48,315 nucleotides of DNA from a virus (lineage: Duplodnaviria; Heunggongvirae; Uroviricota; Caudoviricetes): the IMG/VR virus record IMGVR_UViG_2565956711_000009, positions 1 to 48,315 of that record; one strand, given 5' to 3'. Of the stretch, positions 1 to 48,315 are shown piece by piece. The notes below the pieces were generated by a model. The model saw nothing but the letters and a program-made list of their open reading frames with translations. It was not told the origin of the DNA and did not search any database. Both the position numbers and the translations under genes were made by a program. How positions within the stretch are numbered: the first letter of the stretch is position 1; every line of letters begins with the position of its first letter.

Positions 1-390
1 TCACATCACCGGGCAATCATCAAACTCTGCATTCCTGGCGTCATTGATGATGTAAGTAAGCACCCCAAATACAGCGGGTGCAGAACTGTAACCGCCATCA
101 TCTACTGGCAGCGCCTCCTTTCTCCCGTTCTCCAGATTAACGAGGTGGGGTTGAGGATGTGTCCGATATCGCTTGATCCTAAATTCTCCGTCTATCGCGC
201 AGATCAGCAGCGAGCCATCACAGGCTGAAAGTGAGGCATCAACAACAAGCAGCGCCCCCTGAATTATCCCTTCCCTGAAATGTGAACGCGATGCACGCAT
301 GAAATAAGTCGCTGCGGGCTGGCTGATTAACTGCTGATCGAGGGAGATTCGTGTTTCAACGTAATCCGTAGCCGGCGAAGGAAAGCCCAT
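1..390 (-). CDS. UmuD'-like S24-family protein (LexA/UmuD C-terminal domain only)
   Basis: 129-aa ORF MGFPSPATDYVE...AIDGEFRIKRY; recalled UmuD motifs GFPSPAADYVE and GEFTVKKL; starts at the residue equivalent to the UmuD cleavage site; stop at 1-3; ATGA overlap with upstream ORF. Confidence 0.75.
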   Translation of the reverse strand: MGFPSPATDYVETRISLDQQLISQPAATYFMRASRSHFREGIIQGALLVVDASLSACDGSLLICAIDGEFRIKRYRTHPQPHLVNLENGRKEALPVDDGGYSSAPAVFGVLTYIINDARNAEFDDCPVM

Positions 391-629
391 TAGAAAACCC
401 TCCCCATGTTACGCAGGATCCAGTATCGGTTCTCGCTTCCGTTTGTCGTCTTATCAGCGAAGTCAGGCTGGTATCGCTCTATCCATGCATTGGCGTCATA
501 CTGGCTGAAATGCCAGTTTCTATCGCGTAATTCAGCAATAAATTTATTTGTATTAAGACAAAGATAGCCCTTCGGATTCTGTTGTATGGCCGCCAAAAAA
601 GCCGCATGGATATCATATTGACGAGGCAT
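390..629 (-). CDS. Hypothetical small protein translationally coupled to the UmuD'-like gene
   Basis: ORF 390..647; likely start at MPRQYDIH (ATG 629) preceded by GAGGG; stop overlaps downstream ATG; no family recognised. Confidence 0.5.
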   Translation of the reverse strand: MPRQYDIHAAFLAAIQQNPKGYLCLNTNKFIAELRDRNWHFSQYDANAWIERYQPDFADKTTNGSENRYWILRNMGRVF

Positions 630-655
630 AAGTGTCGCCCTCACCACACCATTGA

Positions 656-671
656 CTGTATGTATATACAG
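656..671. promoter_or_regulatory. LexA (SOS) box CTGT-N8-ACAG between divergent genes
   Basis: CTGTATGTATATACAG matches LexA consensus; overlaps + strand TTGACT(652-657)/TATTTT(675-680) promoter for the DinI-like gene; sits upstream of the minus-strand UmuD'-like operon. Confidence 0.7.
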
Positions 672-714
672 TGGTATTTTTGTTAGTACAGATCAAGTAA
701 GCGAGTATGATGTG

Positions 715-981
715 ATGTTAGTTGAACTGGTTTATGACAAGCGAAATGTTGAGGGACTCGAAGGGGCCAGAGAGATCATTCTGGCCGAGCTGACGAAGCG
801 GGTGCACCAGATTTTCCCTGATGCCGAAGTGAAGGTGAAGCCGATGCAGGCAAATGGCCTAAATAGCGATGCCAGCAAAAGCGATCGGGAAAAACTGAAC
901 CGCATGCTGGAGGAAATGTTTGAAGAGTCCGATATGTGGTTGGTTTCAGAGTTCCCGACTGTTCGCCAGGTTGGCCTATAA
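715..981 (+). CDS. dinI: DinI-family DNA-damage-inducible protein
   Basis: Translation ...FPDAEVKVKPMQANGL...EEMFEESDMWLVSE resembles recalled E. coli DinI (...FPDNEGHVSV...ETWESADDWFVSE); LexA box upstream. Confidence 0.8.
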   Translation: MLVELVYDKRNVEGLEGAREIILAELTKRVHQIFPDAEVKVKPMQANGLNSDASKSDREKLNRMLEEMFEESDMWLVSEFPTVRQVGL

Positions 982-1035
982 ATCTTGTTCGGGTAATATT
1001 CCCGGCGTTTGCTCGGGCATGAACACTGAGCAATC

Positions 1036-1078
1036 AACCGCCGCTCATTCTTACACAAAATGGACGGCGGTTTTTTTT
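1036..1078 (+). terminator. Rho-independent terminator after DinI-like gene
   Basis: Imperfect stem AACCGCCGCTCATT...AATGGACGGCGGTT followed by T8. Confidence 0.6.
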
Positions 1079-2345
1079 AAGACCCCTGTTCCTGCTTTAA
1101 AGCCTCTTCCGTTTGTTTCTGTTTCTTTTTCTGATTCCAGATGCTACTCGCTGGCATTTCTACACGAACGCTGACGAACTGATCGGCCGGGATGTCAACC
1201 GGATCGCCATCAGCCAATCCATCACGCTCATTCCTGGCAAATGCTGGAGCCGAAGGATGTTCGCGGTGATAGGTTTTTACCAGCACAGAGCCGTCTGCGT
1301 TAACCTCATAGTCCAGCCATATCAGCGGTTGCTTATTCCTGTCAGTGGGAATCTCAAAACCTCCGTCGATACCGCCCCAGGCAGCGTCAGAATTGAGCGC
1401 CTGACATCCCTCAATGTAGTATTGCCCCACATCCAGACGTGTGACTCTCACCCCTTCTGATTCGTCGTTAGTTTCAACGCGGCCATCACTAAAAATTTTT
1501 ACCACAGGTGAGGCTCTTTTGATGAAACCATTGCTATCAACAAATGTATTTTTGTCATGATACATTGTCATCAATACAATATTTCCGGTCGGCTGACTGG
1601 AACTATAAGAAGCTTTTGCAACATAAACTGTGTTTGAATTCCCATAACCAATTCCTATTTCACCCCATTCAGAGTTTGTAGGACCAGGAAGGACCTGAAT
1701 AACACAACTGTCAGGAAATAAGTTGCCAGATTGATATGGCTCGTAAATACAAGACCAGGTCTTTTGCTCAGGGTTTGCAGAATCCCTACGCCCAACCTGG
1801 ACTAATTGAACATCGCCGGGATTTAAACCCGTATTTTTTAATGCTGCACCTCCTAAACCGAGGTTTGTGCGAGCGCCTGATGCGGTTGTCGAACCGGTAC
1901 CGCCCTGGTTAACAGGTACGGCCCCGCCGCTCTTGGTTGCCATATTGTCAGACAGATATTTCCATGACGGACCGCTGAAGGTAGTGCCGTCTGGCAGCTT
2001 CACTGTGATATTTCCGGCGGCGCTGTAAACCTGCTGCCAGTTCTGTTTATCGTAATTCAGTCCACGCAGCGCTTCAGCACTTTGCGCCACCAGCGCGGCA
2101 GTTACCATGTTCAGTGCAACACGAGGAACCGCTGACCAGGCAGCACCGGCCTGAGTAGGGCCGGTAAAGTTGCTGACCAGCGTAAGTTGCGCATTACTCT
2201 CAACCGATTTAACTGGCAGCGTATAATCAACACCGCCCACAGTGGAGACAATAAAGTCACCTGCGGCGAGTTCAGTTGCGAATGAGGTTCCGGAACCGCC
2301 AACAATAGCGGACCCGTTTGTCAGGGTGATGGTGCCTGCCGACAT
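1077..2345 (-). CDS. Side tail fibre protein
   Basis: 422-aa ORF; N-terminus MSAGTITLTNGSAIVGGSGTSF typical of lambdoid tail fibre N-domains; AGGAG RBS; position distal to J. Confidence 0.75.
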   Translation of the reverse strand: MSAGTITLTNGSAIVGGSGTSFATELAAGDFIVSTVGGVDYTLPVKSVESNAQLTLVSNFTGPTQAGAAWSAVPRVALNMVTAALVAQSAEALRGLNYDKQNWQQVYSAAGNITVKLPDGTTFSGPSWKYLSDNMATKSGGAVPVNQGGTGSTTASGARTNLGLGGAALKNTGLNPGDVQLVQVGRRDSANPEQKTWSCIYEPYQSGNLFPDSCVIQVLPGPTNSEWGEIGIGYGNSNTVYVAKASYSSSQPTGNIVLMTMYHDKNTFVDSNGFIKRASPVVKIFSDGRVETNDESEGVRVTRLDVGQYYIEGCQALNSDAAWGGIDGGFEIPTDRNKQPLIWLDYEVNADGSVLVKTYHREHPSAPAFARNERDGLADGDPVDIPADQFVSVRVEMPASSIWNQKKKQKQTEEALKQEQGS

Positions 2346-2370
2346 AAAATACTCCTGAATTCAGATAATA

Positions 2371-2395
2371 AAAAACCCGCCGAGGCGGGTTCTTG
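2371..2395. terminator. Bidirectional rho-independent terminator
   Basis: A5-CCCGC-cgag-GCGGG-TTCTTGTTTT; on minus strand hairpin followed by T6; downstream of lipoprotein gene. Confidence 0.7.
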
Positions 2396-2401
2396 TTTTG
2401 T

Positions 2402-2641
2402 TCATTTTTTACAGGTCGAGCTGGCGAAGTTATTTTTACTTACCCACCGCCAGTTGAAAGGATATCCAGCTTTGTATTCAATCTGATTTGCTACCTGCCT
2501 TACACCATAGACCTGAACAGTCTGTTCTTGTCCACCGACAACTATTACGGCCTCGCATACTGGATTCTGCTTCTCAAGAAGACTGGATGAGCAAGCAGAA
2601 AGAAGAATGCAAAAAAGAAACATGACTAATATTTTTTTCAT
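2402..2641 (-). CDS. Small lipoprotein; candidate Cor/Llp-like superinfection-exclusion moron
   Basis: 79-aa ORF with signal peptide and lipobox LLSAC; sits between tail fibre genes where cor-type lipoproteins occur; function assigned by position only. Confidence 0.5.
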   Translation of the reverse strand: MKKILVMFLFCILLSACSSSLLEKQNPVCEAVIVVGGQEQTVQVYGVRQVANQIEYKAGYPFNWRWVSKNNFASSTCKK

Positions 2642-2712
2642 TATTTTACCCTGAGGTAATTAGTTTTATAAAAATTAACCTGACGGGGAGATTAATGAAA
2701 ATAGATTAAACA

Positions 2713-2750
2713 GATCAATATCAAAACATTGATCGTTTTAAACGATCAAT
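2713..2750. repeat. AT-rich perfect 10-bp inverted repeat containing three GATC sites
   Basis: ATTGATCGTT-tta-AACGATCAAT (2728-2750); GATC at 2713, 2731, 2744; lies between stop of upstream tail gene and lipoprotein gene. Confidence 0.6.
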
Positions 2751-3424
2751 TAATCAAATGCAGCCGTCTTGATAGCGGTCAAAGAAATTCCTGTGTTGGT
2801 TCCTCCGCCTGGTGATCCAGTTCCGGTAGATGTACCACCTGCATTTATTCTCGTACTGCCACCATTAAACCTACACGATGAATAGGCATTTATGGTGTAG
2901 ATAGTTGGGGGCTGAGTGGAGTTATTAACGATAATCGTCTGACCAAGCTGTGCTGGAGCAACAGCCCACGACCCGGACAGTGTCTGATCAATGTTAATCC
3001 CCCCGCTTGCACCAGGACTCCCAACAGTTTGAAGATCAGAAAGCACCCTTGATTCGTTCGTCAGAACAAGCTTACCGGAGGCATCCCAGATAGCAAATCC
3101 CCACGCAGGAAGTGTTTGCGGAAATATTGCAAATACATATGCTGTAAGCGTAAAGCTCTGGTTATAGGGATTTACGCCACTAATATAGACATTTCCTCCG
3201 ATGCGATATGACATGACGGGTGTCGGCTGCGCCGTATCAGTAGTTTTGATAAAAACCATTACCGGATAATCGGCAGGCACCGAAAGATATTGTGCCACCT
3301 GTTGGGAGCTGCCATTAGCTGAGGAATTAAATGAGTATTTCCCGTAGAGACAGAAAGGCGTTGATTGCGGAGTGACGAATGGATTCCCATTATCCATTAA
3401 TATCATTGCGCCAAAATCAGACAC
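2750..3424 (-). CDS. Tail-fibre-region protein, unknown function (coupled to J operon)
   Basis: 224-aa ORF, Gly/Thr/Ser-rich C-terminus; TGATG stop-start overlap with upstream ORF. Confidence 0.55.
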   Translation of the reverse strand: MSDFGAMILMDNGNPFVTPQSTPFCLYGKYSFNSSANGSSQQVAQYLSVPADYPVMVFIKTTDTAQPTPVMSYRIGGNVYISGVNPYNQSFTLTAYVFAIFPQTLPAWGFAIWDASGKLVLTNESRVLSDLQTVGSPGASGGINIDQTLSGSWAVAPAQLGQTIIVNNSTQPPTIYTINAYSSCRFNGGSTRINAGGTSTGTGSPGGGTNTGISLTAIKTAAFD

Positions 3425-3726
3425 TATGCTTTCTCCATAAAAACGATCAGCTCACATTTCGAGGCCGGATAATTACCAAGCCCAGTGTCAGATGCGGACG
3501 TCACAGTTATTGAGTTACCTGATGCAACAATTCTGCGCCCTACGCTGTTACCTCCTTCATCAAGAGAAACAACGAAACCAACTTTAAAACCTGTGGGCAC
3601 AGTGAAACTCCAGGAACCTGAGTTCTGACCTGCTGCAAGTGGAATGCGGCCTACTACCGATACTGGTTTAATGCCATAGTTATTAGGCCTTCCACTGGCA
3701 TCCCATGTTTGTATTCCCCATGACAT
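3424..3726 (-). CDS. Small tail-associated protein, unknown function
   Basis: 100-aa ORF translationally coupled to J stop (TGATG) and to downstream ORF. Confidence 0.5.
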   Translation of the reverse strand: MSWGIQTWDASGRPNNYGIKPVSVVGRIPLAAGQNSGSWSFTVPTGFKVGFVVSLDEGGNSVGRRIVASGNSITVTSASDTGLGNYPASKCELIVFMEKA

Positions 3727-6700
3727 CAGAATACTCCTGTCAGTTTTCCAATCTGTACGCGCAGGACGCCGTTAGCATCCCTGATACTGTCAGTAACATT
3801 CGTTGTCTTTCTTGCGCCCTGCCCGTCACTGCCATAGTTTTCCCAGGTGCCACCTTTATCCAGTTTCCATCCAGATTGCCCGGCAACGTAATTGTTGGAC
3901 TGGATAAAGTTACCGATTTTGGCATTGGTGATCGTGCCATCCTGAATAAACGCTGAGCTGATAAAGACCTGTCCATTAACCACAGCGAACGGCGAATACT
4001 GAGTATCACCACTGCCACTCATCAGTACGAACTGGTTAGCGTTGAAACCTACTCGGGTAACAATCGGCTGTCCTGCCTGCGCCAGCACGGCAATCGACAT
4101 CCCGGCGTTATACATGATGCCGTTTACCCTCACGCCTGCTTTGAGGGTATAAATCGCCGAAGCGCCGGAGGCATCAACGACGGCAGTAAGTTTGTCTTCC
4201 AGTGCAGCAGTAACGTCCTCAATCTGCGCCTGTACCTGCGTTGACAGTTCTGCCATTGCCTTATCAACTTCAGCAACTGTAGTTTTAACAACAAGGATAT
4301 CGGCACGCACTTCCCCGTATTGTGCCCACTGATGCTCAGCTGTTCCGTGGTTTGCCAGCGCGTTCTGCATTGCGGCTTCAAGATTGGTATCAATATCGCT
4401 GGTCAGACGGTCGCCGTCGGCAGAGGTTAGGAAATCGTCTGCGATATCGCCAAGATAATCATCGGCGTTATCATTTGACATGCCGCGAACCCAGTCGGTC
4501 CAATCACTCTGATTACCAATGCGGTCAACCAGGCGGGCCCGGTACCAAAATTCAACACCGGCCTTTAAGCCCAGTTGGGTATAGGTGTGTTGTGGATAAG
4601 GAACTCCGGCAAGCAACAGAGGGTTATCACCGTTGCCGTTTACCGAATACTGCAACTCGGTCTGGAGCGTGTCACCTGTATCAATCGGGAAGGACCAGTC
4701 AACCTGTATACCCCAGTTGATTGCAGTGGTACGAAGTCCAATCGGTTTTGGAACTTCACCGGTGCGGCCGGTAAGATGGGTCAACGCAGAGGTGGCCCAA
4801 AGGCTGGACGCTCCCCCAGAGTTAATCGCACGGACGCGCACAAGGTAATCGCCCTCGAAAATGCCAGGCACTTCGATATTTCGCAACCCGGTTTCAGGTA
4901 CGTTTACCCACTCGTTATTTCCACGCTTCCACTGTACCCGGTAGGCTATGACGTCCGACTGCAGTTTGCCGTCTTTATCAACTGGCGCATCCCATGAGGC
5001 GGTTAGTGTGGCCACGCGCTGCCCTTGGCGAACCGCATCATAGCTCGATACCACGATGTTGGTCGGCTGGTTCACGAGCCCGGTTGGAATCAGGCTTGTC
5101 GGCGGCGTATCAAGACGTGCATTGTTATCAACGGCGTCATATTTCGACGCGTTATACTCCGCTCCAGTGATGGTGAAGGTGTTTTCCTCATCATCAAATT
5201 TTAGGTTCGTTACCCTGAAATACTGTAGGCGCAGCTGACCAGCATCAATTACGAACACGGCATTAGGTAACGGCGCCGCCGTGAACGGCGTGGACACGAT
5301 CAGCTGCGTTCCATTTACGGCCTGTATCACCCGGCTTTCAACGGTACCGCCCTGGGTGCGAATCATCAGCGTATCGCCCGCCACCGCACTGGTGCCCCGG
5401 TCAGTGGTCACGGCCTTAAGACCTGCGTTATACCCGGTGATACGCCCGCCGTAAACGCGCCCTGACAGGCGTTCATCTGCAAACGCAAATACGGTGCCCG
5501 GCACGAATACAAAGCCATCAAGTCCAGTCTGAAGCGTGATAATGCGGTCAAGGGAGTTGGAATACACCGCCCACCCGCCACGCCGCTGCGCCTCGCTCTC
5601 ACGCGTACAACCGATCGCAGTGATTTGTGTCTGCTTAAACTTAAACTGCTTCACCAGTTCCGGAAACATCACTGCCGTGGCGCGGTCCTGGTAGTGGTTA
5701 TCCGGATCGCTGAAATTAATCAGCGCGCTGGAGAATCGGTTTTTCTCACTGCCACTCGAGTACACCGGCTTACCCACCACTGATGCGCGAGTGAGAATCT
5801 GCAACTTCGTAGTGTCCGCCGGCATGTCAGAGACAACATTGAACATGTTGTTGCCCCAGAAAGTCATTCCGTTGAAGCCCGCGGCAATATCTTTAATCAC
5901 CTGCCAGGCATCAGCCTGGGACTGGATGTAAACGTCAAACATGAAGCGTGGCTCGGTACCGCTTCCGCCTTTCCCGTCGGGTACCTTCTGGTCGCAGCGC
6001 TGGGCGATGCGATAGAGCTCCCACTTATCTAGCATTTCTGGCATCACGCGGCGCCCAAGACCGAAGCGCGGCTCAGTCAGAACATCGAACCAAATCCACG
6101 CCGGGTTATTCGTCCAGCCCCATTTAAACGTGCCGTCCCATGTTCCGCTATAAGTCCGCGCTATTGGATCATAGTTCGAAGGGATTCGGATGATGCGCCC
6201 CTTCGGCATGCAGGAAATCTTAGGGATGTTGTTGAATGACTTTGCGTTAAAGGACACATACAGCAGCGCGGTGTGTGGATATCGCAGGCGAGCATCGATC
6301 ACCTCAGTAATCGCTTGCACCTGCGTTTTGTTCTGCAGCATCTGGCTGGTGCTGTCATCGGTGTCACGCACCACTCGAATTTGCCATCCAGTACTGGCTT
6401 TGGGAAGATTAATACGGTGAGTTAGTTCATAGAGCGAACTGAGCTTCTCTGTGACGGTTTTAGTCATGACTGTCGAGTAAGCGCCACCGTCCACCGCCAG
6501 ATCAATATGGTACTGAACCGTAGTGCCGACGATATCCCCATCGTTTTCCTGCTGCTGTAACCCAGGGATGCCAATACGAACCAGCACCGCGTCAATCTGG
6601 GTGTTACTCAGTGCGCGGGTCCATGGTGTGGCCTTTGTCAGCGATACGCCAACCGTAGTTTCATTCTCGACTGCAGGGAATCCCGGTATTGGTGTCTGGG

Positions 6701-6935
6701 TCTGTGTGCCAGGCCGGAAATCCCATGACACATTTTCAAAATTCATCGTTCCGTCGGGGTTTCCCAACGGCGTACCGTCCAGGAATATCCGGGTCGCATC
6801 CAGGCCACCAGCAAACTCCCCCTCCCCGAGCGCCAGCAGCATGCGGCAGCGCGCCATTGACTGAGCCGAATCGGGCTGTTCTACAGGTGTGTGCTGCTTC
6901 TGGCTGCCACCCTTTGCACCAGTGATCGCTTCCAT
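3726..6935 (-). CDS. J: Host specificity protein J (central tail fibre / tail tip)
   Basis: About 1069 aa; recalled lambda gpJ similarity (e.g. IPSNYDP..YSGTWDGTFK); start taken at ATG MEAITG, the TTG upstream falls inside a terminator hairpin. Confidence 0.9.
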   Translation of the reverse strand: MEAITGAKGGSQKQHTPVEQPDSAQSMARCRMLLALGEGEFAGGLDATRIFLDGTPLGNPDGTMNFENVSWDFRPGTQTQTPIPGFPAVENETTVGVSLTKATPWTRALSNTQIDAVLVRIGIPGLQQQENDGDIVGTTVQYHIDLAVDGGAYSTVMTKTVTEKLSSLYELTHRINLPKASTGWQIRVVRDTDDSTSQMLQNKTQVQAITEVIDARLRYPHTALLYVSFNAKSFNNIPKISCMPKGRIIRIPSNYDPIARTYSGTWDGTFKWGWTNNPAWIWFDVLTEPRFGLGRRVMPEMLDKWELYRIAQRCDQKVPDGKGGSGTEPRFMFDVYIQSQADAWQVIKDIAAGFNGMTFWGNNMFNVVSDMPADTTKLQILTRASVVGKPVYSSGSEKNRFSSALINFSDPDNHYQDRATAVMFPELVKQFKFKQTQITAIGCTRESEAQRRGGWAVYSNSLDRIITLQTGLDGFVFVPGTVFAFADERLSGRVYGGRITGYNAGLKAVTTDRGTSAVAGDTLMIRTQGGTVESRVIQAVNGTQLIVSTPFTAAPLPNAVFVIDAGQLRLQYFRVTNLKFDDEENTFTITGAEYNASKYDAVDNNARLDTPPTSLIPTGLVNQPTNIVVSSYDAVRQGQRVATLTASWDAPVDKDGKLQSDVIAYRVQWKRGNNEWVNVPETGLRNIEVPGIFEGDYLVRVRAINSGGASSLWATSALTHLTGRTGEVPKPIGLRTTAINWGIQVDWSFPIDTGDTLQTELQYSVNGNGDNPLLLAGVPYPQHTYTQLGLKAGVEFWYRARLVDRIGNQSDWTDWVRGMSNDNADDYLGDIADDFLTSADGDRLTSDIDTNLEAAMQNALANHGTAEHQWAQYGEVRADILVVKTTVAEVDKAMAELSTQVQAQIEDVTAALEDKLTAVVDASGASAIYTLKAGVRVNGIMYNAGMSIAVLAQAGQPIVTRVGFNANQFVLMSGSGDTQYSPFAVVNGQVFISSAFIQDGTITNAKIGNFIQSNNYVAGQSGWKLDKGGTWENYGSDGQGARKTTNVTDSIRDANGVLRVQIGKLTGVF

Positions 6936-6946
6936 ATTACATCCAT

Positions 6947-6970
6947 AAAAAAAAGCACCCAATTGGGTGC
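6947..6970. terminator. Perfect palindromic hairpin with T8 between I and J
   Basis: GCACCCAATTGGGTGC followed on minus strand by TTTTTTTT immediately before J start. Confidence 0.6.
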
Positions 6971-6991
6971 TTGATATTCAGAAAGGAGTTT

Positions 6992-7585
6992 TCAGATGTC
7001 TTCTGCGACTATGCCGGCACTGATGATGGCGCCGCCAACCTCGCGTTCACCATAAAGAAGCGCGACCGGGTTACCCATCGCAAGGGTATTCACCGAGCCA
7101 CCGAAGGCATATGAGGGTTCATTGTCAGGATCGTCTCGCCCCTGTAGTCCTTTGGGCTGGGGCGAAAGCATCTGGTAAATTCCACCAGCCATCATTCCGA
7201 TACCAGCGGAGACCATTCCCGCGCCAATGACACCTGCTGAACCGAACGTCATGCCCGTGACGACGATGCCCGCCACAACCATGACAGCACCCAATATCGT
7301 CTGGAACAAACCAGCTTTTTTTGCCCCTTCCATCACTGGTGCTATGCGAATATCGGTGCTTCCGGCCAGGTTCTTAAAATCATCCGCGCCAATGTTGCGC
7401 CTGCCGCGAAACACCGCGAACGTCATGCCATTCTTTTTGGCGTTCAGAAGATAGCTTTCCAGCCCGTCCAGGTTGATGCAAAGCGCCTTTACCGCCTCAG
7501 CTGATGTCTGCACCGCCAGCCTGTGAACACGGCCAAACCGGGCTCCCAGCACACCGTACAATCGAATCGTGGTTAAACGCGCCAT
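6992..7585 (-). CDS. I: Tail assembly protein I
   Basis: 197-aa ORF with Gly/Ala-rich hydrophobic C-terminal segment; position between K and J. Confidence 0.8.
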   Translation of the reverse strand: MARLTTIRLYGVLGARFGRVHRLAVQTSAEAVKALCINLDGLESYLLNAKKNGMTFAVFRGRRNIGADDFKNLAGSTDIRIAPVMEGAKKAGLFQTILGAVMVVAGIVVTGMTFGSAGVIGAGMVSAGIGMMAGGIYQMLSPQPKGLQGRDDPDNEPSYAFGGSVNTLAMGNPVALLYGEREVGGAIISAGIVAEDI

Positions 7586-8304
7586 GGCTGAATCTCCTGC
7601 GGTAGCTCTTTGTGACGGACGCAGATCATCGTCCTGTCTTTGAAATAACCGCGCGCATACGGCGTGATGCAGGACGGCTGCCCGTACAGATGGTGAAGCA
7701 GCTCACCTTCCTCGGTAATGATCCCCGCGTGGTTCCACTTACTGGATTCAACCTGCATGATGACCATACAGCCTGGTGACGGGTCGCATTCGACAAACCC
7801 TTCCCGCTCCCAGTTGTCGAAATACAGGTTGTCCGGGTACTGGCTTTCCCACCATGGGTAATCGACGCGGAAATCGTTAAGCTTCACGCCTTGGGTGGCA
7901 TGCCAATCCATTACCAGTCCCCAGCAGTCATTTGAGCCCAGGATAAACGGACGCCCGATAAGGGGTACCGCCTCCGGCATTATCTCAGCGTATTCGTCGC
8001 TATCCGGCGCGTAAATACCCCAGACCACGCCGGAGTTGTTGCATTGCTGGCGATCCAGATCGGATGGAATCGGCCTTGCTCCATCGCCAGGATGGGAATG
8101 GATGACGCGCACAATCGTCCCGATATCTTCGGCGTTCGCCCAATGCTCGCCATCGATGCGGAAATGCTCTGTTGGATTTTCGTGAGTGTTTGGTACAGGA
8201 ATATAGCGCTGGCGACGGCCAGACTGAATAACGAATCCGCAGCTCTCGCGCGGGGATTCATCCAGTGCATGCGCCCGGATAGCTGCCATTATGGTTTTAT
8301 TCAT
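7573..8304 (-). CDS. K: Tail assembly protein K (JAB/MPN + NlpC/P60)
   Basis: HSHPGDGARPIPSDLD (JAMM-like motif) and Cys/His NlpC/P60-like segment GSNDCWGLV. Confidence 0.8.
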   Translation of the reverse strand: MNKTIMAAIRAHALDESPRESCGFVIQSGRRQRYIPVPNTHENPTEHFRIDGEHWANAEDIGTIVRVIHSHPGDGARPIPSDLDRQQCNNSGVVWGIYAPDSDEYAEIMPEAVPLIGRPFILGSNDCWGLVMDWHATQGVKLNDFRVDYPWWESQYPDNLYFDNWEREGFVECDPSPGCMVIMQVESSKWNHAGIITEEGELLHHLYGQPSCITPYARGYFKDRTMICVRHKELPQEIQPWRV

Positions 8305-8316
8305 TGGTACGTCCGG

Positions 8317-9087
8317 TTATCTGGAAAAAAGCACGGTGGCTGGATAGCCCCCAAAATCAAGGGTCGCGGTATTAGGCTCTGCCAGCCCGGCACCAAACCG
8401 CTTACGGCAGTCACTCAGGCAGCCGCCGCACACATCCAGCGCCGGGTCAGCGACAGGATTACCCTTCGCATCAAAATACGCCGTGCCGTTGTAGGTGCAT
8501 CCATCGCCGCTCCGGTACTGCCCGCGTAGCGCCCATTCGCAGAGCGAGGTGATTTGTCTGGTTGGGATAACAAGCCCCTGCAAGTCTGCGGGGCTACTGA
8601 GTGACCAGGTAACTACCTCGTCGTCTTCGGAGGTTTTGGTGTCAAGCCAGAAGGTCTGAAGTGTGAACATTGACGAATCAGCTGTAGGGTTTGCGCCACC
8701 AGGGTAATTCACAGCATCGAGATAGACCGCATAGGTATCGATAATGCTCACCCTGGCGTTAACCATGTCCTTAAATTGGAGGCACAGCGCCGTGATATGA
8801 CCGTCGAGGTTTGAGACGCTGAGAGACGGCTCCGCCGCCTGGTCTGTTGAAAGCTCCAGGCCTGCTACCTGAAACGGCCAAAAATCGTAGGTATTGCCAC
8901 CGAATACGATTGGCTTTGGTCCGAGCTTTTCTTCATCACCATTGGCAGCGTCGATCTCTTCCGGTGTATGGGGGAAAGGTGCGTAGTGGAAACGGTGAAT
9001 ACCGCCACTGAACTCTGAGGCGTCAACTTCAACCAGGCGTACTCTGCCACCCGGTGCCAGCATCGCCGCCTGATCGACTAATGCCAT
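8317..9087 (-). CDS. L: Minor tail protein L
   Basis: 256 aa; C-terminal Cys cluster CGGCLSDC; synteny M-L-K-I-J. Confidence 0.8.
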   Translation of the reverse strand: MALVDQAAMLAPGGRVRLVEVDASEFSGGIHRFHYAPFPHTPEEIDAANGDEEKLGPKPIVFGGNTYDFWPFQVAGLELSTDQAAEPSLSVSNLDGHITALCLQFKDMVNARVSIIDTYAVYLDAVNYPGGANPTADSSMFTLQTFWLDTKTSEDDEVVTWSLSSPADLQGLVIPTRQITSLCEWALRGQYRSGDGCTYNGTAYFDAKGNPVADPALDVCGGCLSDCRKRFGAGLAEPNTATLDFGGYPATVLFSR

Positions 9088-9437
9088 TATGCATACACTC
9101 CGTAAGCCCGTTTGATGGTGAACGTCAATTCAGCAAACTTGCTGCTGATCTGATTTTTCCGTACGGAATCGGCGACTACCCGATAAAGCCCCTTCTCTTC
9201 TCCCGGCGGCGTGATGATGAAGGCCTTCACGGTATGAGCCAGGAGGAAGTCGCGCACTGCGTTTACCTCAGACTCACTGCCAACGTGTTTCATTGGCACC
9301 TGGATCGCCGTGGAGTTGATGCCGTTCTCGGCCACCTGCTCATAGCCATCACCGAACTGCGCAGCGCGCACCGTTTGACTATATTCAATCGCCCCAGCAC
9401 CGAGCTGCGAGCGCCAGCTGTATGTTTCAACTGCCAT
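9087..9437 (-). CDS. M: Minor tail protein M
   Basis: 116 aa; synteny; stop-start overlap with L. Confidence 0.8.
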   Translation of the reverse strand: MAVETYSWRSQLGAGAIEYSQTVRAAQFGDGYEQVAENGINSTAIQVPMKHVGSESEVNAVRDFLLAHTVKAFIITPPGEEKGLYRVVADSVRKNQISSKFAELTFTIKRAYGVYA

Positions 9438-9509
9438 ATTTACTCCATAAAAAAAGCCCCGCGGATGCGAGGCGGTAATACTGTTTGGTTGCCTAGGCGT
9501 GGCCTGGGT

Positions 9510-9806
9510 TCATTTCTTACCAGGAAATAAAATTACGTTTGTCATATCAGGCTCTTCATCAACAGCATCTTTATATTGCCTGAATAACGAAAGCCCAATT
9601 TCAAGTTCTGCGCAGAGCACTGTGCGATTACCATCAAATCCTTGAGGTGATACAAGGCCGATATTTTCCATTAGTTCAACAAGTTGTCCTGCCCGGTTGT
9701 ACCCTATTCGAAAATTTCGCTGAATGCCCGATATGGAAACCTTCTGATTAATAACAACCCACTCGATTGCGGGTTCGATCAAAGGATCATCAAAGTAATT
9801 ATCCAT
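9510..9806 (-). CDS. Stand-alone FtsK gamma-domain (KOPS-binding winged helix) protein
   Basis: [58 protein letters not shown] closely matches recalled E. coli FtsK C-terminus (...[34 protein letters not shown]...); start taken at MDNYFDD. Confidence 0.75.
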   Translation of the reverse strand: [98 protein letters not shown]

Positions 9807-9813
9807 AAACAAA

Positions 9814-10230
9814 TTACTCCGAAGGGGTTGGGCCGCAGCGGCTGGCATAAGAGTTTCCGTCGAGATCTATCCACGATTCATCTCTTCCATCGGGATAAAT
9901 AGCTTTTTCTCCAACTTCATAACTCACACCTTTCGAAAACATCCCTTTCGAGGTCATCTTTAGATGAACATAAAAAGGATGATATCCAACATACGCACCA
10001 AACCCATTTTTGCCAGCGACTCTGCCACATACGAAACCACTGACAACATCCCCGGACTCCTGGTTCTTGTCCATGTTGAACCTAACCATTTTGAACTTGG
10101 CGCTATCCGGGTTCATCAACCCATTTGCAATTTCTTGCTGCCCAAGTTGAAGCGCTTTTTCCTCTGAAGGTTTACACGCAGCAAGTGCGATGCAGGCTAA
10201 GCTTAAGCAAATAATTTTTTTCACAATCAT
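9814..10230 (-). CDS. Lipoprotein of unknown function (moron)
   Basis: Signal peptide with lipobox LAAC (MIVKKIICLSLACIALAACK); own promoter upstream. Confidence 0.6.
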   Translation of the reverse strand: MIVKKIICLSLACIALAACKPSEEKALQLGQQEIANGLMNPDSAKFKMVRFNMDKNQESGDVVSGFVCGRVAGKNGFGAYVGYHPFYVHLKMTSKGMFSKGVSYEVGEKAIYPDGRDESWIDLDGNSYASRCGPTPSE

Positions 10231-10254
10231 CCCCTGACTATCATATTTTTTCTA

Positions 10255-10282
10255 ATAATAACCAGGGGATATGAGAATGTAA
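10255..10282 (-). promoter_or_regulatory. Candidate sigma70 promoter of the lipoprotein/FtsK-gamma moron
   Basis: Minus strand TTACAT-16 bp-TATTAT about 25 nt upstream of lipoprotein start. Confidence 0.45.
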
Positions 10283-10297
10283 CGCGATGAGCTGATA

Positions 10298-13200
10298 TTA
10301 CTTTTTCACAAACCTCCCGCCGATAGCCCCATCATCCCTGATGGCTCGGATGATGCCTTCCTGTACGTATTGCTTCATCCTCTCCGCTAACGCCCTGGCT
10401 GCCGCATCTCCTCCCACGCTAGTATTTGTTGTCGCGTTACCTTTGTTATCGACATAGATATCCACGTTGATTTGATGCCCAGAACCACCAGCACCATCCG
10501 CCCTCACACCGAGACGCCCCGCAGAATCACGAGTTAGCGGCATGATAGCTTCTTCACCAGCCTCTGCGAAAACACCGCCTTTCGCAAACTTCGATGCGCC
10601 CTGGAAGGTGAAATACTGAGGCGTATCGTAAACACCGTTAACATATTTACTGAGACCTGGGGAATCATAGACGCCACCTTTAGCGTTGAAGGTTACCCCA
10701 GCAGCGGCGTTTGCATATGCACCACCAGGCGTACTGCCACCACCACTGCCACCGCTTATCCAGCCCATTGCGGCCTGTACTGCATAGGCAACCAGTAACC
10801 GGTTGGTCACCTCGGCGATCATCTTTAACATGGATTTGGTGAATTCTTTGAGGCTGGCAGTTCCAGTTGTGACCAAACTGGTCAGCATGTCGGAAAGGCC
10901 ACTGAAGGTGGATCCAGCAACGTTACGCATTGCTTCGAATGTGTTAGTTGCAGAATCCGCATAATCAGCCCATCCGCGCTTTGCTCCAGCCTGCCAGTTA
11001 CTGCGAAGTTCGTCTTCCTTCCGGTATGTCTCTTCCTGCTGAGCCAAAACTTTTTTTTGCGCGTCAGGATTGAAGGCATAGGTCTCAGACAAACGCTGAC
11101 GTGTTGCCGCCCGCTCAGCCTCCCTGGTTGAAGTCCCTGCAGCTGCCGCATCAATTTCTGCTTGCTTAGCTGCCTGCTGCTGAGCAAATTTGGTCGCCTG
11201 ATCTGCAAGAGAATTCAGTTTCTGCTGCCTTGCAATCTGATCGCCCAATGCTGCATTAATATCAGCCTGCGCGAGAAGTTTATCCTTATTGGCGAGCAGT
11301 GACTTCTCATCAATGGTAAGCGCACGGCCTTTTGGATCATTTGCCGTTGCCTCGAGAATACTGATTTTGGATATCAGTTCCCATTGCTGCTTACGTTGCT
11401 GACTGATTACATCGTTAATATCACGATGTTCTTGAAGCGTTTTTAGCTGCGCTTGCAGAGCTAAAGTCTCAGCATTGTAAGTGTCGGTTGAGCGATCACC
11501 TGCAGACACCTTAACGGCTGGGGTTTTGGGCGTTTTATTTGGGTGAAACTGCTTGTTTATCGCGTCAACTGCCTGTTGGCGTTGTTGATCACTCCATTTA
11601 TCAGGAGCGAGTGCGACATTTTTCCATAATTCAGAAAGGGCTTTACTGCGTTTCTCTTGCCAGGTGGCAGATTGCTCGAGGATACGGTTTCTATAAATCA
11701 GCGCATCGGTGCGCTTATTATCAACCTCTATACCTTTTTGAACAGAAACATTGATATCTTCCTGAAGCTGTGCGGCTTGCTGAAGTGGCCCTATCTGAGC
11801 CTTCAAAGCGCTTATCGCAGATAATTGTGCTTTCCTACGAGCGTCATACTCCTGATCATTACTGCTCGTATCATAGCTGTACCCATAGCCTTGGCGCTGC
11901 CTTTCTGGAAGCAGTGCCTTTTCTCGTTCAGCCAGCTCTGCCTGCATTTTTCGAAGCATATCATTTGGAGCGTCAGGGCGACCGATATTCAGAAGCTCGT
12001 CCCACATCCCCTTGAGAGCTTTACTGACACTACCAGCAGCCCTCTCGATTAACCCCATATTGTCGAGGATTTGCTGACTTCGCTTCTGCTCAGCCTGGCT
12101 GTAGGCTTTGGCTGCCGCTTCCGCTGCGTCCTCTTTTTCACCGCGACGCTCCAGTGACGATATGTAGTCGTATTGCGAAGATGTCAGAAAGTGAAGGGTC
12201 GAATTAAGATCTTCTGCTGCCTTGGTTGGGCTGGCATATAGTTTTTGGAAGTTCTTAATAGTGGTATCTACAGACTGGCCAGTGGCCTCCTGCATAGCCA
12301 ACGCCGCTCTTGTGACTGTTTCGAGCTGTTCGGTTTTAAACGTACCGGCCCCAACCACCTCTGCGAGCGTACGAGCAGCTGCGGCAACTTTACCGCTTGA
12401 ACCACCAATTTTTTGGGCCAGGTCTGTCAGTTGGCTCGCTGATTTAGCAGAATAATTTCCGGTTAATATGAGCTGCTTATTAAACTCTCCGGCTTCTTGG
12501 CTGCCTTTGTACCAAGCTACAGCTATTGCCCCAAGGCCAACCACTAAGCCGCCAATCCCTACTGTCACCGGATTAATGAAACCAATCAGGGTGCGTAAAT
12601 AATCGCCTACACCAGTCAGCGCGCCCTTGACTCCACCGAACTGGTCTTTAATCTGCCCGCCCTGTTGCAGCAGGATCAGGAACGGCGACTGACCGCCAGC
12701 CAACTGCGTGGCGATATCGGTGAATTGCGCCGGAAGCGTGCGCATTGCTGCGCTGTACTGACCAACGGAGATTCCAGCGCGCCGGGCAGCAGCTTCCTGC
12801 CGGGATAGCGCCTCTGGTAGTACGTCAGCGACACCAGAGAGGCGCTCACGCGTCTGGTTAAGGATTGTGTTGAAGTGCTCGAACTGAGCACCGTTAATGC
12901 GCCCCGCTTCGAAGTGTGCCACCAGCTGCGCATGCTGCTCGTCCAGCGAGTTGAATGCGCGGATCGTCGGGTCGATGGAGCCGAGAAGGTTTTTCAGCGC
13001 TGCCGACTGTTTCTCAGCAGCCTGGGTGGCTGCCAGTTCAGCCTGGGCCCGCATTGATGCCTCAGCGGTTTCACCGAGTTTTTGCCGGGTGTTATCCAGT
13101 ATTGTCTGGTAACTCTTAAACTCCTCAGTATTGAGAAATCCCCCCGCATGGAATCTCTGCAAAGCAACCTGCTGGTCCTCGAGCTTTTCCAGCGCAATCA

Positions 13201-13429
13201 GCGTGGGGTTGATGTTCTCCAACAATCCCTTCAGCGCAGCCTGCTGCTCTTTTGCCCCTTGGGCACCCTGCTTGCCAGCTTCAGCGCCGGCACGAAAAAC
13301 ACTGTTAAGGTCATCCGCTTTATCGACAGCACCGGCCGCCGCCTGACCGAGTTTATCCAGCTCATTACTGGCTGTTTTCAGGTCAGAAACATCGGCCCGC
13401 AAAGTAATCGAGGCGATCTGGTCTGTCAT
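10298..13429 (-). CDS. H: Tail tape measure protein
   Basis: 1043 aa, coiled-coil rich, hydrophobic central segment; follows the G/GT chaperone. Confidence 0.9.
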   Translation of the reverse strand: MTDQIASITLRADVSDLKTASNELDKLGQAAAGAVDKADDLNSVFRAGAEAGKQGAQGAKEQQAALKGLLENINPTLIALEKLEDQQVALQRFHAGGFLNTEEFKSYQTILDNTRQKLGETAEASMRAQAELAATQAAEKQSAALKNLLGSIDPTIRAFNSLDEQHAQLVAHFEAGRINGAQFEHFNTILNQTRERLSGVADVLPEALSRQEAAARRAGISVGQYSAAMRTLPAQFTDIATQLAGGQSPFLILLQQGGQIKDQFGGVKGALTGVGDYLRTLIGFINPVTVGIGGLVVGLGAIAVAWYKGSQEAGEFNKQLILTGNYSAKSASQLTDLAQKIGGSSGKVAAAARTLAEVVGAGTFKTEQLETVTRAALAMQEATGQSVDTTIKNFQKLYASPTKAAEDLNSTLHFLTSSQYDYISSLERRGEKEDAAEAAAKAYSQAEQKRSQQILDNMGLIERAAGSVSKALKGMWDELLNIGRPDAPNDMLRKMQAELAEREKALLPERQRQGYGYSYDTSSNDQEYDARRKAQLSAISALKAQIGPLQQAAQLQEDINVSVQKGIEVDNKRTDALIYRNRILEQSATWQEKRSKALSELWKNVALAPDKWSDQQRQQAVDAINKQFHPNKTPKTPAVKVSAGDRSTDTYNAETLALQAQLKTLQEHRDINDVISQQRKQQWELISKISILEATANDPKGRALTIDEKSLLANKDKLLAQADINAALGDQIARQQKLNSLADQATKFAQQQAAKQAEIDAAAAGTSTREAERAATRQRLSETYAFNPDAQKKVLAQQEETYRKEDELRSNWQAGAKRGWADYADSATNTFEAMRNVAGSTFSGLSDMLTSLVTTGTASLKEFTKSMLKMIAEVTNRLLVAYAVQAAMGWISGGSGGGSTPGGAYANAAAGVTFNAKGGVYDSPGLSKYVNGVYDTPQYFTFQGASKFAKGGVFAEAGEEAIMPLTRDSAGRLGVRADGAGGSGHQINVDIYVDNKGNATTNTSVGGDAAARALAERMKQYVQEGIIRAIRDDGAIGGRFVKK

Positions 13430-14072
13430 TATTTCGTCTCCTTGTGCATTACCTTGAGAGCCTCGCTTTCCATAATTTGAAGGTCAGCCATGCAGGCCGC
13501 CGCATCCTCAACCCCGTGTAACTCGAACATCCAGGGGAGAACGTTGTAATCAAGGCCGGTCGCCCCGCTCGCGCCGACTCGCCACTGGGTCGCCAGGGAA
13601 GAGAAGATGGTGAAAGACTTCCACACAGAGGGCAGGATCCCCACCTCTTCCTCCACGTCCTCAGGCGTCAAACCAAAAGCGCTCAGCTCCGCGAGCGTCG
13701 GCCCCGGCGTATACAACGCTGCGGCGACCTGCCTCAGTTTTTTTCGCGGATACCCATAAGCTCTTTGGTGTAGGCCAGACCGATGCTGTCGAACGCGCGA
13801 GGATAGTTCTTCAGGAGGACAATAACGTTGTCGCGGGTGAACTCGTCAGGTAGTGCCCACCCCTCGACAATTTCCATGAGGTAGTCGGCCTGCGGCTCGA
13901 TAGCACCCTTTTTACCTTCAGCGGACTTTTGCAGCTTTTCGTCCATAGAGCGCAGCTCTTCCAGTGTCTTATGGCGGAAAGTGAAAGTCAGTTTGCCGTC
14001 TTCGGCGCCAGCGCGCGGAATGCTCGCGGTCACAGAAAATGTAGGAGTGGGGATGAGTGAGAACTTAGTCAT
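13429..14072 (-). CDS. Tail assembly chaperone G-T fusion made by programmed -1 frameshift
   Basis: G frame ends ...MGIREKN*; the -1 frame continues KKLRQVAAALYTPGPTLAEL... to stop at 13429; slippery A_AAA_AAC sits on the last codons of G. Confidence 0.7.
13734..14072 (-). CDS. G: Tail assembly chaperone G
   Basis: 112 aa; AAGGAA RBS; position before tape measure. Confidence 0.8.
   Translation of the reverse strand: MTKFSLIPTPTFSVTASIPRAGAEDGKLTFTFRHKTLEELRSMDEKLQKSAEGKKGAIEPQADYLMEIVEGWALPDEFTRDNVIVLLKNYPRAFDSIGLAYTKELMGIREKN
13737..13743 (-). other. -1 ribosomal frameshift slippery heptamer A_AAA_AAC
   Basis: Minus strand GAA AAA AAC TGA at end of G; + strand shows GTTTTTTT. Confidence 0.7.
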
Positions 14073-14086
14073 TTCGGTTCCTTAGA

Positions 14087-14115
14087 AAAAGAAAAACCCG
14101 CCGGAGCGGGTTGAA
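14087..14115 (-). terminator. Rho-independent terminator between the V-G insert gene and G
   Basis: Minus strand CCCGC-tccg-GCGGG followed by TTTTTCTTTTTCT. Confidence 0.6.
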
Positions 14116-14139
14116 TATACGAGTGTGTGATCGTGGGAG

Positions 14140-15069
14140 TTATCGTTTGTACAGCAGACCGCCTGGCTTCAGTGCGTTGCGAATAGCATCGCCCACTGCG
14201 TCATTCAGTGCCTGTTTCAAGTCAGAGGTTGAGGATTCCTGAGCAGCTATCGCAGTCTGAAGGGATGTGAACAGATCGCTTTCACGTACAGCCTTGAGAA
14301 CCAGTTCTTGCATCTCGTCGGTTAGTCGCGTCTTGGTGGCTGTGCCTGTCGCTGAAGCAATTGAACTGATTGGTTCAGCGGTGGCATTATTGCCATCAGC
14401 GGGATTAGCTCCATCATGACTAATTGCCCCAGGGAAACCACCAAAAGCCAGACCACCATTGAAGGCCGTCTCTTCATTATTGCTGGCTGATTGAGCGGCT
14501 TCATGTACCTTAAAGCGATCAGCCTTAAACGTTACCTGCTGCTTTCCTTCTTCAACTCCGAGGGTCATGCCAGCTTCGTGCGGCTTGCCTTTGCCGGCGA
14601 CATTTAATTTAACGCTGTAGCTCTTAGACAATACGGCATCGTCGATCTTCGCATCGGTAACGAACACCTCGCCGTTATTAATAATCAGCGTCCCGTTCTT
14701 TTCGAAAGACCAGCCATCTTTCAGGACTTTGAATGCATCGCTGTTACGGATCTCTTCGTCCAGCGCCTCAATAATCTCTTCGGTATCGACAGAAGAAACC
14801 CCTTCGATCCAGTCACCGGCTCGCCAATCTCGTGCTGAGCCATCTTCTGCAATTGGACGCAGGCGCACCTGCAATCTCTCACCAGCTTTGAGGCCGGAAA
14901 TAAGGCATACGGTAGCTGGCCAGAAGATGCGTTTTTTCATAAGTCGGCCATCTTCATGAAGGCATTGCAGTTCTAGCACCGCGCAGCCACCCGGCCATTT
15001 CCATTCGACGTCCACACCAAAAGGTTTGGGAGTGGTTTTTACGTAAGGGACGATTGAAGGTTCTGACAT
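14140..15069 (-). CDS. Unknown protein inserted between major tail protein and G chaperone
   Basis: 309 aa from MSEPSIVPYV with AAGGAAAA RBS; flanked by terminators on both sides; no family recognised. Confidence 0.6.
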   Translation of the reverse strand: MSEPSIVPYVKTTPKPFGVDVEWKWPGGCAVLELQCLHEDGRLMKKRIFWPATVCLISGLKAGERLQVRLRPIAEDGSARDWRAGDWIEGVSSVDTEEIIEALDEEIRNSDAFKVLKDGWSFEKNGTLIINNGEVFVTDAKIDDAVLSKSYSVKLNVAGKGKPHEAGMTLGVEEGKQQVTFKADRFKVHEAAQSASNNEETAFNGGLAFGGFPGAISHDGANPADGNNATAEPISSIASATGTATKTRLTDEMQELVLKAVRESDLFTSLQTAIAAQESSTSDLKQALNDAVGDAIRNALKPGGLLYKR

Positions 15070-15088
15070 TTTAATTTTCCTTTTAGAC

Positions 15089-15142
15089 GTGAGCCTGTCG
15101 CACGGCAAATCCGCCGAAAGTTAACGGTTTGCCCAGGCTCAC
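15089..15142. repeat. Nested inverted repeats in the leader of the V-G insert gene
   Basis: Outer arms GTGAGCCTG / CAGGCTCAC and inner arms GGCAAA / TTTGCC. Confidence 0.5.
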
Positions 15143-15182
15143 AGCTGAAAGACTTTCTTCGATGTGCGCGTGCGATGCGCAT

Positions 15183-15204
15183 AAAAAAGCCCGGCGTACC
15201 GGGC
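15183..15204 (-). terminator. Rho-independent terminator after major tail gene
   Basis: Minus strand GCCCGG-tacg-CCGGGC followed by T6. Confidence 0.75.
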
Positions 15205-15212
15205 CTGATTAG

Positions 15213-16145
15213 TTAGCTGATCGTGACAGTACACGCAGCCGAGGTGATGGTTTTGCCCGCGGCGTCGGTGACTTCACAGGTGTAAACGCCAGCATCACCG
15301 GATGCGACAGATGAAATGTTGAACGTCGATGCGGTTTTGCCCGGAATAGCGGTGCTGCCTTTCTTCCAAACGTAGGTGTAAGGTGCTGCGCCGCCCTTCA
15401 TTACCACCGCCAGATCCAGCGCTGCGCCTGTGGCAACCGATTTGGTGGCCGGCAGGTCGGTCAGGAACGCCAGCGGCGTCACGGATGAATCGGCGATCGG
15501 GTAAATCTGCATGTCCGATTCGAAGTTCATGCGCGCCTCGTTACTTTCCACGGCGTTGATTTCCGTGCGCGGTACGCGCTGGAACGATACTTTGGCTGAG
15601 TAGAAACGATCGGCTTTGCCGCGTGGGTTATGGAACCAGACCGCCGTTGTGTCGCTGGAGTCATCCAGGTCAATGAGGCGTTTGTAGATCGCCAGTTGAG
15701 GGTCGTGTGCAAAGGTGTAAACCTGAACCACCGCGTTTTTAAACGTTGGGATGGTTCGCGCTTTGTCATCTTCCAGGAACTGCACGCTGATGGTCTGCTG
15801 GTCACCACCTTCAGTTGATAGTGTCATCACCTGAGGCATGGTGATCCAGGAGTCGATTTTGCGCAGCGTGCCCGCGCCAGTGCCTGCCGGGAATTTGGTG
15901 GTGTCGGTAGTATCGAATGCTTCCAGCACGATTTTATTACTGGTCACCGATTTTACGCGCAGCACCATGTTATCGAGCTTTAACCAGCCGGAACTCACCT
16001 GAACTACGTCACCGGCCAGAATGCCGGAAGCCGATGCAACGGTCAGTTCGCATTCCGTCGCGTTAGAGGCTGCGGTAAAGGTGATTGGGGCTTGATAGGC
16101 CTTGGCCACGTTCACACGCGAGCCGTTAGGGATTGCGAATGCCAT
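15213..16145 (-). CDS. V: Major tail protein V with C-terminal Ig-like domain
   Basis: 310 aa; C-terminus ...YTYVWKKGSTAIPGK...AGVYTCEVTDAAGKTITSAACTVTIS is Ig-like; synteny. Confidence 0.85.
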   Translation of the reverse strand: MAFAIPNGSRVNVAKAYQAPITFTAASNATECELTVASASGILAGDVVQVSSGWLKLDNMVLRVKSVTSNKIVLEAFDTTDTTKFPAGTGAGTLRKIDSWITMPQVMTLSTEGGDQQTISVQFLEDDKARTIPTFKNAVVQVYTFAHDPQLAIYKRLIDLDDSSDTTAVWFHNPRGKADRFYSAKVSFQRVPRTEINAVESNEARMNFESDMQIYPIADSSVTPLAFLTDLPATKSVATGAALDLAVVMKGGAAPYTYVWKKGSTAIPGKTASTFNISSVASGDAGVYTCEVTDAAGKTITSAACTVTIS

Positions 16146-16191
16146 AGCACTCTCCTGAATTTAGCTAATAAAAAACCCGCCATCTGGCAGG

Positions 16192-16641
16192 TCAGTAGTC
16201 AGCGCGGTACTGCATGCTGACGGGAATGGTGTAGGTTATGGAGCCACTGGACCCGTTGGGCGCCGAGGTTGGCCGGTCCTGGATGGGTTGTCTCACCTGC
16301 GGCGGCCCGTTGATGTAAACCGTCAGATTACCGTCCACCAGCGGCAGCCCTTCGGGAAAAGCATCTGCGACCGACTTTGTCAGCCCTCTTGCCAGAGTCA
16401 CGCCGCTACCTGCTGGTGCAATGATATTGAGCTGGAGAATGCCCTGGTATGTACGCAACTGACCTTCCAGGTCCTGCCCCACGGTTTGCGCAGGTAAGAC
16501 ATAAACGCGCCCGTAAGGGGCATCATCAGGCGGGGTAAAAGCGATGTTAGGCCAGGCGATCGGCAATCCTAGCGACTCAGCGATAATCGCCACCCGGCTC
16601 TCCAGCAATTCAGCAATTCGCATGGACTGGTCACCGGCCAT
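16192..16641 (-). CDS. Tail terminator (gpU-like)
   Basis: 149 aa immediately upstream of V; assignment by position. Confidence 0.6.
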   Translation of the reverse strand: MAGDQSMRIAELLESRVAIIAESLGLPIAWPNIAFTPPDDAPYGRVYVLPAQTVGQDLEGQLRTYQGILQLNIIAPAGSGVTLARGLTKSVADAFPEGLPLVDGNLTVYINGPPQVRQPIQDRPTSAPNGSSGSITYTIPVSMQYRADY

Positions 16642-17230
16642 TGCGCACCTCGTTCATTGCCTCGCGGAAGTATTGGGCTGCATCCAATGCGGTCAACCCG
16701 ACCATACCTCCGGGCGCCTGGTTTGAATGTCCGTTCTCCAGTGCCTGGGCATATGGCAGGTTGTTAGTGAAGTAAATCGTGCTCACTTGCCCTACTTTGA
16801 ACACCTCAAGCACCGCCAGACCGCGGGAGTTTGAACCCTGCCCCGAAGCGTCCGGGGTATCGTTCGTCTCTGTTGGCTGGCTATCGAACCCAACATACCA
16901 GTTGTTCTTGAACCGACCACCGACATAACCCTCAGGCTTTTTGATGTCCATCGAGTCGTTTACACGCAAACCGCGCTTTAGTCGTCCCGATTTGGTCAGG
17001 TTGGCAGGATCATCGCGAAGGGCAGCATTATGTTCACGCACTGCAGTATTATAAGCAGAGGCCGTTTGGTTCACTTGCCAGGTCTCCGGCTGCCCGACTG
17101 GTGACATCTCCACCAATCTACCCAGGATTTTGATACCCGTCCGGCGCACCGCCTCGTCAATCTCCTGCTTTGAGCCATCAACGAACAGCTGAATAGCAGC
17201 CAGGAACGGCTGATTTGCAGAACTGGTCAT
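16631..17230 (-). CDS. Tail completion protein (HK97 gp10-like)
   Basis: 199 aa; position between head-tail adaptor and terminator. Confidence 0.6.
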   Translation of the reverse strand: MTSSANQPFLAAIQLFVDGSKQEIDEAVRRTGIKILGRLVEMSPVGQPETWQVNQTASAYNTAVREHNAALRDDPANLTKSGRLKRGLRVNDSMDIKKPEGYVGGRFKNNWYVGFDSQPTETNDTPDASGQGSNSRGLAVLEVFKVGQVSTIYFTNNLPYAQALENGHSNQAPGGMVGLTALDAAQYFREAMNEVRNGR

Positions 17231-17232
17231 AA

Positions 17233-17586
17233 TCAGGTCCTCAGCTGGATGTTGTAGGAGATCAGCACATCTGCGGGCTTAACCGGATTCGGCTGAACCA
17301 CGCGCCACTTTTTTCCGTCGATATCAATGAGGTCGCCAATGCGCACTTCCGTTTCAAACGTGGCCGCCAATTTTTTATCGCCCGTAGCAATCAGTGAACC
17401 GTCGATTTCACGCGTGGAGTATTCGGTGATAACGCCGGTAACGGTCGCTGTAATAGGCTCGGTGATAACCTCTTTCCCGTACTGATCGCGGGTGGTGGTT
17501 CCGCCGCGAGTCAGTTGGTAGGCTTTGCCGTTCTCCGTCAGTAGCCGCGTTGCCGTAGCGCGCATGCGGCGATAGTCGATTGCCAT
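17233..17586 (-). CDS. Head-tail adaptor / head closure protein
   Basis: About 117 aa from MAIDYRRM; synteny. Confidence 0.55.
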   Translation of the reverse strand: MAIDYRRMRATATRLLTENGKAYQLTRGGTTTRDQYGKEVITEPITATVTGVITEYSTREIDGSLIATGDKKLAATFETEVRIGDLIDIDGKKWRVVQPNPVKPADVLISYNIQLRT

Positions 17587-17587
17587 G

Positions 17588-18070
17588 CTACCCCCTTTCG
17601 ATCCGGACCTGGTTGCCGCCCACCACAAGCCCGCGCAGCGAGGAATAGAACCAGGGGAATGATGGAGTAGCCTTATTCGTTCCCGGCTCGTACTGCACAG
17701 AGACCGCCCCCTGTACGCTCTCAGCTATGACCGCGCCGCCACCGGAGACCGACGGCGTGAGGTCAATCTCCTGCGACTCGATAGCCAGGCGGCATTGGGC
17801 ATCAATCAGGCGCTGTGGAATAGCATCATCCGGCAGGTCCACACCATCGAAGCGTACGCCGGAGCGCGGCCACGACAGCGGCTGAGATGTGCTGGAGCGC
17901 TGACCGCGCCAGGCCTGCCCTTCCAGAAAGTCCATCGCTTGCATCAACAACATGCCGCACTCGCCGTCATCGGCAGGTATGGTATATCCGCGCCCGGCGG
18001 CAAATGCCCGCAGGTCGGACACGCTGGCGTAGCTGTTAAAGTCCGGCGAATGGGGATCGGCAACCAGCAT
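17588..18070 (-). CDS. Head-tail connector protein (gp6-like)
   Basis: 160 aa; synteny after capsid. Confidence 0.55.
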   Translation of the reverse strand: MLVADPHSPDFNSYASVSDLRAFAAGRGYTIPADDGECGMLLMQAMDFLEGQAWRGQRSSTSQPLSWPRSGVRFDGVDLPDDAIPQRLIDAQCRLAIESQEIDLTPSVSGGGAVIAESVQGAVSVQYEPGTNKATPSFPWFYSSLRGLVVGGNQVRIERG

Positions 18071-18072
18071 GG

Positions 18073-18258
18073 TTATTCCTCCAGACGCCAGTCCAGCGCC
18101 AGCCAGTTATCCACTTCATCAGGATGAACATCTGCACGCAGCGGGCCGCCGGGGAACTCTGGGGTGTCACGCACCATGACCACCAGCTCAATACCCTGCT
18201 GAGCTGCAAGCTTTTCCGCGTCACGCTGCGCGCGCTGCTCTCTGGTTAATCCGGCCAT
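18073..18258 (-). CDS. Small phage structural-module protein
   Basis: 61-aa ORF directly after capsid terminator. Confidence 0.45.
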   Translation of the reverse strand: MAGLTREQRAQRDAEKLAAQQGIELVVMVRDTPEFPGGPLRADVHPDEVDNWLALDWRLEE

Positions 18259-18271
18259 TGGGCCTCCTGAA

Positions 18272-18292
18272 AAACAAAGGGGCCGAAGCCCC
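18272..18292 (-). terminator. Rho-independent terminator after major capsid gene
   Basis: Minus strand GGGGC-UUCG-GCCCC followed by TTTGTTTT. Confidence 0.75.
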
Positions 18293-18297
18293 CTGGG

Positions 18298-19437
18298 TTA
18301 ACCCATGATGATGGCGGAATGACGTGGCGCCACAGCAGCCACACCCCATGCCAGACCAACTTCATAACGCACCTGACGGTACTGGCGGTACAGCGCAACC
18401 TGGAAGGTGATGCCAGATACCGGGTCGGTCACATTCATGACGTCATCAGCAGTATCGCCACCTTCAGGCATCGCCGGGGTACGACTGGCCAGCAGGAATG
18501 CCCCGCGGTCAAACGCCATGTTCGGTACAAATTCGCTCAACACAGTGACATCAGCCTGGTCTGCCAGATCCTGACGGAGCCCCGGCGCGCTGATGGTGAT
18601 AGTGGAAGACGTAGCCGCAACAACCAGATACTGATTGTCATCACCAGCGAACTTCACCGCAGTACCTGCAGCAATACCGCCGGTGCCGGCAGAGATAGCG
18701 ATGATGATATCGCCCTCTTTCTTCTCGCCATTGACCTTATAGCCAGCAGCAGCGCTTTTCGCGGTACGCTTGATGCTGAAGGATTCGTGGAGGTTGAAGC
18801 CCATGATGCGACCGATAACACCTTCACGCAGCAGCTGGTCGGTTCCCGCTTCGTTCGCTTTGAAGAGGACAGCCTGTTTACCACGGATGGATGCCATCGC
18901 TTCGCCACCAAGCACCATACGCAAATCGGTAGTCGGCGCACCGTTATCGGTCAGGATTTGACGCGCCAACGCAGCATCAGTCAGATCGTCTTTGATGCTG
19001 AACGGGGTATTCTTCGGCGCGCCAACAGCGCGGGAGGAGTTGAGGTACAGCGCAGCGAGGTCTGCATCCACTTCGTTCGCCAGCGCTCGGAAAGCCTGCT
19101 TGAACTGGTCAGCCAGGATGGTGTTGTAGGTACCAGCCGGGCCCAAAGCCAATTGCTCTTCACCATTCCATTTGACCGGGGCCATCTTGGATTTGGTGAT
19201 TTTGACATCCACACCACCGATGGTCTGGTCGCCAGAATTAGGTGCTGACGGACCAGGGACAATATCTTCAGTGGTGGCTGCAGGTGCGACTGGCGCACGT
19301 ACGGTCTGGTCTTTTGCAGCAGCATCCGCTTTCGCGTCACGCGCCACCGCAGGAATAAAACCAGTTTGCTCGCGGGACACTACGTCCAGCGCGGTATAGA
19401 TGGTCGGGATCAGACCAGTAAGGGTATTGCCTGCCAT
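18298..19437 (-). CDS. Major capsid (coat) protein
   Basis: 379 aa following scaffold gene and followed by a strong terminator. Confidence 0.8.
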   Translation of the reverse strand: MAGNTLTGLIPTIYTALDVVSREQTGFIPAVARDAKADAAAKDQTVRAPVAPAATTEDIVPGPSAPNSGDQTIGGVDVKITKSKMAPVKWNGEEQLALGPAGTYNTILADQFKQAFRALANEVDADLAALYLNSSRAVGAPKNTPFSIKDDLTDAALARQILTDNGAPTTDLRMVLGGEAMASIRGKQAVLFKANEAGTDQLLREGVIGRIMGFNLHESFSIKRTAKSAAAGYKVNGEKKEGDIIIAISAGTGGIAAGTAVKFAGDDNQYLVVAATSSTITISAPGLRQDLADQADVTVLSEFVPNMAFDRGAFLLASRTPAMPEGGDTADDVMNVTDPVSGITFQVALYRQYRQVRYEVGLAWGVAAVAPRHSAIIMG

Positions 19438-19454
19438 TTATGGCTCCTTTCGAT

Positions 19455-20207
19455 TTAATCGACGATGCTGACGCCGTCTTTCAGCGCTGCTTGCTTGCCA
19501 GCGTTATCCAGGGAATCAAACGCATCGCGTTTCATGGTTTTTTGCCCGGCCTGGTGCTGCGACTGGTGAGAACCGCCGCCGCTGTTACCGGACGCTTTGA
19601 GGATGTAATCTTTCTGCGGATGCGACTCGATCAGTGACTCCAGCGCTTCGTCGAAGCTAGCCAGCTCGCCAGGCTTGGTGCGAGAGAACACCTTATTGCC
19701 CTGACCGTCGAAGGCCACGACCTTGCCGTCTTCGATTTTGAAGTTCTGCCCGAAGTACGAACGCACGAACTCAGCCGGGATCGCCATCTTCTCTGAAATG
19801 AATTTGGAGCCACCGAAGCGGCCGCCGATCATCTCGTCGTAGAGCTGGCTTTCGAGCTGTTTGGTCTTGCCGTTCGCTTCATCCAGCTGCTGCTGGAATA
19901 CCTTGGTAATCTCAGCCTTAACCTGGTCAACAGCGCCAGCGTCGATCAGTTTTTTCTGGTCGATTTTGGTCATCATCTCCAGGGCTTCGAGCGCCTTGGT
20001 CGGATCGGTGATGCCAGAGAATTTCGCGAGACTGGCTTCCGCCGCCTCCTTCGCTTCACGGTGAGTTTTAGCTTCACCATTCAGGGAGGTGATTTTGGTC
20101 ATCGCTGCGGCTGCGTCGAACGGGATTTCTTTGCCATCATCATGGATGTACACAGGCATACCGTTTTCAACGACCACATTTCCGTTAGCATCAAGTTTCA
20201 GTTTCAT
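19455..20207 (-). CDS. Scaffolding protein
   Basis: 250 aa, acidic and helical, upstream of capsid gene. Confidence 0.75.
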   Translation of the reverse strand: MKLKLDANGNVVVENGMPVYIHDDGKEIPFDAAAAMTKITSLNGEAKTHREAKEAAEASLAKFSGITDPTKALEALEMMTKIDQKKLIDAGAVDQVKAEITKVFQQQLDEANGKTKQLESQLYDEMIGGRFGGSKFISEKMAIPAEFVRSYFGQNFKIEDGKVVAFDGQGNKVFSRTKPGELASFDEALESLIESHPQKDYILKASGNSGGGSHQSQHQAGQKTMKRDAFDSLDNAGKQAALKDGVSIVD

Positions 20208-20287
20208 TGTTTTTGCTCCAGCCTTCCGGCCATTGGTAATAGGTCATCCGACCCGGTCACCGCGTCGCATCCGCTCAGCGGCAGGCA

Positions 20288-20313
20288 TAAAAAAGGCCAC
20301 CCGAAGGCAGCCT
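20288..20313 (-). terminator. Rho-independent terminator inside the head module
   Basis: Minus strand AGGCUGCC-uucg-GGUGGCCU followed by T6, right after the 69-aa ORF stop. Confidence 0.6.
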
Positions 20314-20314
20314 G

Positions 20315-20524
20315 TTAGATAAATTCGACGGTTATTACGCCGCGCAGTTTGCGGGTATAGACTTCATCGCGCTTTCGCTTATGGACCCGAATGGGGTATG
20401 GGTAGAAGCATGCTATTCCTCGCTTAACATCCGCCCATACGCAGCGCTTGACCTCGTTGCCGTTAACGAACACTCGGCGCTTACCGCGGCCATCATCCAC
20501 ATGGTGAAAATCGTCGTTGCGCAT
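20315..20524 (-). CDS. Small basic protein, unknown function (moron-like)
   Basis: 69 aa MRNDDFHHVDDGRGKRRVF...; GAGGGG RBS; 3 nt after head-morphogenesis stop; followed by terminator. Confidence 0.5.
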   Translation of the reverse strand: MRNDDFHHVDDGRGKRRVFVNGNEVKRCVWADVKRGIACFYPYPIRVHKRKRDEVYTRKLRGVITVEFI

Positions 20525-20527
20525 ACC

Positions 20528-21634
20528 CTACCCCTCAAACGCCGACGCATCCACGCGGCGCAGTTCGTCCAGGGTCAGGAACTCCCCGGCATCGTTGAAC
20601 ATTTCCGGCACAGTGATTTTCCCGTCACGCAGCATCATGGCGCGGGTAACGCCCAGCACCTGCTCCTGCCGCGCGTACGGTTGCCGGGTAAGCCATTCGG
20701 CATAGCTGGTATGCGCTGGCACCTGCCCGTCCATAGCGGCGCGTGTGGCAGTGCTCAGCTCGCCAGAGGCTATCTGCAACTCCTCCCACGATTTGGTAAT
20801 CAGGATTTCGCCGGAACGGCAGCAGAAGTGGATTTTGCCGGGCCCGCGCAGATACGGCACCACATGCCCCAGCGGCTTGCCGTCGAGGGTGTAGAGCTTG
20901 CGGTCGCGGATGATGCACCACTGGCTGGTATGAGTGTCCAGCGTTGAGGACCACTGTTTGGCCTTTACGATATCGCTGTTGCCCTGTGCGAACTCCTGAC
21001 GCGCAGTAGCGGCCATGTGATTTACAGCCGTGCGGGCCACCACCGCCAGGTCGCGACGGGATGTGTTGATCACCCCGTCCTCGCGATTTCTCTGCGGCGT
21101 ACCCGCTACGCGCCGGACAATCTGCTCTACCGTTTCGCCCTGGAGGAAACCGGAGCGTACAGCGTTGGTGATTTTGTCCAGCCGATCCAATTCAAGCTTC
21201 TGACTCCACTCTTTCAGCAACCGCCCCTGAAAGGGCTGCGCCACTGCTGAGGCGTAAACCTGTTCTGCCGCAATGCTCTGGAGCGGCACATGCTTGAGGA
21301 TCTGTTTAGGGATGATGCTGCTGAACAGGTCCAGCTGATACCCGGTCTCATATTCAACGTAGCGCGTCAGTTCGCGCGTCAGCGCAGCATTAACCGGTTC
21401 ATAGGCCTGCTGATTCAGGTCGCGCACGCCAGCCAGCAGCGAAGCTAGGCGGCGGGCGCTGTAGGTGTCGGCACGCTTGCCGTCCAGCAGCACCAGCAGT
21501 TTTGCAGCAAGGTCAGCATCCAGCCTGTTCAGCAACGACACCATGCGCCGGGCGACGCCAGTACCGTAGCGGTTCACATAAAGCCCGTGCGCTATGGTTT
21601 CGTCCTGAAGCCTGTCATTGACGGAACGGGCCAT
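20528..21634 (-). CDS. Head morphogenesis protein (Mu F / SPP1 gp7-like)
   Basis: 368 aa directly after portal. Confidence 0.75.
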   Translation of the reverse strand: MARSVNDRLQDETIAHGLYVNRYGTGVARRMVSLLNRLDADLAAKLLVLLDGKRADTYSARRLASLLAGVRDLNQQAYEPVNAALTRELTRYVEYETGYQLDLFSSIIPKQILKHVPLQSIAAEQVYASAVAQPFQGRLLKEWSQKLELDRLDKITNAVRSGFLQGETVEQIVRRVAGTPQRNREDGVINTSRRDLAVVARTAVNHMAATARQEFAQGNSDIVKAKQWSSTLDTHTSQWCIIRDRKLYTLDGKPLGHVVPYLRGPGKIHFCCRSGEILITKSWEELQIASGELSTATRAAMDGQVPAHTSYAEWLTRQPYARQEQVLGVTRAMMLRDGKITVPEMFNDAGEFLTLDELRRVDASAFEG

Positions 21635-21635
21635 A

Positions 21636-23039
21636 TCACACCTCGCCTATCGTTCTGGTATCCAGCGAGGAGGATTCAGCCAATAACTCGTCCAGGACCT
21701 TTTCTGGGTCTGCGTCTGCATCAATCAGGTTAAGCTTCTGCAGCGCCTTAATGGCATCGATACGGCGGAGGTCGCCACCCTGGCGAAGTGACTGAATAGC
21801 CAGCGCCGCAGGCGGGTTAAACTCTTTCGACTCGACATCCAGCTCAGTGCGAACATCAACGTTGCCACCATCTTTCTCGCCGATGTACTCAGCCATGATT
21901 TGCAGGATGTTGTCGATCGCATCTTCAAGGCTGGTAGCCATGGTGTAGAGCGGTGACTGCTCCTGCATTTTCTCTTCAGAGGTCTGGTCTACCGATTTGG
22001 TAGAGGTGTTCTCTGTACGCAGCAACTTCGCGCCCGCCTGGCGCATCTGCTCCACAAGTTCTGCCAGCGACTCTTTACCAGCACCGATGGAGGAGCCTGT
22101 ATGCTCGACGTATTCCAGACCCTGCTTTTGCCGATCAGTGAACGACGTAGCTGAAGACGAGCCAATTATCAGCTCTTGCCCCTCTTCCAAACCGAACACC
22201 GTGAGCAACGGCACCCTGGCGACGTGCAGAATGTTGTCCTGCTCGCTCTGGCTCTGCCAGTGCTTGATGTTCAGCAGGGCCATGTTGAGCAGTGGCGGTG
22301 AACCACACATAAACCCGGTGCGTTTGGTGTAGAGCGTGACCAGAGTGATATCCTGGCGGGATGTCTGCCACCCATCGAATAGCGCCCAGGTCGCGGCACC
22401 GTCAGCATCTTTAGCCTTGCGGTAAATTTCCACCTTTCCGGGTGTCAGGTATCGGATTTGCTCGACTTTGGTCTGCCCGAAGTCGTCGCCGTCTTCGACC
22501 ACAACCTCTTTGATACGCAGCGCAGTCAGCACCACTTTTCCGTCCACCATTTTCGACTTCCAGCCAATTACCTGGCGTGGATTAAGCATGGTGACATAGG
22601 GGCGCGCGCCGGTAGCTTTCTCTTCAGCTTTGGTTTTCACCTTTTCGGTGTCCACCCTGGGATAATCCACCAGCGCGTGGGAGAGTCCATACTGCATCGC
22701 CAGACCGAAGAATGCCTGCGCCCATACGTCCAGGCGCGTCCCCTCAAGGTCGAAGTTTTTCGCATACTCTCGCAGCTGATCAGGCACATTCTCGGCAAGC
22801 TTAATGGGCTCGGCGAATACACGCCCGATGTTTTGCTTAATGGTCTCTTCGTAGGCTGGCAGAAGCGTGGCCACGGCGAGGCGTTTTTTGTAATCCTCTT
22901 TGTCTTCCTTGGGCCAGCGAGGGAGATAGGACTCGCCCAGCTGGCGCATATACAGCGTGCCGCCCATCAGGGCATCGTTGATATCCCACGCCTCGACCAT
23001 GTTCCCATAGTCCAGATTTGGGGTTGAAATATCAGGCAT
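21636..23039 (-). CDS. Portal protein
   Basis: About 467 aa from MPDISTPNL; between terminase large subunit and head morphogenesis protein. Confidence 0.8.
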   Translation of the reverse strand: MPDISTPNLDYGNMVEAWDINDALMGGTLYMRQLGESYLPRWPKEDKEDYKKRLAVATLLPAYEETIKQNIGRVFAEPIKLAENVPDQLREYAKNFDLEGTRLDVWAQAFFGLAMQYGLSHALVDYPRVDTEKVKTKAEEKATGARPYVTMLNPRQVIGWKSKMVDGKVVLTALRIKEVVVEDGDDFGQTKVEQIRYLTPGKVEIYRKAKDADGAATWALFDGWQTSRQDITLVTLYTKRTGFMCGSPPLLNMALLNIKHWQSQSEQDNILHVARVPLLTVFGLEEGQELIIGSSSATSFTDRQKQGLEYVEHTGSSIGAGKESLAELVEQMRQAGAKLLRTENTSTKSVDQTSEEKMQEQSPLYTMATSLEDAIDNILQIMAEYIGEKDGGNVDVRTELDVESKEFNPPAALAIQSLRQGGDLRRIDAIKALQKLNLIDADADPEKVLDELLAESSSLDTRTIGEV

Positions 23040-23043
23040 GGGA

Positions 23044-24615
23044 TTAGATCCGTAGGTTGGTGACTTTGCCGACTTTCTTCGGCGGTGAATGCAGGACGGC
23101 ATATCTAGTGCCATCCCAGTCGTGATCTTCCTGCTGAGTGTCTACGTCATCAGGGTTCTTACTGTCGCGAACGAGCACCGGAACACGGCTTATCCAGCCG
23201 CGGCAATAGTCGAAGACGTAGAATGCTGGTTTCTCAGGTACACCAGATTCCAGCTTCTTACCCTCAATGACGGCCTCCAGCATGTCAGCAAAGAGGGCCG
23301 CTCCGTTTACGCGCGATCCCGGTTTCTTGTTGGATGGAACCCACTTAACGCCCTGCGATTCCATCTTCTGGGCAATAGAGAGCTCGTCATCGCCAGTGTT
23401 GTAGATGGCACCGTCAGCTGGGCCCGGCACAACCTTTTTGCAGATACCGGGCATGATGTTCAGTTGCCCCTGAGTTATCCCATTGAGTTTTATCTCTTCA
23501 GGTTCAGGCAGCTCTTCGCCCATCAGCCGCTTATCAATCCAGGCCACACCCTTGGCGACGTTTGTCGAGCTCATATTGAGCCCTTTGTTCAGCTCGTCAG
23601 GTGGACAGCCATACCACTCGCCAATCAGGATCAGCGACCCGGCAGGCGGGCAGAACTGGCGACCATCAGGCAGTTCTGCGGCAGTACCGTCGGCTCGCGC
23701 CCACCAGAGGTTAGAGAACGGCTTCGACTCACCCCAGTCATGGGAACGGTCAACCGTCCAGCTATCCGGGATGCGGAACGGCTTAATGACGTGCAGCGAT
23801 GCATTCCACAGGTGGTCAAAGCGCCCACCGCTGGTGACATCCCAGGAGCCCTCTACCCAAGCTTTGCGGCGGTTCGGGTCTTTGATGGCCATCAGCGTTG
23901 CGATGTACTGGGGATCCAGATACGGGTTCTCTTTGAACGAGCCGTGAATAGCCACGCGCGTCAGCGTCACATCCTCTTCGCGCTCAGTTTGCGGGTTAAA
24001 CACCTGCTGCGTTTCACGAATGATGGTGCCGCGGGGCGCTGGCTCGATGAAGCGTTTCTTCACCCAGGTGTGGCCGATGCCAAACGGGTTAGTGGTGCTG
24101 AACGTCTCCAGGGGAATAGGCTTAAGTAACGAACCGTCACCCAGCGGGTAATTCTCAGGCCGGAACGAGGAGCGCCGGCAAGAGAACATCATCTCGTAGA
24201 ATTCAGGGGACTGCTGCTTGGTCAGCTCGTTAAAGCCGATGAACGGAAACTCCTGGCCGTGATAGTCCCAGTAGTCACCCTCTTCTTTCCCGAAGCGGAA
24301 CAGCAGCTCCTCTCCAGTCGGCCACACCCAGCGCAGTTCAGATGCTGACGCCAGATAGCGTGCGCCGTCGTTAAACAGGCGATACATGCGCTTTGACTGG
24401 GTAATGATATCGGTGAGGTTCTTATACTCGGTATCGAAAATGACACCGCGCCAGAACGAACCATAGCCCAGACCAACCAGACGACGAAAGCGCGCCAGCT
24501 GCGCGGCAGTTTTACCCGGCCCGCGCGTGCCCTCGTAGAGAATTTCGTTACATGGACAGCTCAGGGAGAGCGATTGCGATCCCGGCAAGGGTTTCCAGAC
24601 GGCTTTGTAATTCAT
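23044..24615 (-). CDS. Terminase large subunit
   Basis: Walker A GTRGPGKT; ATGA overlap with small subunit stop; start taken at MNYKAVW. Confidence 0.85.
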   Translation of the reverse strand: MNYKAVWKPLPGSQSLSLSCPCNEILYEGTRGPGKTAAQLARFRRLVGLGYGSFWRGVIFDTEYKNLTDIITQSKRMYRLFNDGARYLASASELRWVWPTGEELLFRFGKEEGDYWDYHGQEFPFIGFNELTKQQSPEFYEMMFSCRRSSFRPENYPLGDGSLLKPIPLETFSTTNPFGIGHTWVKKRFIEPAPRGTIIRETQQVFNPQTEREEDVTLTRVAIHGSFKENPYLDPQYIATLMAIKDPNRRKAWVEGSWDVTSGGRFDHLWNASLHVIKPFRIPDSWTVDRSHDWGESKPFSNLWWARADGTAAELPDGRQFCPPAGSLILIGEWYGCPPDELNKGLNMSSTNVAKGVAWIDKRLMGEELPEPEEIKLNGITQGQLNIMPGICKKVVPGPADGAIYNTGDDELSIAQKMESQGVKWVPSNKKPGSRVNGAALFADMLEAVIEGKKLESGVPEKPAFYVFDYCRGWISRVPVLVRDSKNPDDVDTQQEDHDWDGTRYAVLHSPPKKVGKVTNLRI

Positions 24616-25100
24616 CCACCAAGAACCTCGCTCTGCTGCTTCTGCGCTGCTGCTTCCCACTCATTCACGTTATCGCAGGATGGGACCGGCATAACGTTAT
24701 GAGTGGCAACCACTGTTTGCTCTACTTTTTGTTTGTTCGTGTAAGCATCGCCAACTTCCTTGGCCGCCTGCTCCATCAGGGCGGCAGTAAGGGCCATGTT
24801 TTTCATTCCCTCTGCTTTCGTAGCCATCCTGTCGAGTACACGCAGCCGATATGCCTTATTGGCGATCGGGATATCGGAAATTTCATTCTGGAAGCGTTCG
24901 CGAGTTGCGTTGAAAAGTTCGACCCACTTTTTTGCGAGCGTCTTACCGCTGGCCTTCGTAGGGTCGTGAGATTCGGCCTGTTGTCGGGTTATATTGATCC
25001 CGAATTCTTTTTGGACAGCCTCGACCACCTGCGATGGCGTGTCATAACACGCAAGCGACTGAATGATGAAGGCTTTCACATCAGGTTTTAATGCAGCCAT
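24612..25100 (-). CDS. Terminase small subunit
   Basis: 162 aa upstream of and coupled to large subunit. Confidence 0.7.
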   Translation of the reverse strand: MAALKPDVKAFIIQSLACYDTPSQVVEAVQKEFGINITRQQAESHDPTKASGKTLAKKWVELFNATRERFQNEISDIPIANKAYRLRVLDRMATKAEGMKNMALTAALMEQAAKEVGDAYTNKQKVEQTVVATHNVMPVPSCDNVNEWEAAAQKQQSEVLGG

Positions 25101-25131
25101 AAATCACCATTCGTCTTATACAGTCCAGTAT

Positions 25132-25770
25132 TTAAGCCAGTTTCAGCATGCACGTCCCGCATGCTCTGGCGATGTTAAGTTTTGCCACCTCTGCAGGTTG
25201 ATTGGCTGCGTCCACCAGCTCTTGCACGTCAGTGCTCGCCCCGTATCGACGTACTACACCGACAAACTCTTCGACATCGTGGCCGCGCAATGTGAGAACT
25301 GGCTGCCCGGTCTCTTTGTTGAACTTAGGTGCGCCGAAATCATCGGTGGCCTGGGCAATGTGGTAAAGCTCATGCTCTACCAGGGCGCAGAATTCAAGGT
25401 CGCTGCATTGTGAGCAGTAGTCGGCTGCCAGCGTGATGATGAACTTCGGGATGCGTCCGAACCATTCATACATCTGCTGTTCCATTCTGGCTTTCTGCCA
25501 ACCACCTGCGCGGAGCATTACCTGTTCGGCCTGTCCGAGAACGTAGCGCCCTTTCTTCGCGAATGAGTCAGAAGCCCACATAAAACACAAATCAGCTTCC
25601 ATTAAATGGGCGTGGTCTGGGTTATGGATGCTTCCGCTATCGCTGAGGATTTGATGGCTTATCCAGTCATGCACTTCATTGGCGGGAATCAATCTGGTGT
25701 AGGGCTGCCAGTTATCAGGGCCAATGAAATTAACTGGTGGAAGTGGCCTGCGCTCGTCTTCGTTCACCAT
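25132..25770 (-). CDS. HExxH-motif protein, putative zinc metallopeptidase
   Basis: 212 aa; motif LVEHELYHIAQ. Confidence 0.5.
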   Translation of the reverse strand: MVNEDERRPLPPVNFIGPDNWQPYTRLIPANEVHDWISHQILSDSGSIHNPDHAHLMEADLCFMWASDSFAKKGRYVLGQAEQVMLRAGGWQKARMEQQMYEWFGRIPKFIITLAADYCSQCSDLEFCALVEHELYHIAQATDDFGAPKFNKETGQPVLTLRGHDVEEFVGVVRRYGASTDVQELVDAANQPAEVAKLNIARACGTCMLKLA

Positions 25771-25773
25771 GAG

Positions 25774-26160
25774 TTAATCCTGTTTTATATACGGCAAAAA
25801 TGCCGAAAACATTCTGTCGAGCAGATAGCAGTAGGTTTCGTTTGCGTCTTCCGGCTTGGTCGTTACGCCCACATCAGAGCAGACGTAAAAACATACGTGA
25901 GCGCATTCGTGAACGAGAGTTGATATCTGCTGATCGAATACTCCAATCAGGTAAACTCGCTCTCCCGTATCGGTGTTTTCATAGTTGTTTGCCAGTCCAC
26001 AGTTGAATGGCCTTTCCTCTCCGCTACCACCAAGGAATTTATCAGCGTGCTGAAACTGTTCTCTGGTTGTTGCGAGGTAGACATGCGCACTTTGAAACAG
26101 CGGAATGGTGAATGCCGGAAGTCTGTGCCATTTGGCTTTTGCCATTTGTTGCTCCGTCAT
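25774..26160 (-). CDS. HExxH-motif protein, putative zinc metallopeptidase-like
   Basis: 128 aa; motif TLVHECAHVCFY. Confidence 0.45.
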   Translation of the reverse strand: MTEQQMAKAKWHRLPAFTIPLFQSAHVYLATTREQFQHADKFLGGSGEERPFNCGLANNYENTDTGERVYLIGVFDQQISTLVHECAHVCFYVCSDVGVTTKPEDANETYCYLLDRMFSAFLPYIKQD

Positions 26161-26244
26161 TATCCGTTGCAGGGGTTATTTTTGATTTATCCGCTCAGGG
26201 GGATATCCATTATCAAGCCCACCAGCAGGTGAGCTTTGGAATGG

Positions 26245-26445
26245 CTACTGGCGGTCATTATGCTCGTAACGAGATACCGTCTTCCCGTTCTGGTTCATCA
26301 CGTAGGCGACCTCGCCAGGTTTCAGGAATACATTTTTGTCCATTCCCGATACCGCGATGCTCTGCTGCCCCGGATTGAACCCTACACTCAACCCGCAATG
26401 AATCTCTTCACCGCCACCTGGCGACATTACTTTTACTGTTAACAT
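26245..26445 (-). CDS. Small hypothetical protein
   Basis: 66 aa; GGAGAAGAAGC RBS; follows lysis terminator. Confidence 0.45.
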   Translation of the reverse strand: MLTVKVMSPGGGEEIHCGLSVGFNPGQQSIAVSGMDKNVFLKPGEVAYVMNQNGKTVSRYEHNDRQ

Positions 26446-26471
26446 GCTTCTTCTCCTGCTTCTTCTGGGAA

Positions 26472-26497
26472 TAAAAAAGCCCGACCGAAGTCAGGCT
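26472..26497 (-). terminator. Rho-independent terminator after lysis cassette
   Basis: Minus strand AGCCUGAC-UUCG-GUCGGGCU followed by T6. Confidence 0.75.
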
Positions 26498-26516
26498 CTG
26501 TTATTTGGGTGACGAA

Positions 26517-26981
26517 TCACTTAAGACACTGCTCTTTGATGTAGTCCTGCATGCCGCGAATCATTTTGTCAGCGGTTGCGATTCCGTCCCGGTGATCGAA
26601 ATAATTCCGTCGAGCGTCTGGAGTAAGTTCGGGGGCTCCTGCATCATCCACGCCGGTGGAGGAGGTGGCTTTTGGCACTCCAGGGCAGGTTGCGGCGATG
26701 CGCAGCCGTTTAGCGCCAGAATCGACATCACGACGCAAATCGTTAATGGTCTTTTTCGCATCGGACAATTCCTTCGTGTATTTGGCATCCAGTGCAGCGA
26801 CATCACGCTGGCGGGTCTGCATATCTTTGATGGTGGCATTAGCCAGGCGGAGGTTCTTTGTGGCTTTATCGCGCTGGTCTTTGTAGGTGATGGCGTTGTC
26901 GCGGTAGTGGTTAATGGCCCAGGCCATGGAAACCAGCAGGCAGATAACGACAGCGCAGATGATTGCGGTTAATCGGCTCAT
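26517..26981 (-). CDS. Rz: i-spanin Rz
   Basis: N-terminal TM helix [20 protein letters not shown] then coiled coil; embedded Rz1. Confidence 0.8.
26561..26761 (-). CDS. Rz1: o-spanin Rz1 (lipoprotein embedded in Rz, +1 frame)
   Basis: [20 protein letters not shown] lipobox then Pro-rich PPPPP segment. Confidence 0.75.
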
Positions 26982-27472
26982 TTCTGGCCCCACTCGCAGA
27001 CTTCACGCTCAATCTCGCGCCGGGTGATCAGCCCCTTCCACTGCTTGCCGCCAGCATAAGTCCAGCGCTGCAGTTCTTTACACGCACCCGGAACATCACC
27101 GGAGTTCAGCTTCTTCAGCAGCGTCGAGCTGGCAAAAGCACCAGAGCCAACGTTATAGGTGAAGGAGTAAAGCGCGGCGCGGGTTGGCTCAGGGATGCGA
27201 ACCTTGATCAGCGGGTCGATGGCGCTTGCCACCTTTCGCAGATCTGCCTTAAGCAGGTTGTCACACTCTTTGTCGGTATATCGGTGACCGCGGCGAATGT
27301 CGGTACCAGTGTGCCCATCGCAAACGGTCCAGACGCCGACCACATCCTGATAGGCGTAATAACGCCGACCTTCGAGTCCATCCGCATTGCCCAGCATTAC
27401 TGCAGCAATAGTGATTGCCCCTGATCCGCCAACAATGGCACCCACCAGCTTATTCCTCAACGTTGGGTTCAT
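26978..27472 (-). CDS. R: SAR endolysin (T4-type lysozyme, GH24)
   Basis: N-terminal weakly hydrophobic Gly/Ala-rich SAR segment [19 protein letters not shown]; phage-21-type lysis cassette. Confidence 0.8.
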
Positions 27473-27674
27473 CTCGGCTCCTGCTGCGGCGGTTGTCTTC
27501 GCGGATTTTGAAATAGAGATTTGTCAGATACGTCATTACGGCAATGATGATACCCACCAGCACGCCGATAGCGTTCCACTGCTCGGGGCTGTAGGCATTC
27601 AACATGCCGTTTAGGATGCTCCCGGCTGAAGCGCCATAGGCAGCACCAGTGGTTAGTTTGTCCATGCGATACAT
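27450..27674 (-). CDS. S: Class II holin (S21-like pinholin) with dual-start motif
   Basis: [19 protein letters not shown]...[15 protein letters not shown] resembles recalled S21 MKSMDKISTGIAYGTSAGS...[12 protein letters not shown]; Met1 and Met4 separated by Arg. Confidence 0.85.
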
Positions 27675-27710
27675 ACTCTCACCTCGCTTTGTGCGAGTGC
27701 TGTTGCTAGG

Positions 27711-27737
27711 AATAAAAAAGGCCGCCGAACGGCAGCC
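27711..27737 (-). terminator. tR'-like terminator just upstream of lysis genes
   Basis: Minus strand AGGCUGCCG-uu-CGGCGGCCU followed by UUUUUU, 37 nt before holin start. Confidence 0.7.
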
Positions 27738-27935
27738 TTGTATTGATTGATAGTTTCCGGAGCTTCTTTCTCGCTAGGAAAGCAAAAAATTAAACAATCC
27801 TTAAGAATAGCCAGTTGATGCAAAAAATAATTAGCTTTTCAAATAGTTTTTAGCTGTTACCATTTCCACTAAGTTATGGCTTTACCTCTTTGTGGATAAA
27901 AGAAAGACAAGCGGGTATGAGATTGAGTCGTTATT

Positions 27936-27970
27936 GCGGAGAGGGGTGATGTCGTTCTCCGCGTTTTTTT
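27936..27970 (+). terminator. Plus-strand terminator-like hairpin antisense to the late leader
   Basis: GCGGAGAG-loop-CTCCGC followed by GTTTTTTT; no + strand ORF upstream. Confidence 0.45.
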
Positions 27971-27996
27971 GGCTCGAAGCGATTTAGGCCACAAAG

Positions 27997-28030
27997 AAAT
28001 AAAAAAAGCCCAAGGCGTTAACCTCGGGCT
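27997..28030 (-). terminator. Terminator-like hairpin downstream of Q
   Basis: Minus strand AGCCCGAGG-uuaacg-CCUUGGGCU followed by T7. Confidence 0.6.
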
Positions 28031-28152
28031 TGAATTTTTTTGGCTTCGGAACGACTGAACGGATTCCCAGCGTTAGAGATGAATCTATCCAGTTTTTCCG
28101 CGAAATGCAATACCTATTTCCTATATATTTTCAACATTAGGGAAAATTATTT

Positions 28153-28962
28153 TCATCTCGTTACTTTTGAGAGAATGGAATCAGCCATAGACTCCTGTTT
28201 ATGGCATTCGGCGACCAACTCCTCAAATAGCGGCTGAAGTTGCTCATATGCCGCCGTTTTCTTTATCTCCGCAACAGTATTAACGCCCTCAATTACCGTT
28301 GAGAACTTAAGCCTGGCGTAACCTCTACCACCGCAGCGGTCGCAGGCTTTCATTACTGGAACGCCCTGGCGATCGCTTTCTGCCTTGTCCAGCACCTTAC
28401 CTTTGCCATGGCAGCGACACGAATTGCTGATAACGCCTTTTCCGTTACACGGCTTGCACTTAACTCGCACCACCTCACGCGCCTGTGTCCAGCTCTCCCA
28501 GTCGCTTGGGCGAACGGCACGCGACATTTTCGACCAGTAAGGCGGTTTCCCCCATGGGTATGAGACCTTGTTGGTAAACACTTGCGCCTCTGTAAATCCG
28601 CCACCATCACAGCAATCACATTTTCGAGTGCTGGCAGCACTTCTTGAATAATCCTGGTATGCAAAAGCGCAGAGAACCTTAAGCACGCCTGACCGAGCTG
28701 ATTCATCGAGTTCAGACAGTGCTCTGAATTTACCTGATAACTTACGTGCCTGCTCATAGAGTCTCTCCAGTGCTATATCTGGGCTGCTAATGCCGATTTT
28801 CGAGAGGTAAAGATCGAAACCAAACCCGCACTTGTGGCCAGCAAGGCCAAGCGCCGCCATAACGTCAGTGCCGGTGAGACTGTCTGATGCGGTTGCGCGA
28901 GGAGAGTCACTGAACATCGGTGATTTAGGCGCAAAGTATTTAGCGATTGATTCGAGGTTCAT
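28153..28962 (-). CDS. Q: Late antiterminator Q (phage-82 type)
   Basis: MNLESIAKYFAPKSPMFSDSPRATASDSLTGTDVMAA... matches recalled Q82 N-terminus; Cys-rich zinc motifs. Confidence 0.85.
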   Translation of the reverse strand: MNLESIAKYFAPKSPMFSDSPRATASDSLTGTDVMAALGLAGHKCGFGFDLYLSKIGISSPDIALERLYEQARKLSGKFRALSELDESARSGVLKVLCAFAYQDYSRSAASTRKCDCCDGGGFTEAQVFTNKVSYPWGKPPYWSKMSRAVRPSDWESWTQAREVVRVKCKPCNGKGVISNSCRCHGKGKVLDKAESDRQGVPVMKACDRCGGRGYARLKFSTVIEGVNTVAEIKKTAAYEQLQPLFEELVAECHKQESMADSILSKVTR

Positions 28963-29074
28963 TATGCGGCTTCCTTCTGTGGCTGGTGGGTTTTGGTCTG
29001 GCTGTGCTTTACTATTGGCGGCATGCTGGCGCGCTTAACGCTTTCTGCCTGGTAACGGAGGAAATCGGCTTGGT

Positions 29075-29716
29075 TCATGCGGCCTCCCACTGTTTCAGTG
29101 CTTTGAGCTTGGCGCGGTATTCATCGCGGATCCGAATGAAGTCTTCACGGCGGTAGTTGGTCATTTCGTGGGGGCCGTTGAGCCAGTCCACGTACTCCTG
29201 CCCGTAACGAGCGACCAGACCAGCTTCGTATTGCTGCGCTACCGTCGCCTCTTTGGCGGTATATTTGCCCGCTCCGGCATTACAGGATTTGCACTGCTTA
29301 TGGGCATTGCGCTCTTCAAAGCGCAGTTCAGGGTAAGCACCTACTGTTTTGAAGTGGCCGCAGTCCCATTGGCCGCCATGCAGATCTGGCGGGTTGGTCT
29401 CTCCGCAGCTGATGCATGGCAAATCAGCATCGCGCGCACGGATGTAGGCGTTGAATGCCTGCTGAGCCTGCGCTTTGTAGTAACCTGCTGGGCGTAGCTC
29501 TGCCAGCCTCTCCTTGCGGCGTTTGCGCCCGGCCTTCTCTGCCTCCTTCTGCTCCTTAATGCGCTTAGCAGCGGCTTTCACCTTCTCCTTTTGACGTTCT
29601 TCCATCGCGAGGATTGCGCCGTGCTCCTGGCTGCACCAGCGGATCCGGATATCGTGGAATTTCGGCACGAAGTATTCCCCGCATACTTTGCACTTACGGC
29701 GGGATGGTTTACGCAT
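29075..29716 (-). CDS. ninG: NinG / Rap recombination protein
   Basis: KCKVCGEYF...LPCISCGE...[27 protein letters not shown] matches recalled lambda NinG cysteine motifs. Confidence 0.8.
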
Positions 29717-30377
29717 GTTCACCGCCTTGCACCTTTACCAGCGTGAGGTTTCCGCAGAACACGGCGCCGGTGTCGATGTACATCTGGTTGGCATACTTCA
29801 GGGGCTGGCGCGCTGGGGTGTGGCCGAAGATAAACAGATCAGCACCGGCTATCGTCGATACAATGCCGTCCTGTACGTCGCTAACCCTCTCACGATTCCA
29901 GATGACCATATCTTTCGGGATGGGCTTATCGAACGCATATTCGTTATGCGGGTAGTCAGCGTGGCAGATAACGATTTTACGCTCAGCGGTAACCAGCTCG
30001 ATGACGAGTGGCAGCTCAGCTGCTTTGTGAACCAGAGCCTTAGCCAGCACTTCTTTGTCATAGTCGAGATTGAAGAACCAGCCGCCACCATTTGCCAACC
30101 AGTGATTGACGTTCCCATACTCCGATAGCCCATCAATCATCATCTGCTCATGGTTTCCTCGCACAGCCCGGAACCAAGGCATAGTAATCAGCTCCAGGCG
30201 CTCGACGTTTTCCGCGCCGCGGTCAACAAGGTCTCCAACCGAAATCAGCAAATCACACGCAGGGTCGAACGAAACTTTTCCGAGCTCATTCATCAGCAGC
30301 GTGTAGCACCCATGCAGATCGCCGACGACGAAAATATTGCGCCAGTCAGCGCCATTAATGCGTTGATACATGCTCAT
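29709..30377 (-). CDS. Ser/Thr protein phosphatase (lambda NinI-like metallophosphoesterase)
   Basis: Motifs GDLHG, GDLVDRG, GNHE; start taken at MSMYQRING. Confidence 0.8.
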
Positions 30378-30544
30378 GCAGATTTTCTCCTCGCCGCGAG
30401 TCGCAGCCATTTCTGATCCACCAGGCGGGCGGTGTAGCCCTTCAATGTTGGGATATCAGACGGCTTAATCGCGGGCTTACGCTTACGGCGCGCCGGAACG
30501 CGGAAAATTTCGTTGGTGATGACGCGGGATAGTGGAGTAGACAT
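30374..30544 (-). CDS. NinE-like small protein
   Basis: 56-aa ORF below the track cutoff ([30 protein letters not shown]...), ATGA-coupled to NinB stop; NinE assignment from memory only. Confidence 0.45.
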
Positions 30545-30999
30545 CACGCCTCCTGCTTATCGCGCAGCTGCTGGTATTCGCAACCGTTCGGAATTGTCAG
30601 GGCCAGACCGAACTGGGCGCACCACATTTCAACCTTCACCAGGAAGATATGCATTTCGCCTGTATCGAGGTCGGCGGTGTGGCGTGGCTCCCAGGTCGTG
30701 GTTTTCTCACCGGTGATGAAGTCGGTGTAGGTCACCTCTTCACAGCCGAGATAGGTTTTCTTGAGGTTGCGCTTAACCCACTCCGGAGTCGCGTCGGTAC
30801 GTCCGGAGCTAACCAGGTACTCGCTGATTTCCGTGTACCACATGTGGCTGAGCGCGTTCTGCGACAGGCTGCGCTTCTCGCGCCATGGCTTAACCTGAAG
30901 GCGGAAACATTGCCCGGCATCCAGCAATGGCTGAATCTGCTGGCCAATGGCCGCGAAGTTGCCGCGATGGAGTTTGATACCGTCTACTGGCAGAGTCAT
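30544..30999 (-). CDS. ninB: NinB recombination protein
   Basis: 151 aa; synteny within nin region. Confidence 0.7.
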   Translation of the reverse strand: MTLPVDGIKLHRGNFAAIGQQIQPLLDAGQCFRLQVKPWREKRSLSQNALSHMWYTEISEYLVSSGRTDATPEWVKRNLKKTYLGCEEVTYTDFITGEKTTTWEPRHTADLDTGEMHIFLVKVEMWCAQFGLALTIPNGCEYQQLRDKQEA

Positions 31000-31009
31000 A
31001 CGGCCTCCT

Positions 31010-31215
31010 TAATGGAAACCGCAGAATGCAGAAAATCGCAGGTGCATTTCTGCATCTGTGACAAGGTGAGAAGTTCATATTGTGGTCGCATTTAAGTCCC
31101 CTTAAATGCGCAGAAGTCACTGACGGGTGTTCAGGCCGTCAGTACAGATAGTATGGACGGTTGATTCAACAAAATCAACGCAAGAGAAAGGCCTCCGAAA
31201 AGGCCTGTTTCTTAT
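31010..31215. promoter_or_regulatory. Intergenic leader with consecutive stem-loops upstream of nin genes
   Basis: Inverted repeats ATGCAGAAA/TTTCTGCAT, CGCATTTAAG/CTTAAATGCG, CTGACGG/CCGTCAG, GTTGAT/ATCAAC, AGGCC/GGCCT. Confidence 0.4.
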
Positions 31216-31227
31216 GCGTCGGATGGG

Positions 31228-31476
31228 TTAGGCATCCGGCACCTTTAGCGCAGCTTCAGGAACGGTGTCAGCAATCCAACCGGAGCACTTCCTGCACCGA
31301 AAAACCGTTACACCATCCTGCGAATAAATAAACTGACCTATCACCTCGGGCTCTACATTCTCATCCGGATAAAACGGCCTCTTCCTGTCGGTGCGTCCGC
31401 ATGACTTCGGATGGGCGTTTAACTCGATGCTGATTGGCTCGCCGCAGCTGCATGTACCCTGGATGATTTCCATCAC
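31228..31476 (-). CDS. Small zinc-ribbon protein, unknown function
   Basis: 82 aa with CxC...CxxC pattern. Confidence 0.5.
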   Translation of the reverse strand: MMEIIQGTCSCGEPISIELNAHPKSCGRTDRKRPFYPDENVEPEVIGQFIYSQDGVTVFRCRKCSGWIADTVPEAALKVPDA

Positions 31477-32201
31477 TTCTCCTCCTTCTTCGCCAGCTCC
31501 CGCATGGCATCGCCATAACGTTCCATGCCTTTGGCAAGCGCCTGAGTAACCTCCTGCTGCGGTGCTGCTGGATACGCGCTACCTTCCTGACCTGGTTCAT
31601 TGCTTCCGGTGCATGCATTACGGTGGTCATTGGCATGAGGGCAGCGCTTGTTACCGCATTCAGGGCAAACGACGAAGCGCATGTCGGAAATGGTCACCGG
31701 GCGGCAGGTGCGGCACCAGCAATCAGGAGCGTTGAGAGCATCGCGCTCTGCAAAGATTTTCTCAGCGTCGATTTCAATGCCGGAGTTACGAATGGTTTCC
31801 ACCGCATCGCGCAACTTGTAAGCCGTCGTTACAGGTTTGGCACCCTGAAGCATTGCTGCGCGATAGGCGTTCCAGCCGACAGCTTTTCCGTGTTCAAACG
31901 CGCTGTCAAAGTCATCATCAATTTCCATCGCAGCGGGCACAGATACCGGCGCTGGCGGGGCGGTGTAAAGCGGCGTTACTTCTCGCAGCGGGTCGGCATA
32001 AGCATTGCCACTATCGAAGCTGACGTTGTTTTTTGCCCCGCCTCCTGACAGCAACCACGCCACCGGCTCCGCTTCGAGCGATGCCAGCGCTATACGCGCC
32101 ATCTCTTTGACAACGTCACAGTTTTTATTTCCTTCGCAATCATCCATCAAAAGCCAATCGTCATTGATTATTTCTTTAATCTTATCCCGTGAAAGTTCCA
32201 T
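31473..32201 (-). CDS. Hypothetical phage protein with C-terminal Cys/His cluster
   Basis: 242 aa; C-terminal CPECGNKRCPHANDHRNACTGSNEPGQ. Confidence 0.55.
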   Translation of the reverse strand: MELSRDKIKEIINDDWLLMDDCEGNKNCDVVKEMARIALASLEAEPVAWLLSGGGAKNNVSFDSGNAYADPLREVTPLYTAPPAPVSVPAAMEIDDDFDSAFEHGKAVGWNAYRAAMLQGAKPVTTAYKLRDAVETIRNSGIEIDAEKIFAERDALNAPDCWCRTCRPVTISDMRFVVCPECGNKRCPHANDHRNACTGSNEPGQEGSAYPAAPQQEVTQALAKGMERYGDAMRELAKKEEK

Positions 32202-32401
32202 TAATTCACCGCCTTAGCTTTACGCTCTGCTTCACTAAAATCCCAGTCAACACGATGCGATATTTCAATTGCCGCCCTAACGGAATGCTCAATCATGATG
32301 TCGAGCTTTTGAAGTGTCATGGCCATATTTGGATTTCGAGCCAATATTTCTGCGCGAAGAATTTGCCAGTCATTGCATGTTTCAAGTAATGAATTAGCCA
32401 T
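32201..32401 (-). CDS. Small hypothetical protein
   Basis: About 66 aa from MANSLLETCNDWQ; coupled to neighbours. Confidence 0.35.
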   Translation of the reverse strand: MANSLLETCNDWQILRAEILARNPNMAMTLQKLDIMIEHSVRAAIEISHRVDWDFSEAERKAKAVN

Positions 32402-32783
32402 TATCTTTACCCCGCGCTCCATATGCAGATAAGCACTCTTCAAATCCAGCCTGATTATCCGTTTGACCAAAACTGAAGCCATGCTGAAGACCATGACGAA
32501 ATGCGCTATCTTGCAATTTATCTGCGCTATCGAGCTTCGCTTCCAGTTCAGCGATTCGCTTCTCTGCGGCTTCCAGCGATGCCAGCAGCGCCAGCACGGT
32601 GGCGGGGTTGGCTGCGGCGATAAATGCAGCATCACGCGCTTCGTTTTCACTGAATACCATGGCTATTTGCTCATGGTTCACGCCGTCAGTGGAGTAAATC
32701 TCATCGTCGAACTCAACAGCCCACCGGCCTTTCGTCGCCTTCTCCGCCGCTTCACGCAGAGCCTGGTAATTAATCTCGCTCAC
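32394..32783 (-). CDS. Ead/Ea22-like protein
   Basis: 129 aa MSEINYQALREAAEKATKGRW...; assignment from memory. Confidence 0.5.
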   Translation of the reverse strand: MSEINYQALREAAEKATKGRWAVEFDDEIYSTDGVNHEQIAMVFSENEARDAAFIAAANPATVLALLASLEAAEKRIAELEAKLDSADKLQDSAFRHGLQHGFSFGQTDNQAGFEECLSAYGARGKDNG

Positions 32784-33394
32784 TGGTTGCCTCCTTTGCG
32801 AAGCTGGGCGGCGATATCTTCGAGAACGCCATCAGAGAATGAGCGGTCAAAATCGCCTTCCGGCGCATTAGCCATAAACTCAGTAGAGGTAAGAATCATC
32901 CTGGCAATATCCGCGGCGTTCTTTGCAGTATCATCAATAAAACCAGCTTCCCAGGCAGCCAGCATTCTGTTCGCCACAAAGTAAGCTCCCTCCTTGCGTG
33001 CTTCAGTCTTCACTTCAGCCAGGAAAGCGTCGGTGGCTGGGGTTTTGTTATCTGACTCCAGCCACTGGTTGTAGTAATAATCGAACATGCCAGTAGGATA
33101 ACCACATCCGCTGTGCACGTGGTCTTTCATAGCAGAACCACACATGCAGTAGTCATTGTCAGTATTGCTAATGATGTCGATAAGTTGCTGTGTCCGTTGC
33201 TTCAACATCGCATTCTCCGCAGCCAGCGCCGCGCATCTGGCTTTAAGCTCTGATAATCGGTCACTGCATTCCGCCAGCACCACATCAACATCGGTATCAA
33301 GCGGAGGAACATGCATGCTGGCGCGGCCTTTGGTGAAGTCTTCAAGTGCCTTTTCGATTCGTTCTTTCAGTGCTGGCTGTGTATTATTTTTCAT
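32780..33394 (-). CDS. Hypothetical phage protein
   Basis: About 204 aa from MKNNTQPALKERIEKA; ATGA coupling with upstream gene. Confidence 0.5.
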   Translation of the reverse strand: MKNNTQPALKERIEKALEDFTKGRASMHVPPLDTDVDVVLAECSDRLSELKARCAALAAENAMLKQRTQQLIDIISNTDNDYCMCGSAMKDHVHSGCGYPTGMFDYYYNQWLESDNKTPATDAFLAEVKTEARKEGAYFVANRMLAAWEAGFIDDTAKNAADIARMILTSTEFMANAPEGDFDRSFSDGVLEDIAAQLRKGGNQ

Positions 33395-33732
33395 GCTCTC
33401 ACCCCGTATACGCTTAAAATTCTTCTCATCGCCGCGCTGTTGCGGCACTCCTGGCAGATCACGTTTGCCTCTGTACGCTGCACCAGCTTCGAATTTCCCT
33501 TCGGCATAGCCGGGATTGTTTCTGGTGCGTATTTCATGCCGTAATCGGTCAGCCGATAAAGCCGCTGTCCGTGCTTGCCTTCGAACTCGATCAAGCCGTC
33601 TGCCAGCAGCGTGCTCACCGTTCCGGATATCTTTTTGGTGGTCATGCCGATCATGCTGGCAATACGAGCACTGTTCAGGCCCGGGTTGTTACGCAGGGCT
33701 GCAAGAATCTGCCCGCGGATTGTTATGGTCAT
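33391..33732 (-). CDS. Winged-helix DNA-binding protein
   Basis: 113 aa; N-terminal wHTH-like segment ILAALRNNPGLNSARIASMIGMTTKKISGTVSTLLADGLI. Confidence 0.5.
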   Translation of the reverse strand: MTITIRGQILAALRNNPGLNSARIASMIGMTTKKISGTVSTLLADGLIEFEGKHGQRLYRLTDYGMKYAPETIPAMPKGNSKLVQRTEANVICQECRNSAAMRRILSVYGVRA

Positions 33733-34583
33733 GCTGCCCCCTTAGAACGGTAAGAATCCCACGTGAATGACAGAGTGCACCCGCCGCCATCGCTCATGCG
33801 GTCAAGAACGCGCTCGCCGATGAATGCTGCCAGCTCTTCCCTTGTCTGGTTGCTGATCAGGATGGTCGGCTTCATCCGCTCGTACCGGGTGTTGATGATT
33901 TCGAACATGATCAGCTTCTCGGCCTCGCTGCCGAACTGGACGCCAACCTCGTCGATGATCAAAAGGTCCGGAGTGGTGAAGTGCGCAATCACGTCGTTCT
34001 CGCTGCGCGTCGCAGTTTTCGACCACGTTGATTTGAACTCACGGGCAATCTTCAGCGCGGTGGTAAAAATTACCGGGCTCTGGTGTTTCTCGATGACATC
34101 ACGGGCGATCGCCAGGGCAAGGTGGTTTTTACCGGTTCCCGGCTTGCCGCACATCACCAGACCACCTCCCTGCTTCAGCCGCTCGGGCCACTTCGCGGCA
34201 TACGCCTGACAAACCCGCAGCGCACGTTCTGACTCCTTGCCAACCGGCTGATAGTTTTCCAGCGTGCACGTCACAAAGCGCTCAGGGATTTCGAGCTGAC
34301 GCAGCAGGCGATCGATGTTCTGCTGGCGAGTGCGGTCTTCCCAACGCTTTTTCTCGTCATACAGGAAGCTCAGCTCATCGCGAAGGCAGCCCGGACAACG
34401 AGTCGGCGGCGACGGCAGCTTGATTAGGCTGCTGGTAAGCACGCGTTTACGCTGTTCGTATTCGCCGTGTTTCTCGCAAAGCACCGTTTCGAAGACGGTC
34501 TCGCAGTTAGGGAGTTGCTCTGGCGGCCTGCCGAGAACTTCCAGCATTTTTTCGATAGCGTCGATTTTTTCGAGCAGCTCCAT
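33729..34583 (-). CDS. Replication protein, DnaC/IstB-like AAA+ helicase loader
   Basis: Walker A GKPGTGKNHLA and Walker B LLIIDEVG; start taken at MELLEKID. Confidence 0.8.
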   Translation of the reverse strand: MELLEKIDAIEKMLEVLGRPPEQLPNCETVFETVLCEKHGEYEQRKRVLTSSLIKLPSPPTRCPGCLRDELSFLYDEKKRWEDRTRQQNIDRLLRQLEIPERFVTCTLENYQPVGKESERALRVCQAYAAKWPERLKQGGGLVMCGKPGTGKNHLALAIARDVIEKHQSPVIFTTALKIAREFKSTWSKTATRSENDVIAHFTTPDLLIIDEVGVQFGSEAEKLIMFEIINTRYERMKPTILISNQTREELAAFIGERVLDRMSDGGGCTLSFTWDSYRSKGAA

Positions 34584-34585
34584 AC

Positions 34586-35440
34586 TCAGTCCCTCGCCCA
34601 TGACGGGATTTCAGTCTGGCCATAGTCCTTGCCAGCGAAGTTCTCGGATACGCGAGTCTGATTGCGGGCTGGCTGCTTGATGCCTTTCGGTTCAAACAAT
34701 CCCTGCCAGCCGTTCGCAATGCTCTGGTTGATGATTTCTTCAGGCTGATATCCGCTGCACTTGCAACGCTCGAGCAGGTTGATGGCCTGGGTAACCGTCT
34801 GCTGAGACTTGATCGGTTTCTTCAGGTCGCGACGATAATCGACCCATGACTTCCAGACTGAAACTGACAGCCATTCAGGAAGGTCAACACCGGCCGGATC
34901 GAACGAAGCCGGTTTGGGGGATTTAGGGGGTTTATTAATATTGTCTTTATTGTCTTTTGTATGTTTGTCTTTTGTGTTTACCTGATTTGGGTAAGTGTCG
35001 TTACCTGATTCGGGTAAACATTTCTTACCTGATACGGGTAAATTTACCTCTTTCAGGTAAACTTTATTTTCGTTACCTGATTTGGGTAATTTCACCCATT
35101 CGCTGACCGCTTTGTTAATCCCCACAGTTCGCCCGATTTGGGTAAATACCCCGCGCTTAACTAACGCGCTTTTAGCAGCAGAGCATTTGTGTGGGAGGAT
35201 GCCGGTCAGGGCAGATAACTGATCATTGCTTACCCAGTCTGCCTTTTTGTTGAAACCGTATGTTTTGCGCATTACTGCCATGAAGACCAGCAGCTGATGC
35301 TGAGACAATCCAGCCAGCATGACAGCCTCCAGAAGTTCATTGGCGATGCGCGTATAGCCATCATCAAGATCTGCCACGCGCGGCTCCTTAGGTGCCACGT
35401 CAGGCACAGGGAAATTGATTACTTCGGCAGTGTTTGCCAT
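34586..35440 (-). CDS. Replication initiator (lambda O-like) containing ori
   Basis: 284 aa; iterons and AT-rich tract embedded mid-gene. Confidence 0.75.
   Translation of the reverse strand: MANTAEVINFPVPDVAPKEPRVADLDDGYTRIANELLEAVMLAGLSQHQLLVFMAVMRKTYGFNKKADWVSNDQLSALTGILPHKCSAAKSALVKRGVFTQIGRTVGINKAVSEWVKLPKSGNENKVYLKEVNLPVSGKKCLPESGNDTYPNQVNTKDKHTKDNKDNINKPPKSPKPASFDPAGVDLPEWLSVSVWKSWVDYRRDLKKPIKSQQTVTQAINLLERCKCSGYQPEEIINQSIANGWQGLFEPKGIKQPARNQTRVSENFAGKDYGQTEIPSWARD
34930..35089. repeat. Origin of replication: five 17-bp iterons plus AT-rich tract
   Basis: TTACCTGATNNGGGTAA at 34978, 35001, 35025, 35044, 35073; AT-rich 34930-34977 with TTGTCTTT x3. Confidence 0.8.
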
Positions 35441-35525
35441 AATTGCTCCTGTGAATTGATCCAGTTAATTCCACCAGAAAGCTGTTGGTGTTCGAGCACC
35501 ACAGCTTTCGCCATTTCTGTTGTTC

Positions 35526-36068
35526 TCACATAACCCCCAGCATCGATGTCACCATCGTCATCAGCGGCCCTACCTGCTCCGGCATGAGGCGAAACAATGA
35601 CGCTATGCCCTCGCTTACCTCCTTCATTTTCTGGTGCTCAGGCGCGTTCAGGAGAACGGCTTGCTTTGCTTCTGAACATTCCTTCATGGCAGATGCGATC
35701 AGCGACATGGTGTCGTTCTGCGGCGCCAGGCGTGTACGAAACTCAACAGGAAGAACAGCCATGATTGCCGGGGTCAGTTCTCTAACGTTCTCGCGGTACT
35801 GATCGGAGTCGAAGCGGTTATCCAGAAAGCGAAAAAGTTTCTGGCGCGCCCTGCTGATGTCTTCTGGGAAGCTGATGGCGGTACCGCCCTGCTCCCGGTA
35901 TTCGTTGATGATCAGCGCTGACACTACGTCCTGATTGTCCAGGGACGACGACCATGCACGGACCGCATCGCGGATTTTGTCGTGACCTGGCTCCGCCTTA
36001 GGTTGAGCGCGGTTTATCATCGCTCCCGGGTGTATTCCGGTATTGTGTTGATACGCAAGTGAATGCAT
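35526..36068 (-). CDS. CII-position regulatory protein, possibly YdaT-family
   Basis: 180 aa downstream of cro-like gene; family from weak recollection. Confidence 0.4.
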   Translation of the reverse strand: MHSLAYQHNTGIHPGAMINRAQPKAEPGHDKIRDAVRAWSSSLDNQDVVSALIINEYREQGGTAISFPEDISRARQKLFRFLDNRFDSDQYRENVRELTPAIMAVLPVEFRTRLAPQNDTMSLIASAMKECSEAKQAVLLNAPEHQKMKEVSEGIASLFRLMPEQVGPLMTMVTSMLGVM

Positions 36069-36098
36069 TGCTTTCCCTTTCGTGGTTAGGGCCGCCGG

Positions 36099-36344
36099 TC
36101 AGGCGGCTGTCGATTCATTTTTAATTCGGTCAGGGTTTGCAGCCTGTAGTAGCCACTCTGCCGTAAACTGCCCTTTTGATGCGTCAGCCAAAAGCTGTGA
36201 ATAGTTGGTTTTCTCTGTGTACTCAGTGCGAGGCAACGCCGCGTTCTTTACCCACTTGTGAATAGCAACATTCGACAGACCACATAGGCGTGCCGCTGCG
36301 GTTTGTCCGCCTACAGCTTCGATTGCAAATTGCATTGGGTTCAT
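36099..36344 (-). CDS. cro: Cro-like HTH regulator
   Basis: 81 aa with HTH QTAAARLCGLSNVAIHKWVKN; divergent from cI. Confidence 0.7.
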   Translation of the reverse strand: MNPMQFAIEAVGGQTAAARLCGLSNVAIHKWVKNAALPRTEYTEKTNYSQLLADASKGQFTAEWLLQAANPDRIKNESTAA

Positions 36345-36428
36345 AGTGTTTTCCGTTAACTATATTAACTACGAGTTAAGGTTATATCTTAACTGACAGT
36401 TATGTCAACTCTAATTGATAATTAACAC
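36345..36428. promoter_or_regulatory. Immunity region: divergent pR / pRM promoters and operator palindromes
   Basis: Minus strand TTGACA-16-TATAAC (pR); + strand CTGACA-18-GATAAT ending 7 nt before cI ATG; palindrome GTTAAG-N7-CTTAAC at 36375-36393. Confidence 0.6.
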
Positions 36429-37205
36429 ATGGTTAAAAAAGACGATTTAAAAGAAGAATTCTCGAAGAGACTTCGCGCTGCATTGCTTGATGCTGGCGTG
36501 GGTGGGCGTGGGCAGGCTGGCAGGATCAGGGAAGCTATGAAGTCCCAAGGGATTGCTGTATCTGAGCCCGGGATCTGGAAGTGGCTTAACGCATCAGCAA
36601 TACCAGACCAAACCAATATCCTTGCACTTAGCCGCTGGCTTGGGGTTCGCCCTGAGTGGCTGGAATACGGAAGGAATGATCCTGAACCTGAACTGCACAG
36701 GGTATCATCCATCCCGCCTGAATCTGAGTGGGGAACTGTCGACGCTTGGGACAAAAATACCCCCCTACCTGACGATGAGGTGGAAGTACCGTTTCTGAAG
36801 GATATCGAGTTTGCGTGTGGTGATGGACGAGTACACGATGAGGATCACAATGGTTTTAAGCTCAGGTTCTCAAAGGCAACCCTCCGCCGCGTTGGAGCTA
36901 ACACAGATGGGTCTGGCATCCTGTGTTTCCCTGCTACTGGCGACAGCATGGAACCTGTGATACCGGATGGTACGACTGTAGCCGTCGATACGAACAACAA
37001 ACGCATAGTTGATGGGAAACTGTATGCCATTGGTCAGACAGATGGCGGGAATGGTCAACTCAAGCGCATTAAACAGCTGTATCGTAAGCCAGGTGGGAAG
37101 CTGATCATCCGCAGCTACAACAATGAGGCCTACCCTGATGAAGAAGCTGACATTGATGATGTTGAGATAATCGGCCGCCTCTTCTGGTACTCGGTACTGC
37201 TGTAG
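36429..37205 (+). CDS. cI: CI-type repressor (HTH + S24 peptidase domain)
   Basis: 258 aa; N-terminal HTH; C-terminal GDSMEP and LKRI catalytic motifs; no RBS, likely leaderless. Confidence 0.85.
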   Translation: MVKKDDLKEEFSKRLRAALLDAGVGGRGQAGRIREAMKSQGIAVSEPGIWKWLNASAIPDQTNILALSRWLGVRPEWLEYGRNDPEPELHRVSSIPPESEWGTVDAWDKNTPLPDDEVEVPFLKDIEFACGDGRVHDEDHNGFKLRFSKATLRRVGANTDGSGILCFPATGDSMEPVIPDGTTVAVDTNNKRIVDGKLYAIGQTDGGNGQLKRIKQLYRKPGGKLIIRSYNNEAYPDEEADIDDVEIIGRLFWYSVLL

Positions 37206-37321
37206 ATACAAAGCTGCGGCTGGTCTGATCGGCAAGGTGTTTTGGTCGGCGTATAGTTGGTGATTGGCTATGATTTGTCATTTCGATGGCGGCAAATCAA
37301 GCTAAAGCTTAGAATGAAGGT

Positions 37322-37906
37322 ATGAAAATGATTACAGGAATCGAAGCGCTAGCTTTACAGGCTACAGATATCCTTGCAGCCTCCAGGGCGGCGCAGCAAA
37401 TAGTTTCCCCACTTGCCAGAGCTAACTCGAGACTGGCACAGTCTGCCATGCCTGAAAATCCTGATGAAGTTAAGCACGCCTTAGATCGTGCCTCTATTGC
37501 GATTGCAGGTGTAGAGCGCAAATTAGTTGAGTGCAATGAAATAGTTAATTCATTAAACACACTTTCTGATGAAGATCTTCATTTCACCAATGAGTTTCTC
37601 ATTGAATTAAAGGTTAGGGCTGAAATGCTGACTGGGCACATAGAGAATTTACGCGATGTGTTTTCTCTAGTTGAAACGTCGAGCGCTTGGAAGCCTTACA
37701 TGCCATTGGTTTATGAAAAAAAACGCAAAGCAATTCGCTCTGTTTCTGATCTGCGAAATGCATATCTAAACATTGCTCTCCTGGCAGAGCAATTTGTCTC
37801 ACCCGTGCCGACCGTAAGCAGTAGTGTTGAGGGTAACTCAGAGGAATTTTCATCTGCACTCTCCGCATCACGCCAGCTGCTAAAAATCGGCTCGGAGTGG
37901 AGATAA
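37322..37906 (+). CDS. Unknown helical protein, first gene of cI-linked accessory operon
   Basis: 194 aa, no TM segments or recognised motifs; same strand as cI; stop overlaps next start (TAATG). Confidence 0.6.
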   Translation: MKMITGIEALALQATDILAASRAAQQIVSPLARANSRLAQSAMPENPDEVKHALDRASIAIAGVERKLVECNEIVNSLNTLSDEDLHFTNEFLIELKVRAEMLTGHIENLRDVFSLVETSSAWKPYMPLVYEKKRKAIRSVSDLRNAYLNIALLAEQFVSPVPTVSSSVEGNSEEFSSALSASRQLLKIGSEWR

Positions 37907-38316
37907 TGGCAAGAGTTAGTATCCATTCATCATTAAATAATTCGGCGTTTATACAAGGGCTTGCCAGAGAACTATCTCTTTATCTTAACGGCATCTCTTT
38001 ATCCGGACGCCTTGGAAGAAATGGCGGCTTTGAACGTAATAATTCAGCGCAAACATCCGGCATCCTCAAAATCCACTTCAAAGCACCAGGAGAAGGTTTT
38101 TGGACTGATGCTATGCGACAATCAACCAGAACGAGCAATAACTACATAGTATATGCGCGTCACTGGGATAAGGCTGATGCATTTCAAATCATCGCTGTGA
38201 TTGCACCAGACGCTCACGAAACGGCTGACGCACTCCTGCCCAGGATTATTGATATTACGGAACAAGATTTTCACTCGCTAAGTGAGAGTCAAATAGATCG
38301 CCTAGAACATTATTAA
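37906..38316 (+). CDS. Unknown protein with YoeB/RelE-like toxin-fold motifs
   Basis: 136 aa; segment KAPGEGFWTD...NNYIVYARHWDKADAFQIIAVIAPDAHE resembles recalled YoeB GFWSRRITEEHRLVYAV...LLIAACRYHY; unverified. Confidence 0.55.
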   Translation: MARVSIHSSLNNSAFIQGLARELSLYLNGISLSGRLGRNGGFERNNSAQTSGILKIHFKAPGEGFWTDAMRQSTRTSNNYIVYARHWDKADAFQIIAVIAPDAHETADALLPRIIDITEQDFHSLSESQIDRLEHY

Positions 38317-38340
38317 CCCGGCCACCGCGCCGGGTTTTTT
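38317..38340 (+). terminator. Rho-independent terminator ending the cI accessory operon
   Basis: CCCGGC-caccgc-GCCGGG followed by T6. Confidence 0.8.
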
Positions 38341-38344
38341 GTGC

Positions 38345-38554
38345 CTACTTCACAGCTTTACTACCCTTCCTGACTATCTCCGCCGCATCCCTGTTCACCC
38401 CCTTCCCTATCACGTTTCCCGTTTCCTTCCGGTACCGTTCCAGCTTGTCGATGATGTTTTGCTGGGTCATAGGTAAATCTGCCAGTGACAACTCCATGAC
38501 CGCCCGCCCCATGGCGTGAACCATCATGTTCACTCTTTCTTCATCCAAGTCCAT
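38345..38554 (-). CDS. Small hypothetical protein convergent with the cI operon
   Basis: 69 aa; strong AAGGAG RBS. Confidence 0.5.
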   Translation of the reverse strand: MDLDEERVNMMVHAMGRAVMELSLADLPMTQQNIIDKLERYRKETGNVIGKGVNRDAAEIVRKGSKAVK

Positions 38555-38620
38555 TACCCACTCCTTTTTGATGTTTTTTTCAGCATATCACGTGCCAAGC
38601 AAATCCATAACAAAACTAAA

Positions 38621-38705
38621 TTAACCAATAAATCATAACCTTAATAACCAACACAGAAATAATTAACCATTGGTTATTGACTGAAAATAACCATTAGTTA
38701 ATAAT
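38621..38705 (+). promoter_or_regulatory. pL-like early-left promoter with TAACC repeats and palindromic operator-like sites
   Basis: TTGACT(38677-38682)-17-AATAAT(38700-38705); palindromes TAACCA-T-TGGTTA (38664-38676) and TAACCA-T-TAGTTA (38688-38700); five same-orientation TAACC copies. Confidence 0.5.
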
Positions 38706-38751
38706 CAATCCATCGAAACGAAACATCGACAGCTGAGCGAAGTTAGCCAGC

Positions 38752-38782
38752 GGCGGACAGCAAGTCGCCTGCTTTTTAACAA
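38752..38782 (+). promoter_or_regulatory. Leader hairpin followed by rrn-type boxA-like element
   Basis: Hairpin GGCGGAC-agcaa-GTCGCC then TGCTTTTTAACAA (one mismatch to rrn boxA TGCTCTTTAACAA). Confidence 0.4.
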
Positions 38783-39006
38783 CATGCAAAGTCGGAACAG
38801 CACTCAGTAATCCTGTTTAGACCCCAACGTACAAATTCGGCGCAGCACCGGGCGCGATCCGGTCGGTGTGAGGCTACCACCTCGCGAGAGCGATAAAGGC
38901 GTGGGAACGGGCAACACTGGCGGGATGAGAGGTGCGAAGCGCAAACAGATTTATTCCAGTCCATTCGAAGTTGAGTGGGCTGGGCTGAATCACAAGAGGA
39001 TTTTTT

Positions 39007-39219
39007 ATGACTCAGACATACATTCCGGCGTGTTTAAGAGACCTTCCTAAGAAGCGTCAGAAGCCACGCAAACAGGCGATTAAAGAAGCGCAAGTGGAAG
39101 TTCTGAATAAGGCAATCGCATCGATAAAAGACGATATGCGTGCGTTCAAAACAGAAGAGCAGCGTCGCGGTCATTACCAGGCGATCAGCACACTCTCACA
39201 GATTCGTGATGAGTTGTAG
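39007..39219 (+). CDS. Small basic protein, first gene of early-left operon
   Basis: 70 aa with basic patch KKRQKPRKQ; AAGAGGA RBS. Confidence 0.5.
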   Translation: MTQTYIPACLRDLPKKRQKPRKQAIKEAQVEVLNKAIASIKDDMRAFKTEEQRRGHYQAISTLSQIRDEL

Positions 39220-39244
39220 AAGCTGATAGATAAAGCATTTCTCC

Positions 39245-39260
39245 CGCATCAGCGGGTAAC
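39245..39260 (+). repeat. Conserved intercistronic stem-loop 16-mer, copy 1
   Basis: CGCATCAGCGGGTAAC forming CCCGC-auca-GCGGG, upstream of next start codon. Confidence 0.6.
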
Positions 39261-39276
39261 TAAGTGGAGAGTACGT

Positions 39277-39465
39277 ATGCACAAGTGTCAATTCTGTGGG
39301 TACTTTCTGGCATCTGAAGAGATGCAGAGAATATCTGTAAACATGGTTGGCAGGCCTTACAACATCTGCATTCCATGCTCAGAAAAGTACAAAAAGAAAG
39401 GCCTGTGGGATTCGGCAAAAAACGATATCGACTGGAAATCACTTCCATGCGTCGATGAGACATAA
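39277..39465 (+). CDS. Small zinc-ribbon protein
   Basis: 62 aa with CQFC...CIPC. Confidence 0.5.
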   Translation: MHKCQFCGYFLASEEMQRISVNMVGRPYNICIPCSEKYKKKGLWDSAKNDIDWKSLPCVDET

Positions 39466-39466
39466 C

Positions 39467-39482
39467 CGCATCAGCGGGTAAC
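39467..39482 (+). repeat. Conserved intercistronic stem-loop 16-mer, copy 2
   Basis: Identical CGCATCAGCGGGTAAC 222 bp after copy 1. Confidence 0.6.
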
Positions 39483-39498
39483 GACAGAGGGTAAGTCA

Positions 39499-40167
39499 AT
39501 GATTCGTCTTAACAACGAAATTAAAAATCAGCTATGCCATAACCTGCTTCTCGCATCCCCATTGTTTGAGAAAGCGAAAGCTGCGGTTAATGAGAGGGCG
39601 AAAATTGTTGAAGAAATTCGACAGGCATTGCTCAAGCAGGAAAACACTAGCGATGAGCAAATAACTAAGGCTCGGGAAGATTTCAAAGATAACTCCTTCA
39701 TCAAGATGCAGGTCGGCGCTAAAACTGCAACTTTAAAGGTCATTATTAATGGTGAGTATCACGAATTAGCCAGGAACGGTTTGGATCATCGCTATCGCCA
39801 CCGTGGAAAACATATTGGTAAGCACGATCTTGAAAGCGACCTGTTCTTCGGAGCTTCCTTCGCGCCTGTAATTGATTCGGGTTTCGTTCCTGAAAGTTAC
39901 AGCACGCTGAAGAAAGTTGGAAAATTACACGACCGACTCACTGAATCGACGGTAACCATCAACGTTCTTTACGATGAAGTTGATGCCTTCCAATTGCAGG
40001 TTAAAGGTGCTCTAACCAAAGTCTCAACTGTTAAAAAACTGGCTGAGATGTGGCCTGAGGCAGTGCCATATTTGCCTGAGGTGGAACGCCGTGAAGCGAC
40101 CAGCACCGCACTTGCCATTCCCGTTGAAACGCTAAACGCCCTTTGCGGCATACCAAAGAATGAATGA
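39499..40167 (+). CDS. Hypothetical protein, unknown function
   Basis: 222 aa; GAGGG RBS; followed by terminator. Confidence 0.55.
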   Translation: MIRLNNEIKNQLCHNLLLASPLFEKAKAAVNERAKIVEEIRQALLKQENTSDEQITKAREDFKDNSFIKMQVGAKTATLKVIINGEYHELARNGLDHRYRHRGKHIGKHDLESDLFFGASFAPVIDSGFVPESYSTLKKVGKLHDRLTESTVTINVLYDEVDAFQLQVKGALTKVSTVKKLAEMWPEAVPYLPEVERREATSTALAIPVETLNALCGIPKNE

Positions 40168-40187
40168 CCCGCTCCGGCGGGTTTTTT
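40168..40187 (+). terminator. Rho-independent terminator
   Basis: CCCGC-tccg-GCGGG followed by T6. Confidence 0.75.
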
Positions 40188-40310
40188 ATCGGCCATACAT
40201 AGGCAGATTTTCGAGTCTGCCCATTTATGACAATCGGCGGTCATCCACCGCCCATAAGCGCAGAAGTCTTTGTTAACGTTCAGCGGCGCGGCTTAAGCGC
40301 GGAGATGATT

Positions 40311-40820
40311 ATGACTCTTATCGAATTGACCAAAAAGAAAATGGCAATTGAAGCCGAACTGGCTCAGTTGAAGGCGAAGTTTGTTGATGACACCTCACGC
40401 ATCGGTAAAGAGCTGATTGCCGTGTCTGAAGGTATCAACCAGGCCAATAAAGGCCTAACGGTTGAGATGGTTAAGCATGGCATGACGATCATTAACTTCG
40501 GTGACCCGAAACAAAGCATGGAGCGGCGCGGGTGTGTTGAAGACGCGATTAACGACATTGCGTCGGGGTTCACCCGTCTGAGCAAGCGTTATTTTGGCAC
40601 AAAAAACTACGCCCATTGGAGTGATCAGCGCGAAGACCATCGTTATGGATATGGCCCTAAACACGGTTCTATCTGCTTCAGAATCGGCTTAACTGGCACC
40701 GCACTTAATAAGCTGGCAAGCGGCGGGTTGAGTGATTACGACGCTGAATGCGCAATCTACTGCCTGATGAACATTGACTCCATTAATGCGGCAAATGCCA
40801 AAGCCCGGGAGGCATCATGA
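40311..40820 (+). CDS. Hypothetical protein with N-terminal coiled coil (possibly Gp157-like)
   Basis: About 169 aa from MTLIELTKKKMAIEAELAQLKAK; GGAG RBS; family from weak recollection. Confidence 0.45.
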   Translation: MTLIELTKKKMAIEAELAQLKAKFVDDTSRIGKELIAVSEGINQANKGLTVEMVKHGMTIINFGDPKQSMERRGCVEDAINDIASGFTRLSKRYFGTKNYAHWSDQREDHRYGYGPKHGSICFRIGLTGTALNKLASGGLSDYDAECAIYCLMNIDSINAANAKAREAS

Positions 40821-40975
40821 AAGTCACCCACAACGGCAAGCAGTACACCGCCAAAAAGCTCAACGATAACGAGTGGCAGCTGACGTCGGTATCTGCACCG
40901 CGTGAAAAGTTGGTACTTAACCGCTGGCAGATGCATATGGCTGGCCTCCTGGTACAGGTTGAGGTGAAGGTATGA
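40817..40975 (+). CDS. Small hypothetical protein
   Basis: 52-aa ORF below the track cutoff (MKVTHNGKQYTAKKLNDNEWQL...); GGGAGG RBS; ATGA overlaps at both ends. Confidence 0.4.
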   Translation: MKVTHNGKQYTAKKLNDNEWQLTSVSAPREKLVLNRWQMHMAGLLVQVEVKV

Positions 40976-41478
40976 TGCGAAAGCACAAGTTGCCAAGTGC
41001 TGAGGAGATAGATTCCTTGCTGGATTACAACCCTGAAACCGGAGTATTTACGTGGAAAGTGACGAAATCAGGATGGGTTGTAAAGGGGCGGCCTGCTGGT
41101 TCAAAAAACAATAATGGCTATCTCCGAGTTGGTATTGGAAGAAGGCACTACTTCCTTTCTCGAATCGCATTTTTCTTATGCACCGGGGAATCACCTGAAG
41201 AAGTAGACCATATCAATGGTGACAGAACAGATAACAGGGCGTGCAACTTAAGAGCCGCAAGCCGTCATGAAAACTGCCTCAATAAGTCGGTAAGAAGCGA
41301 CAGCAGGACTGGTGTAAAGGGCGTCTCATGGCGACCGGATGTTAAAAAATGGTCTGCACGATCAACTGATTCATCGGGGAAGAGAGTGTTTTTAGGTTAC
41401 TACCGCACCATCAGAGATGCGGTGGCTGTCCTTAATGATTTTCGGAGAGAACAGCATGGTGAGTTTGCAAAAAATTAG
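40972..41478 (+). CDS. HNH homing-type endonuclease with AP2-like domain
   Basis: YLRVGIGRRHYFLSRIAFFL...VDHINGDRTDNRACNLR...HEN motifs. Confidence 0.75.
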   Translation: MMRKHKLPSAEEIDSLLDYNPETGVFTWKVTKSGWVVKGRPAGSKNNNGYLRVGIGRRHYFLSRIAFFLCTGESPEEVDHINGDRTDNRACNLRAASRHENCLNKSVRSDSRTGVKGVSWRPDVKKWSARSTDSSGKRVFLGYYRTIRDAVAVLNDFRREQHGEFAKN

Positions 41479-41689
41479 CAGCAACTTGCACTACGGCACC
41501 ACCCCGCTCATTCGCCAGTGCGTCACGCCAGGCATGATGGCATTGCATGAAGGCCGCACCTATCGCGTCTCAGCAGTCATTCAGGAGCGCAAATGGGTGT
41601 ACCTGCACACCGATGCAGAAATTATCCGCCTCAGTGACTGCGTGATTGACGTCCTTCTGGACGGTCACGGAAACCCTATCCAGCACTAA
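41456..41689 (+). CDS. Small hypothetical protein
   Basis: About 77 aa from MVSLQKISSNLH; overlaps HNH gene end. Confidence 0.35.
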   Translation: MVSLQKISSNLHYGTTPLIRQCVTPGMMALHEGRTYRVSAVIQERKWVYLHTDAEIIRLSDCVIDVLLDGHGNPIQH

Positions 41690-41758
41690 CCACCCTATTC
41701 ATCCGATCGGCCTGGCTTCTGCGGGCGGGATCTGCACATCCAAATTTCAGGAGAAACC

Positions 41759-42730
41759 ATGAGCGAAGTAACGGACTTAACTGTCATCGAAATCAAGCCG
41801 GAACAGGCCCCAGTGCTTTACGTAGCGGGCGGCCTTGACGCGTACCTTGAGCAAATCCGCCAGGCTGTAAACGAAGTGCCGGACCTGTCCACGAAGAAAG
41901 GCCGTGACCGTGTTGCCTCTCTGGCAGCGCAGGTGTCCCGCAGCAAGACGGCAATCGAAAAGCCGGGCCGTGAGTACCTGAAGCGCCTGAAAGAGGCTGT
42001 GCGTCCGGCTGAGGCCGAAATTAAGCGATTCGTTGATGCCTGCGACGAGCTGCGCGATGCGACCCGCCGCCCACTCACCGAATGGGAAGCCGAGCAGGAA
42101 CGCATTAAGGCTGAAGAAGCCATGAACGCGATGCACGCCGAAGCGCTGGAGATGAACATCAGGTTCGATCAGGAGCTGGCTGCCAAGTTCGAAGCGGACC
42201 ACGAAATGGCTCTACTGATGAACAAGGATTTTGACCGTGACCGCGAAGAGCAGCGCCGTCTGGCGGAACAGGCTCAGCGTGAACGTGATGAGCGGCTGAA
42301 ACAGGAAGCGGCAGAACAAGCCCGCCGCGATGCCGAAGCGAAGCACAAAGCGGAGATTGAAGCCGCAGCGCGCCGTGAAGCCGAAGAGAAAGCCCGCGCT
42401 GAACTGGCGGAGCGCCAGCGCGTCGAAGCGGAACAGCGTGCAGCTCGCGAGAAGCAGGAAGCGGAAGCCCGGGCGGAACGCGAAAAAGCCGCGGCGGTTG
42501 AAGCCGAGCGCCTGAAGGCCAAACAGGCCGAAGATGCCCGCCTGGCCGAAGAGAAGCGCCTCGCCGATGAGCAGGCAAAGCGTGAAGCTGACGTTAAGCA
42601 CCGCAAGACGGTCGGCACCAACATCGTTAACGCGCTCACCAGCCAAACCAGCTTAACCCGCGAGCAGGCTATCGAAGTGCTTACCGCTCTGAAAGATAAC
42701 CTGATCCCCTGCGCGAAAATTCATTACTGA
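41759..42730 (+). CDS. Coiled-coil protein with Ala/Glu/Arg/Lys-rich repeats
   Basis: 323 aa; low-complexity central region; AGGAGA RBS; upstream of gam-bet-exo. Confidence 0.55.
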   Translation: MSEVTDLTVIEIKPEQAPVLYVAGGLDAYLEQIRQAVNEVPDLSTKKGRDRVASLAAQVSRSKTAIEKPGREYLKRLKEAVRPAEAEIKRFVDACDELRDATRRPLTEWEAEQERIKAEEAMNAMHAEALEMNIRFDQELAAKFEADHEMALLMNKDFDRDREEQRRLAEQAQRERDERLKQEAAEQARRDAEAKHKAEIEAAARREAEEKARAELAERQRVEAEQRAAREKQEAEARAEREKAAAVEAERLKAKQAEDARLAEEKRLADEQAKREADVKHRKTVGTNIVNALTSQTSLTREQAIEVLTALKDNLIPCAKIHY

Positions 42731-42737
42731 GGCAACC

Positions 42738-43022
42738 ATGAACGCATACCTCACTTACGACCGCATCGAAGATCGGCGCTGGGCTGAGCAGCAGATCACC
42801 GACGAGAAAGAGAAGTGGATCGACGACCGGGCGCAGAAAATCATCGACATGATGCCTAAAGAGCCGTCCGGCCTCTTCCACTTCACGATCCCGATAGACT
42901 CCAGCCCATACGAAGGGCTTCGCAGCGATAAAGCTGGCGAGGCCTACAACGATTTCATTTCGGCAGTTGCTTACGCCCAGGCGGAATACGACTGGGAACA
43001 CCGTACCGGCTGCCCGTTTTAA
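42738..43022 (+). CDS. gam: Gam-like host nuclease (RecBCD) inhibitor
   Basis: N-terminus MNAYLTYDRIEDRRWAEQQ resembles recalled lambda Gam short form [21 protein letters not shown]; directly upstream of bet. Confidence 0.55.
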   Translation: MNAYLTYDRIEDRRWAEQQITDEKEKWIDDRAQKIIDMMPKEPSGLFHFTIPIDSSPYEGLRSDKAGEAYNDFISAVAYAQAEYDWEHRTGCPF

Positions 43023-43040
43023 TTTTTGAGGGATTTAACA

Positions 43041-43787
43041 ATGAGTACAGCACTTTCCACCATGGCCGGGAAACTGGCCGCACGCCTCGGCATGGATGCC
43101 GGTACAGACCTGATGAATACGCTGAAGAATACAGCGTTCAAAGGTGGCAACGTCACGGACGAGCAATTTACAGCCCTGCTAATCGTCGCCAACCAGTACG
43201 GCCTGAACCCATGGACCAAAGAGATTTATGCCTTTCCAGATAAAGGCGGGATTGTCCCGGTCGTCGGCGTTGATGGATGGGCTCGCATTATCAACGAACA
43301 TCCTCAGTTTGACGGCATGGAATTCTCTTACGACAAGGAGGAAGGCGCGTGTACCTGCAAGATTTACCGCAAAGACCGTAAGCACCCGACCATCGTCACC
43401 GAGTACATGGGAGAGTGCAAACGCAACACTCAGCCATGGCAGTCCCACCCTACCCGCATGCTTCGCCACAAGACGCTGATCCAGTGCGCGCGTCTGGCCT
43501 TTGGTTTCGCTGGCATCTTCGACCAGGACGAGGCAGAGCGAGTAATTGAAGGAACAACGGCAGAGGTTCATGCGGGCCATGAATCAGATAGCCGCCGCCC
43601 GGAACTGATCGCAAAAGGTGAGTCCGCCGCGCGCCTTGGAACCGTTAAGTATCAGGAGTTCTGGGTGGCGCTGAGCGCCGAAGAGAAACAGGTGATCGGC
43701 GCAGTTGAGAAACGACGCATGTATGACATGAGTCTTGCTGTCGACAACGCCGAACCTGTCAATGTCGCAGAGACGGAGGCTGAATGA
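43041..43787 (+). CDS. bet: Bet (Red-beta) single-strand annealing recombinase
   Basis: MSTALSTMAGKLAARLGMD...LLIVANQYGLNPWTKEIYAFPDK...PVVGVDGW...MLRHKTLIQCARLAFGFAGI matches recalled lambda Bet. Confidence 0.9.
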   Translation: MSTALSTMAGKLAARLGMDAGTDLMNTLKNTAFKGGNVTDEQFTALLIVANQYGLNPWTKEIYAFPDKGGIVPVVGVDGWARIINEHPQFDGMEFSYDKEEGACTCKIYRKDRKHPTIVTEYMGECKRNTQPWQSHPTRMLRHKTLIQCARLAFGFAGIFDQDEAERVIEGTTAEVHAGHESDSRRPELIAKGESAARLGTVKYQEFWVALSAEEKQVIGAVEKRRMYDMSLAVDNAEPVNVAETEAE

Positions 43788-44401
43788 TAGAGCAACGCAC
43801 CCCTGAATGGTTTGCTGCGCGCTGCGGCAAGGTCACAGCCAGTCGCCTGGCTGATGTCATGGCCCGGACTAAGTCGGGCTACTCCACCAGCCGCCAGAAC
43901 TACATGGCCGAGCTGATTTGCCAACGGCTGACCGGGAAGCTGGAGGAAGGGTTTTCGAATGCCGCGATGATGCGCGGCACTGAACTTGAGCCAGTGGCAC
44001 GCGAAATGTACGCGCTGAATGAGTTCAATGCGGCAATCACTGAAGTTGGACTCATCGATCACCCAACCATACCCGGATTCGCAGCCAGCCCGGACGGACT
44101 TGTCAACGACGACGGGCTTATCGAAATCAAATGCCCCAACACCTGGACCCATCTTGAAACGCTGAAAACTGGTGAGCCAAAGCGCCAGTACATGCTGCAA
44201 ATGCATGCACAGATGATGTGCACCGGGCGGAAATGGTGTGATTTCGTTAGTTTCGATGATCGCCTGCCGCCTGACCTCGCCTATTTCAAGAAGCGGATTC
44301 ATTTCGATGAAGAGCTGGCGCGCGAAATCGAATCTGAGGTTAAGAGCTTCCTTGCAGATCTGGAATCTGAAATTCAGAAAATCACAGAGCGTGCAGCATG
44401 A
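43784..44401 (+). CDS. YqaJ-type recombination exonuclease
   Basis: 205 aa; ATGA-coupled to bet; not lambda Exo-like in sequence. Confidence 0.7.
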   Translation: MIEQRTPEWFAARCGKVTASRLADVMARTKSGYSTSRQNYMAELICQRLTGKLEEGFSNAAMMRGTELEPVAREMYALNEFNAAITEVGLIDHPTIPGFAASPDGLVNDDGLIEIKCPNTWTHLETLKTGEPKRQYMLQMHAQMMCTGRKWCDFVSFDDRLPPDLAYFKKRIHFDEELAREIESEVKSFLADLESEIQKITERAA

Positions 44402-44492
44402 AGGCACTCATCACCCGGGAGCTTAAAGCTCCTTTTTTATTGCTGGCGTTCACCTTCAACCGAATTAACCGACAGTTCCGGGAGCATTGACC

Positions 44493-44716
44493 ATGGACAT
44501 CATCGATACCGCAGCAGAGATTGAAGAGCTTCAGCGTAACGCTGCCCTTTCCGCTCACCGCATCGACCACAGCGCAGTATCAGCTGAGCATTGTGAAGAA
44601 TGCGACGAACCAATTCCCGAGCCGAGCCGCGCCGCGCTGCCGTTCCCGGCTGCAAGACGTGCTCCAGTTGCCAGGAAGAAATCGAATTGAGGAATAAGCA
44701 GAGGGGGATCCAGTGA
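44493..44716 (+). pseudogene. TraR/DksA-type zinc-finger gene (lambda orf73-like) with apparent frameshift
   Basis: Frame 0 gives HCEECDEPIPE...ALPFPAARR* (stop 44690); second Cys pair GCKTCSSCQEEIE is in the -1 frame ending 44716. Confidence 0.5.
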
Positions 44717-44727
44717 AAGATCGTGGA

Positions 44728-45399
44728 ATGATTTTTAATGAGTATCAGGTGCGCGCCTTGCTTGATGGCAGCATGACGCAGGTTCGGCGCCCTATCAAAT
44801 GGCGTCATACTCGGGCTACTGAAATTGCAGAGCGCGACGACGGAAGCATGTGGCCATGGAGCGAAGATGAGGAGCACGTGTGCGATTACTGGCATCCATG
44901 TCCATTCGGTGCAGTTGGCGATGCGATTTATGTCAGAGAGTCATTTTCACGGCTCGACGCATTTAACTTCTTTGATCCGGCAGTTCCTCAAGAAGTCCCG
45001 GACTTCTGGTATTGGGCCGATGGTGAGCCAGAATGGGGAGACTGGACACGTCCACAATCTGGCGCAGTAATGCCTCGCGCCGCCAGCCGAATCACCCTGG
45101 AGATAACCGGCATCCGAGTCGAGAAACTTCAGACGGCTAATGAATCAGACTTGCTGAATGACCTTGGCGACATGCTCGAACACTGCGAAACCGTAGCTGG
45201 ACGAGCCTTCAACCATGCCGAGCATTATGCGATCGCTGGCGTTCCGGTAGGGCTGTGTCCAGAAATGCACGGCTTTAAAGCGTGGTGGGATAAGGCCAAT
45301 GGCGAAGGTAGCTTCGACTCCAACCCTTGGGTCTGGGTAATCGAATTTAAGGTGGTGCCCAATGTTCCAGCTAATTCAACGGGGTCAGATTTACGCTGA
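44728..45399 (+). CDS. ASCH/PUA-like domain protein
   Basis: N-terminus MIFNEYQVRALLDGSMTQVRRPI resembles ASCH-domain signature; 223 aa. Confidence 0.5.
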   Translation: MIFNEYQVRALLDGSMTQVRRPIKWRHTRATEIAERDDGSMWPWSEDEEHVCDYWHPCPFGAVGDAIYVRESFSRLDAFNFFDPAVPQEVPDFWYWADGEPEWGDWTRPQSGAVMPRAASRITLEITGIRVEKLQTANESDLLNDLGDMLEHCETVAGRAFNHAEHYAIAGVPVGLCPEMHGFKAWWDKANGEGSFDSNPWVWVIEFKVVPNVPANSTGSDLR

Positions 45400-45601
45400 C
45401 CAGCACGGTTGGCCCGTCATCATCCACAGTTGCACTTCTAAGATAGTCCGCTATTGGCGACAGGGCCGGATCAACACCGCGTCAATCGACCGCTTTAATA
45501 ACGATTTCGAGCACCTCGACCCACACGAGGCGGCACAGATACGAGCCGAACTTGAAACAGCAGAACACTTAAAACGCCTCCGCGCTATGCGGGCGGCATG
45601 A
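45362..45601 (+). CDS. Small hypothetical protein (possibly DUF4222-like)
   Basis: 79 aa; overlaps upstream ORF by 38 nt. Confidence 0.35.
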   Translation: MFQLIQRGQIYADQHGWPVIIHSCTSKIVRYWRQGRINTASIDRFNNDFEHLDPHEAAQIRAELETAEHLKRLRAMRAA

Positions 45602-45610
45602 GGGATAGCA

Positions 45611-46228
45611 ATGTCAGATCAAAGCAAATTTTACGATTACTACATGGTGGAAGGCGATGATGTGAAATCGCTGATTGATGGATATGAGGAAATTAGTAAA
45701 CAAAGGAACGCCATTCTTCCTGATGCAGTAGGAAAAGTTGGTGCTATCGCATGGACAACATCAAGCGGATGGGGTGGTGGAGGTGGATTGCTCAGTGGCT
45801 TTGTGTGGGAAAAGGGATATGAATTCCCCTGCCCCATGACCATTAAGCGAGAACAAATGTTTGATGGTAAGCGCGTAATCCTTGGTAGAGGAAAAGGAAA
45901 CACGAAAGAAGGCAGGGCTTACAACAAAGTGCTCGACGCCGTGAAGGAAGAGGCAAATAAAAAGCTTAAATCACTTCCTGAGTGGAATGACTACATAGTC
46001 AACCATTACGGAATTATGCGTACGGGTATTGGTGGTCAGTCTGGCAGAGGTTTCGGATTTGCCATGCTATCCACATATGGAGGAAAGCATCCTAAGCGCG
46101 ATGATTGTCTGGTTTTTGCAATACCTAACGATAAAGAAGAACGGCACGGTGACGTAGTGATACCGGATAACTTCCAGAAGATAACCTACGGTCAGTTTTA
46201 CGACATCGTTAACACACCACATGAATGA
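45611..46228 (+). CDS. Gly-rich hypothetical protein, unknown function
   Basis: 205 aa; GWGGGGGLLSG and GIGGQSGRGFGF segments; GAGGGA RBS. Confidence 0.55.
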   Translation: MSDQSKFYDYYMVEGDDVKSLIDGYEEISKQRNAILPDAVGKVGAIAWTTSSGWGGGGGLLSGFVWEKGYEFPCPMTIKREQMFDGKRVILGRGKGNTKEGRAYNKVLDAVKEEANKKLKSLPEWNDYIVNHYGIMRTGIGGQSGRGFGFAMLSTYGGKHPKRDDCLVFAIPNDKEERHGDVVIPDNFQKITYGQFYDIVNTPHE

Positions 46229-46337
46229 CGCAACTGATAGCCAGTTATGAGCTGGCTATTGGGTGCGAATGCACTGCCACGTTATCACCCATTTTGCCCT
46301 CCAGTGTGAGGGCATTCTTTTTTGCCTGGAGAAAAGC

Positions 46338-46697
46338 ATGCAAACAACAATCAGCATTCAGCCGGTTCTCGTTAACCGTGAGCGCGTTCAGGAGATGCTT
46401 GGTGGTATCTCCAGAACCACGTTTTATCGTAAGAGAAGGCAATGGAAGCAATCTGGAACACCATTCCAGCCTGAAGTTAAGGAAATTCACCCACCAAAAG
46501 GTGGCGCGCCAGCATGTCATTGTGACGACGTTATCTGCAGAGGTGAAGTAATGCACAAAGCATTTGAAATATGGGTGCGCCAACGGTACGACAGCCGTTA
46601 CGACCTTACGCGAGATTGCGACGGTTTTTACTGTAGGGAAGTGGTAAAGCGGATGTTTGATGTGTGGCGCCACTGCCGTGGCCTTGACTTGGTGTGA
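46338..46697 (+). CDS. AlpA/excisionase-family HTH protein with Cys/His-rich C-terminus
   Basis: N-terminal LVNRERVQEMLGGISRTTFYRKRRQ; GGAGA RBS; about 119 aa. Confidence 0.5.
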   Translation: MQTTISIQPVLVNRERVQEMLGGISRTTFYRKRRQWKQSGTPFQPEVKEIHPPKGGAPACHCDDVICRGEVMHKAFEIWVRQRYDSRYDLTRDCDGFYCREVVKRMFDVWRHCRGLDLV

Positions 46698-46706
46698 GGC
46701 GGGTAT

Positions 46707-46943
46707 ATGAGCAATGTTATTCAGTTAGCTCCTAACGATTGGGTTTGTGAAAGTGTTCTGATCGCGGTGACCGGGCTCAAGCCCGGTACCATCCTCCGGG
46801 CCAGAAAAGAATGCTGGATGATTGGGAGGGAGTATATCCACGTATCGCCTGACGGAAATCCTAAACCTTCCAGTGAGTGCATGTATAACAGAAAGGCTGT
46901 AGATGCCTGGGTCGCTTCAATGAAAAGCAAGCAGCCAGGGTGA
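46707..46943 (+). CDS. xis: Excisionase-like protein
   Basis: 78 aa MSNVIQLAPNDWVCESVLIAVTGLKPGTILRARKE...; immediately upstream of integrase. Confidence 0.65.
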   Translation: MSNVIQLAPNDWVCESVLIAVTGLKPGTILRARKECWMIGREYIHVSPDGNPKPSSECMYNRKAVDAWVASMKSKQPG

Positions 46944-47001
46944 TTTGATGCCATGAAAAAGGTAAGCTCGTATCGCTCTTGGGCGTCTGGAGGTAACACC
47001 A

Positions 47002-48315
47002 ATGGATAAAGTCACATATCCAACAGGCGTCGAAAACCACGGTGGCACATTACGCATCTGGTTTAATTTTAAAGGTAAGCGTGTCAGGGAAAGTCTCGGT
47101 GTCCCTGACACCGCTAAGAACAGAAAGATAGCCGGGGAACTGCGGACATCAGTATGTTTTGCCATCCGCACAGGAACCTTTGATTATGCAACCCAGTTTC
47201 CTGACTCCCCTAACCTCAAGGCTTTTGGTGTAAGTAAAAAAGACATTACAGTGAAAGAACTTGAAGAAAAATGGCTGGATCTGAAACGGATGGAAATCTG
47301 CGCGAACGCATTCAATCGCTATGAATCTGTCGCAAGGAATATGGTGCCGAGGATCGGAGGTAATCGCCTGGTGTCAGCAGTAACCAAAGAGGAATTGCTG
47401 TATCTCAGGAAAGATTTGCTAACTGGTTATCAGAGTCCGACGAAAAATAAAGCCCCGGCAAAAGGGCGAAGCGTTGTTACTGTGAACTATTACATGACGA
47501 CAATGGCCGGAATGTTTCAGTTTGCTGCGGATCACGGTTACTTAGAGGTGAACCCATTCGAGGGAATTAAACCTCTGAAAAAAGCCAGGGCAGAACCAGA
47601 TCCTCTGTCTCGTGATGAATTTATTCGCCTGATAGATGCATGCCGGCATCAGCAGACGAAAAACCTGTGGTCATTAGCAGTGTACACAGGAATGCGTCAC
47701 GGGGAACTGGTCTCCCTGGCCTGGGAAGATATCGACCTGAAGGCGGGAACAATTACCGTCAGGCGTAATTATACGAAACTTGGTGAGTTCACTCTACCGA
47801 AAACCGAGGCAAGCACAGATCGAGTGGTGCATCTTATCCAGCCCGCAATCAGCATCCTGAAAAATCAGGCTGAAATGACAAGGCTGGGCAGGCAATATCA
47901 CATTGAAGTGCAGTTACGTGAGTACGGTCGTTCGGTGACCCATGAGTGTACATTCGTCTTTAACCCGCATGTGGTCAGACGCAGTAAGCAGGTCGGATTT
48001 ATCTACCGGGTCGATTCAGTAGGCGACTCATGGGAAGCGGCACTAAAGCGCGCGGGGATCAGACACAGAAAGGCGTACCAGTCACGACATACCTATGCGT
48101 GCTGGTCATTATCTGCTGGTGCAAACCCGAGTTTTATTGCCAGTCAGATGGGGCATGCGAGCGCGCAGATGGTGTTCAATGTTTACGGTGCATGGATGGC
48201 TGACAGCAGCGCAGAGCAGATCGCAATGCTGAATCAGAAGCTGGCAGATTTTGCCCCATTGATGCCCCATAGCCACGAGAGCAGTACTGGAGGATTATTA
48301 AAATCAGTAAGTTAA
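47002..48315 (+). CDS. int: Tyrosine-type integrase
   Basis: 437 aa; C-terminal catalytic segment with R...HxxR...Y (KAYQSRHTYACWS; NVYGAWM); GGAGG RBS; stop at window end. Confidence 0.85.
   Translation: MDKVTYPTGVENHGGTLRIWFNFKGKRVRESLGVPDTAKNRKIAGELRTSVCFAIRTGTFDYATQFPDSPNLKAFGVSKKDITVKELEEKWLDLKRMEICANAFNRYESVARNMVPRIGGNRLVSAVTKEELLYLRKDLLTGYQSPTKNKAPAKGRSVVTVNYYMTTMAGMFQFAADHGYLEVNPFEGIKPLKKARAEPDPLSRDEFIRLIDACRHQQTKNLWSLAVYTGMRHGELVSLAWEDIDLKAGTITVRRNYTKLGEFTLPKTEASTDRVVHLIQPAISILKNQAEMTRLGRQYHIEVQLREYGRSVTHECTFVFNPHVVRRSKQVGFIYRVDSVGDSWEAALKRAGIRHRKAYQSRHTYACWSLSAGANPSFIASQMGHASAQMVFNVYGAWMADSSAEQIAMLNQKLADFAPLMPHSHESSTGGLLKSVS

What the first reader, a model, noticed from the sequence alone, without database searches (positions are those of the whole stretch)
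31010..31215. Cluster of stem-loops in the leader upstream of the nin genes
Four to five consecutive inverted repeats fill the 230-bp gap before NinB, where lambda has the tR2 terminators removed by the nin5 deletion. Only the most upstream one has a T-rich tail, so the others may be processing or pause sites.
Basis: partly seen in the sequence, partly recalled or inferred. Interest (0 to 1): 0.2.

Follow-up and report, generated by a model that had tools for sequence, protein, structure and literature searches.

The report
Structured leader RNA heading nin genes
The stem-loops before NinB are real: the first is a lambda tR2-like terminator, and the rest form a widespread, conserved promoter-plus-leader cassette whose four RNA hairpins and 31-codon leader ORF probably keep NinB translation locked until the leader ORF is translated.

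Summary
The 228-bp gap (31000-31227, sense = minus strand) holds five inverted repeats plus a sixth, and folds far better than shuffles (z = -5.96).

Only the first repeat (31181-31213) matches lambda tR2. The rest is a portable ~180-nt cassette also found in phage 82 (orf33), phi80 (IR4), DLP12 (ylcH-ybcN) and in 3027 of 5426 complete E. coli genomes. It contains:
- a sigma-70-like promoter (TTGATT-17-CATACT) with a dyad;
- four RNA hairpins (A-D) with strong covariation (98.5% of cells paired, 25 of 35 pairs with double changes, slid controls ~30-38%);
- a 31-codon ORF whose stop overlaps the NinB start (ATGA).

Hairpin B buries the leader ORF's SD and AUG. Hairpin D buries the NinB SD. Hairpin C plus a U-run looks like an attenuator. 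In K-12, published Term-seq maps an RNA 3' end 6-7 nt after hairpin A.

No Rfam family matches. The promoter's start site, translation of the leader ORF, and the partner of hairpin A's conserved loop remain untested.

Verdict: a new, uncurated member of a known kind, a leader ORF with translational coupling. Interest is moderate.

The parts
31181..31213 (-). I1: tR2-like intrinsic terminator, 14 nt after the stop codon (31228-31230) of the 82-aa ORF. The stem is AGGCCT/AGGCCT with flanking A-tract and U-tract, so it is terminator-like on both strands.
   Evidence: the repeat finder I1. Terminator scan hits on both strands. Folds at -18.9 kcal/mol, against -16.7 for lambda tR2, which has the same AGGCCT stem. 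Only 23 of 123 homologous leaders have a terminator in this position, so it is a separate module.
31150..31178 (-). Sigma-70 promoter-like element: -35 TTGATT at 31173-31178, a 17-nt spacer, and -10 CATACT at 31150-31155. Predicted start about 31143-31145.
   Evidence: The A and T at positions 2 and 6 of the -10 hexamer are invariant in 114 non-redundant leaders, and TTGATT and ATCA are >=90% conserved, while sequence upstream of the -35 is unrelated. The scan tool calls TTGATT-17-CATAAT (9 of 12) in K-12 and L004. The window's own CATACT scores 8 of 12, just under the tool's threshold. The start site is not confirmed experimentally.
31119..31143 (-). Hairpin A: an 8-bp stem (ACUGACGG/CCGUCAGU) with the conserved 9-nt loop CCUGAACAC, at the predicted 5' end of the transcript.
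   Evidence: 8 of 10 model pairs show double changes and 96.8% of cells are paired. The loop is more conserved than the arms (0.35 against 0.76-0.93 bits). Frequent U.G pairs point to sense-strand RNA. In K-12, Term-seq 3' ends lie 6-7 nt after this hairpin, equivalent to about 31110-31111 here. Some genomes have 2-3 tandem copies.
31087..31110 (-). Hairpin B: a 10-bp stem (CGCAUUUAAG/CUUAAAUGCG) with an invariant GGGA loop. It buries the SD (AAGGGG) and the AUG (31089-31091) of the leader ORF. This is 'IR4' of phi80.
   Evidence: 9 of 10 pairs show double changes and 99.2% of cells are paired; 10 of 10 in the protein-anchored sample. Stability is -13.9 +/- 0.9 kcal/mol across 129 leaders, against -4.7 for shuffles, and the start codon is paired in 129 of 129.
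30996..31091 (-). Leader ORF of 31 codons (MRPQYELLTLSQMQKCTCDFLHSAVSIKEAV), homologous to phage 82 orf33 and K-12 ylcH. Its stop TGA (30996-30998) overlaps the NinB ATG (30997-30999).
   Evidence: The ORF is intact, with an ATGA/GTGA overlap, in 129 of 137 distinct leaders and in 16 of 16 protein-anchored loci at 31-34 codons. Substitutions are spread evenly over codon positions (53/49/51) and the synonymous fraction is 0.31 against about 0.22-0.25 expected at random. So the frame is conserved but the peptide is not.
31030..31061 (-). Hairpin C: UC-A-CAG-A-UGCA GAAA UGCA-C-CUG-C-GA (31036-31061), with a GNRA loop and two conserved A.C mismatches, followed directly by the U-tract UUUUCU (31030-31035). 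It lies inside the leader ORF and is a candidate translation-sensitive attenuator or pause.
   Evidence: In the sample not selected on leader sequence, 7 of 7 pairs show double changes and 100% of cells are paired. Compensatory variants are seen. The scan flags it as terminator-like. The 8 nt after the stem hold 5.2 T on average, and the inner A.C mismatch is present in 75 of 76 leaders. K-12 Term-seq reports no 3' end here.
31026..31055 (-). It is a thermodynamically possible alternative to hairpin C in this window.
   Evidence: It is part of the MFE fold. On 106 leaders it shows no covariation beyond shuffles (265 of 500 shuffles are as good), and where it varies the pairs break.
31001..31021 (-). 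Hairpin D: CGGUUUCC / GGAGGCCG, which buries the NinB SD GGAGG (31004-31008) just before the NinB AUG (30997-30999). It lies inside the 3' end of the leader ORF.
   Evidence: 6 of 8 pairs show double changes and 99.2% of cells are paired, with many U.G pairs. Three unrelated sequence versions keep the pairing. Stability is -15.2 +/- 1.5 kcal/mol, against -7.6 for shuffles, and the SD is paired in 125 of 129 leaders.
30544..30999 (-). NinB/Orf-family gene of the YbcN type (PRK09741). It is the first gene controlled by the leader and is followed by NinE, a phosphatase, NinG and Q.
   Evidence: NCBIfam PRK09741, E = 1.5e-71. The neighbouring genes are identified.

Best explanation
The gap contains two separate things.

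(1) Right after the upstream gene sits an intrinsic terminator, the positional and sequence counterpart of lambda tR2.

(2) Downstream of it lies a conserved, portable regulatory cassette that heads the nin operon in many lambdoid phages but not in lambda. The cassette starts with a sigma-70-type promoter-like element carrying a dyad, and encodes a structured leader RNA with these parts:
- Hairpin A sits at the predicted 5' end and has a conserved loop. It marks a stable RNA end, produced either by early termination or by blocking exonuclease trimming.
- Hairpin B (about -13 kcal/mol) buries the Shine-Dalgarno and AUG of a 31-codon leader ORF.
- Hairpin C, inside that ORF, is followed by a U-run and looks like a weak terminator. 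A ribosome translating the leader ORF would prevent it from forming.
- Hairpin D (about -15 kcal/mol), at the end of the leader ORF, buries the NinB Shine-Dalgarno.
- The leader ORF's stop codon overlaps the NinB start codon (AUGA).

The most likely logic follows from these parts. NinB cannot be translated on its own. Ribosomes that translate the leader ORF melt hairpin D and re-initiate at NinB (translational coupling). How often that happens is set by how often hairpin B opens. The default state is therefore 'off', which fits the silence of the homologous DLP12 operon.

Shown: the repeats, the covariation of A-D on the sense strand, conservation of the ORF's frame and overlap but not of its peptide, the predicted burial of both ribosome sites, and the K-12 3' end after hairpin A.

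Inferred: promoter activity, coupling, attenuation at C, and whatever opens B or binds the loop of A.
For: - Repeats and fold.
- tR2 comparison.
- Homologues with authors' annotations: phage 82 (putative -35/-10, an inverted repeat marked 'possible regulator-binding site', and orf33 coupled to orf151); phi80 IR4; K-12 ylcH-ybcN.
- Prevalence: 3027 of 5426 complete E. coli genomes have a match.
- Covariation on 106 leaders aligned with model R1: 98.5% of cells paired, 25 of 35 pairs with double changes, 0 of 500 shuffles as good, slid controls 29-38%.
- Independent sample chosen by the NinB protein: 16 of 16 loci with >=63% identity carry the leader, with 97% paired, 30 of 35 pairs with double changes, and hairpin C at 7 of 7.
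- Strand: U.G pairs are common (for example 56 of 106 at one pair of hairpin A, and 37, 67 and 35 in hairpin D). They would be A.C mismatches on the other strand.
- Leader ORF: intact with an ATGA/GTGA overlap in 129 of 137 leaders and 16 of 16 loci, with no codon-position bias.
- Burial of the start codon (129 of 129) and of the NinB SD (125 of 129), within narrow stability bands.
- Promoter-like element: invariant -11A and -7T, and the cassette's left boundary falls at the -35. The scan tool calls it in homologues.
- Term-seq 3' ends at 572349 and 572350, 6-7 nt after hairpin A (Adams et al. 2021, PMC7815308).
- The DLP12 operon needs an inserted promoter for adequate rusA expression (PMC4118853).
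Against: - No experiment on this phage exists.
- The only mapped 5' end in the K-12 homologue (Cappable-seq, U00096.2:571565, weak score 2.9) does not fall at the predicted start. After my coordinate conversion (+777, from memory) it falls at the 3' edge of hairpin A, where no canonical -10 lies upstream.
- The window's -10 (CATACT) is weaker than the family consensus, and the scan did not call it.
- K-12 Term-seq reports no 3' end at hairpin C, so attenuation there is unsupported in that strain. Its U-tract is degenerate, however.
- I found no ribosome-profiling or tagging evidence that ylcH is translated.
- Nothing identified here explains how hairpin B is opened. It stays at -11 kcal/mol at 45 C, so it is not an obvious thermometer.
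- The alignments used for pair counts were fitted to the model structure, and many sequences are closely related. Both factors inflate apparent support.
Confidence: 0.55

Rival explanations
1. One reading: the gap is a spacer in the long pR transcript that carries a series of terminators, pause sites or processing sites (a tR2 cluster) overcome by antitermination, with no promoter and no coding function.
For: I1 is terminator-like and matches lambda tR2. Hairpin A coincides with an RNA 3' end in K-12. Hairpin C plus its U-run is flagged as terminator-like.
Against: Lambda lacks everything except the first hairpin. Hairpins B and D sit precisely over ribosome-binding sites. A 31-34-codon frame with a stop/start overlap is conserved. 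The -10 and -35 elements are conserved, with unrelated sequence upstream. Tandem copies of hairpin A in other genomes have no U-tails.
Confidence: 0.15
2. The cassette is a small-RNA gene. A transcript of about 115 nt runs from the promoter to the hairpin C/U-run terminator, with a 5' stem-loop, a single-stranded CA-rich middle and a terminator. It acts in trans and perhaps also on its own read-through mRNA, as IsrK of Gifsy-1 does.
For: The architecture fits: promoter-like element, 5' hairpin, unstructured CA-rich stretch, then a hairpin plus U-tract. A precedent exists for a prophage RNA that is both an sRNA and a leader coupled through a small ORF (PMC4825925). A short RNA species does exist in K-12.
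Against: The 3' end mapped in K-12 lies after hairpin A, not after hairpin C. No Rfam sRNA family matches. The element is not AgvB/AsxR, Pas, svsR or IsrK. The reading frame is conserved through the supposed terminator into the NinB start. No target is known.
Confidence: 0.15
3. The inverted repeats are DNA operators for regulatory proteins, as the phage 82 record suggests ('possible regulator-binding site') and as the phi80 record's 'IR4' may imply.
For: GenBank annotations. The dyad TTGAT-N8-ATCAA over the -35 and spacer is conserved at >=90% in positions where promoters are normally free to vary. That observation is best explained by protein binding.
Against: For hairpins A-D, the arms vary through compensatory changes while the loops of A and B stay constant. 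That is the opposite of what a sequence-specific DNA-binding site shows. Abundant U.G pairs would be mismatches in duplex DNA symmetry. The dyad occurs only once in the window, so no regulon is visible.
Confidence: 0.1
4. The region is conserved because it encodes a functional small protein (YlcH/orf33), and the hairpins are incidental.
For: An ORF of constant length with a plausible SD is conserved and is annotated in K-12 and phage 82. A short motif (DFLHSA) is fairly constant.
Against: Substitutions show no codon-position bias (53/49/51), and the synonymous fraction is near random. Three-codon replacements keep the RNA stem but change the peptide, for example QKC to LNG or AKV. There is no family hit. 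Covariation shows selection on RNA pairing.
Confidence: 0.05

Closest known systems
Lambda tR2 (intrinsic terminator between ren and ninB, removed by nin5)
   Same: The first hairpin (31181-31213) holds the same position, directly after the last gene before ninB. It has the same AGGCCT stem and a U-rich tail.
   Different: Lambda has only this terminator in a 73-bp gap. The window adds about 180 nt of promoter-like element, leader RNA and leader ORF that lambda lacks. Termination was not measured here.
Phage 82 orf33-orf151 leader, E. coli K-12 DLP12 ylcH-ybcN, and phi80 IR4
   Same: This is the same element by homology. The covariance model scores 103 bits for phage 82 (L002) and 165 bits for phi80 (L001). 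It has the same order of promoter-like hexamers, hairpins, a small ORF and an overlap with the Orf-family gene.
   Different: Those records annotate a putative promoter, an inverted repeat and a hypothetical small protein. As far as I could find, none describes a four-hairpin RNA structure, burial of both ribosome sites, or a leader-ORF role. The window's variant has a different hairpin A stem, a weaker -10 (CATACT) and an adjacent tR2-like terminator.
IsrK-orf45-anrP of Salmonella prophage Gifsy-1 (PMC4825925)
   Same: It works similarly. A prophage leader whose small ORF has a sequestered ribosome site is translationally coupled to the downstream gene and has a terminator inside the leader.
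   Different: There is no sequence or Rfam relationship, and the genomic position differs (next to antQ). In IsrK the short RNA opens the long one in trans. No such activity is shown here, and the short RNA detected in K-12 ends after hairpin A.
Translation-coupled attenuators such as the pyrBI leader (from general knowledge)
   Same: A leader ORF runs through a terminator-like hairpin plus U-tract, so a closely following ribosome would suppress termination.
   Different: The U-tract is short (UUUUCU). No 3' end has been mapped there in K-12, and no regulatory codons or nucleotide-sensing pause are evident.
nut (boxA/boxB) and HK022 put antitermination RNAs
   Same: These are promoter-proximal RNA hairpins with a conserved loop in a lambdoid early operon. 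Hairpin A's loop contains GAACA, which resembles boxB pentaloops (from memory).
   Different: Hairpin A has a 7-9-nt loop, no boxA and no consistent closing pair. The motif does not recur in hairpins near pL or pR in this window. The element accompanies different Q families. Membership is not supported.

Membership tests
Intrinsic (Rho-independent) terminator, tR2-like (I1) | G+C-rich stem-loop immediately followed by a U-tract on the transcribed strand | tested here: met
   A stem of 7 pairs (4 G-C) followed by TTCTCTTG, called by the scan on both strands. It folds at -18.9 kcal/mol.
Intrinsic (Rho-independent) terminator, tR2-like (I1) | Position at the end of a gene, between the replication-side genes and ninB, as in lambda | tested here: met
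   It starts 14 nt after the stop codon at 31228-31230. Lambda has its terminator between ren and ninB, with the same AGGCCT stem.
Intrinsic (Rho-independent) terminator, tR2-like (I1) | Measured transcript release at the site | not testable with these tools
   This needs in vitro transcription or Term-seq on this phage.
Leader ORF with translational coupling | Small ORF conserved in frame and length, with its own SD and start codon | tested here: met
   129 of 137 leaders and 16 of 16 loci are intact at 31-34 codons. The SD AAGGGG lies 5-6 nt before the AUG.
Leader ORF with translational coupling | Stop codon overlapping or abutting the downstream start codon | tested here: met
   An ATGA or GTGA overlap is present in all intact leaders. 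In the window it is at 30996-30999.
Leader ORF with translational coupling | Downstream ribosome site sequestered in a structure that lies inside the upstream ORF | tested here: met
   Hairpin D pairs the NinB SD in 125 of 129 leaders at -15.2 +/- 1.5 kcal/mol, and it covaries. This rests on prediction only.
Leader ORF with translational coupling | Selection on the act of translation rather than on the peptide | tested here: met
   Substitutions are even across codon positions (53/49/51), and the synonymous fraction is 0.31 against about 0.22-0.25 expected.
Leader ORF with translational coupling | Demonstrated translation of the leader ORF, and dependence of the downstream gene on it | not tested
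   No accessible ribosome-profiling or tagging data exist for ylcH. Reporter fusions are needed.
Sigma-70 promoter | -35 and -10 hexamers with 16-18 nt spacing, conserved across homologues | tested here: met
   The consensus is TTGATT-17-CATAAT (9 of 12), called in K-12 and L004. The -11A and -7T are invariant in 114 leaders. The window's own CATACT gives 8 of 12 and is not called.
Sigma-70 promoter | Primary transcript 5' end about 7 nt downstream of the -10 | tested here: inconclusive
   Cappable-seq lists only a weak TSS about 23 nt further downstream in K-12, after my coordinate conversion. The dRNA-seq paper is not held.
Transcription attenuator (terminator inside the leader, hairpin C) | Conserved hairpin directly followed by a U-tract | tested here: met
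   Hairpin C covaries at 7 of 7 pairs. The next 8 nt hold 5.2 T on average. The scan flags it.
Transcription attenuator (terminator inside the leader, hairpin C) | RNA 3' ends mapped at the U-tract | tested here: not met
   K-12 Term-seq lists 3' ends only after hairpin A. K-12's U-tract is degenerate, so this is weak evidence against.
Any curated RNA family (Rfam 15, including IsrK, AgvB, AsxR, STnc100, Esr41) | Covariance-model score at or above the gathering threshold | tested here: not met
   There are 0 hits in the whole window at gathering thresholds. Only chance-level hits to terminator-like models appear at E <= 10.
nut site (boxA + boxB) | A 5-bp stem with a GNRA-like pentaloop, preceded by boxA, and recurring downstream of pL and pR | tested here: not met
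   Hairpin A has an 8-11-bp stem and a 7-9-nt loop. The loop motif is not found in hairpins elsewhere in the early region.

The most novel reading that the evidence does not exclude
Hairpin A may be the docking site of an unidentified trans-acting factor, either protein or RNA. It sits at the very 5' end of an N-independent transcript, its CUGAACA loop is conserved while its stem drifts, and some genomes carry two or three tandem copies. The factor would gate transcription or translation into the nin-Q operon. That would be a previously unrecognised switch controlling recombination functions and, through read-through to Q, the timing of late-gene (and in Stx phages, toxin) expression, independent of N and nut.
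Probability: 0.15. Interest if true: 0.7.

Novelty: new member of a known kind. Interest (0 to 1): 0.4.

Why it matters
If the model holds, a cassette present in more than half of complete E. coli genomes and in many lambdoid phages is a cis-regulatory RNA that keeps the first nin gene translationally locked, and possibly limits transcription reaching Q.

Three consequences follow:
- The annotated K-12 gene ylcH would be reclassified as a leader ORF rather than a protein gene.
- It would offer one possible contribution to the silence of the DLP12 ybcN-rusA operon, which needs an inserted promoter for adequate expression.
- It would add an uncurated structured RNA family with unusually clean covariation.

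The promoter-like element downstream of a tR2-type terminator also raises a testable question: do these phages have an N-independent route into the nin-Q region?

Tried and rejected
- Rfam at gathering and at permissive thresholds gave nothing meaningful.
- Known prophage sRNAs were checked and excluded by position or by lack of a model hit: svsR lies at the 3' end of cI; AgvB and AsxR lie 3' of PR'; Pas and STnc100; IsrK lies next to antQ.
- The long inverted repeat I3 shows no covariation as a conserved structure.
- nut/boxB reading of hairpin A: the loop motif does not recur in hairpins of the early region.
- A partner for hairpin A's loop: its complement is not enriched in the window.
- A regulon for the dyad TTGAT-N8-ATCAA: there is a single exact copy in the window. 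By inspection the FNR half-sites match but the spacing is wrong, and sigma-E and sigma-54 readings of the loop region fail on spacing.
- Hairpin B as an RNA thermometer: it is still at -11 kcal/mol at 45 C.
- A long-range pairing between the A-B linker and hairpin C looked plausible in one genome but is absent in others.
- The phi80 genome paper and the K-12 dRNA-seq paper are not held.
- SMRT-Cappable-seq has nothing for this locus.
- No translation data for ylcH were found.
- The accessory ORFs behind the duplicated leader copy have no NCBIfam family.
Full report
**1. The observation**

The genes in this part of the window run on the minus strand. A YbcN-type NinB gene occupies 30544-30999 and the preceding 82-aa ORF ends at 31228. 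That leaves a 228-bp gap at 31000-31227.

The fold shows a sixth hairpin at 31001-31021.

The sense-strand RNA folds at -81.2 kcal/mol, against -54.2 +/- 4.5 for dinucleotide shuffles (z = -5.96, none of 200 as good).

Two details need correcting. A second hairpin also has a T-rich tail. And 96 of the 228 bases form a small ORF, 30996-31091.

**2. The lambda comparison**

Lambda's ren-ninB gap is 73 bp. It contains one classic terminator, AGGCCTGC..GCAGGCCT followed by TTTTATTT. That position matches the published order pR-cro-O-P-ren-tR2 (PMC3640518).

The window's first hairpin, AGGCCU-UUUCGG-AGGCCU followed by UUCUCUU, starts 14 nt after the upstream stop codon. It uses the same AGGCCT stem and folds at -18.9 kcal/mol, against -16.7 for lambda tR2. 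I read it as the tR2 counterpart.

It is a separate module. Only 23 of 123 homologous leaders have a terminator-like hairpin at that position.

**3. The rest is a conserved cassette**

blastn finds the region from about 31180 to the NinB start in phage 82, phi80, HK225, HK639, several Enterobacter phages and 3027 of 5426 complete E. coli genomes, including DLP12 of K-12.

The phage 82 GenBank record annotates four things there: a putative -35 and -10, an inverted repeat marked 'possible regulator-binding site' (my hairpin A), a 33-codon orf33, and its overlap with orf151. The phi80 record marks my hairpin B as IR4. RefSeq annotates the K-12 small ORF (ylcH) as a hypothetical protein.

I collected 137 distinct leaders from viral contigs, using two different sequence anchors. 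The conserved unit begins exactly at the -35 hexamer and ends at the start codon of the next gene. Sequence upstream of it is unrelated between phages.

The next gene is either a YbcN-type gene (PRK09741) or a canonical NinB (PF05772). Lambda itself lacks the cassette.

**4. Promoter-like element**

The consensus is TTGATT, 17 nt, CATAAT. The A and T at positions 2 and 6 of the -10 hexamer are invariant in 114 non-redundant leaders. This holds even in classes whose upstream half is replaced, one of which has an extended -10, TGTTATAAT, at the same place. The hexamer also appears in every divergent leader from the protein-anchored sample.

The scan tool calls the element in K-12 and in a typical homologue. 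The window's own -10 is CATACT, which gives 8 of 12 matches and falls just under the tool's threshold.

A dyad, TTGAT-N8-ATCAA, covers the -35 and half the spacer. It is >=90% conserved, including spacer positions that promoters normally leave free. That suggests a bound protein. I could not identify one, and the dyad occurs only once in the window.

**5. Four RNA hairpins**

I built a covariance model from a homogeneous, gap-free seed with a hand-written structure. I then aligned 106 leaders to it. The pair counts on that alignment are:
- 98.5% of cells form standard pairs.
- 25 of 35 pairs show changes on both sides.
- 0 of 500 shuffles reach the observed values.
- Structures with the 3' partner slid by 1-3 columns pair in only 29-38% of cells.

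Because those leaders were picked by leader sequence, I drew a second sample through the NinB protein, using one genome per species. All 16 loci with >=63% protein identity carry the leader in the expected place, with scores from 201 down to 25 bits. On that alignment 97% of cells are paired and 30 of 35 pairs have double changes. That includes 7 of 7 pairs in hairpin C, which my first anchor had partly fixed.

U.G pairs are frequent. Examples are 56 of 106 sequences at one pair of hairpin A, and 37, 67 and 35 in hairpin D. These would be A.C mismatches on the opposite strand, so the structure belongs to sense-strand RNA.

In hairpins A and B the loops are more conserved than the arms: 0.35 against 0.76-0.93 bits for A, and 0.02 against 0.45-0.49 bits for B. 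A sequence-specific DNA operator would show the opposite pattern.

Two caveats apply. The alignments are fitted to the model, and many of the sequences are closely related.

**6. What the hairpins cover**

- Hairpin B (31087-31110) has an invariant GGGA loop. Its stem contains the SD (AAGGGG) and the AUG of the small ORF.
- Hairpin D (31001-31021) contains the NinB SD GGAGG and ends 1 nt before the NinB AUG.

Across 129 leaders, B folds at -13.9 +/- 0.9 kcal/mol and D at -15.2 +/- 1.5 kcal/mol. Shuffles give -4.7 and -7.6. The small ORF's start codon is paired in 129 of 129, and the NinB SD in 125 of 129. The narrow energy ranges, despite at least six different B stems and three unrelated D versions, point to selection on stability.

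- Hairpin C (31036-31061) has a GAAA loop and two conserved A.C mismatches. It is followed directly by UUUUCU.

**7. The small ORF**

The ORF is intact, with its TGA overlapping the next gene's ATG or GTG, in 129 of 137 leaders and in 16 of 16 protein-anchored loci. Its length is 31-34 codons.

Substitution events are spread evenly over the three codon positions (53/49/51). The synonymous fraction is 0.31, against about 0.22-0.25 expected for random changes. Three-codon replacements change the peptide (QKC to LNG, AKV or LSG) while keeping hairpin C.

This is the pattern of a leader ORF. The frame and the overlap are selected, and the peptide largely is not. The stretch DFLHSA is fairly constant, but it coincides with the U-rich tract, so the two constraints cannot be separated.

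**8. Experimental anchors from the literature**

Term-seq in E. coli K-12 (Adams et al. 2021, PMC7815308) lists 'orphan' 3' ends at 572349 (LB, OD 2.0) and at 572350 (another condition). The printed flanking sequence places them at ..CUCCGGUGACUUCUG, 6-7 nt after hairpin A and 19 nt before the ylcH AUG. So the sense strand is transcribed, and hairpin A marks a stable RNA end. That end could arise by termination or by blocking 3' trimming. No 3' end is listed at hairpin C.

Cappable-seq (Ettwiller et al. 2016, PMC4782308) lists a single weak TSS at U00096.2:571565. With the +777 offset that I recall between the two K-12 genome versions, it falls at the 3' edge of hairpin A. That is about 23 nt downstream of the predicted start, and no canonical -10 precedes it.

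I cannot resolve this discrepancy. A 5' end buried in a stable hairpin, a roughly 34-nt product lost in library preparation, or reverse transcriptase skipping the hairpin are possible technical explanations. All three are conjecture.

The Orf-family paper notes that the DLP12 operon needs an inserted promoter for adequate rusA expression (PMC4118853). That fits a leader whose default state is off.

**9. Mechanism proposed**

Shown:
- a tR2-like terminator;
- a conserved promoter-like element;
- four covarying sense-strand hairpins;
- predicted burial of both ribosome sites;
- a conserved overlapping leader ORF;
- a 3' end after hairpin A in K-12.

Inferred: transcripts entering the leader, from the local promoter or from pR read-through, carry a NinB ribosome site locked by hairpin D. 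Only ribosomes translating the leader ORF unfold D and re-initiate at the overlapping AUG. Translation of the leader ORF is itself limited by hairpin B. Hairpin C with its U-run may terminate or pause transcription unless a ribosome follows closely. Hairpin A stabilises the 5' end, or stops a fraction of transcripts early.

What opens B, and what recognises the loop of A, is unknown. B remains at -11 kcal/mol at 45 C.

**10. Comparison with known systems and novelty**

No Rfam family matches. The element is not any of the characterised prophage sRNAs I could check.

It works most like other leader-ORF coupling devices, for example IsrK-orf45-anrP of Gifsy-1. Hairpin C's layout resembles translation-coupled attenuators such as pyrBI, which I cite from general knowledge.

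The DNA features were noticed by the annotators of the phage 82 and phi80 records (the phage 82 entry is X92588). I found no description of the RNA structure or of a leader-ORF role.

I therefore class it as a new, uncurated member of a known kind, of moderate interest. The open questions are the conserved loop of hairpin A, its tandem copies in some genomes and the dyad at the promoter.

Noticed in passing
L135 2277-2412 and 4588-4723; also L027, L136, L095, L110, L084: Some phage contigs carry the leader twice, about 2.3 kb apart. The upstream copy keeps the promoter-like element and hairpins A-C but lacks hairpin D and the overlap. It runs into a small hydrophobic ORF (MEIVMSWPKVVATVVAAMAVIIMVSIYWG), followed by accessory ORFs with no NCBIfam hit. 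The leader seems to act as a junction for inserted cassettes.
   Followed up: partly
L163, L164, L167 (about 100 nt upstream of hairpin B): Hairpin A is present in two or three tandem copies, each with a CUGAACA-type or CCGAACA-type loop and none with a U-tail. This suggests a multivalent binding site.
   Followed up: partly
L183 918 (K-12, U00096.2:571565): The only Cappable-seq TSS in this region is weak. After coordinate conversion it lies at the 3' edge of hairpin A rather than at the predicted start, with no canonical -10 upstream. This is unexplained.
   Followed up: partly
L183 848-877, minus strand (K-12 and phage 82): The dyad also yields a promoter-like match pointing the opposite way (TTGATT-18-TAGAAT). 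The upstream region is not conserved between phages, so this may be chance.
   Followed up: no
window 31036-31061: Hairpin C keeps two A.C mismatches at fixed positions while its paired positions covary. The inner mismatch is A.C in 75 of 76 pattern-matched leaders. This is an unusual conserved feature of unknown meaning.
   Followed up: partly
window 31228-31476 and 31473-32201 (minus strand): The two ORFs upstream of the terminator (82 and 242 aa) have no Pfam or NCBIfam family. Both carry paired CxxC motifs, which suggests zinc-binding modules.
   Followed up: no
window 31181-31213: The tR2-like terminator is symmetric, with an A-tract on one side and a T-tract on the other. It is called as a terminator on both strands, so it could also stop antisense transcription.
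   Followed up: no
window 31070-31078 and homologues: Codons 5-7 of the leader ORF often repeat the hairpin A loop motif in single-stranded form (CUGAAC, CAGAAC or UUGAAC, depending on the class).
   Followed up: no
window 28153-28962 (minus strand): The Q antiterminator here belongs to Pfam PF03589 and has a DnaJ-type CxxCxGxG zinc-finger match. By my recollection DLP12 and phage 82 carry a different Q type. If so, the same leader accompanies different Q types.
   Followed up: no

Follow-up and report, generated by a model that had tools for sequence, protein, structure and literature searches.

Immediately downstream of the cI repressor gene of a phi80/HK225-like (phi80-like E. coli) prophage, inside the OR–OL immunity region, we found a two-gene cassette encoding a helical protein, OrfA, and a toxin of the YafO family, OrfB. 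The pair very probably forms a type II toxin-antitoxin system with OrfA as the antitoxin. For the locus as a whole, the account that we favor, and hold to be fairly probable, is that of a ~1.07-kb mobile type II cassette in the slot used by rexAB in lambda, with exclusion expressed by the lysogen as its likeliest pay-off; considered by itself, a role of the pair in phage defense has slightly less than an even chance of being correct. The features of the locus are listed in Table 1, in coordinates of the window, that is, the whole stretch of 48,315 nucleotides that was analyzed.

Table 1. Features of the cassette and of its surroundings in the window
Feature	Position	Strand	Description
pRM-like promoter	36393..36422	+	CTGACA-18-GATAAT; ends 6 nt 5' of the cI ATG; consensus scan
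cI repressor	36429..37205	+	258 aa; C-terminal S24 peptidase domain; context, outside the cassette
Spacer between cI and cassette	37206..37280	+	Unique to this phage; weak hairpin 37219-37233, weak promoter-like site 37229-37257
Mobile cassette	37281..38348	+	47-bp leader with Shine-Dalgarno, orfA, orfB, terminator; blastn junction mapping and composition
orfA, putative antitoxin	37328..37906	+	192 aa, pI 5.3; 194 aa from ATG 37322
orfB, YafO-family toxin	37906..38316	+	136 aa; RelE/ParE (BECR) fold
Intrinsic terminator	38315..38342	+	AACCCGGCC-ACCGCG-CCGGGTT then TTTTTTG; sequence scan
69-aa gene, phrog_3975	38345..38554	-	phi80-type backbone, outside the cassette
OL/pL	38664..38705	+	Two 13-bp palindromes, TAACCATTGGTTA and TAACCATTAGTTA, overlapping promoter TTGACT-17-AATAAT

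A cargo slot in the immunity region

The annotated map of phi80 runs from OR/pRM through cI, cargo, and OL/pL to N, and both the pRM-like promoter and OL/pL of the window match their annotated counterparts in phi80, OL/pL forming the right-hand limit of the immunity region beyond the cassette. The original prediction, made from the sequence alone, had assigned the two genes to the rexAB position, an assignment upheld by synteny with the phi80 map together with the operator-like palindromes and the pL-like promoter at 38664-38705. The repressor was recognized by Pfam (Peptidase_S24, E 7e-16) and as phrog_4 (transcriptional repressor), and its C-terminal half shares 94% DNA identity with HK225 cI. 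The description of two TAATG-coupled genes following cI on the same strand and ending at a strong terminator was also correct, the start of the first being refined to give 192 aa: the junction GAGATAATGG at 37899-37908 holds the TAATG stop/start overlap, and the terminator hairpin at 38315-38336 has an 8-bp stem with 6 GC pairs, followed by a T run.

In the same slot, phi80 carries gene 40A, encoding a DUF7946/7947 protein, and HK225 also carries different cargo. With three cargos in three related phages, the phi80-type slot, from the 3' end of cI to the conserved terminator, is a clear cargo-exchange hotspot. The 28 bp of the terminator are kept in phi80, HK225, and a Salmonella prophage regardless of cargo, and judged by sequence the terminator is also the right-hand recombination boundary of the slot. 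The cassette has a GC content of 44% versus 52% for the phage, and a copy of it with 81% DNA identity lies downstream of a different repressor in a lambdoid prophage of Salmonella.

The pRM-like promoter is the presumed source of a lysogenic transcript reading into the cassette, and the terminator at its end presumably stops this cI-A-B transcript. The one basis for inferring co-transcription from pRM is that the sequence scan found no strong terminator between cI and orfA; the weak hairpin and the promoter-like site in the spacer count against it. Across seven contexts of the pair, upstream regions have only ~20–47 bp in common, Shine-Dalgarno included, and no module-specific promoter or operator emerged from them, the small inverted repeat AAGCT..AGCTT not being kept beyond the closest copies. 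An RNA component, such as a type I/III antitoxin or a riboswitch, was ruled out, as Rfam gave no match at E<=1 within 36000-39600.

The convergent 69-aa gene, which the original prediction had considered a possible member of the module, is not one. Its product is 100% identical in phi80, where the cargo differs (gene 40A, no pair), the gene is absent wherever the pair sits in other contexts, and the small gene at the equivalent position of the Salmonella prophage is unrelated to it.

OrfB belongs to the YafO family

OrfB matched the Pfam family PF13957 (YafO_toxin) with 59.8 bits (gathering cut-off 25; E 2.9e-16) over model positions 12-98 of 101, and all 19 close homologs carry the same domain. 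The open reading frame listing starts orfB at GTG 37897 (139 aa); homologs favor ATG 37906. Columns invariant with E. coli YafO are F42, E43, R44, H57, Q72, R75, Y83, P101, H104, and E119, so that the F-E-R, H, Q..R, Y, and P..H residues are common to the two proteins. The predicted structure of OrfB has a RelE-like fold, with HigB, YafQ, RelE, and YoeB as its best matches, and YafO has been placed among the RelE/ParE-superfamily BECR-fold mRNases encoded in antitoxin-toxin gene order (PMC11980606).

These results divide the earlier reading of OrfB as YoeB/RelE-like. The superfamily fold stands; the family is YafO rather than YoeB, which is among the weaker structural neighbors of OrfB and is kin to it at the superfamily level only. 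Membership of the YoeB/RelE family was thus ruled out at the family level, with YafO fitting instead, and sequence searches with OrfB gave no match to any PDB chain or to the Pfam models of YoeB, RelE, and HigB. The supposed N-terminal extension of roughly 50 aa likewise does not exist: E. coli YafO (132 aa) has the same length, its alignment to OrfB begins at residue ~1, and the strand and helix at the N terminus of OrfB are part of the fold. In contrast to the solved HigB2, HigB, YafQ, RelE, and YoeB, OrfB is larger and has an extra C-terminal helical region, formed in the predicted structure by helices 101-122 and 127-131.

OrfB is nonetheless distant from the E. coli protein. It scored 22.5 bits against the NCBIfam equivalog PRK09885 (cut-off 153), failing orthology, and the two proteins share 22% global identity, or ~31% over 39 residues (BLASTP). 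By these measures OrfB represents a separate YafO subfamily and not a YafO ortholog, and given this distance in sequence its activity could differ from that of E. coli YafO.

OrfA represents an undescribed helical family

Nearly all homologs of OrfA begin at the second methionine (MITG..., 192-193 aa), and the Shine-Dalgarno GAAGG is better spaced for ATG 37328 than for ATG 37322. OrfA had no match in Pfam, NCBIfam, PADLOC, or PDB sequences; against YafN, BLASTP gave E 0.19 over 15 residues only, and there was no Phd/YefM Pfam match. A search of 1.84 billion proteins yielded only 14 representatives of the family, no close copies of OrfA were detected in 50,697 phage records (tblastn, E 1e-3), and only 6 loci were found in IMG/VR. 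Judged by these searches, OrfA constitutes a previously undescribed protein family.

The AF2 model of OrfA is all-alpha (pLDDT 81), with helices at 5-14, 17-40, 47-80, 90-119, and 121-159; a conserved segment modeled with low confidence (160-172) leads into a C-terminal helix (173-188). All members of the A family are acidic (pI 4.5–6.0). OrfA most likely neutralizes OrfB by direct binding, and its toxin-binding region is probably the conserved C-terminal part, comprising the LRNAYLNIA helix, the PxVxSxVxG segment, and the final helix, which ends in W.

Pairing, spread, and decay of the two genes

At every locus examined (~15), an A homolog of 187–201 aa lies directly upstream of a PF13957 gene of 136–151 aa, the stop and start codons overlapping or lying 1–2 nt apart, and this pairing is upheld even for A relatives with only ~17–30% identity. 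No B without A was seen among these loci. Identities of A and B are correlated across 11 loci (r=0.94), with A diverging faster than B. Comparison with the Salmonella copy gave dN/dS values of 0.084 for A and 0.060 for B, indicating purifying selection, and since these values are low, both open reading frames are real genes.

The two genes are kept together as a unit without being confined to immunity regions: besides the rex slot, the pair occurs downstream of mnt (phage CUS-3), in nin regions, in tail modules, and in chromosomal islands. Its sites in unrelated phages are thus either moron slots or slots expressed in the lysogen. In Photorhabdus it lies near genes for a type I restriction enzyme and a SNIPE nuclease. 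In Chania it is flanked by cysE and an AraC regulator; no phage genes lie nearby there or at one further locus (L016). On a Klebsiella phage-plasmid, a more distantly related PF13957 gene has an upstream partner of 175 aa in which hhalign detected no homology to OrfA (0.1%), from which it follows that the OrfA family is not the sole long partner of YafO-like toxins.

Decay of the cassette affects the toxin gene first. In three Photorhabdus genomes A is intact and B is frameshifted, and one lineage of Salmonella prophages has kept a truncated A and deleted B entirely. Such recurrent disruption or loss of B while A persists is as expected if B is harmful when unguarded.

Comparison with known systems

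The closest characterized relative by toxin family is YafN-YafO of the E. coli K-12 dinB operon, which shares with the window pair the PF13957 toxin (132 versus 136 aa), the antitoxin-then-toxin gene order, and the coupled translation. The two systems differ in the partner, as YafN is a 97-aa protein of the Phd/YefM type and OrfA a 192-aa helical bundle with no detectable similarity to it, and in their setting, the window pair being phage-borne and YafO lying within an SOS operon.

The pair resembles lambda RexAB in position and organization, that is, as a two-gene unit that follows cI within the immunity region and has a terminator before OL, and presumably also in the logic of its expression. 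In sequence and architecture there is no similarity. RexB is a polytopic membrane protein, whereas OrfA and OrfB lack transmembrane-like segments (maximum Kyte-Doolittle 19-residue scores of 1.19 and 0.93, respectively), and the effector of the window pair is a nuclease-fold toxin rather than an ion channel. The absence of transmembrane helices and of any resemblance to RexA/RexB or SieB had both been anticipated in the original prediction, and neither Pfam nor PHROG yielded a match of OrfA or OrfB to the Rex or Sie families.

A homologous pair, ECRS218_0007/0008, is found in the P22-like phage CUS-3 downstream of mnt, another lysogen-expressed repressor. Of its two products, the 199-aa one matched the OrfA family in hhalign (99.6%, E 1e-23) and the 139-aa neighbor belongs to PF13957, although identity to the window pair is only 23% for A and 41% for B. 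The CUS-3 genes, as well as the likewise homologous PHROG families phrog_1651 and phrog_18235, are annotated as hypothetical or of unknown function, and so add distribution and not function. No model in PADLOC-DB v2.0.0 matches either window protein, and family members give only isolated chance-level matches.

Proposed function and alternatives

Under the account favored here, the ~1.07-kb cassette would have been inserted as a moron into the rexAB slot of the phi80/HK225-like prophage. In the lysogen, read-through from pRM past cI would transcribe both genes, and OrfA, translated first from the shared coupled message, would bind and neutralize OrfB. When free, OrfB would act as a YafO-family RelE/ParE-fold endoribonuclease that cleaves mRNA and halts translation, and a superinfecting phage that shuts off or depletes OrfA would free OrfB, resulting in abortive infection. 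It is possible, yet doubtful, that OrfA and its YafO-like nuclease make up a distinct and uncatalogued anti-phage abortive-infection system that temperate phages carry in their exclusion and moron slots (rex position, downstream of mnt, nin region, tail modules) and in which the helical domain of OrfA is phage-sensing and not a passive antidote.

As the main alternative, the pair could be purely an addiction or stabilization module with no part in protection against phages: upon loss of the prophage or island, the labile antitoxin would disappear and the stable toxin would arrest the cell, the classic precedent being Phd-Doc of P1. The chromosomal sites devoid of phage genes (in Chania and at L016) agree with such a function, as do the many different prophage positions, which are to be expected of a selfish, self-stabilizing cassette. 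However, an integrated prophage is seldom lost by segregation, so post-segregational killing would gain it little, and recurrence in exclusion-gene slots (rex and, downstream of mnt, the P22 sieA site) as well as nearness to restriction and SNIPE nuclease genes fit defense better. We therefore regard a purely addictive role as unlikely, while noting that addiction and defense are not mutually exclusive.

A further alternative, distinctly unlikely in our assessment, takes OrfA to be a sensor or regulator rather than a simple antitoxin, its helical domain recognizing a phage product and controlling the YafO-like nuclease in a manner akin to RexA/RexB or to an antitoxin-sensor fusion. YafN and most type II antitoxins are about half as large as OrfA, much of which is modeled as a well-folded bundle of ~155 residues with no obvious neutralizing or DNA-binding purpose. 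The OrfA family occurs strictly alongside YafO toxins, with a concentration in temperate phages, and divergence is faster in the N-terminal bundle than in the toxin, as expected in an arms race. Against this, OrfA is without similarity to any known sensor domain, and a plain antitoxin explains the gene order, the translational coupling, the acidity, and the toxin-first decay; sensing by OrfA also overlaps with the favored toxin-antitoxin account and does not exclude it.

It is highly improbable that OrfB, as a RelE-fold protein with altered catalysis, has another target or is non-toxic and that the pair serves some other lysogenic-conversion function. In favor of this reading are the distance of OrfB from E. 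coli YafO and its score below the equivalog threshold, the existence of non-RNase members of the RelE/ParE fold, among them the gyrase poison ParE (PMC11980606), and the dispute over whether even E. coli YafO acts in a ribosome-dependent manner or not (PMC8546651). These points are outweighed by polar and charged residues that are common to OrfB and E. coli YafO and invariant across the whole subfamily, by strong purifying selection, and by the fact that B has repeatedly been inactivated or lost while A stays, as for a harmful unguarded toxin.

Implications

YafO is among the least understood toxins of the RelE superfamily, with no solved structure that matches by sequence, and YafN is, to our knowledge, its only characterized partner. 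The locus described here shows a branch of the YafO family residing on temperate phages with a wholly different, unannotated antitoxin family of ~190 aa; a census in 2011 recorded no YafO on phages or plasmids (PMC3141249). Because the cassette occupies a lysogen-expressed exclusion slot and matches no catalogued defense system, it makes a cheap and well-defined candidate for a test of defense or abortive infection. Should the pair prove to be no more than an addiction module of the ordinary kind, the gain would be modest, namely a new antitoxin family. If instead it is a sensing or defense system, this new antitoxin or sensor family would assign a defined biological role to the YafO toxins, which are poorly understood. 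The Salmonella prophage mTmII has been reported to carry a yafO-like gene (PMC9836087), and, supposing that this gene belongs to such a pair, a system of this kind may explain hitherto unexplained prophage-conferred resistance such as that of mTmII.

A YafO-family toxin with an unfamiliar partner

OrfB, the downstream gene of the pair, encodes a member of the YafO toxin family, matching PF13957 (YafO_toxin) at 59.8 bits (cut-off 25, E 2.9e-16) and also phrog_1651. Automated annotation already recognizes this toxin: PGAP labels the identical protein "type II toxin-antitoxin system YafO family toxin". OrfB is not a YafO orthologue, since it scores 22.5 bits against an NCBIfam equivalog model with a cut-off of 153, and BLASTP aligned it with E. 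coli YafO over 39 residues only, at 31% identity. In a multiple alignment with E. coli YafO, F42-E43-R44, H57, Q72, R75, Y83, P101, H104, and E119 are invariant. The BECR-fold toxins of the RelE/ParE superfamily with the gene order antitoxin-toxin comprise 13 Pfam families, YafO among them (PMC11980606), a placement with which these conserved residues agree. The original prediction of a YoeB/RelE-like protein holds for the superfamily and fails for the family, and the N-terminal extension of about 50 aa that it described is the strand and helix with which the 132–136-aa YafO domain normally begins. A PDB sequence search returned no chain matching the OrfB family, and the literature has not settled whether YafO depends on the ribosome (PMC8546651).

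While its toxin family is shared with the YafO type II system, the cassette differs in its upstream gene, as OrfA belongs to no known family and has no similarity to YafN, the partner of E. coli YafO. Searches of Pfam, NCBIfam, PADLOC, and PDB sequences with OrfA itself and with each of 14 diverse family members found no match, and PADLOC-DB v2.0.0 has no model that fits the pair. Only 14 OrfA matches came from a profile search across 1.84 billion representative proteins, and word-indexed searches gave 27 and 40 clusters, every one "hypothetical". Family members are all acidic (pI 4.5–6.0), and conservation in OrfA is highest at W123-x-P125, L144-RNAYLNIA-152, the alternating pattern P163-x-V-x-S-x-V-x-G171, and the C-terminal S183...W193. 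One segment is invariant yet predicted to be disordered in the monomer, as would be expected if it folded upon binding the partner protein, and the size and modeled fold of OrfA would allow for sensing as a further role.

Strict pairing and toxin-first decay

At every locus examined, an OrfA homologue (187–201 aa) lies directly upstream of a PF13957 gene (136–151 aa), with the stop and start codons overlapping or 1–2 nt apart, and no orfB was seen without orfA. The pair occupies the same slot in Salmonella lambdoid prophages, next to a different, 128-aa HTH repressor; myovirus-type tail modules in Pantoea and Salmonella; a tail module in Leclercia; a lambdoid nin region in Klebsiella; a position between tape-measure and distal tail genes in siphovirus Tbat2_3; and, in Photorhabdus, the interval flanked by genes for a type I restriction enzyme and a SNIPE/T5orf172 nuclease. 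In Chania it is chromosomal, between cysE and an AraC regulator, and in phage CUS-3 it lies downstream of mnt, the position of sieA in P22. Two distant pairs come from a draft genome assembly and a metagenome. The pair is thus conserved as a unit, and it is not confined to immunity regions.

Pairwise identities of OrfA and OrfB are correlated across 11 loci (r = 0.94), with OrfA diverging faster (22%–30% identity versus 36%–41% for OrfB at the longest distances). Both are under strong purifying selection relative to the Salmonella copy (dN/dS of 0.084 for OrfA and 0.060 for OrfB). In three Photorhabdus genomes (L004–L006, 6591–6999), a frameshift breaks orfB into two pieces (77 + 63 or 42 aa), with orfA intact. 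In the tail module of a Salmonella myovirus-type prophage lineage (L031/L032, 5001–5462), found on at least 14 contigs, orfA is truncated to a 153-aa remnant and orfB is deleted without trace; a sister prophage (L013, 5414–6411) retains both genes intact at that position. Toxin-first loss, together with gene order, translational coupling, co-inheritance, and the faster divergence of the antitoxin, is the hallmark pattern of a type II toxin-antitoxin system with OrfA as the antidote.

A more distant PF13957 toxin (84.9 bits) was found in the unannotated record of Klebsiella phage-plasmid GArcari-2022b (1896–2830), where an upstream 175-aa ORF overlaps it; neither OrfA nor any Pfam family shows detectable homology to this ORF. 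It may represent a third class of partner for such toxins, and the case suggests that YafO-like toxins carried by mobile elements pair with several proteins other than YafN. A 2011 census listed a YafO super-family with Phd-type and unclassified "guilt-by-association" partners, none on phages or plasmids (PMC3141249), whereas here an entire YafO-like branch is phage-borne.

Exchangeable cargo in the immunity region

The early region of this lambdoid prophage is inverted in the window, with P-like and O-like replication genes, a YdaT-domain CII analogue, and cro on the minus strand, followed by cI. The predicted anatomy of two coupled genes and a terminator downstream of cI is correct, OrfA stop and OrfB start overlapping as TAATG, and neither product has TM-like segments, again as predicted. 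Because the OL/pL counterpart closes the region to the right, the pair lies inside the immunity region, at lambda's rexAB position. Homologues place the OrfA start at the second Met (192–193 aa) and support the listed OrfB start over an upstream GTG.

Features of the immunity region (window coordinates)
Feature	Position	Strand	Description
Gene in cII position	35526–36068	-	180-aa YdaT-domain protein; PGAP "toxin YdaT domain-containing protein"
Operator-like palindromes	36345–36435 and 38664–38700		TTAAC/GTTAA half-sites
cI	36429–37205	+	
cI N-terminal part	36429–36709	+	
OrfA	37322–37906	+	194-aa ORF
OrfB	37906 (ATG)–38316	+	136 aa
Terminator	38315–38342		8-bp GC-rich hairpin and T run, directly 3' of OrfB
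69-aa ORF	38345–38554	-	convergent on terminator; phrog_3975
Two 13-bp palindromes and TTGACT-17-AATAAT promoter	38664–38705		right of 69-aa ORF; correspond to annotated phi80 OL/pL
First gene after pL	39007–39219	+	70-aa protein; phrog_5305; homologue of HK225_041

The region 37322–38554 is 100% identical in prophages of 9 of 5,426 complete E. coli genomes. Its flanks are phi80/HK225-like, with homology ending at the cI end (37200/37205) and restarting at the terminator (38312/38313). Between these points, three related phages carry mutually unrelated cargos, namely gene 40A (a DUF7946/DUF7947 protein) in phi80, HK97 gp48/gp49-like genes in HK225, and orfA-orfB here, at 44% GC against 52% for the phage. 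Delimited by the cI 3' end and the conserved terminator, the slot is a textbook hotspot for moron exchange. The 28-bp terminator (38312–38339) is conserved across differing cargos and also stands after the pair in a Salmonella phage whose repressor differs, and so it resembles a recombination joint at which cargo is exchanged.

The convergent 69-aa gene, once considered part of the module, is backbone and lies outside the cassette, since its product is 100% identical in phi80, whose complete-genome record (JX871397) leaves the gene unannotated. It sits between the immunity-region terminator and OL, converging on the cI transcript; HK225 and the Salmonella lambdoid prophage have a small convergent gene at the same position, the Salmonella one unrelated in sequence.

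The "toxin" label on the 180-aa YdaT-domain protein is probably misleading, as the gene is a CII analogue by position and its phi80 counterpart is annotated CII. Operator-like palindromes (TAACCATTGGTTA, TAACCATTAGTTA, TAACACATGGTTA) flank the immunity region, one overlapping the start codon of cI. At the DNA level, the N-terminal part of cI lacks homology to phi80/HK225, while the C-terminal half is 76%–94% identical, which suggests that immunity specificity differs on a shared backbone. The 70-aa protein encoded first after pL has no recognizable kinship with phi80 N protein, so the phage's antitermination factor is not obvious.

Proposed function

The earlier reading of a toxin-antitoxin-like module stands as a probable toxin-antitoxin cassette in the rex slot, of the YafO rather than the YoeB family. 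Transcription would probably enter from pRM via cI, as the 116–122-nt cI-OrfA spacer has no strong terminator and contains nothing beyond a weak hairpin and a weak promoter-like site, and would end at the terminator after OrfB. Both proteins would be made by coupled translation, with OrfB sequestered by OrfA; upon OrfA depletion, free OrfB would cleave mRNA and arrest translation. In a lysogen, the likeliest depleting event would be a superinfecting phage shutting off host and prophage gene expression, which would make the cassette an abortive-infection or exclusion module. Addiction, with depletion following loss of the element, is the main alternative. The only suggestive report concerns Salmonella prophage mTmII, which carries a yafO-like gene that may belong to such a pair and which reduces typing-phage sensitivity (PMC9836087).

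The novelty lies in the putative antitoxin family, in its constant association with YafO-like toxins, and in the concentration of the pair in moron/exclusion slots of temperate phages, where it is a candidate for a defence function.

Follow-up and report, generated by a model that had tools for sequence, protein, structure and literature searches.

Upstream of the early-left operon of this phage, a promoter set among TAACC repeats is followed closely by a hairpin and a boxA-like sequence, and the tract raises the question of which protein recognises the repeats and whether the hairpin and boxA form an rrn-type leader that confers antitermination without an N protein, as a sequence-only reading had proposed. 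Comparison with related phages leads us to assign the window (the whole stretch of DNA analysed, 48,315 nucleotides) to a temperate lambdoid phage of the phi80 kind and to read its positions 38619-38790 as OL and pL together with the initial 70 nt of the early-left leader, with a probability of about 0.75; that the stretch comprises OL, pL and boxA, taken on its own, is highly probable. Its immunity specificity is distinct from that of phi80. The control region is itself ordinary in kind, and the leader continues into a widespread, apparently uncatalogued structured RNA.

The pL promoter and its phi80 counterpart

Over positions 38318-38926 the window is 86% identical at the nucleotide level to phi80 (GenBank JX871397, X13065 and M11919; phi80 and HK639 features are those of the GenBank annotation only), whose counterpart region carries an annotated pL, three CI operators, a ‘nutL boxA’ and a ‘nutL core’, and whose leader fragment is labelled ‘nutL regulatory signal’ in M11919. 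The promoter hexamers, the three operator positions and boxA align base for base, and over the leader, up to 38926, identity is 83-86% with an identical boxA, as in a phi80-type nutL. Some E. coli prophages are 100% identical to the window from cII via OL to the end of boxA.

The pL promoter (38677..38705, + strand) was recovered by a promoter scan exactly as the sequence-only reading had placed it, with a −35 hexamer TTGACT (38677-38682), a 17-bp spacer and a −10 hexamer AATAAT (38700-38705) that agree with the consensus at 10/12 positions. Such a match is by itself not significant (4 promoter-like sites seen in 3.8 kb vs 5.5 expected), and the assignment to a pL-type promoter of the early-left operon, also made in that reading, is supported by orthology, the hexamers coinciding base for base with the −35 and −10 of annotated phi80 pL and with the annotated HK225 promoter. 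Transcription is inferred to start near A38712. The transcript start CAUCGAAACGAAACAUCGA (38711..38729, + strand) is invariant, exact matching having retrieved it from at least 120 IMG/VR loci, and it is common to leaders with three different downstream antitermination modules.

Operators and repressor specificity

Five same-strand copies of TAACC, at 38622, 38636, 38645, 38664 and 38688, make OL the sole place in the window with five copies in 80 bp, confirming the earlier count; the 48.3 kb contain 52 copies on that strand, which gives an expectation of 0.086 per 80 bp, and the Poisson probability of five is ~4e-8 per such interval, or ~2e-5 when corrected. The two 13-bp palindromes described earlier are present and, as had been supposed, have the character of operators, aligning with annotated phi80 OL2 and OL1. 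OL2 (38664..38682, + strand) is a 19-bp site that overlaps the −35, with the core palindrome TAACCATTGGTTA at 38664-38676, located by projection of the phi80 CI operator and by an exact match to TAAC-N5-GTTA; OL1 (38687..38705, + strand), located by phi80 operator alignment and by a match to the same motif, covers the spacer and the −10, with the core TAACCATTAGTTA at 38688-38700. Their centres lie 24 bp apart, a distance equal to that between lambda OL1 and OL2. Farther upstream, an OL3-like cluster (38619..38650, + strand) of three same-orientation half-sites [A/T]TAACC, at the first three of the above positions, aligns with annotated phi80 OL3, itself built as the direct repeat AATCAACA-N4-AATCAACA; phi80 has five same-orientation ATC[C/A]AC half-sites at positions equivalent to those of the window.

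Whereas the palindromes had been thought to differ from the GTTAAG-N7-CTTAAC element at pR/pRM, leaving their binder unclear, TAAC-N5-GTTA has exactly five matches in the 48 kb (0.41 expected), two in OL and three in OR, and the GTTAAG-N7-CTTAAC element (36375-36393) is formed by the facing arms of two neighbouring OR sites. OR (36366..36435) lies between cro (36099-36344, − strand) and cI (36429..37205, + strand), its operators at 36366-78, 36390-402 and 36423-35 being spaced 24 and 33 bp apart. Both spacings recur in phi80 OR in reversed order, the 24-bp pair of the window being on the cro side. The CI protein has an S24 peptidase C-terminal domain, the last ~165 aa being ~84% identical to phi80 CI, and an N-terminal ~90 aa unrelated to it; Cro likewise differs from phi80 Cro. 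Among loci with enough upstream sequence to be taken in, operator type and CI N-terminal domain are perfectly linked: all TAACC-type OL loci (5/5, window included) have the N-terminal domain of this CI at 96.6-100% identity, all ATC[C/A]AC-type OL loci (4/4) have that of phi80 CI, and there is no crossing between types. The locus has three features that mark a lambdoid OL, namely at least two related, partly palindromic sites overlapping the −35/−10 of an early promoter, a recognition motif that recurs at OR between cI and cro, and an operator sequence that co-varies among relatives with the DNA-binding domain of the repressor.

Orthology, motif distribution and this linkage identify the TAACC palindromes as very probable operators of the phage’s own CI, and Cro presumably uses the TAAC-N5-GTTA operators too. 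CI dimers would bind the 13-bp TAAC-N5-GTTA cores at OL1, across the spacer and −10, and at OL2, which abuts and overlaps the −35, with the half-site repeats farther upstream serving as the OL3-like cluster, and their binding would block RNA polymerase in the lysogen. The 69-aa protein encoded convergently with the cI operon (38345..38554, − strand), previously put forward as a possible binder of the palindromes, is a natural rival, since its gene adjoins OL and must be transcribed from a promoter at or close to the OL3-like repeats. What excludes it is its 100% identity to an unannotated phi80 ORF, the phi80 operators being of the ATC[C/A]AC type, and in a locus that does have TAACC operators (L095) the protein is only 48% identical. 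The gene is present in only some loci of each leader class, and the perfect correspondence of operator type with the CI N-terminal domain likewise speaks against recognition of the repeats by any regulator other than CI, an extremely improbable alternative. What is new in OL/pL itself is immunity specificity only, a TAAC-N5-GTTA core paired with a new CI DNA-binding domain, and the placement of that domain on a phi80-type C-terminal domain amounts to a natural specificity swap for the study of repressor-operator recognition.

The leader, its structured RNA and proposed early antitermination

Downstream of the start, minimum free energy folding gives a hairpin H1 (38732..38751, + strand), which in relatives has an alternative GCGGC...GCCGC version with compensatory changes, and folding and pair counts give a second, H2 (38752..38769, + strand; GGCGGAC-AGCAA-GUCGCC, dG −5.7 kcal/mol), which abuts boxA. 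With the start near A38712, H2 lies at about +41, in agreement with the hairpin noted earlier some 40 nt into the transcript. Across 24 distinct leaders 97% of H2 cells are paired, with compensatory changes in 2/6 pairs, whereas slid controls of the combined H1 and H2 structure give 18-46%. The hairpin is thus a conserved, covarying RNA helix, and it is not rrn-specific: a covarying hairpin of the H2 type also lies 5' of boxA in leaders with a classic boxB and N gene, and lambda nutL has CACC-AUGAA-GGUG directly 5' of its boxA. Because the hairpin-boxA order is found in N/nut leaders and in lambda nutL, it does not, contrary to the first interpretation, set an rrn-like leader apart from a lambda-like one.

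Directly after H2 comes TGCTTTTTAACAA (38770-38782), a 12/13 match to rrn boxA UGCUCUUUAACAA, as reported before. This boxA (UGCUUUUUAACAA, + strand) is identical to the phi80 ‘nutL boxA’ over its 9 annotated bases, and the family consensus GCUCUUUAACAA is the same as that of rrn, most relatives matching it perfectly. Measured against the published consensus GYTCTTTAANA (PMC5725501), the window agrees at 10/11 positions, U replacing C at position 4, and for that reason its boxA may be a weak NusB/E site. The element, on the sense strand, keeps a constant spacing to the structured RNA in 37/37 aligned relatives and is likewise at a fixed spacing in the 52 distinct 5' leaders. Comparison with the leaders of related phages, which the sequence-only reading had called for, thus shows boxA to be real and conserved, its position being constant across more than 150 of them. 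Neither in the window nor in any other locus was boxA or the structured RNA found a second time, as a nutR analogue would require. A terminator scan does flag H2 and its tail (38752-38769 plus tail), as if GGCGGAC...GUCGCC followed by UGCUUUUUAA were a leader attenuator or intrinsic terminator with no part in antitermination; that is very improbable, the stem being weak (a bulged 6-bp helix, −5.7 kcal/mol), the U-run beginning 3 nt past it, and the tail being GCUCUUUAACAA or GCUCAUUAACAA in most relatives, so that the conserved thing is boxA and not a U-tract.

The more valuable result lies just beyond the tract first described, in the invariable coupling of boxA to a covariation-supported RNA. 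Past boxA, a nearly invariant and apparently single-stranded tract AAAGUCGGAACAGCA (38788..38802, + strand) is kept in phage loci of Escherichia, Klebsiella, Providencia and Edwardsiella, its possible local pairing being lost where the partner changes. It is followed by a conserved 113-nt multi-helix RNA (38812..38924, + strand), which is closed by a long-range helix (38812-17 with 38919-24) and further comprises a CCC/GGG helix (38823-25 with 38909-11), a small hairpin P1 with an A-rich loop (38828-39, the phi80 ‘nutL core’), P2 (38840-74) and P3, a hairpin with a GAGA loop (38880-99). RNAalifold and pair counts on 37 sequences put 91% of cells in pairs, compared with 36-47% in slid controls, and found 127 double-change cells as against 6-35; the observed score was reached by 0/500 shuffles, and covariation extends to four helices. 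A local AACAG/CUGUU hairpin after boxA was dropped in favour of the long-range helix, which compensatory changes keep in Edwardsiella-type sequences, and ORFs that overlap the RNA (e.g., 38868-39050) were rejected as genes because conservation tracks base-pairing and not reading frame. Where lambda would have boxB, a hairpin with a 5-bp stem and a purine-rich pentaloop about 8-15 nt 3' of boxA, there is none, the nearest conserved A-rich-loop hairpin being P1, 45 nt on; P1 lies within the larger fold and in the window has a U-U mismatch, while relatives of the classic type do carry an adjacent boxB.

The RNA has more than 150 relatives, Stx2 phages among them, and is widespread in enterobacterial temperate phages and prophages of Escherichia, Klebsiella, Providencia and Edwardsiella. 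It sits between cI and the early-left genes in each annotated phage checked (phi80, HK225, P13374, Klebsiella ST13-OXA48phi12.2, Providencia PSTCR7lys and Edwardsiella Edno5) and alternates, on the same 5' leader, with a classic boxA-boxB plus N gene or with an HK639 putL-like RNA. Rfam gave no relevant match for the whole window at gathering thresholds, for 38560-39100 at E<=10, or for the phi80, HK639 and HK225 loci, and has no nut or put family. A scan of genome contigs with the 15-mer AAAGTCGGAACAGCA returned nearly all chance matches in unrelated phyla, and the 11 loci with it that passed the element pattern were left out of the alignments by eye. Among the carriers are the Stx2 phage from the O104:H4 outbreak of 2011 and Stx2-converting phages in whose early region no N gene is detected or annotated; if the RNA is an antitermination signal, it would control early gene expression, and hence the outcome of induction, in medically relevant prophages.

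BoxA is a binding element for NusB-NusE. After induction, transcription would start near 38712 and the transcript would fold into the two small conserved hairpins, leaving boxA exposed; boxA would then open a phi80-type nutL signal that the structured RNA completes, and the two would render RNA polymerase resistant to the terminators of the operon, the first strong one of which is a tL-like intrinsic terminator inside the early-left operon (40166..40190, + strand; terminator scan), with a 7-bp stem of 5 GC pairs followed by TTTTAT. That boxA and the structured RNA together act as an antitermination signal is, on balance, probable. The first gene of the operon (39007..39219, + strand), whose ribosome-binding site is directly preceded by a very stable hairpin (38948..38991, + strand; dG −25.4 kcal/mol, z = −5.2) with homologues in relatives, encodes a 70-aa basic protein (pI 9.8) that begins with CLRDLPKKRQKPRKQAIK, an invariant N-terminal motif. 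This product is not a recognisable N, having no Pfam, PHROG-function or NCBIfam annotation and no detectable likeness to the N of phi80 or to the lambda N family, and it has only 9 homologue clusters in a large protein database; its gene also occurs 3' of HK639-type put leaders, and a proline stands amid its basic stretch. It is the best, if tentative, candidate for an N analogue involved in antitermination.

A mechanism driven by RNA, in which boxA and the 113-nt RNA work with host Nus factors only, a function like that of HK022/HK639 put RNA yet linked to boxA, would suit the failure of six-frame searches (E<=1, with limited sensitivity to unknown N families) to find a lambda/P22-type or phi80-type N in the window, where phrog_271 and the N-HMM had no match either. 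In the whole early region of P13374, an Stx2 phage with the same RNA, no known N family was found either, ORF26 of that phage, annotated ‘antitermination’, being an ORF6N/antirepressor-type protein and not an N. No lambda-N-family gene lies within 4 kb downstream in 122/143 RNA-bearing loci, whose first genes are diverse and often acidic; first genes are shared between structured-RNA and HK639-put-type leaders, and only the classic boxA-boxB class has an N gene of its own. The RNA, with its four covarying helices, is also far more elaborate than boxB, and P1 does not covary with N type, covariation with the arginine-rich motif that the N-like proteins encoded downstream carry having been rejected when CGCA-AAAA-UGCG proved to occur with two different motifs. 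Against this, phi80 has an N gene and GenBank marks its ‘nutL’ as an N-utilisation signal, and at least four N-like lineages lie immediately 3' of this RNA where no alternative boxB candidate is present, which argues for use of the RNA by N in the phages concerned; genes of the lambda N family come directly after it in Providencia-, Edwardsiella- and further lineages. Rapid evolution, moreover, can hide N proteins from searches (phi80 N is of ‘unknown function’ in PHROGs), and neither in sequence nor in structure does the RNA resemble HK639 put. Action with host factors alone is accordingly doubtful, and a small phage protein that completes the complex seems somewhat more likely than none; that the boxA-linked 113-nt RNA and AAAGUCGGAACAGCA form a third lambdoid early antitermination signal, beside N/nut and put, that operates without N is similarly an unlikely, if intriguing, possibility.

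The original proposal, spelled out as a leader of the rrn type that consists of just the hairpin and boxA and loads NusB/E/A/G with SuhB and S4 for N-independent antitermination, draws on the identity of the family boxA consensus GCUCUUUAACAA with that of rrn, on the conserved hairpin 5' of boxA and on the failure to find an N homologue. We consider it improbable. In many relatives, as in lambda nutL, the hairpin-boxA unit stands ahead of a classic boxB and an N gene; the window boxA is off consensus at position 4; and the model leaves out of account the conserved RNA found after boxA, at constant spacing, in every case. Complexes of the rrn type act against Rho-dependent termination rather than strong intrinsic terminators, and terminators of the latter kind are present in the early-left operon.

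Relation to known systems

The likeness to rrn leaders lies in the succession of a hairpin and a boxA 12/13 identical to UGCUCUUUAACAA, with an identical family consensus. The window leader differs in that its hairpin is homologous to the phage nutL leader hairpin, in the strong intrinsic terminators of its operon and in the phage-specific structured RNA always found after boxA; no boxC was identified in it.

With lambda it shares the order of cI, accessory genes, terminator, OL/pL, leader and early-left operon, a pair of operators spaced by 24 bp across the promoter, whose motif recurs at OR, the small hairpin immediately 5' of boxA, a leader boxA at about +60 and terminators downstream. Unlike lambda, the window has neither a boxB in the roughly 10 nt next to boxA nor a boxC-like GGUGUGUG, and it has no known N homologue and no nutR; its boxA is of the rrn type, that of lambda being CGCUCUUA, and a 113-nt multi-helix RNA follows it.

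As in HK022 and HK639, a structured RNA lies within the pL leader, and in HK639 a putL-like RNA is equally placed on the same 5' leader (CAUCGAAACGAAACAUCGA and H1), with one copy per genome and with downstream first genes that are interchangeable between the two leader types. The put RNA has two stems (~70 nt), carries no boxA and acts without Nus factors (PMC9378689). The window RNA has no sequence similarity to that two-stem, boxA-less RNA that follows pL, the two being alternative modules: the HK639 leader diverges from that of the window before boxA and its fold differs, and in the window family boxA invariably accompanies the RNA, which folds into a closed multi-helix junction.

The closest relative is phi80. 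Differences begin with the half-site, ATC[C/A]AC in phi80 and [A/T]TAACC here, and extend to the CI N-terminal domain and Cro, which are unrelated or only 39% identical, and to the mirrored OR layout; homology stops at 38926, beyond which the window lacks the phi80 N gene and has as its first gene that of the 70-aa protein, shared with HK225. The two phages have in common the −35 and −10, the three operator sites and the five same-orientation half-sites, all equally placed, an identical leader start, hairpins and boxA, the 69-aa gene upstream with its fully identical product, and the CI C-terminal domain. They also share the structured RNA, down to the position of the ‘nutL core’ hairpin, whose stem is altered, P1 being CGUA/UUCG in the window and CACG/CGUG in phi80.

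Promoter and gene context of the early-left region

From 38318 to 38926 the window is 86% identical to phage phi80, whose GenBank record annotates in the homologous stretch three CI operators (OL1-3), the -35 and -10 hexamers of the early-left promoter pL, a "nutL boxA" and a "nutL core"; an older phi80 record labels the leader "nutL regulatory signal". The features proposed by the sequence-only reading (promoter, two palindromes, five TAACC copies, hairpin and boxA) were all recovered by scans and pattern searches, and its identification of three of them is borne out by the alignment. The promoter TTGACT-17-AATAAT (38677-38705), matching 10 of 12 positions in a promoter scan, has its hexamers exactly where those of phi80 pL align (38677-82 and 38700-05), and this homology is what makes it credible, the consensus match by itself being not above chance (4 promoter-like sites in the scan versus 5.5 expected). 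Since phi80 OL1, OL2 and OL3 align to 38687-705, 38664-682 and 38619-638, the palindromes TAACCATTGGTTA (38664-38676) and TAACCATTAGTTA (38688-38700) coincide with annotated OL2 and OL1, respectively, as proposed for operators, and the boxA TGCTTTTTAACAA (38770-38782) is identical to that of phi80 where the latter aligns, at 38770-78. In place of the five same-orientation ATC[C/A]AC half-sites of phi80, the window has five same-strand TAACC copies (38622, 38636, 38645, 38664 and 38688). Judged from the aligned sequences, the OL architecture is kept and the recognition sequence alone swapped, making this a predicted phi80-type OL/pL/nutL region with a new immunity specificity.

Upstream, the order is cI (36429-37205, with an S24 peptidase domain), two accessory genes, a strong terminator (38315-38345) and then OL/pL, with cro (36099-36344) and a cII-like gene diverging from cI. 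Downstream is a typical lambdoid early-left operon with Kil, Gam, Bet, Exo, Xis and Int. Strong intrinsic terminators lie within it, beginning with one at 40166-40190 that is directly preceded by a gene of the Nmad5 (nucleotide-modification-associated) family (39499-40167). The cI operon includes, within 37322-38316, a YafO-toxin-like gene (37897-38316, Pfam PF13957), overlapped and preceded by a 194-aa ORF without family match; the two take the place of lambda rexAB, possibly as a toxin-antitoxin or defence moron.

Operators and their predicted binder

TAACC occurs 52 times in 48.3 kb, or 0.086 expected per 80 bp, and the early-left operators are the sole place in the window with five copies in 80 bp (corrected P ~2e-5). 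The OL palindromes had been considered distinct from the motif at OR, with their binder unclear. That distinction does not hold: a pattern search of the whole window for TAAC-N5-GTTA gives five matches and no more (0.41 expected), two at OL and three at OR (36366, 36390 and 36423), and GTTAAG-N7-CTTAAC (36375-36393) combines the first OR site's right arm with the left arm of the second, so that OL and OR have one motif in common. Centres are 24 bp apart for OL1-OL2 and for the first two OR sites, the lambda OL1-OL2 spacing.

CI is 66% identical to phi80 CI overall and ~84% over the C-terminal ~165 residues, with the N-terminal ~90 residues unrelated, and Cro is only 39% identical to phi80 Cro over the helix-turn-helix. 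The comparison of operators and CI drew on at least 120 IMG/VR loci retrieved by the conserved leader start, together with reference phage loci and the window. Among the matches listed, the reference phages and the window, where the upstream sequence is long enough, operator type follows the CI N-terminal domain without exception: the TAACC-type OL of the window and of four loci among those matches always comes with the window's domain (96.6-100% identity), and every phi80-type OL listed with that of phi80. E. coli prophages are 100% identical to the window from cII through OL up to the end of boxA. We conclude that the TAACC sites are predicted operators of the phage's own CI and that a putatively new immunity type is carried on a phi80 scaffold.

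The OR layout (36366-36435), with spacings of 24 then 33 bp from the cro side, mirrors that of phi80 (33 then 24). Because the third OR site extends over the start codon of cI, the cI mRNA may be leaderless and come from a pRM-like promoter, CTGACA-18-GATAAT, at 36393-36422. The 69-aa product of a minus-strand gene (38345-38554, phrog_3975) was rejected as specificity determinant, because all 69 residues are the same in phi80 while a TAACC-type locus has a version just 48% identical. This gene is convergent with the cI operon and begins ~65 bp away from the OL3-like repeats; it matches an unannotated ORF of the phi80 locus (L001 2531-2737) at 100% identity, and within each leader class some loci have it and others do not.

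Leader hairpin, boxA and a structured RNA

A weak hairpin, H2 (38752-38769, -5.7 kcal/mol), abuts boxA. The H2 pairing holds in 97% of cells across 24 distinct leaders, with compensatory changes in 2 of 6 pairs, against 18-46% pairing in a control in which the structure of H2 and the preceding hairpin H1 (38732-38751) was slid. The boxA agrees with the published consensus GYTCTTTAANA (PMC5725501) at 10 of 11 positions, and most relatives match it perfectly. The hairpin-then-boxA order was earlier taken as diagnostic of rrn leaders, but in many relatives the H2-boxA unit also stands before an adjacent classic boxB and a lambda-family N gene (phrog_271), and lambda nutL, which reads CACC-AUGAA-GGUG-A-CGCUCUUA, likewise has a hairpin; the order is therefore an ordinary trait of phage nutL leaders and no sign of rrn-type, N-independent action.

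Beyond boxA, and outside the stretch originally singled out, come a nearly invariant tract, AAAGUCGGAACAGCA (38788-38802), and a 113-nt structured RNA (38812-38924) for which Rfam gave no match. Many Stx2a phages, P13374 of the O104:H4 outbreak among them, carry it at ~78% conservation in their untranslated pL leaders, and it is also present in HK225 and in phages of Klebsiella, Providencia and Edwardsiella, in each case lying between cI and the early-left genes. With a second IMG/VR scan the count rose to at least 159 phage or prophage loci, one copy per locus. RNAalifold on 37 diverse sequences predicts a long-range closing helix, a CCC/GGG helix, a small hairpin P1 with an A-rich loop, corresponding to the phi80 "nutL core", and a long hairpin P2; P3, a variable GAGA-loop hairpin, was placed by hand from compensatory changes in the alignment. 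Covariation is strong: by pair counting, 91% of cells are paired versus 36-47% with slid partners, both sides change in 127 cells versus 6-35, and none of 500 shuffles scored as high. The long-range helix is wholly rebuilt in Edwardsiella-type sequences (CUGUU/GGCAG to GUAAC/GUUAC). Mosaic joints fall exactly at module borders, at 38782, where the identity of E. coli prophages with the window runs to the final boxA base, and at 38926, where phi80 homology ends with the last base of the RNA. This boxA-linked RNA is the part deserving further study.

Antitermination and comparison with phi80

Our tentative reading (probability about 0.35) is that antitermination is completed by a phage protein, with the product of the first early-left gene (39007-39219) as best candidate. 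This 70-aa basic protein (pI 9.8), a candidate N analogue, bears no resemblance to any N in a comparison with phi80 N and the lambda-N family. Its N-terminal CLRDLPKKRQKPRKQAIK is invariant even among 53-57% identical homologues, the protein belongs to a very narrow family, with 9 clusters in a database of 5.8 billion proteins, and its gene always comes first after a structured-RNA leader or an HK639-type put leader. Just 5' of its ribosome-binding site lies a very stable hairpin (38948-38991; dG -25.4 kcal/mol, z -5.2), which may be a processing or translational-control element; Klebsiella and Providencia loci have homologues with altered stems, and so does the HK639 "putL-like" feature at its 3' end.

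That the RNA and Nus factors suffice, independently of N, we regard as only slightly less probable. In favour of this reading, a six-frame search found neither a lambda/P22-type nor a phi80-type N in the window or the 32-kb P13374 early region, and a lambda-family N is absent within 4 kb downstream in 122 of 143 loci with the structured RNA. This RNA also alternates, on one 5' leader, with the classic boxA-boxB and N module and with the HK639 putL-like RNA, and the structured-RNA and put classes have downstream first genes in common. Phi80, however, does have an N gene, and four or more N-like lineages (N-terminal motifs such as MNSKQKRRAWRHERR; C-terminal ...FGVTAR) are encoded right after the structured RNA without another boxB candidate. 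Detection of N proteins is moreover difficult, phi80 N itself being listed as of "unknown function" in PHROGs. No covariation was seen between P1 and N type. Antitermination by the hairpin and boxA alone, the model of the sequence-only reading, is improbable.

In a comparison with phi80 (L001 3094-3300), homologues of phi80 N sit behind classic boxA-boxB leaders in two IMG/VR loci (L062 and L087), and downstream of the structured RNA phi80 keeps of such a leader just the 3' portion (GGGAUGUGGUGAAGGGUUCAUGG...); phi80 hence gives the impression of a hybrid between two antitermination modules.

What the first reader, a model, noticed from the sequence alone, without database searches (positions are those of the whole stretch)
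39007..41689. Early-left region is a run of uncharacterised genes with an internal terminator and a free-standing HNH endonuclease
In place of lambda N-ral-sieB-cIII-kil, this phage has a 70-aa basic protein, a 62-aa zinc-ribbon protein and a 222-aa unknown protein ending at a terminator. A second unit follows with a coiled-coil protein (possibly Gp157-like, a family linked to phage resistance), a 52-aa ORF, and an HNH/AP2 endonuclease overlapping a further small ORF. Early-left regions are rich in host-takeover and anti-defence functions, and none of these proteins is recognisable as a known one. The HNH gene may be an independently mobile homing element.
Basis: partly seen in the sequence, partly recalled or inferred. 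Interest (0 to 1): 0.4.

Follow-up and report, generated by a model that had tools for sequence, protein, structure and literature searches.

The report
Mobile HNH gene in phage early-left operon
This is the ordinary, mosaic early-left operon of a phi80/HK639-like prophage; it does contain the cell-division inhibitor Kil, and its HNH gene is a selfish homing-type cassette sitting exactly at the start of kil.

Summary
The ORFs and the internal terminator are real. The reading "all unknown, replaces N…kil" is only partly right.

The region is the pL operon of a phi80/HK639-like lambdoid prophage, probably from Enterobacter.
- **Immediate-early part:** p70, a 62-aa zinc ribbon and a 222-aa protein of Pfam family Nmad5. 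It ends at a canonical intrinsic terminator (40166-40189).

The HNH gene is a 512-bp cassette inserted at ATGAT|CACTACGG, the stop/start overlap of orf52 and kil.
- It takes over kil's ATG and supplies a new ribosome-binding site and ATG for kil.
- It is absent from 5,426 complete E. coli genomes and from phi80, which keep an intact empty site.
- It is present in about 10% of related kil loci, always at this site.
- Mean pairwise difference is 1.6% in the cassette, against 11.4% and 4.6% in its flanks.
- One copy has lost its catalytic core by an internal deletion.

This supports a homing-type element, a known kind.

In passing: the gene slot between a conserved 26-nt hairpin cassette and the terminator holds at least 41 unrelated gene families across relatives. 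phi80 N is one of them.

The parts
38677..38705 (+). pL promoter (TTGACT-17-AATAAT). It lies in a region homologous to the phi80 OL/pL region.
   Evidence: phi80 annotation.
38752..38782 (+). Leader hairpin GGCGGACAGCAAGTCGCC followed directly by a boxA-like TGCTTTTTAACAA. This matches 12 of 13 bases of the rrn boxA consensus, which I quote from memory.
38828..38839 (+). boxB-like hairpin position (CGTA-CAAA-TTCG, with a T.T mismatch here). Its stem covaries in relatives (CACG/CGTG versus CGCA/TGCG).
39007..39219 (+). p70: a small basic, probably helical protein of unknown function (phrog_5305), with conserved core KKRQKPRKQAIKEA. It is an optional cassette.
39244..39260 (+). Copy 1 of the conserved hairpin core CCGCATCAGCGGGTAAC, part of the AAAGCATTTCTC-hairpin-SD 'gene-start cassette'.
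39277..39465 (+). 62-aa zinc-ribbon protein (phrog_19863). The gene is bracketed by the two hairpin copies and is absent from E. coli NCTC9040, where p70 is followed directly by Nmad5.
39466..39482 (+). Copy 2 of the hairpin core, followed by GACAGAGGGTAAGTCA-ATG of the Nmad5 gene.
39499..40167 (+). Nmad5-family protein (Pfam PF18757, full length). Biochemical function unknown.
   Evidence: literature.
40166..40189 (+). Intrinsic terminator tL (stem-loop plus T6).
40160..40310 (+). Conserved non-coding terminator module: tL, a second hairpin at 40236-40252, and the SD GGAG at 40301-04. It is homologous to the two annotated terminators of HK639 and precedes different genes in different phages.
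40311..40820 (+). p169 (phrog_13608): a long N-terminal helix plus an alpha/beta domain, with invariant core YFGTKNYAHWSDQREDHxYGYGPKHGS. Function unknown.
40817..40975 (+). orf52, homologue of phi80 gp44 (PHI80_44; phrog_6396). Function unknown.
40972..41478 (+). Free-standing HNH_3 endonuclease gene (168 aa) with an AP2-like C-terminus below Pfam cut-off. It starts on what is kil's ATG in empty alleles.
40977..41488 (+). The 512-bp inserted cassette. It replaces 4 bp (CAAC, GCAC and similar) of the empty site ATGAT-NNNN-CACTACGG.
41456..41689 (+). kil (KilR-type FtsZ inhibitor, 77 aa). Its SD GGAGAG (41444-49), its ATG and its first 11 codons are supplied by the HNH cassette.
41759..42730 (+). 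Agt/Mog homologue (context, just outside the finding).
42738..43022 (+). GamL RecBCD inhibitor (context).

Best explanation
The region is the pL (early-left) operon of a mosaic phi80/HK639-like lambdoid prophage.

**Transcription.** Transcription from pL (38677-38705) crosses a boxA-type leader. It then expresses three immediate-early cargo genes: p70, the zinc ribbon and Nmad5. It meets a strong intrinsic terminator at 40166-40189. Only antiterminated transcripts continue into p169, orf52, HNH, kil, agt, gamL, recT and exo (inferred by analogy with lambda, phi80 and HK639).

**The HNH gene.** It is a 512-bp free-standing homing-endonuclease cassette lodged in the 4-bp stop/start overlap between orf52 and kil. 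It uses kil's original ATG and its translational coupling to orf52, and it carries a replacement SD and ATG so that kil is still made.

**Inferred mechanism.** When an HNH-positive and an HNH-negative lambdoid genome meet in one cell, the enzyme cuts the conserved orf52/kil junction of the empty allele. Recombinational repair from the HNH-positive genome then copies the cassette in, with very short co-conversion tracts.

**What is shown and what is not.** Shown: the anatomy, the empty site, the presence/absence polymorphism, the low diversity relative to flanks, and a decayed copy. Inferred: cleavage specificity and the repair pathway.
For: **Operon identity**
- homology to phi80 OL/pL/leader, gp44, kil, agt and gamL.
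- the structural genes are HK639-like.
- cI, RecT, YqaJ-type exonuclease and integrase flank the region.

**Terminator**
-.
- It is homologous to the annotated terminators of HK639.
- It lies 190-925 nt after the hairpin cassette in 45 of 50 related loci.

**Kil, Nmad5 and GamL:**

**HNH mobility**
- Exact insertion boundaries against the empty sites in E. coli NCTC9040 and phi80.
- No nucleotide match in 5,426 complete E. coli genomes or 50,697 phage records, although 131 of those E. coli genomes carry other parts of this region.
- 8 of 80 kil-anchored and 3 of 50 cassette-anchored IMG/VR loci carry the gene, always at the same junction.
- 17 distinct flank haplotypes, including two deeply different left-flank classes, carry a 99.8-100% identical insert.
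- In the kil-seeded sample, which was not selected on HNH, mean pairwise difference is 1.6% for HNH against 11.4% for orf52 and 4.6% for kil.
- 15-16 nucleotide differences between insert haplotypes give only 3-6 amino-acid changes, and no full-length copy has a stop codon.
- HNH-negative phages are 99% identical to the window from exactly 41489 rightwards.
- L034 carries an 87-aa in-frame deletion derivative that lacks the catalytic core.
- L073 has a different ORF at the same junction and a paralogous HNH/AP2 gene just after kil.
- The HNH_3 domain is above Pfam cut-off, and the protein matches a PADLOC 'homing endonuclease' model.
Against: - No cleavage or homing assay exists, so the target site is inferred only from the insertion point.
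- Co-conversion tracts would have to be almost nil. Flanks differ right up to the junction, which ordinary mosaic recombination at a conserved junction could also produce.
- The AP2 DNA-binding domain is below Pfam's cut-off.
- The L002-L011 loci were retrieved by exact protein identity, which inflates apparent conservation. The kil-seeded sample was not selected on HNH and shows the same pattern.
- How transcription passes the terminator is unresolved. The window has no phi80 N and no HK639-type putL.
Confidence: 0.8

Rival explanations
1. The HNH gene is not self-mobile. It is one more mosaic module that spreads with orf52 and kil by ordinary homologous recombination at conserved gene junctions. 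Its product serves the phage, for example in recombination, replication or competition with co-infecting phages.
For: - Lambdoid early-left regions are extremely mosaic, with conserved junction sequences.
- The junction also holds a non-HNH insert in L073.
- Flank divergence reaches the insertion point.
- The ORF is under purifying selection.
Against: - The insert is 3 to 7 times less diverse than both immediate flanks, and it sits on at least 17 flank haplotypes.
- It is precisely bounded to the base in every copy.
- A decayed copy exists.
- Paralogous HNH/AP2 genes occupy other intergenic junctions in relatives.
- About 90% of relatives do without the gene.
Confidence: 0.15
2. The uncharacterised genes (p70, the zinc ribbon, Nmad5, p169, orf52) form an anti-defence or host-takeover island. 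p70 acts as the N-like antiterminator that lets transcription pass tL.
For: - p70 is the first gene after pL and lies upstream of the first terminator. It has a conserved Lys/Arg-rich segment.
- The slot is hypervariable and rich in small acidic orphan proteins, as anti-defence loci often are.
- In Dhillonvirus, a point mutation in nmad5 lets the phage escape the Tmn defence system, and the gene resisted cloning, apparently because it is toxic (PMC11846954).
Against: - p70 has no homology to any N family and has only 9 homologue clusters.
- p70 occurs with HK639-type putL-like leaders (3 contexts) as well as boxA-type leaders (9 contexts). A further 41 boxA-type leaders have neither p70 nor phi80 N.
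- Some relatives with the same leader 3' end lack p70.
- None of these proteins matches a PADLOC model.
- No function is known for any of these families.
Confidence: 0.25

Closest known systems
Free-standing HNH homing endonuclease genes of phages, e.g. T4 mobE (PMC2790892) and the intronless-homing elements reviewed in PMC2988022
   Same: - An intergenic, compact HNH ORF between conserved genes.
- Presence/absence polymorphism at a fixed site.
- Lower diversity than the flanks.
- Degenerate copies exist.
   Different: - It lies in a temperate lambdoid prophage early-left operon rather than a lytic T-even genome.
- It takes over the start codon of the downstream gene (kil) and supplies a new one.
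- Co-conversion appears negligible.
- Cleavage has not been shown.
phi80 early-left operon (JX871397; Rotman et al. 2012, cited)
   Same: - pL and the boxA-type leader (85% identity).
- The order gp44-kil-agt-gamL-recT-exo.
- The hairpin cassette in front of the first gene.
   Different: - phi80 has N in the slot, where the window has p70, the zinc ribbon and Nmad5.
- phi80 has no p169 and no HNH.
- phi80 has an extra 278-aa gene 41 after kil.
HK639 early-left operon with its putL-like antiterminator RNA (HM208537 annotation)
   Same: - The first ~50 nt of the pL transcript.
- The terminator module.
- The orf52-kil-gamL order.
- The structural genes (87% identity).
   Different: The window lacks the putL-like sequence. 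It has a boxA-type leader instead.
Nmad5 (Pfam PF18757), a 'nucleotide modification associated domain'; Dhillonvirus nmad5 (PMC11846954)
   Same: A full-length match well above Pfam's threshold. It is a stand-alone protein of about 210-230 aa, like 132 representative clusters.
   Different: It sits in the immediate-early slot, not near head genes and not next to any modification enzyme. Its activity is unknown in every case.
Rac KilR / phi80 Kil FtsZ inhibitors
   Same: Sequence family and genomic position.
   Different: The N-terminus is replaced: MIN... becomes MVSLQKISSNL..., encoded by the HNH cassette.

Membership tests
Free-standing HNH homing endonuclease gene | HNH (beta-beta-alpha metal) catalytic domain | tested here: met
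   Pfam HNH_3 scores 41 bits against a cut-off of 24.8. The motif VDHINGDRTDNRACNL...HEN is intact, and all full-length copies are open.
Free-standing HNH homing endonuclease gene | A separate DNA-binding module (here AP2) | tested here: inconclusive
   AP2 scores 19.1 bits against a cut-off of 33.3, E = 1.6e-3. Paralogues in relatives carry AP2 hits.
Free-standing HNH homing endonuclease gene | Presence/absence polymorphism at one precise site, with an intact empty allele | tested here: met
   the site reads ATGAT|512 bp|CACTACGG when occupied and ATGAT-NNNN-CACTACGG when empty.
Free-standing HNH homing endonuclease gene | The element is younger than, and incongruent with, its flanks | tested here: met
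   Mean pairwise difference is 1.6% for the insert against 11.4% and 4.6% for the flanks. The insert lies on 17 flank haplotypes.
Free-standing HNH homing endonuclease gene | Degenerate copies exist (the homing cycle) | tested here: met
   L034 carries an 87-aa core-deleted copy.
Free-standing HNH homing endonuclease gene | Site-specific cleavage of the empty allele and super-Mendelian inheritance | not testable with these tools
   This needs enzyme assays and phage crosses.
Nmad5 (PF18757) | Full-length match above Pfam's gathering score | tested here: met
   108.5 bits against a cut-off of 27, covering profile positions 1-206 of 206. PGAP names close E. coli homologues Nmad5.
Nmad5 (PF18757) | Genomic association with nucleotide- or DNA-modification genes | tested here: not met
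   Its neighbours are p70, the zinc ribbon and the terminator. No modification enzyme lies in the slot.
Kil/KilR FtsZ inhibitor | Sequence family membership | tested here: met
   NCBIfam PRK11354 scores 111.7 bits against a cut-off of 92. It also matches phrog_294 'Kil' and Pfam KilR in identical relatives, and is 96% identical in nucleotides to phi80 kil.
Kil/KilR FtsZ inhibitor | Blocks FtsZ ring assembly / causes filamentation | not testable with these tools
   Experimental. The altered N-terminus is untested.
Sipho_Gp157 (PF05565), for the 197/169-aa protein | Sequence or fold similarity to Gp157 | tested here: not met
   No Pfam hit at E <= 0.1. BLASTP against a real Gp157 protein gives nothing. 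Foldseek finds no characterised match.
Lambda-type N antiterminator, for p70 | First gene after pL, upstream of the first terminator | tested here: met
Lambda-type N antiterminator, for p70 | Homology to a known N family | tested here: not met
Lambda-type N antiterminator, for p70 | Co-occurrence with a cognate nut-type leader | tested here: not met
   p70 occurs with both boxA-type (9) and putL-like (3) leaders. 41 boxA-type leaders lack it.
Intrinsic (Rho-independent) terminator | G+C-rich stem-loop followed by a U-tract, at the end of a gene | tested here: met
   It is homologous to the annotated terminators of HK639.

The most novel reading that the evidence does not exclude
The stretch between a conserved hairpin/SD cassette (26 nt of it, GCATTTCTC-CCGCATCAGCGGGTAAC, were used as the exact search pattern; usually followed by GACAGAGGGTAAG-N3-ATG) and the conserved tL terminator module is a dedicated, hypervariable immediate-early cargo slot in a large lineage of enterobacterial lambdoid phages.

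At least 41 unrelated, mostly tiny and often very acidic orphan gene families occupy it. phi80 N is just one occupant. The window's zinc-ribbon and Nmad5 genes are two more, stacked in tandem.

If so, antitermination in most of these phages would not depend on a slot-encoded N protein. It could be RNA- or host-factor-based, using either putL-like leaders or an rrn-like hairpin+boxA leader as in the window. The slot would then be a reservoir of anti-defence or host-takeover genes, exchanged by recombination at the two conserved non-coding borders.
Probability: 0.35. Interest if true: 0.55.

Novelty: new member of a known kind. Interest (0 to 1): 0.35.

Why it matters
The HNH result gives a clean natural example of a homing-type endonuclease gene spreading among temperate lambdoid prophages. 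It rewires the start of a host-killing gene (kil) in the process, and the empty and occupied sites are defined to the base, so homing crosses can be set up directly.

The rest of the region is a correction rather than a discovery: Kil, Nmad5 and phi80 gp44 homologues are present. p169 is a small Enterobacterales-restricted family with a confident predicted fold and no characterised relative, which makes it a reasonable target for anti-defence or host-takeover screens.

The hypervariable "N slot" bounded by conserved non-coding borders, if confirmed, would be a useful place to mine for immediate-early phage effectors. It also raises the question of how these phages antiterminate without a recognisable N.

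Tried and rejected
- **Rfam.** Nothing at gathering thresholds across the whole window. Only a weak isrK hit on the terminator, 21 bits against a gathering score of 50. Rejected as a terminator artefact.
- **phi80 N against p70.** No similarity.
- **HK639 putL against the window.** No similarity by blastn or nhmmer.
- **Shared nutL/nutR hairpin.** An inverted-repeat search between the pL and pR leaders found nothing convincing.
- **PDB sequence and profile searches.** No relatives for p70, p169, Nmad5 or HNH.
- **Foldseek on the p169 model.** PDB best E = 0.42, with superoxide-dismutase-like noise at TM about 0.3. BFVD gave only uncharacterised proteins.
- **AF2 on Nmad5.** With only 5 close sequences the model reached pLDDT 60.9, too poor to search with. 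Deeper homologues could not be submitted for folding.
- **PADLOC.** Only the HNH protein hit, on a 'homing endonuclease' model.
- **Pfam and PHROGs on 20 slot-cargo proteins.** Pfam gave only two weak sub-threshold hits on one protein, and every PHROG family matched has no known function.
- **Genome-contig scan with HNH.** Only one close hit, in Enterobacter intestinihominis.
- **Diversity of the slot upstream of orf52.** My clustering was confounded by the shared spurious N-terminal extension, so I do not use it.
- **ARAGORN on tRNA-like leader ends.** Only 1 of 10 loci gave a call.
Full report

Yes. All seven ORFs are present at the stated coordinates.

The internal terminator is canonical. 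A 7-bp G+C-rich stem with a 4-nt loop lies at 40166-40183, followed by T6, and it overlaps the TGA of the 222-aa gene. It folds at -16.1 kcal/mol, z = -2.8.

Two gene starts need correcting.
- The "197-aa coiled-coil protein" starts at ATG 40311 (169 aa). GGAG lies 6 nt upstream, every homologue begins MTLIELT, and the 28-codon extension lies over a conserved non-coding module.
- The "further small ORF" most likely starts at ATG 41456, behind GGAGAG at 41444-49. Gene callers on identical relatives give a 77-aa product.

**2. What the region is**

The window is a complete lambdoid prophage.
- cI (Peptidase_S24) lies at 36429-37205, RecT and a YqaJ-type exonuclease follow the finding, and integrase closes the window.
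- Its structural genes are HK639-like (87% identity over 64% of the first 25 kb).
- Its OL/pL/leader region is 85% identical to that of phi80.
- pL is at 38677-38705.

Against phi80:
- orf52 is the gp44 homologue (90% nucleotide identity).
- The small ORF is kil (96%).
- The next genes are agt (89%) and gamL.
- phi80 N and phi80 gene 41 have no counterpart in the window.

Family searches agree.
- The small ORF is a KilR-type FtsZ inhibitor (NCBIfam PRK11354, 111.7 bits against a cut-off of 92; phrog_294 "Kil").
- The 222-aa protein is a full-length Nmad5 (PF18757, E = 6e-31).
- The 94-aa protein is GamL.

So the statements "in place of N-ral-sieB-cIII-kil" and "none is recognisable" are partly wrong.

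p70, the zinc ribbon, p169 and orf52 match only PHROG families of unknown function. PGAP calls them hypothetical in E. coli.

**3. The HNH gene**

*Insertion site.* Alignment with the empty sites of E. coli NCTC9040 and phi80 defines the insertion to the base.
- Empty: ...GGTGAAGG(C/T)ATGAT-CAAC-CACTACGGC...
- Occupied...ATGAT-[512 bp, 40977-41488]-CACTACGGC....

In empty alleles the ATGA is the orf52-stop/kil-start overlap. In the window the HNH ORF uses that ATG. The last 33 bases of the insert (41456-41488) encode a new ATG and the first 11 codons of kil, and a new SD lies just upstream.

*Distribution.*
- The HNH DNA has no match in 5,426 complete E. coli genomes or in 50,697 phage records, even in distant mode. 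Yet 131 of those E. coli genomes carry other parts of this region.
- The exact protein occurs in 551 blocks of the assembly collection. In all ten places inspected it lies between orf52 and KilR, in prophages with different repressors, replication genes and recombination modules.
- The one close species-representative hit is in Enterobacter intestinihominis. This fits the Enterobacter phage hits.
- In a kil-seeded IMG/VR sample, not selected on HNH, 8 of 80 loci carry the gene.
- In a sample seeded on an unrelated leader motif, 3 of 50 carry it.

*Diversity.*

| Segment (kil-seeded HNH-positive loci) | Mean pairwise difference | Distinct haplotypes |
|---|---|---|
| 160 nt to the left (orf52) | 11.4% | 9 |
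| 512-bp HNH insert | 1.6% | 3 |
| kil (201 nt) | 4.6% | 8 |

Over all copies, 17 flank haplotypes carry an insert that is 99.8-100% identical, with a second insert type at 97.1%. These include two deeply divergent left-flank classes...GGTGAAGGTATGAT and ...GGGGAAAAAATGAT, each also seen in HNH-negative alleles.

The two main insert types differ at 15-16 nucleotides but only 3-6 amino acids, and no full-length copy has a stop codon. The protein is therefore under purifying selection.

*Other signs of mobility.*
- HNH-negative phages L069 and L108 are 99% identical to the window from exactly 41489 rightwards, but only about 90% identical to the left.
- L034 carries an in-frame deletion derivative (87 aa) that has lost the catalytic core.
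- L073 has an unrelated 66-aa ORF at the same junction and a paralogous HNH/AP2 gene directly after kil.
- Other relatives carry further HNH_3/AP2 genes at other junctions.

Together these are the comparative signatures of a free-standing homing endonuclease gene, a well-known kind in lytic phages (PMC2790892, PMC2988022). Cleavage itself is not shown.

The near-absence of co-converted flank is the main point that ordinary junction recombination could also explain. I put homing-type mobility at about 0.8.

**4. The other proteins**

*p169.*
- It has 24 homologue clusters. Those that carry a source organism name are from Enterobacterales (Kluyvera, Enterobacter, Ewingella, Buttiauxella, Yersinia, Pantoea).
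- It has an invariant core, YFGTKNYAHWSDQREDHxYGYGPKHGS.
- AlphaFold gives a confident model (pLDDT 92.4): a 44-residue N-terminal helix plus an alpha/beta domain.
- Foldseek finds no PDB neighbour (best E = 0.42) and only uncharacterised viral proteins (E = 1.4e-4, TM 0.50).
- It has no similarity to Sipho_Gp157.

*Nmad5.*
- The family has 132 representative clusters, almost all stand-alone proteins of about 200-230 aa.
- It has no solved relative, even by profile search.
- My model was too poor to use (pLDDT 61).
- The only experimental information found is from Dhillonvirus. A K-to-E substitution in nmad5 lets the phage escape the Tmn defence system, deleting the gene does not, and the gene could not be cloned, apparently because it is toxic (PMC11846954).
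- In the window it is not next to any modification enzyme.

*p70.* It has only 9 homologue clusters, with a conserved Lys/Arg-rich segment.

**5. What replaces N?**

I could not settle this. The window has neither phi80 N nor the HK639 putL-like RNA.

Its leader has a hairpin followed directly by TGCTTTTTAACAA (38752-38782). This matches 12 of 13 bases of the rrn boxA consensus, which I quote from memory, and the hairpin-then-boxA order is that of rrn leaders rather than lambda nut sites.

About 45 nt further on lies a hairpin whose stem covaries among relatives (CACG/CGTG against CGCA/TGCG). In the window it is weakened (38828-38839).

Among 145 distinct pL leaders:

| Leader type | Contexts | With p70 | With phi80 N | With neither |
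|---|---|---|---|---|
| putL-like (HK639 type) | 55 | 3 | 1 | 51 |
| boxA-type (window, phi80, HK225) | 56 | 9 | 6 | 41 |
| other | 34 | 1 | 0 | 33 |

This does not support p70 as the cognate antiterminator. I give that reading about 0.25, bundled with the anti-defence idea.

**6. Found on the way**

The 17-nt hairpin CCGCATCAGCGGGTAAC occurs twice in the window (39244, 39466; 0.01 expected by chance) and brackets the zinc-ribbon gene. E. coli NCTC9040 has p70, then the hairpin, then Nmad5, with no zinc ribbon.

With its flanks (AAAGCATTTCTC ... GACAGAGGGTAAG-N3-ATG) it is conserved almost exactly in front of very different genes.
- It is present in 68 of the first 145 loci fetched.
- 41 unrelated protein clusters follow it. 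They include phi80 N, Nmad5 and the zinc ribbon, and many are tiny, very acidic orphans.
- Pfam and PHROGs assign no known function to the 20 tested.
- In 45 of 50 loci the terminator module follows 190-925 nt later.

The classical "N position" is therefore a hypervariable immediate-early cargo slot with conserved non-coding borders. This is the most novel reading the data allow. It needs a systematic survey and experiments.

**7. Verdict**

HNH mobility holds. "All unknown", "no kil" and "Gp157-like" do not.
- The HNH cassette is a new member of a known kind, and the operon is ordinary lambdoid mosaicism.
- Interest is moderate to low (0.35). The cargo-slot and antitermination question is a modest upside.

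Noticed in passing
window 39232-39276 and 39455-39498; loci L146-L225: A conserved hairpin/SD 'gene-start cassette' (AAAGCATTTCTC-CCGCATCAGCGGGTAAC-GACAGAGGGTAAG-N3-ATG) precedes at least 41 unrelated gene families in related prophages. One of them is phi80 N. In 45 of 50 loci the conserved terminator module follows 190-925 nt later. The result is a hypervariable immediate-early cargo slot.
   Followed up: partly
window 38752-38782 and 38828-38839: The pL leader has a hairpin followed immediately by TGCTTTTTAACAA, an rrn-like boxA in rrn-like order (12 of 13 bases; consensus quoted from memory). About 45 nt downstream is a hairpin whose stem shows compensatory changes in relatives. The window has no recognisable N and no putL.
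   Followed up: partly
L127, L132, L099, L071 (3049-3118), L091, just upstream of the hairpin cassette: Several related prophages have a tRNA-like T-arm and acceptor end (GGTTCGAnTCC...CACCA-like) in the pL leader after a putL-like RNA. ARAGORN calls a tRNA-Ile in only one of the ten loci tested. The window does not have this.
   Followed up: partly
window 37322-38316 (+): Downstream of cI, in the position of rexAB, lie a 194-aa unknown protein and an overlapping 139-aa YafO-like toxin (Pfam YafO_toxin, E = 3e-16). They end at an intrinsic terminator at 38315-38336. This may be a prophage-expressed toxin-antitoxin or exclusion module.
   Followed up: no
window 38345-38554 (-): A 69-aa ORF (phrog_3975, unknown function) lies on the opposite strand between the cI-operon terminator and pL. 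HK225 (gene 042) and HK639 (gene 46) have a small reverse-strand ORF at the same position.
   Followed up: no
L073 3792-3992 and 4248-4757: In one relative the orf52/kil junction holds an unrelated 66-aa ORF instead of HNH. A different HNH_3/AP2 gene (169 aa) sits directly after kil, where agt lies in the window. These junctions are recurrent landing sites.
   Followed up: partly
L034 4001-4264: An internally deleted HNH copy (87 aa) joins residues ~1-41 to ~121-168 in frame, removing the catalytic core. It keeps the 3' end that provides kil's start.
   Followed up: yes
window 40131-40187: A weak Rfam hit to the Salmonella Gifsy-1 sRNA isrK (21 bits against a gathering score of 50, E = 0.19) lies over the end of the Nmad5 gene and the terminator. 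It is probably only the terminator hairpin.
   Followed up: no
window 35526-36068 (-): The gene in the cII position is a 180-aa YdaT-domain protein, as in phi80, where it is annotated CII. It follows an 81-aa Cro-like gene with only a 30-nt gap, which leaves no room for a lambda-style nutR there.
   Followed up: no
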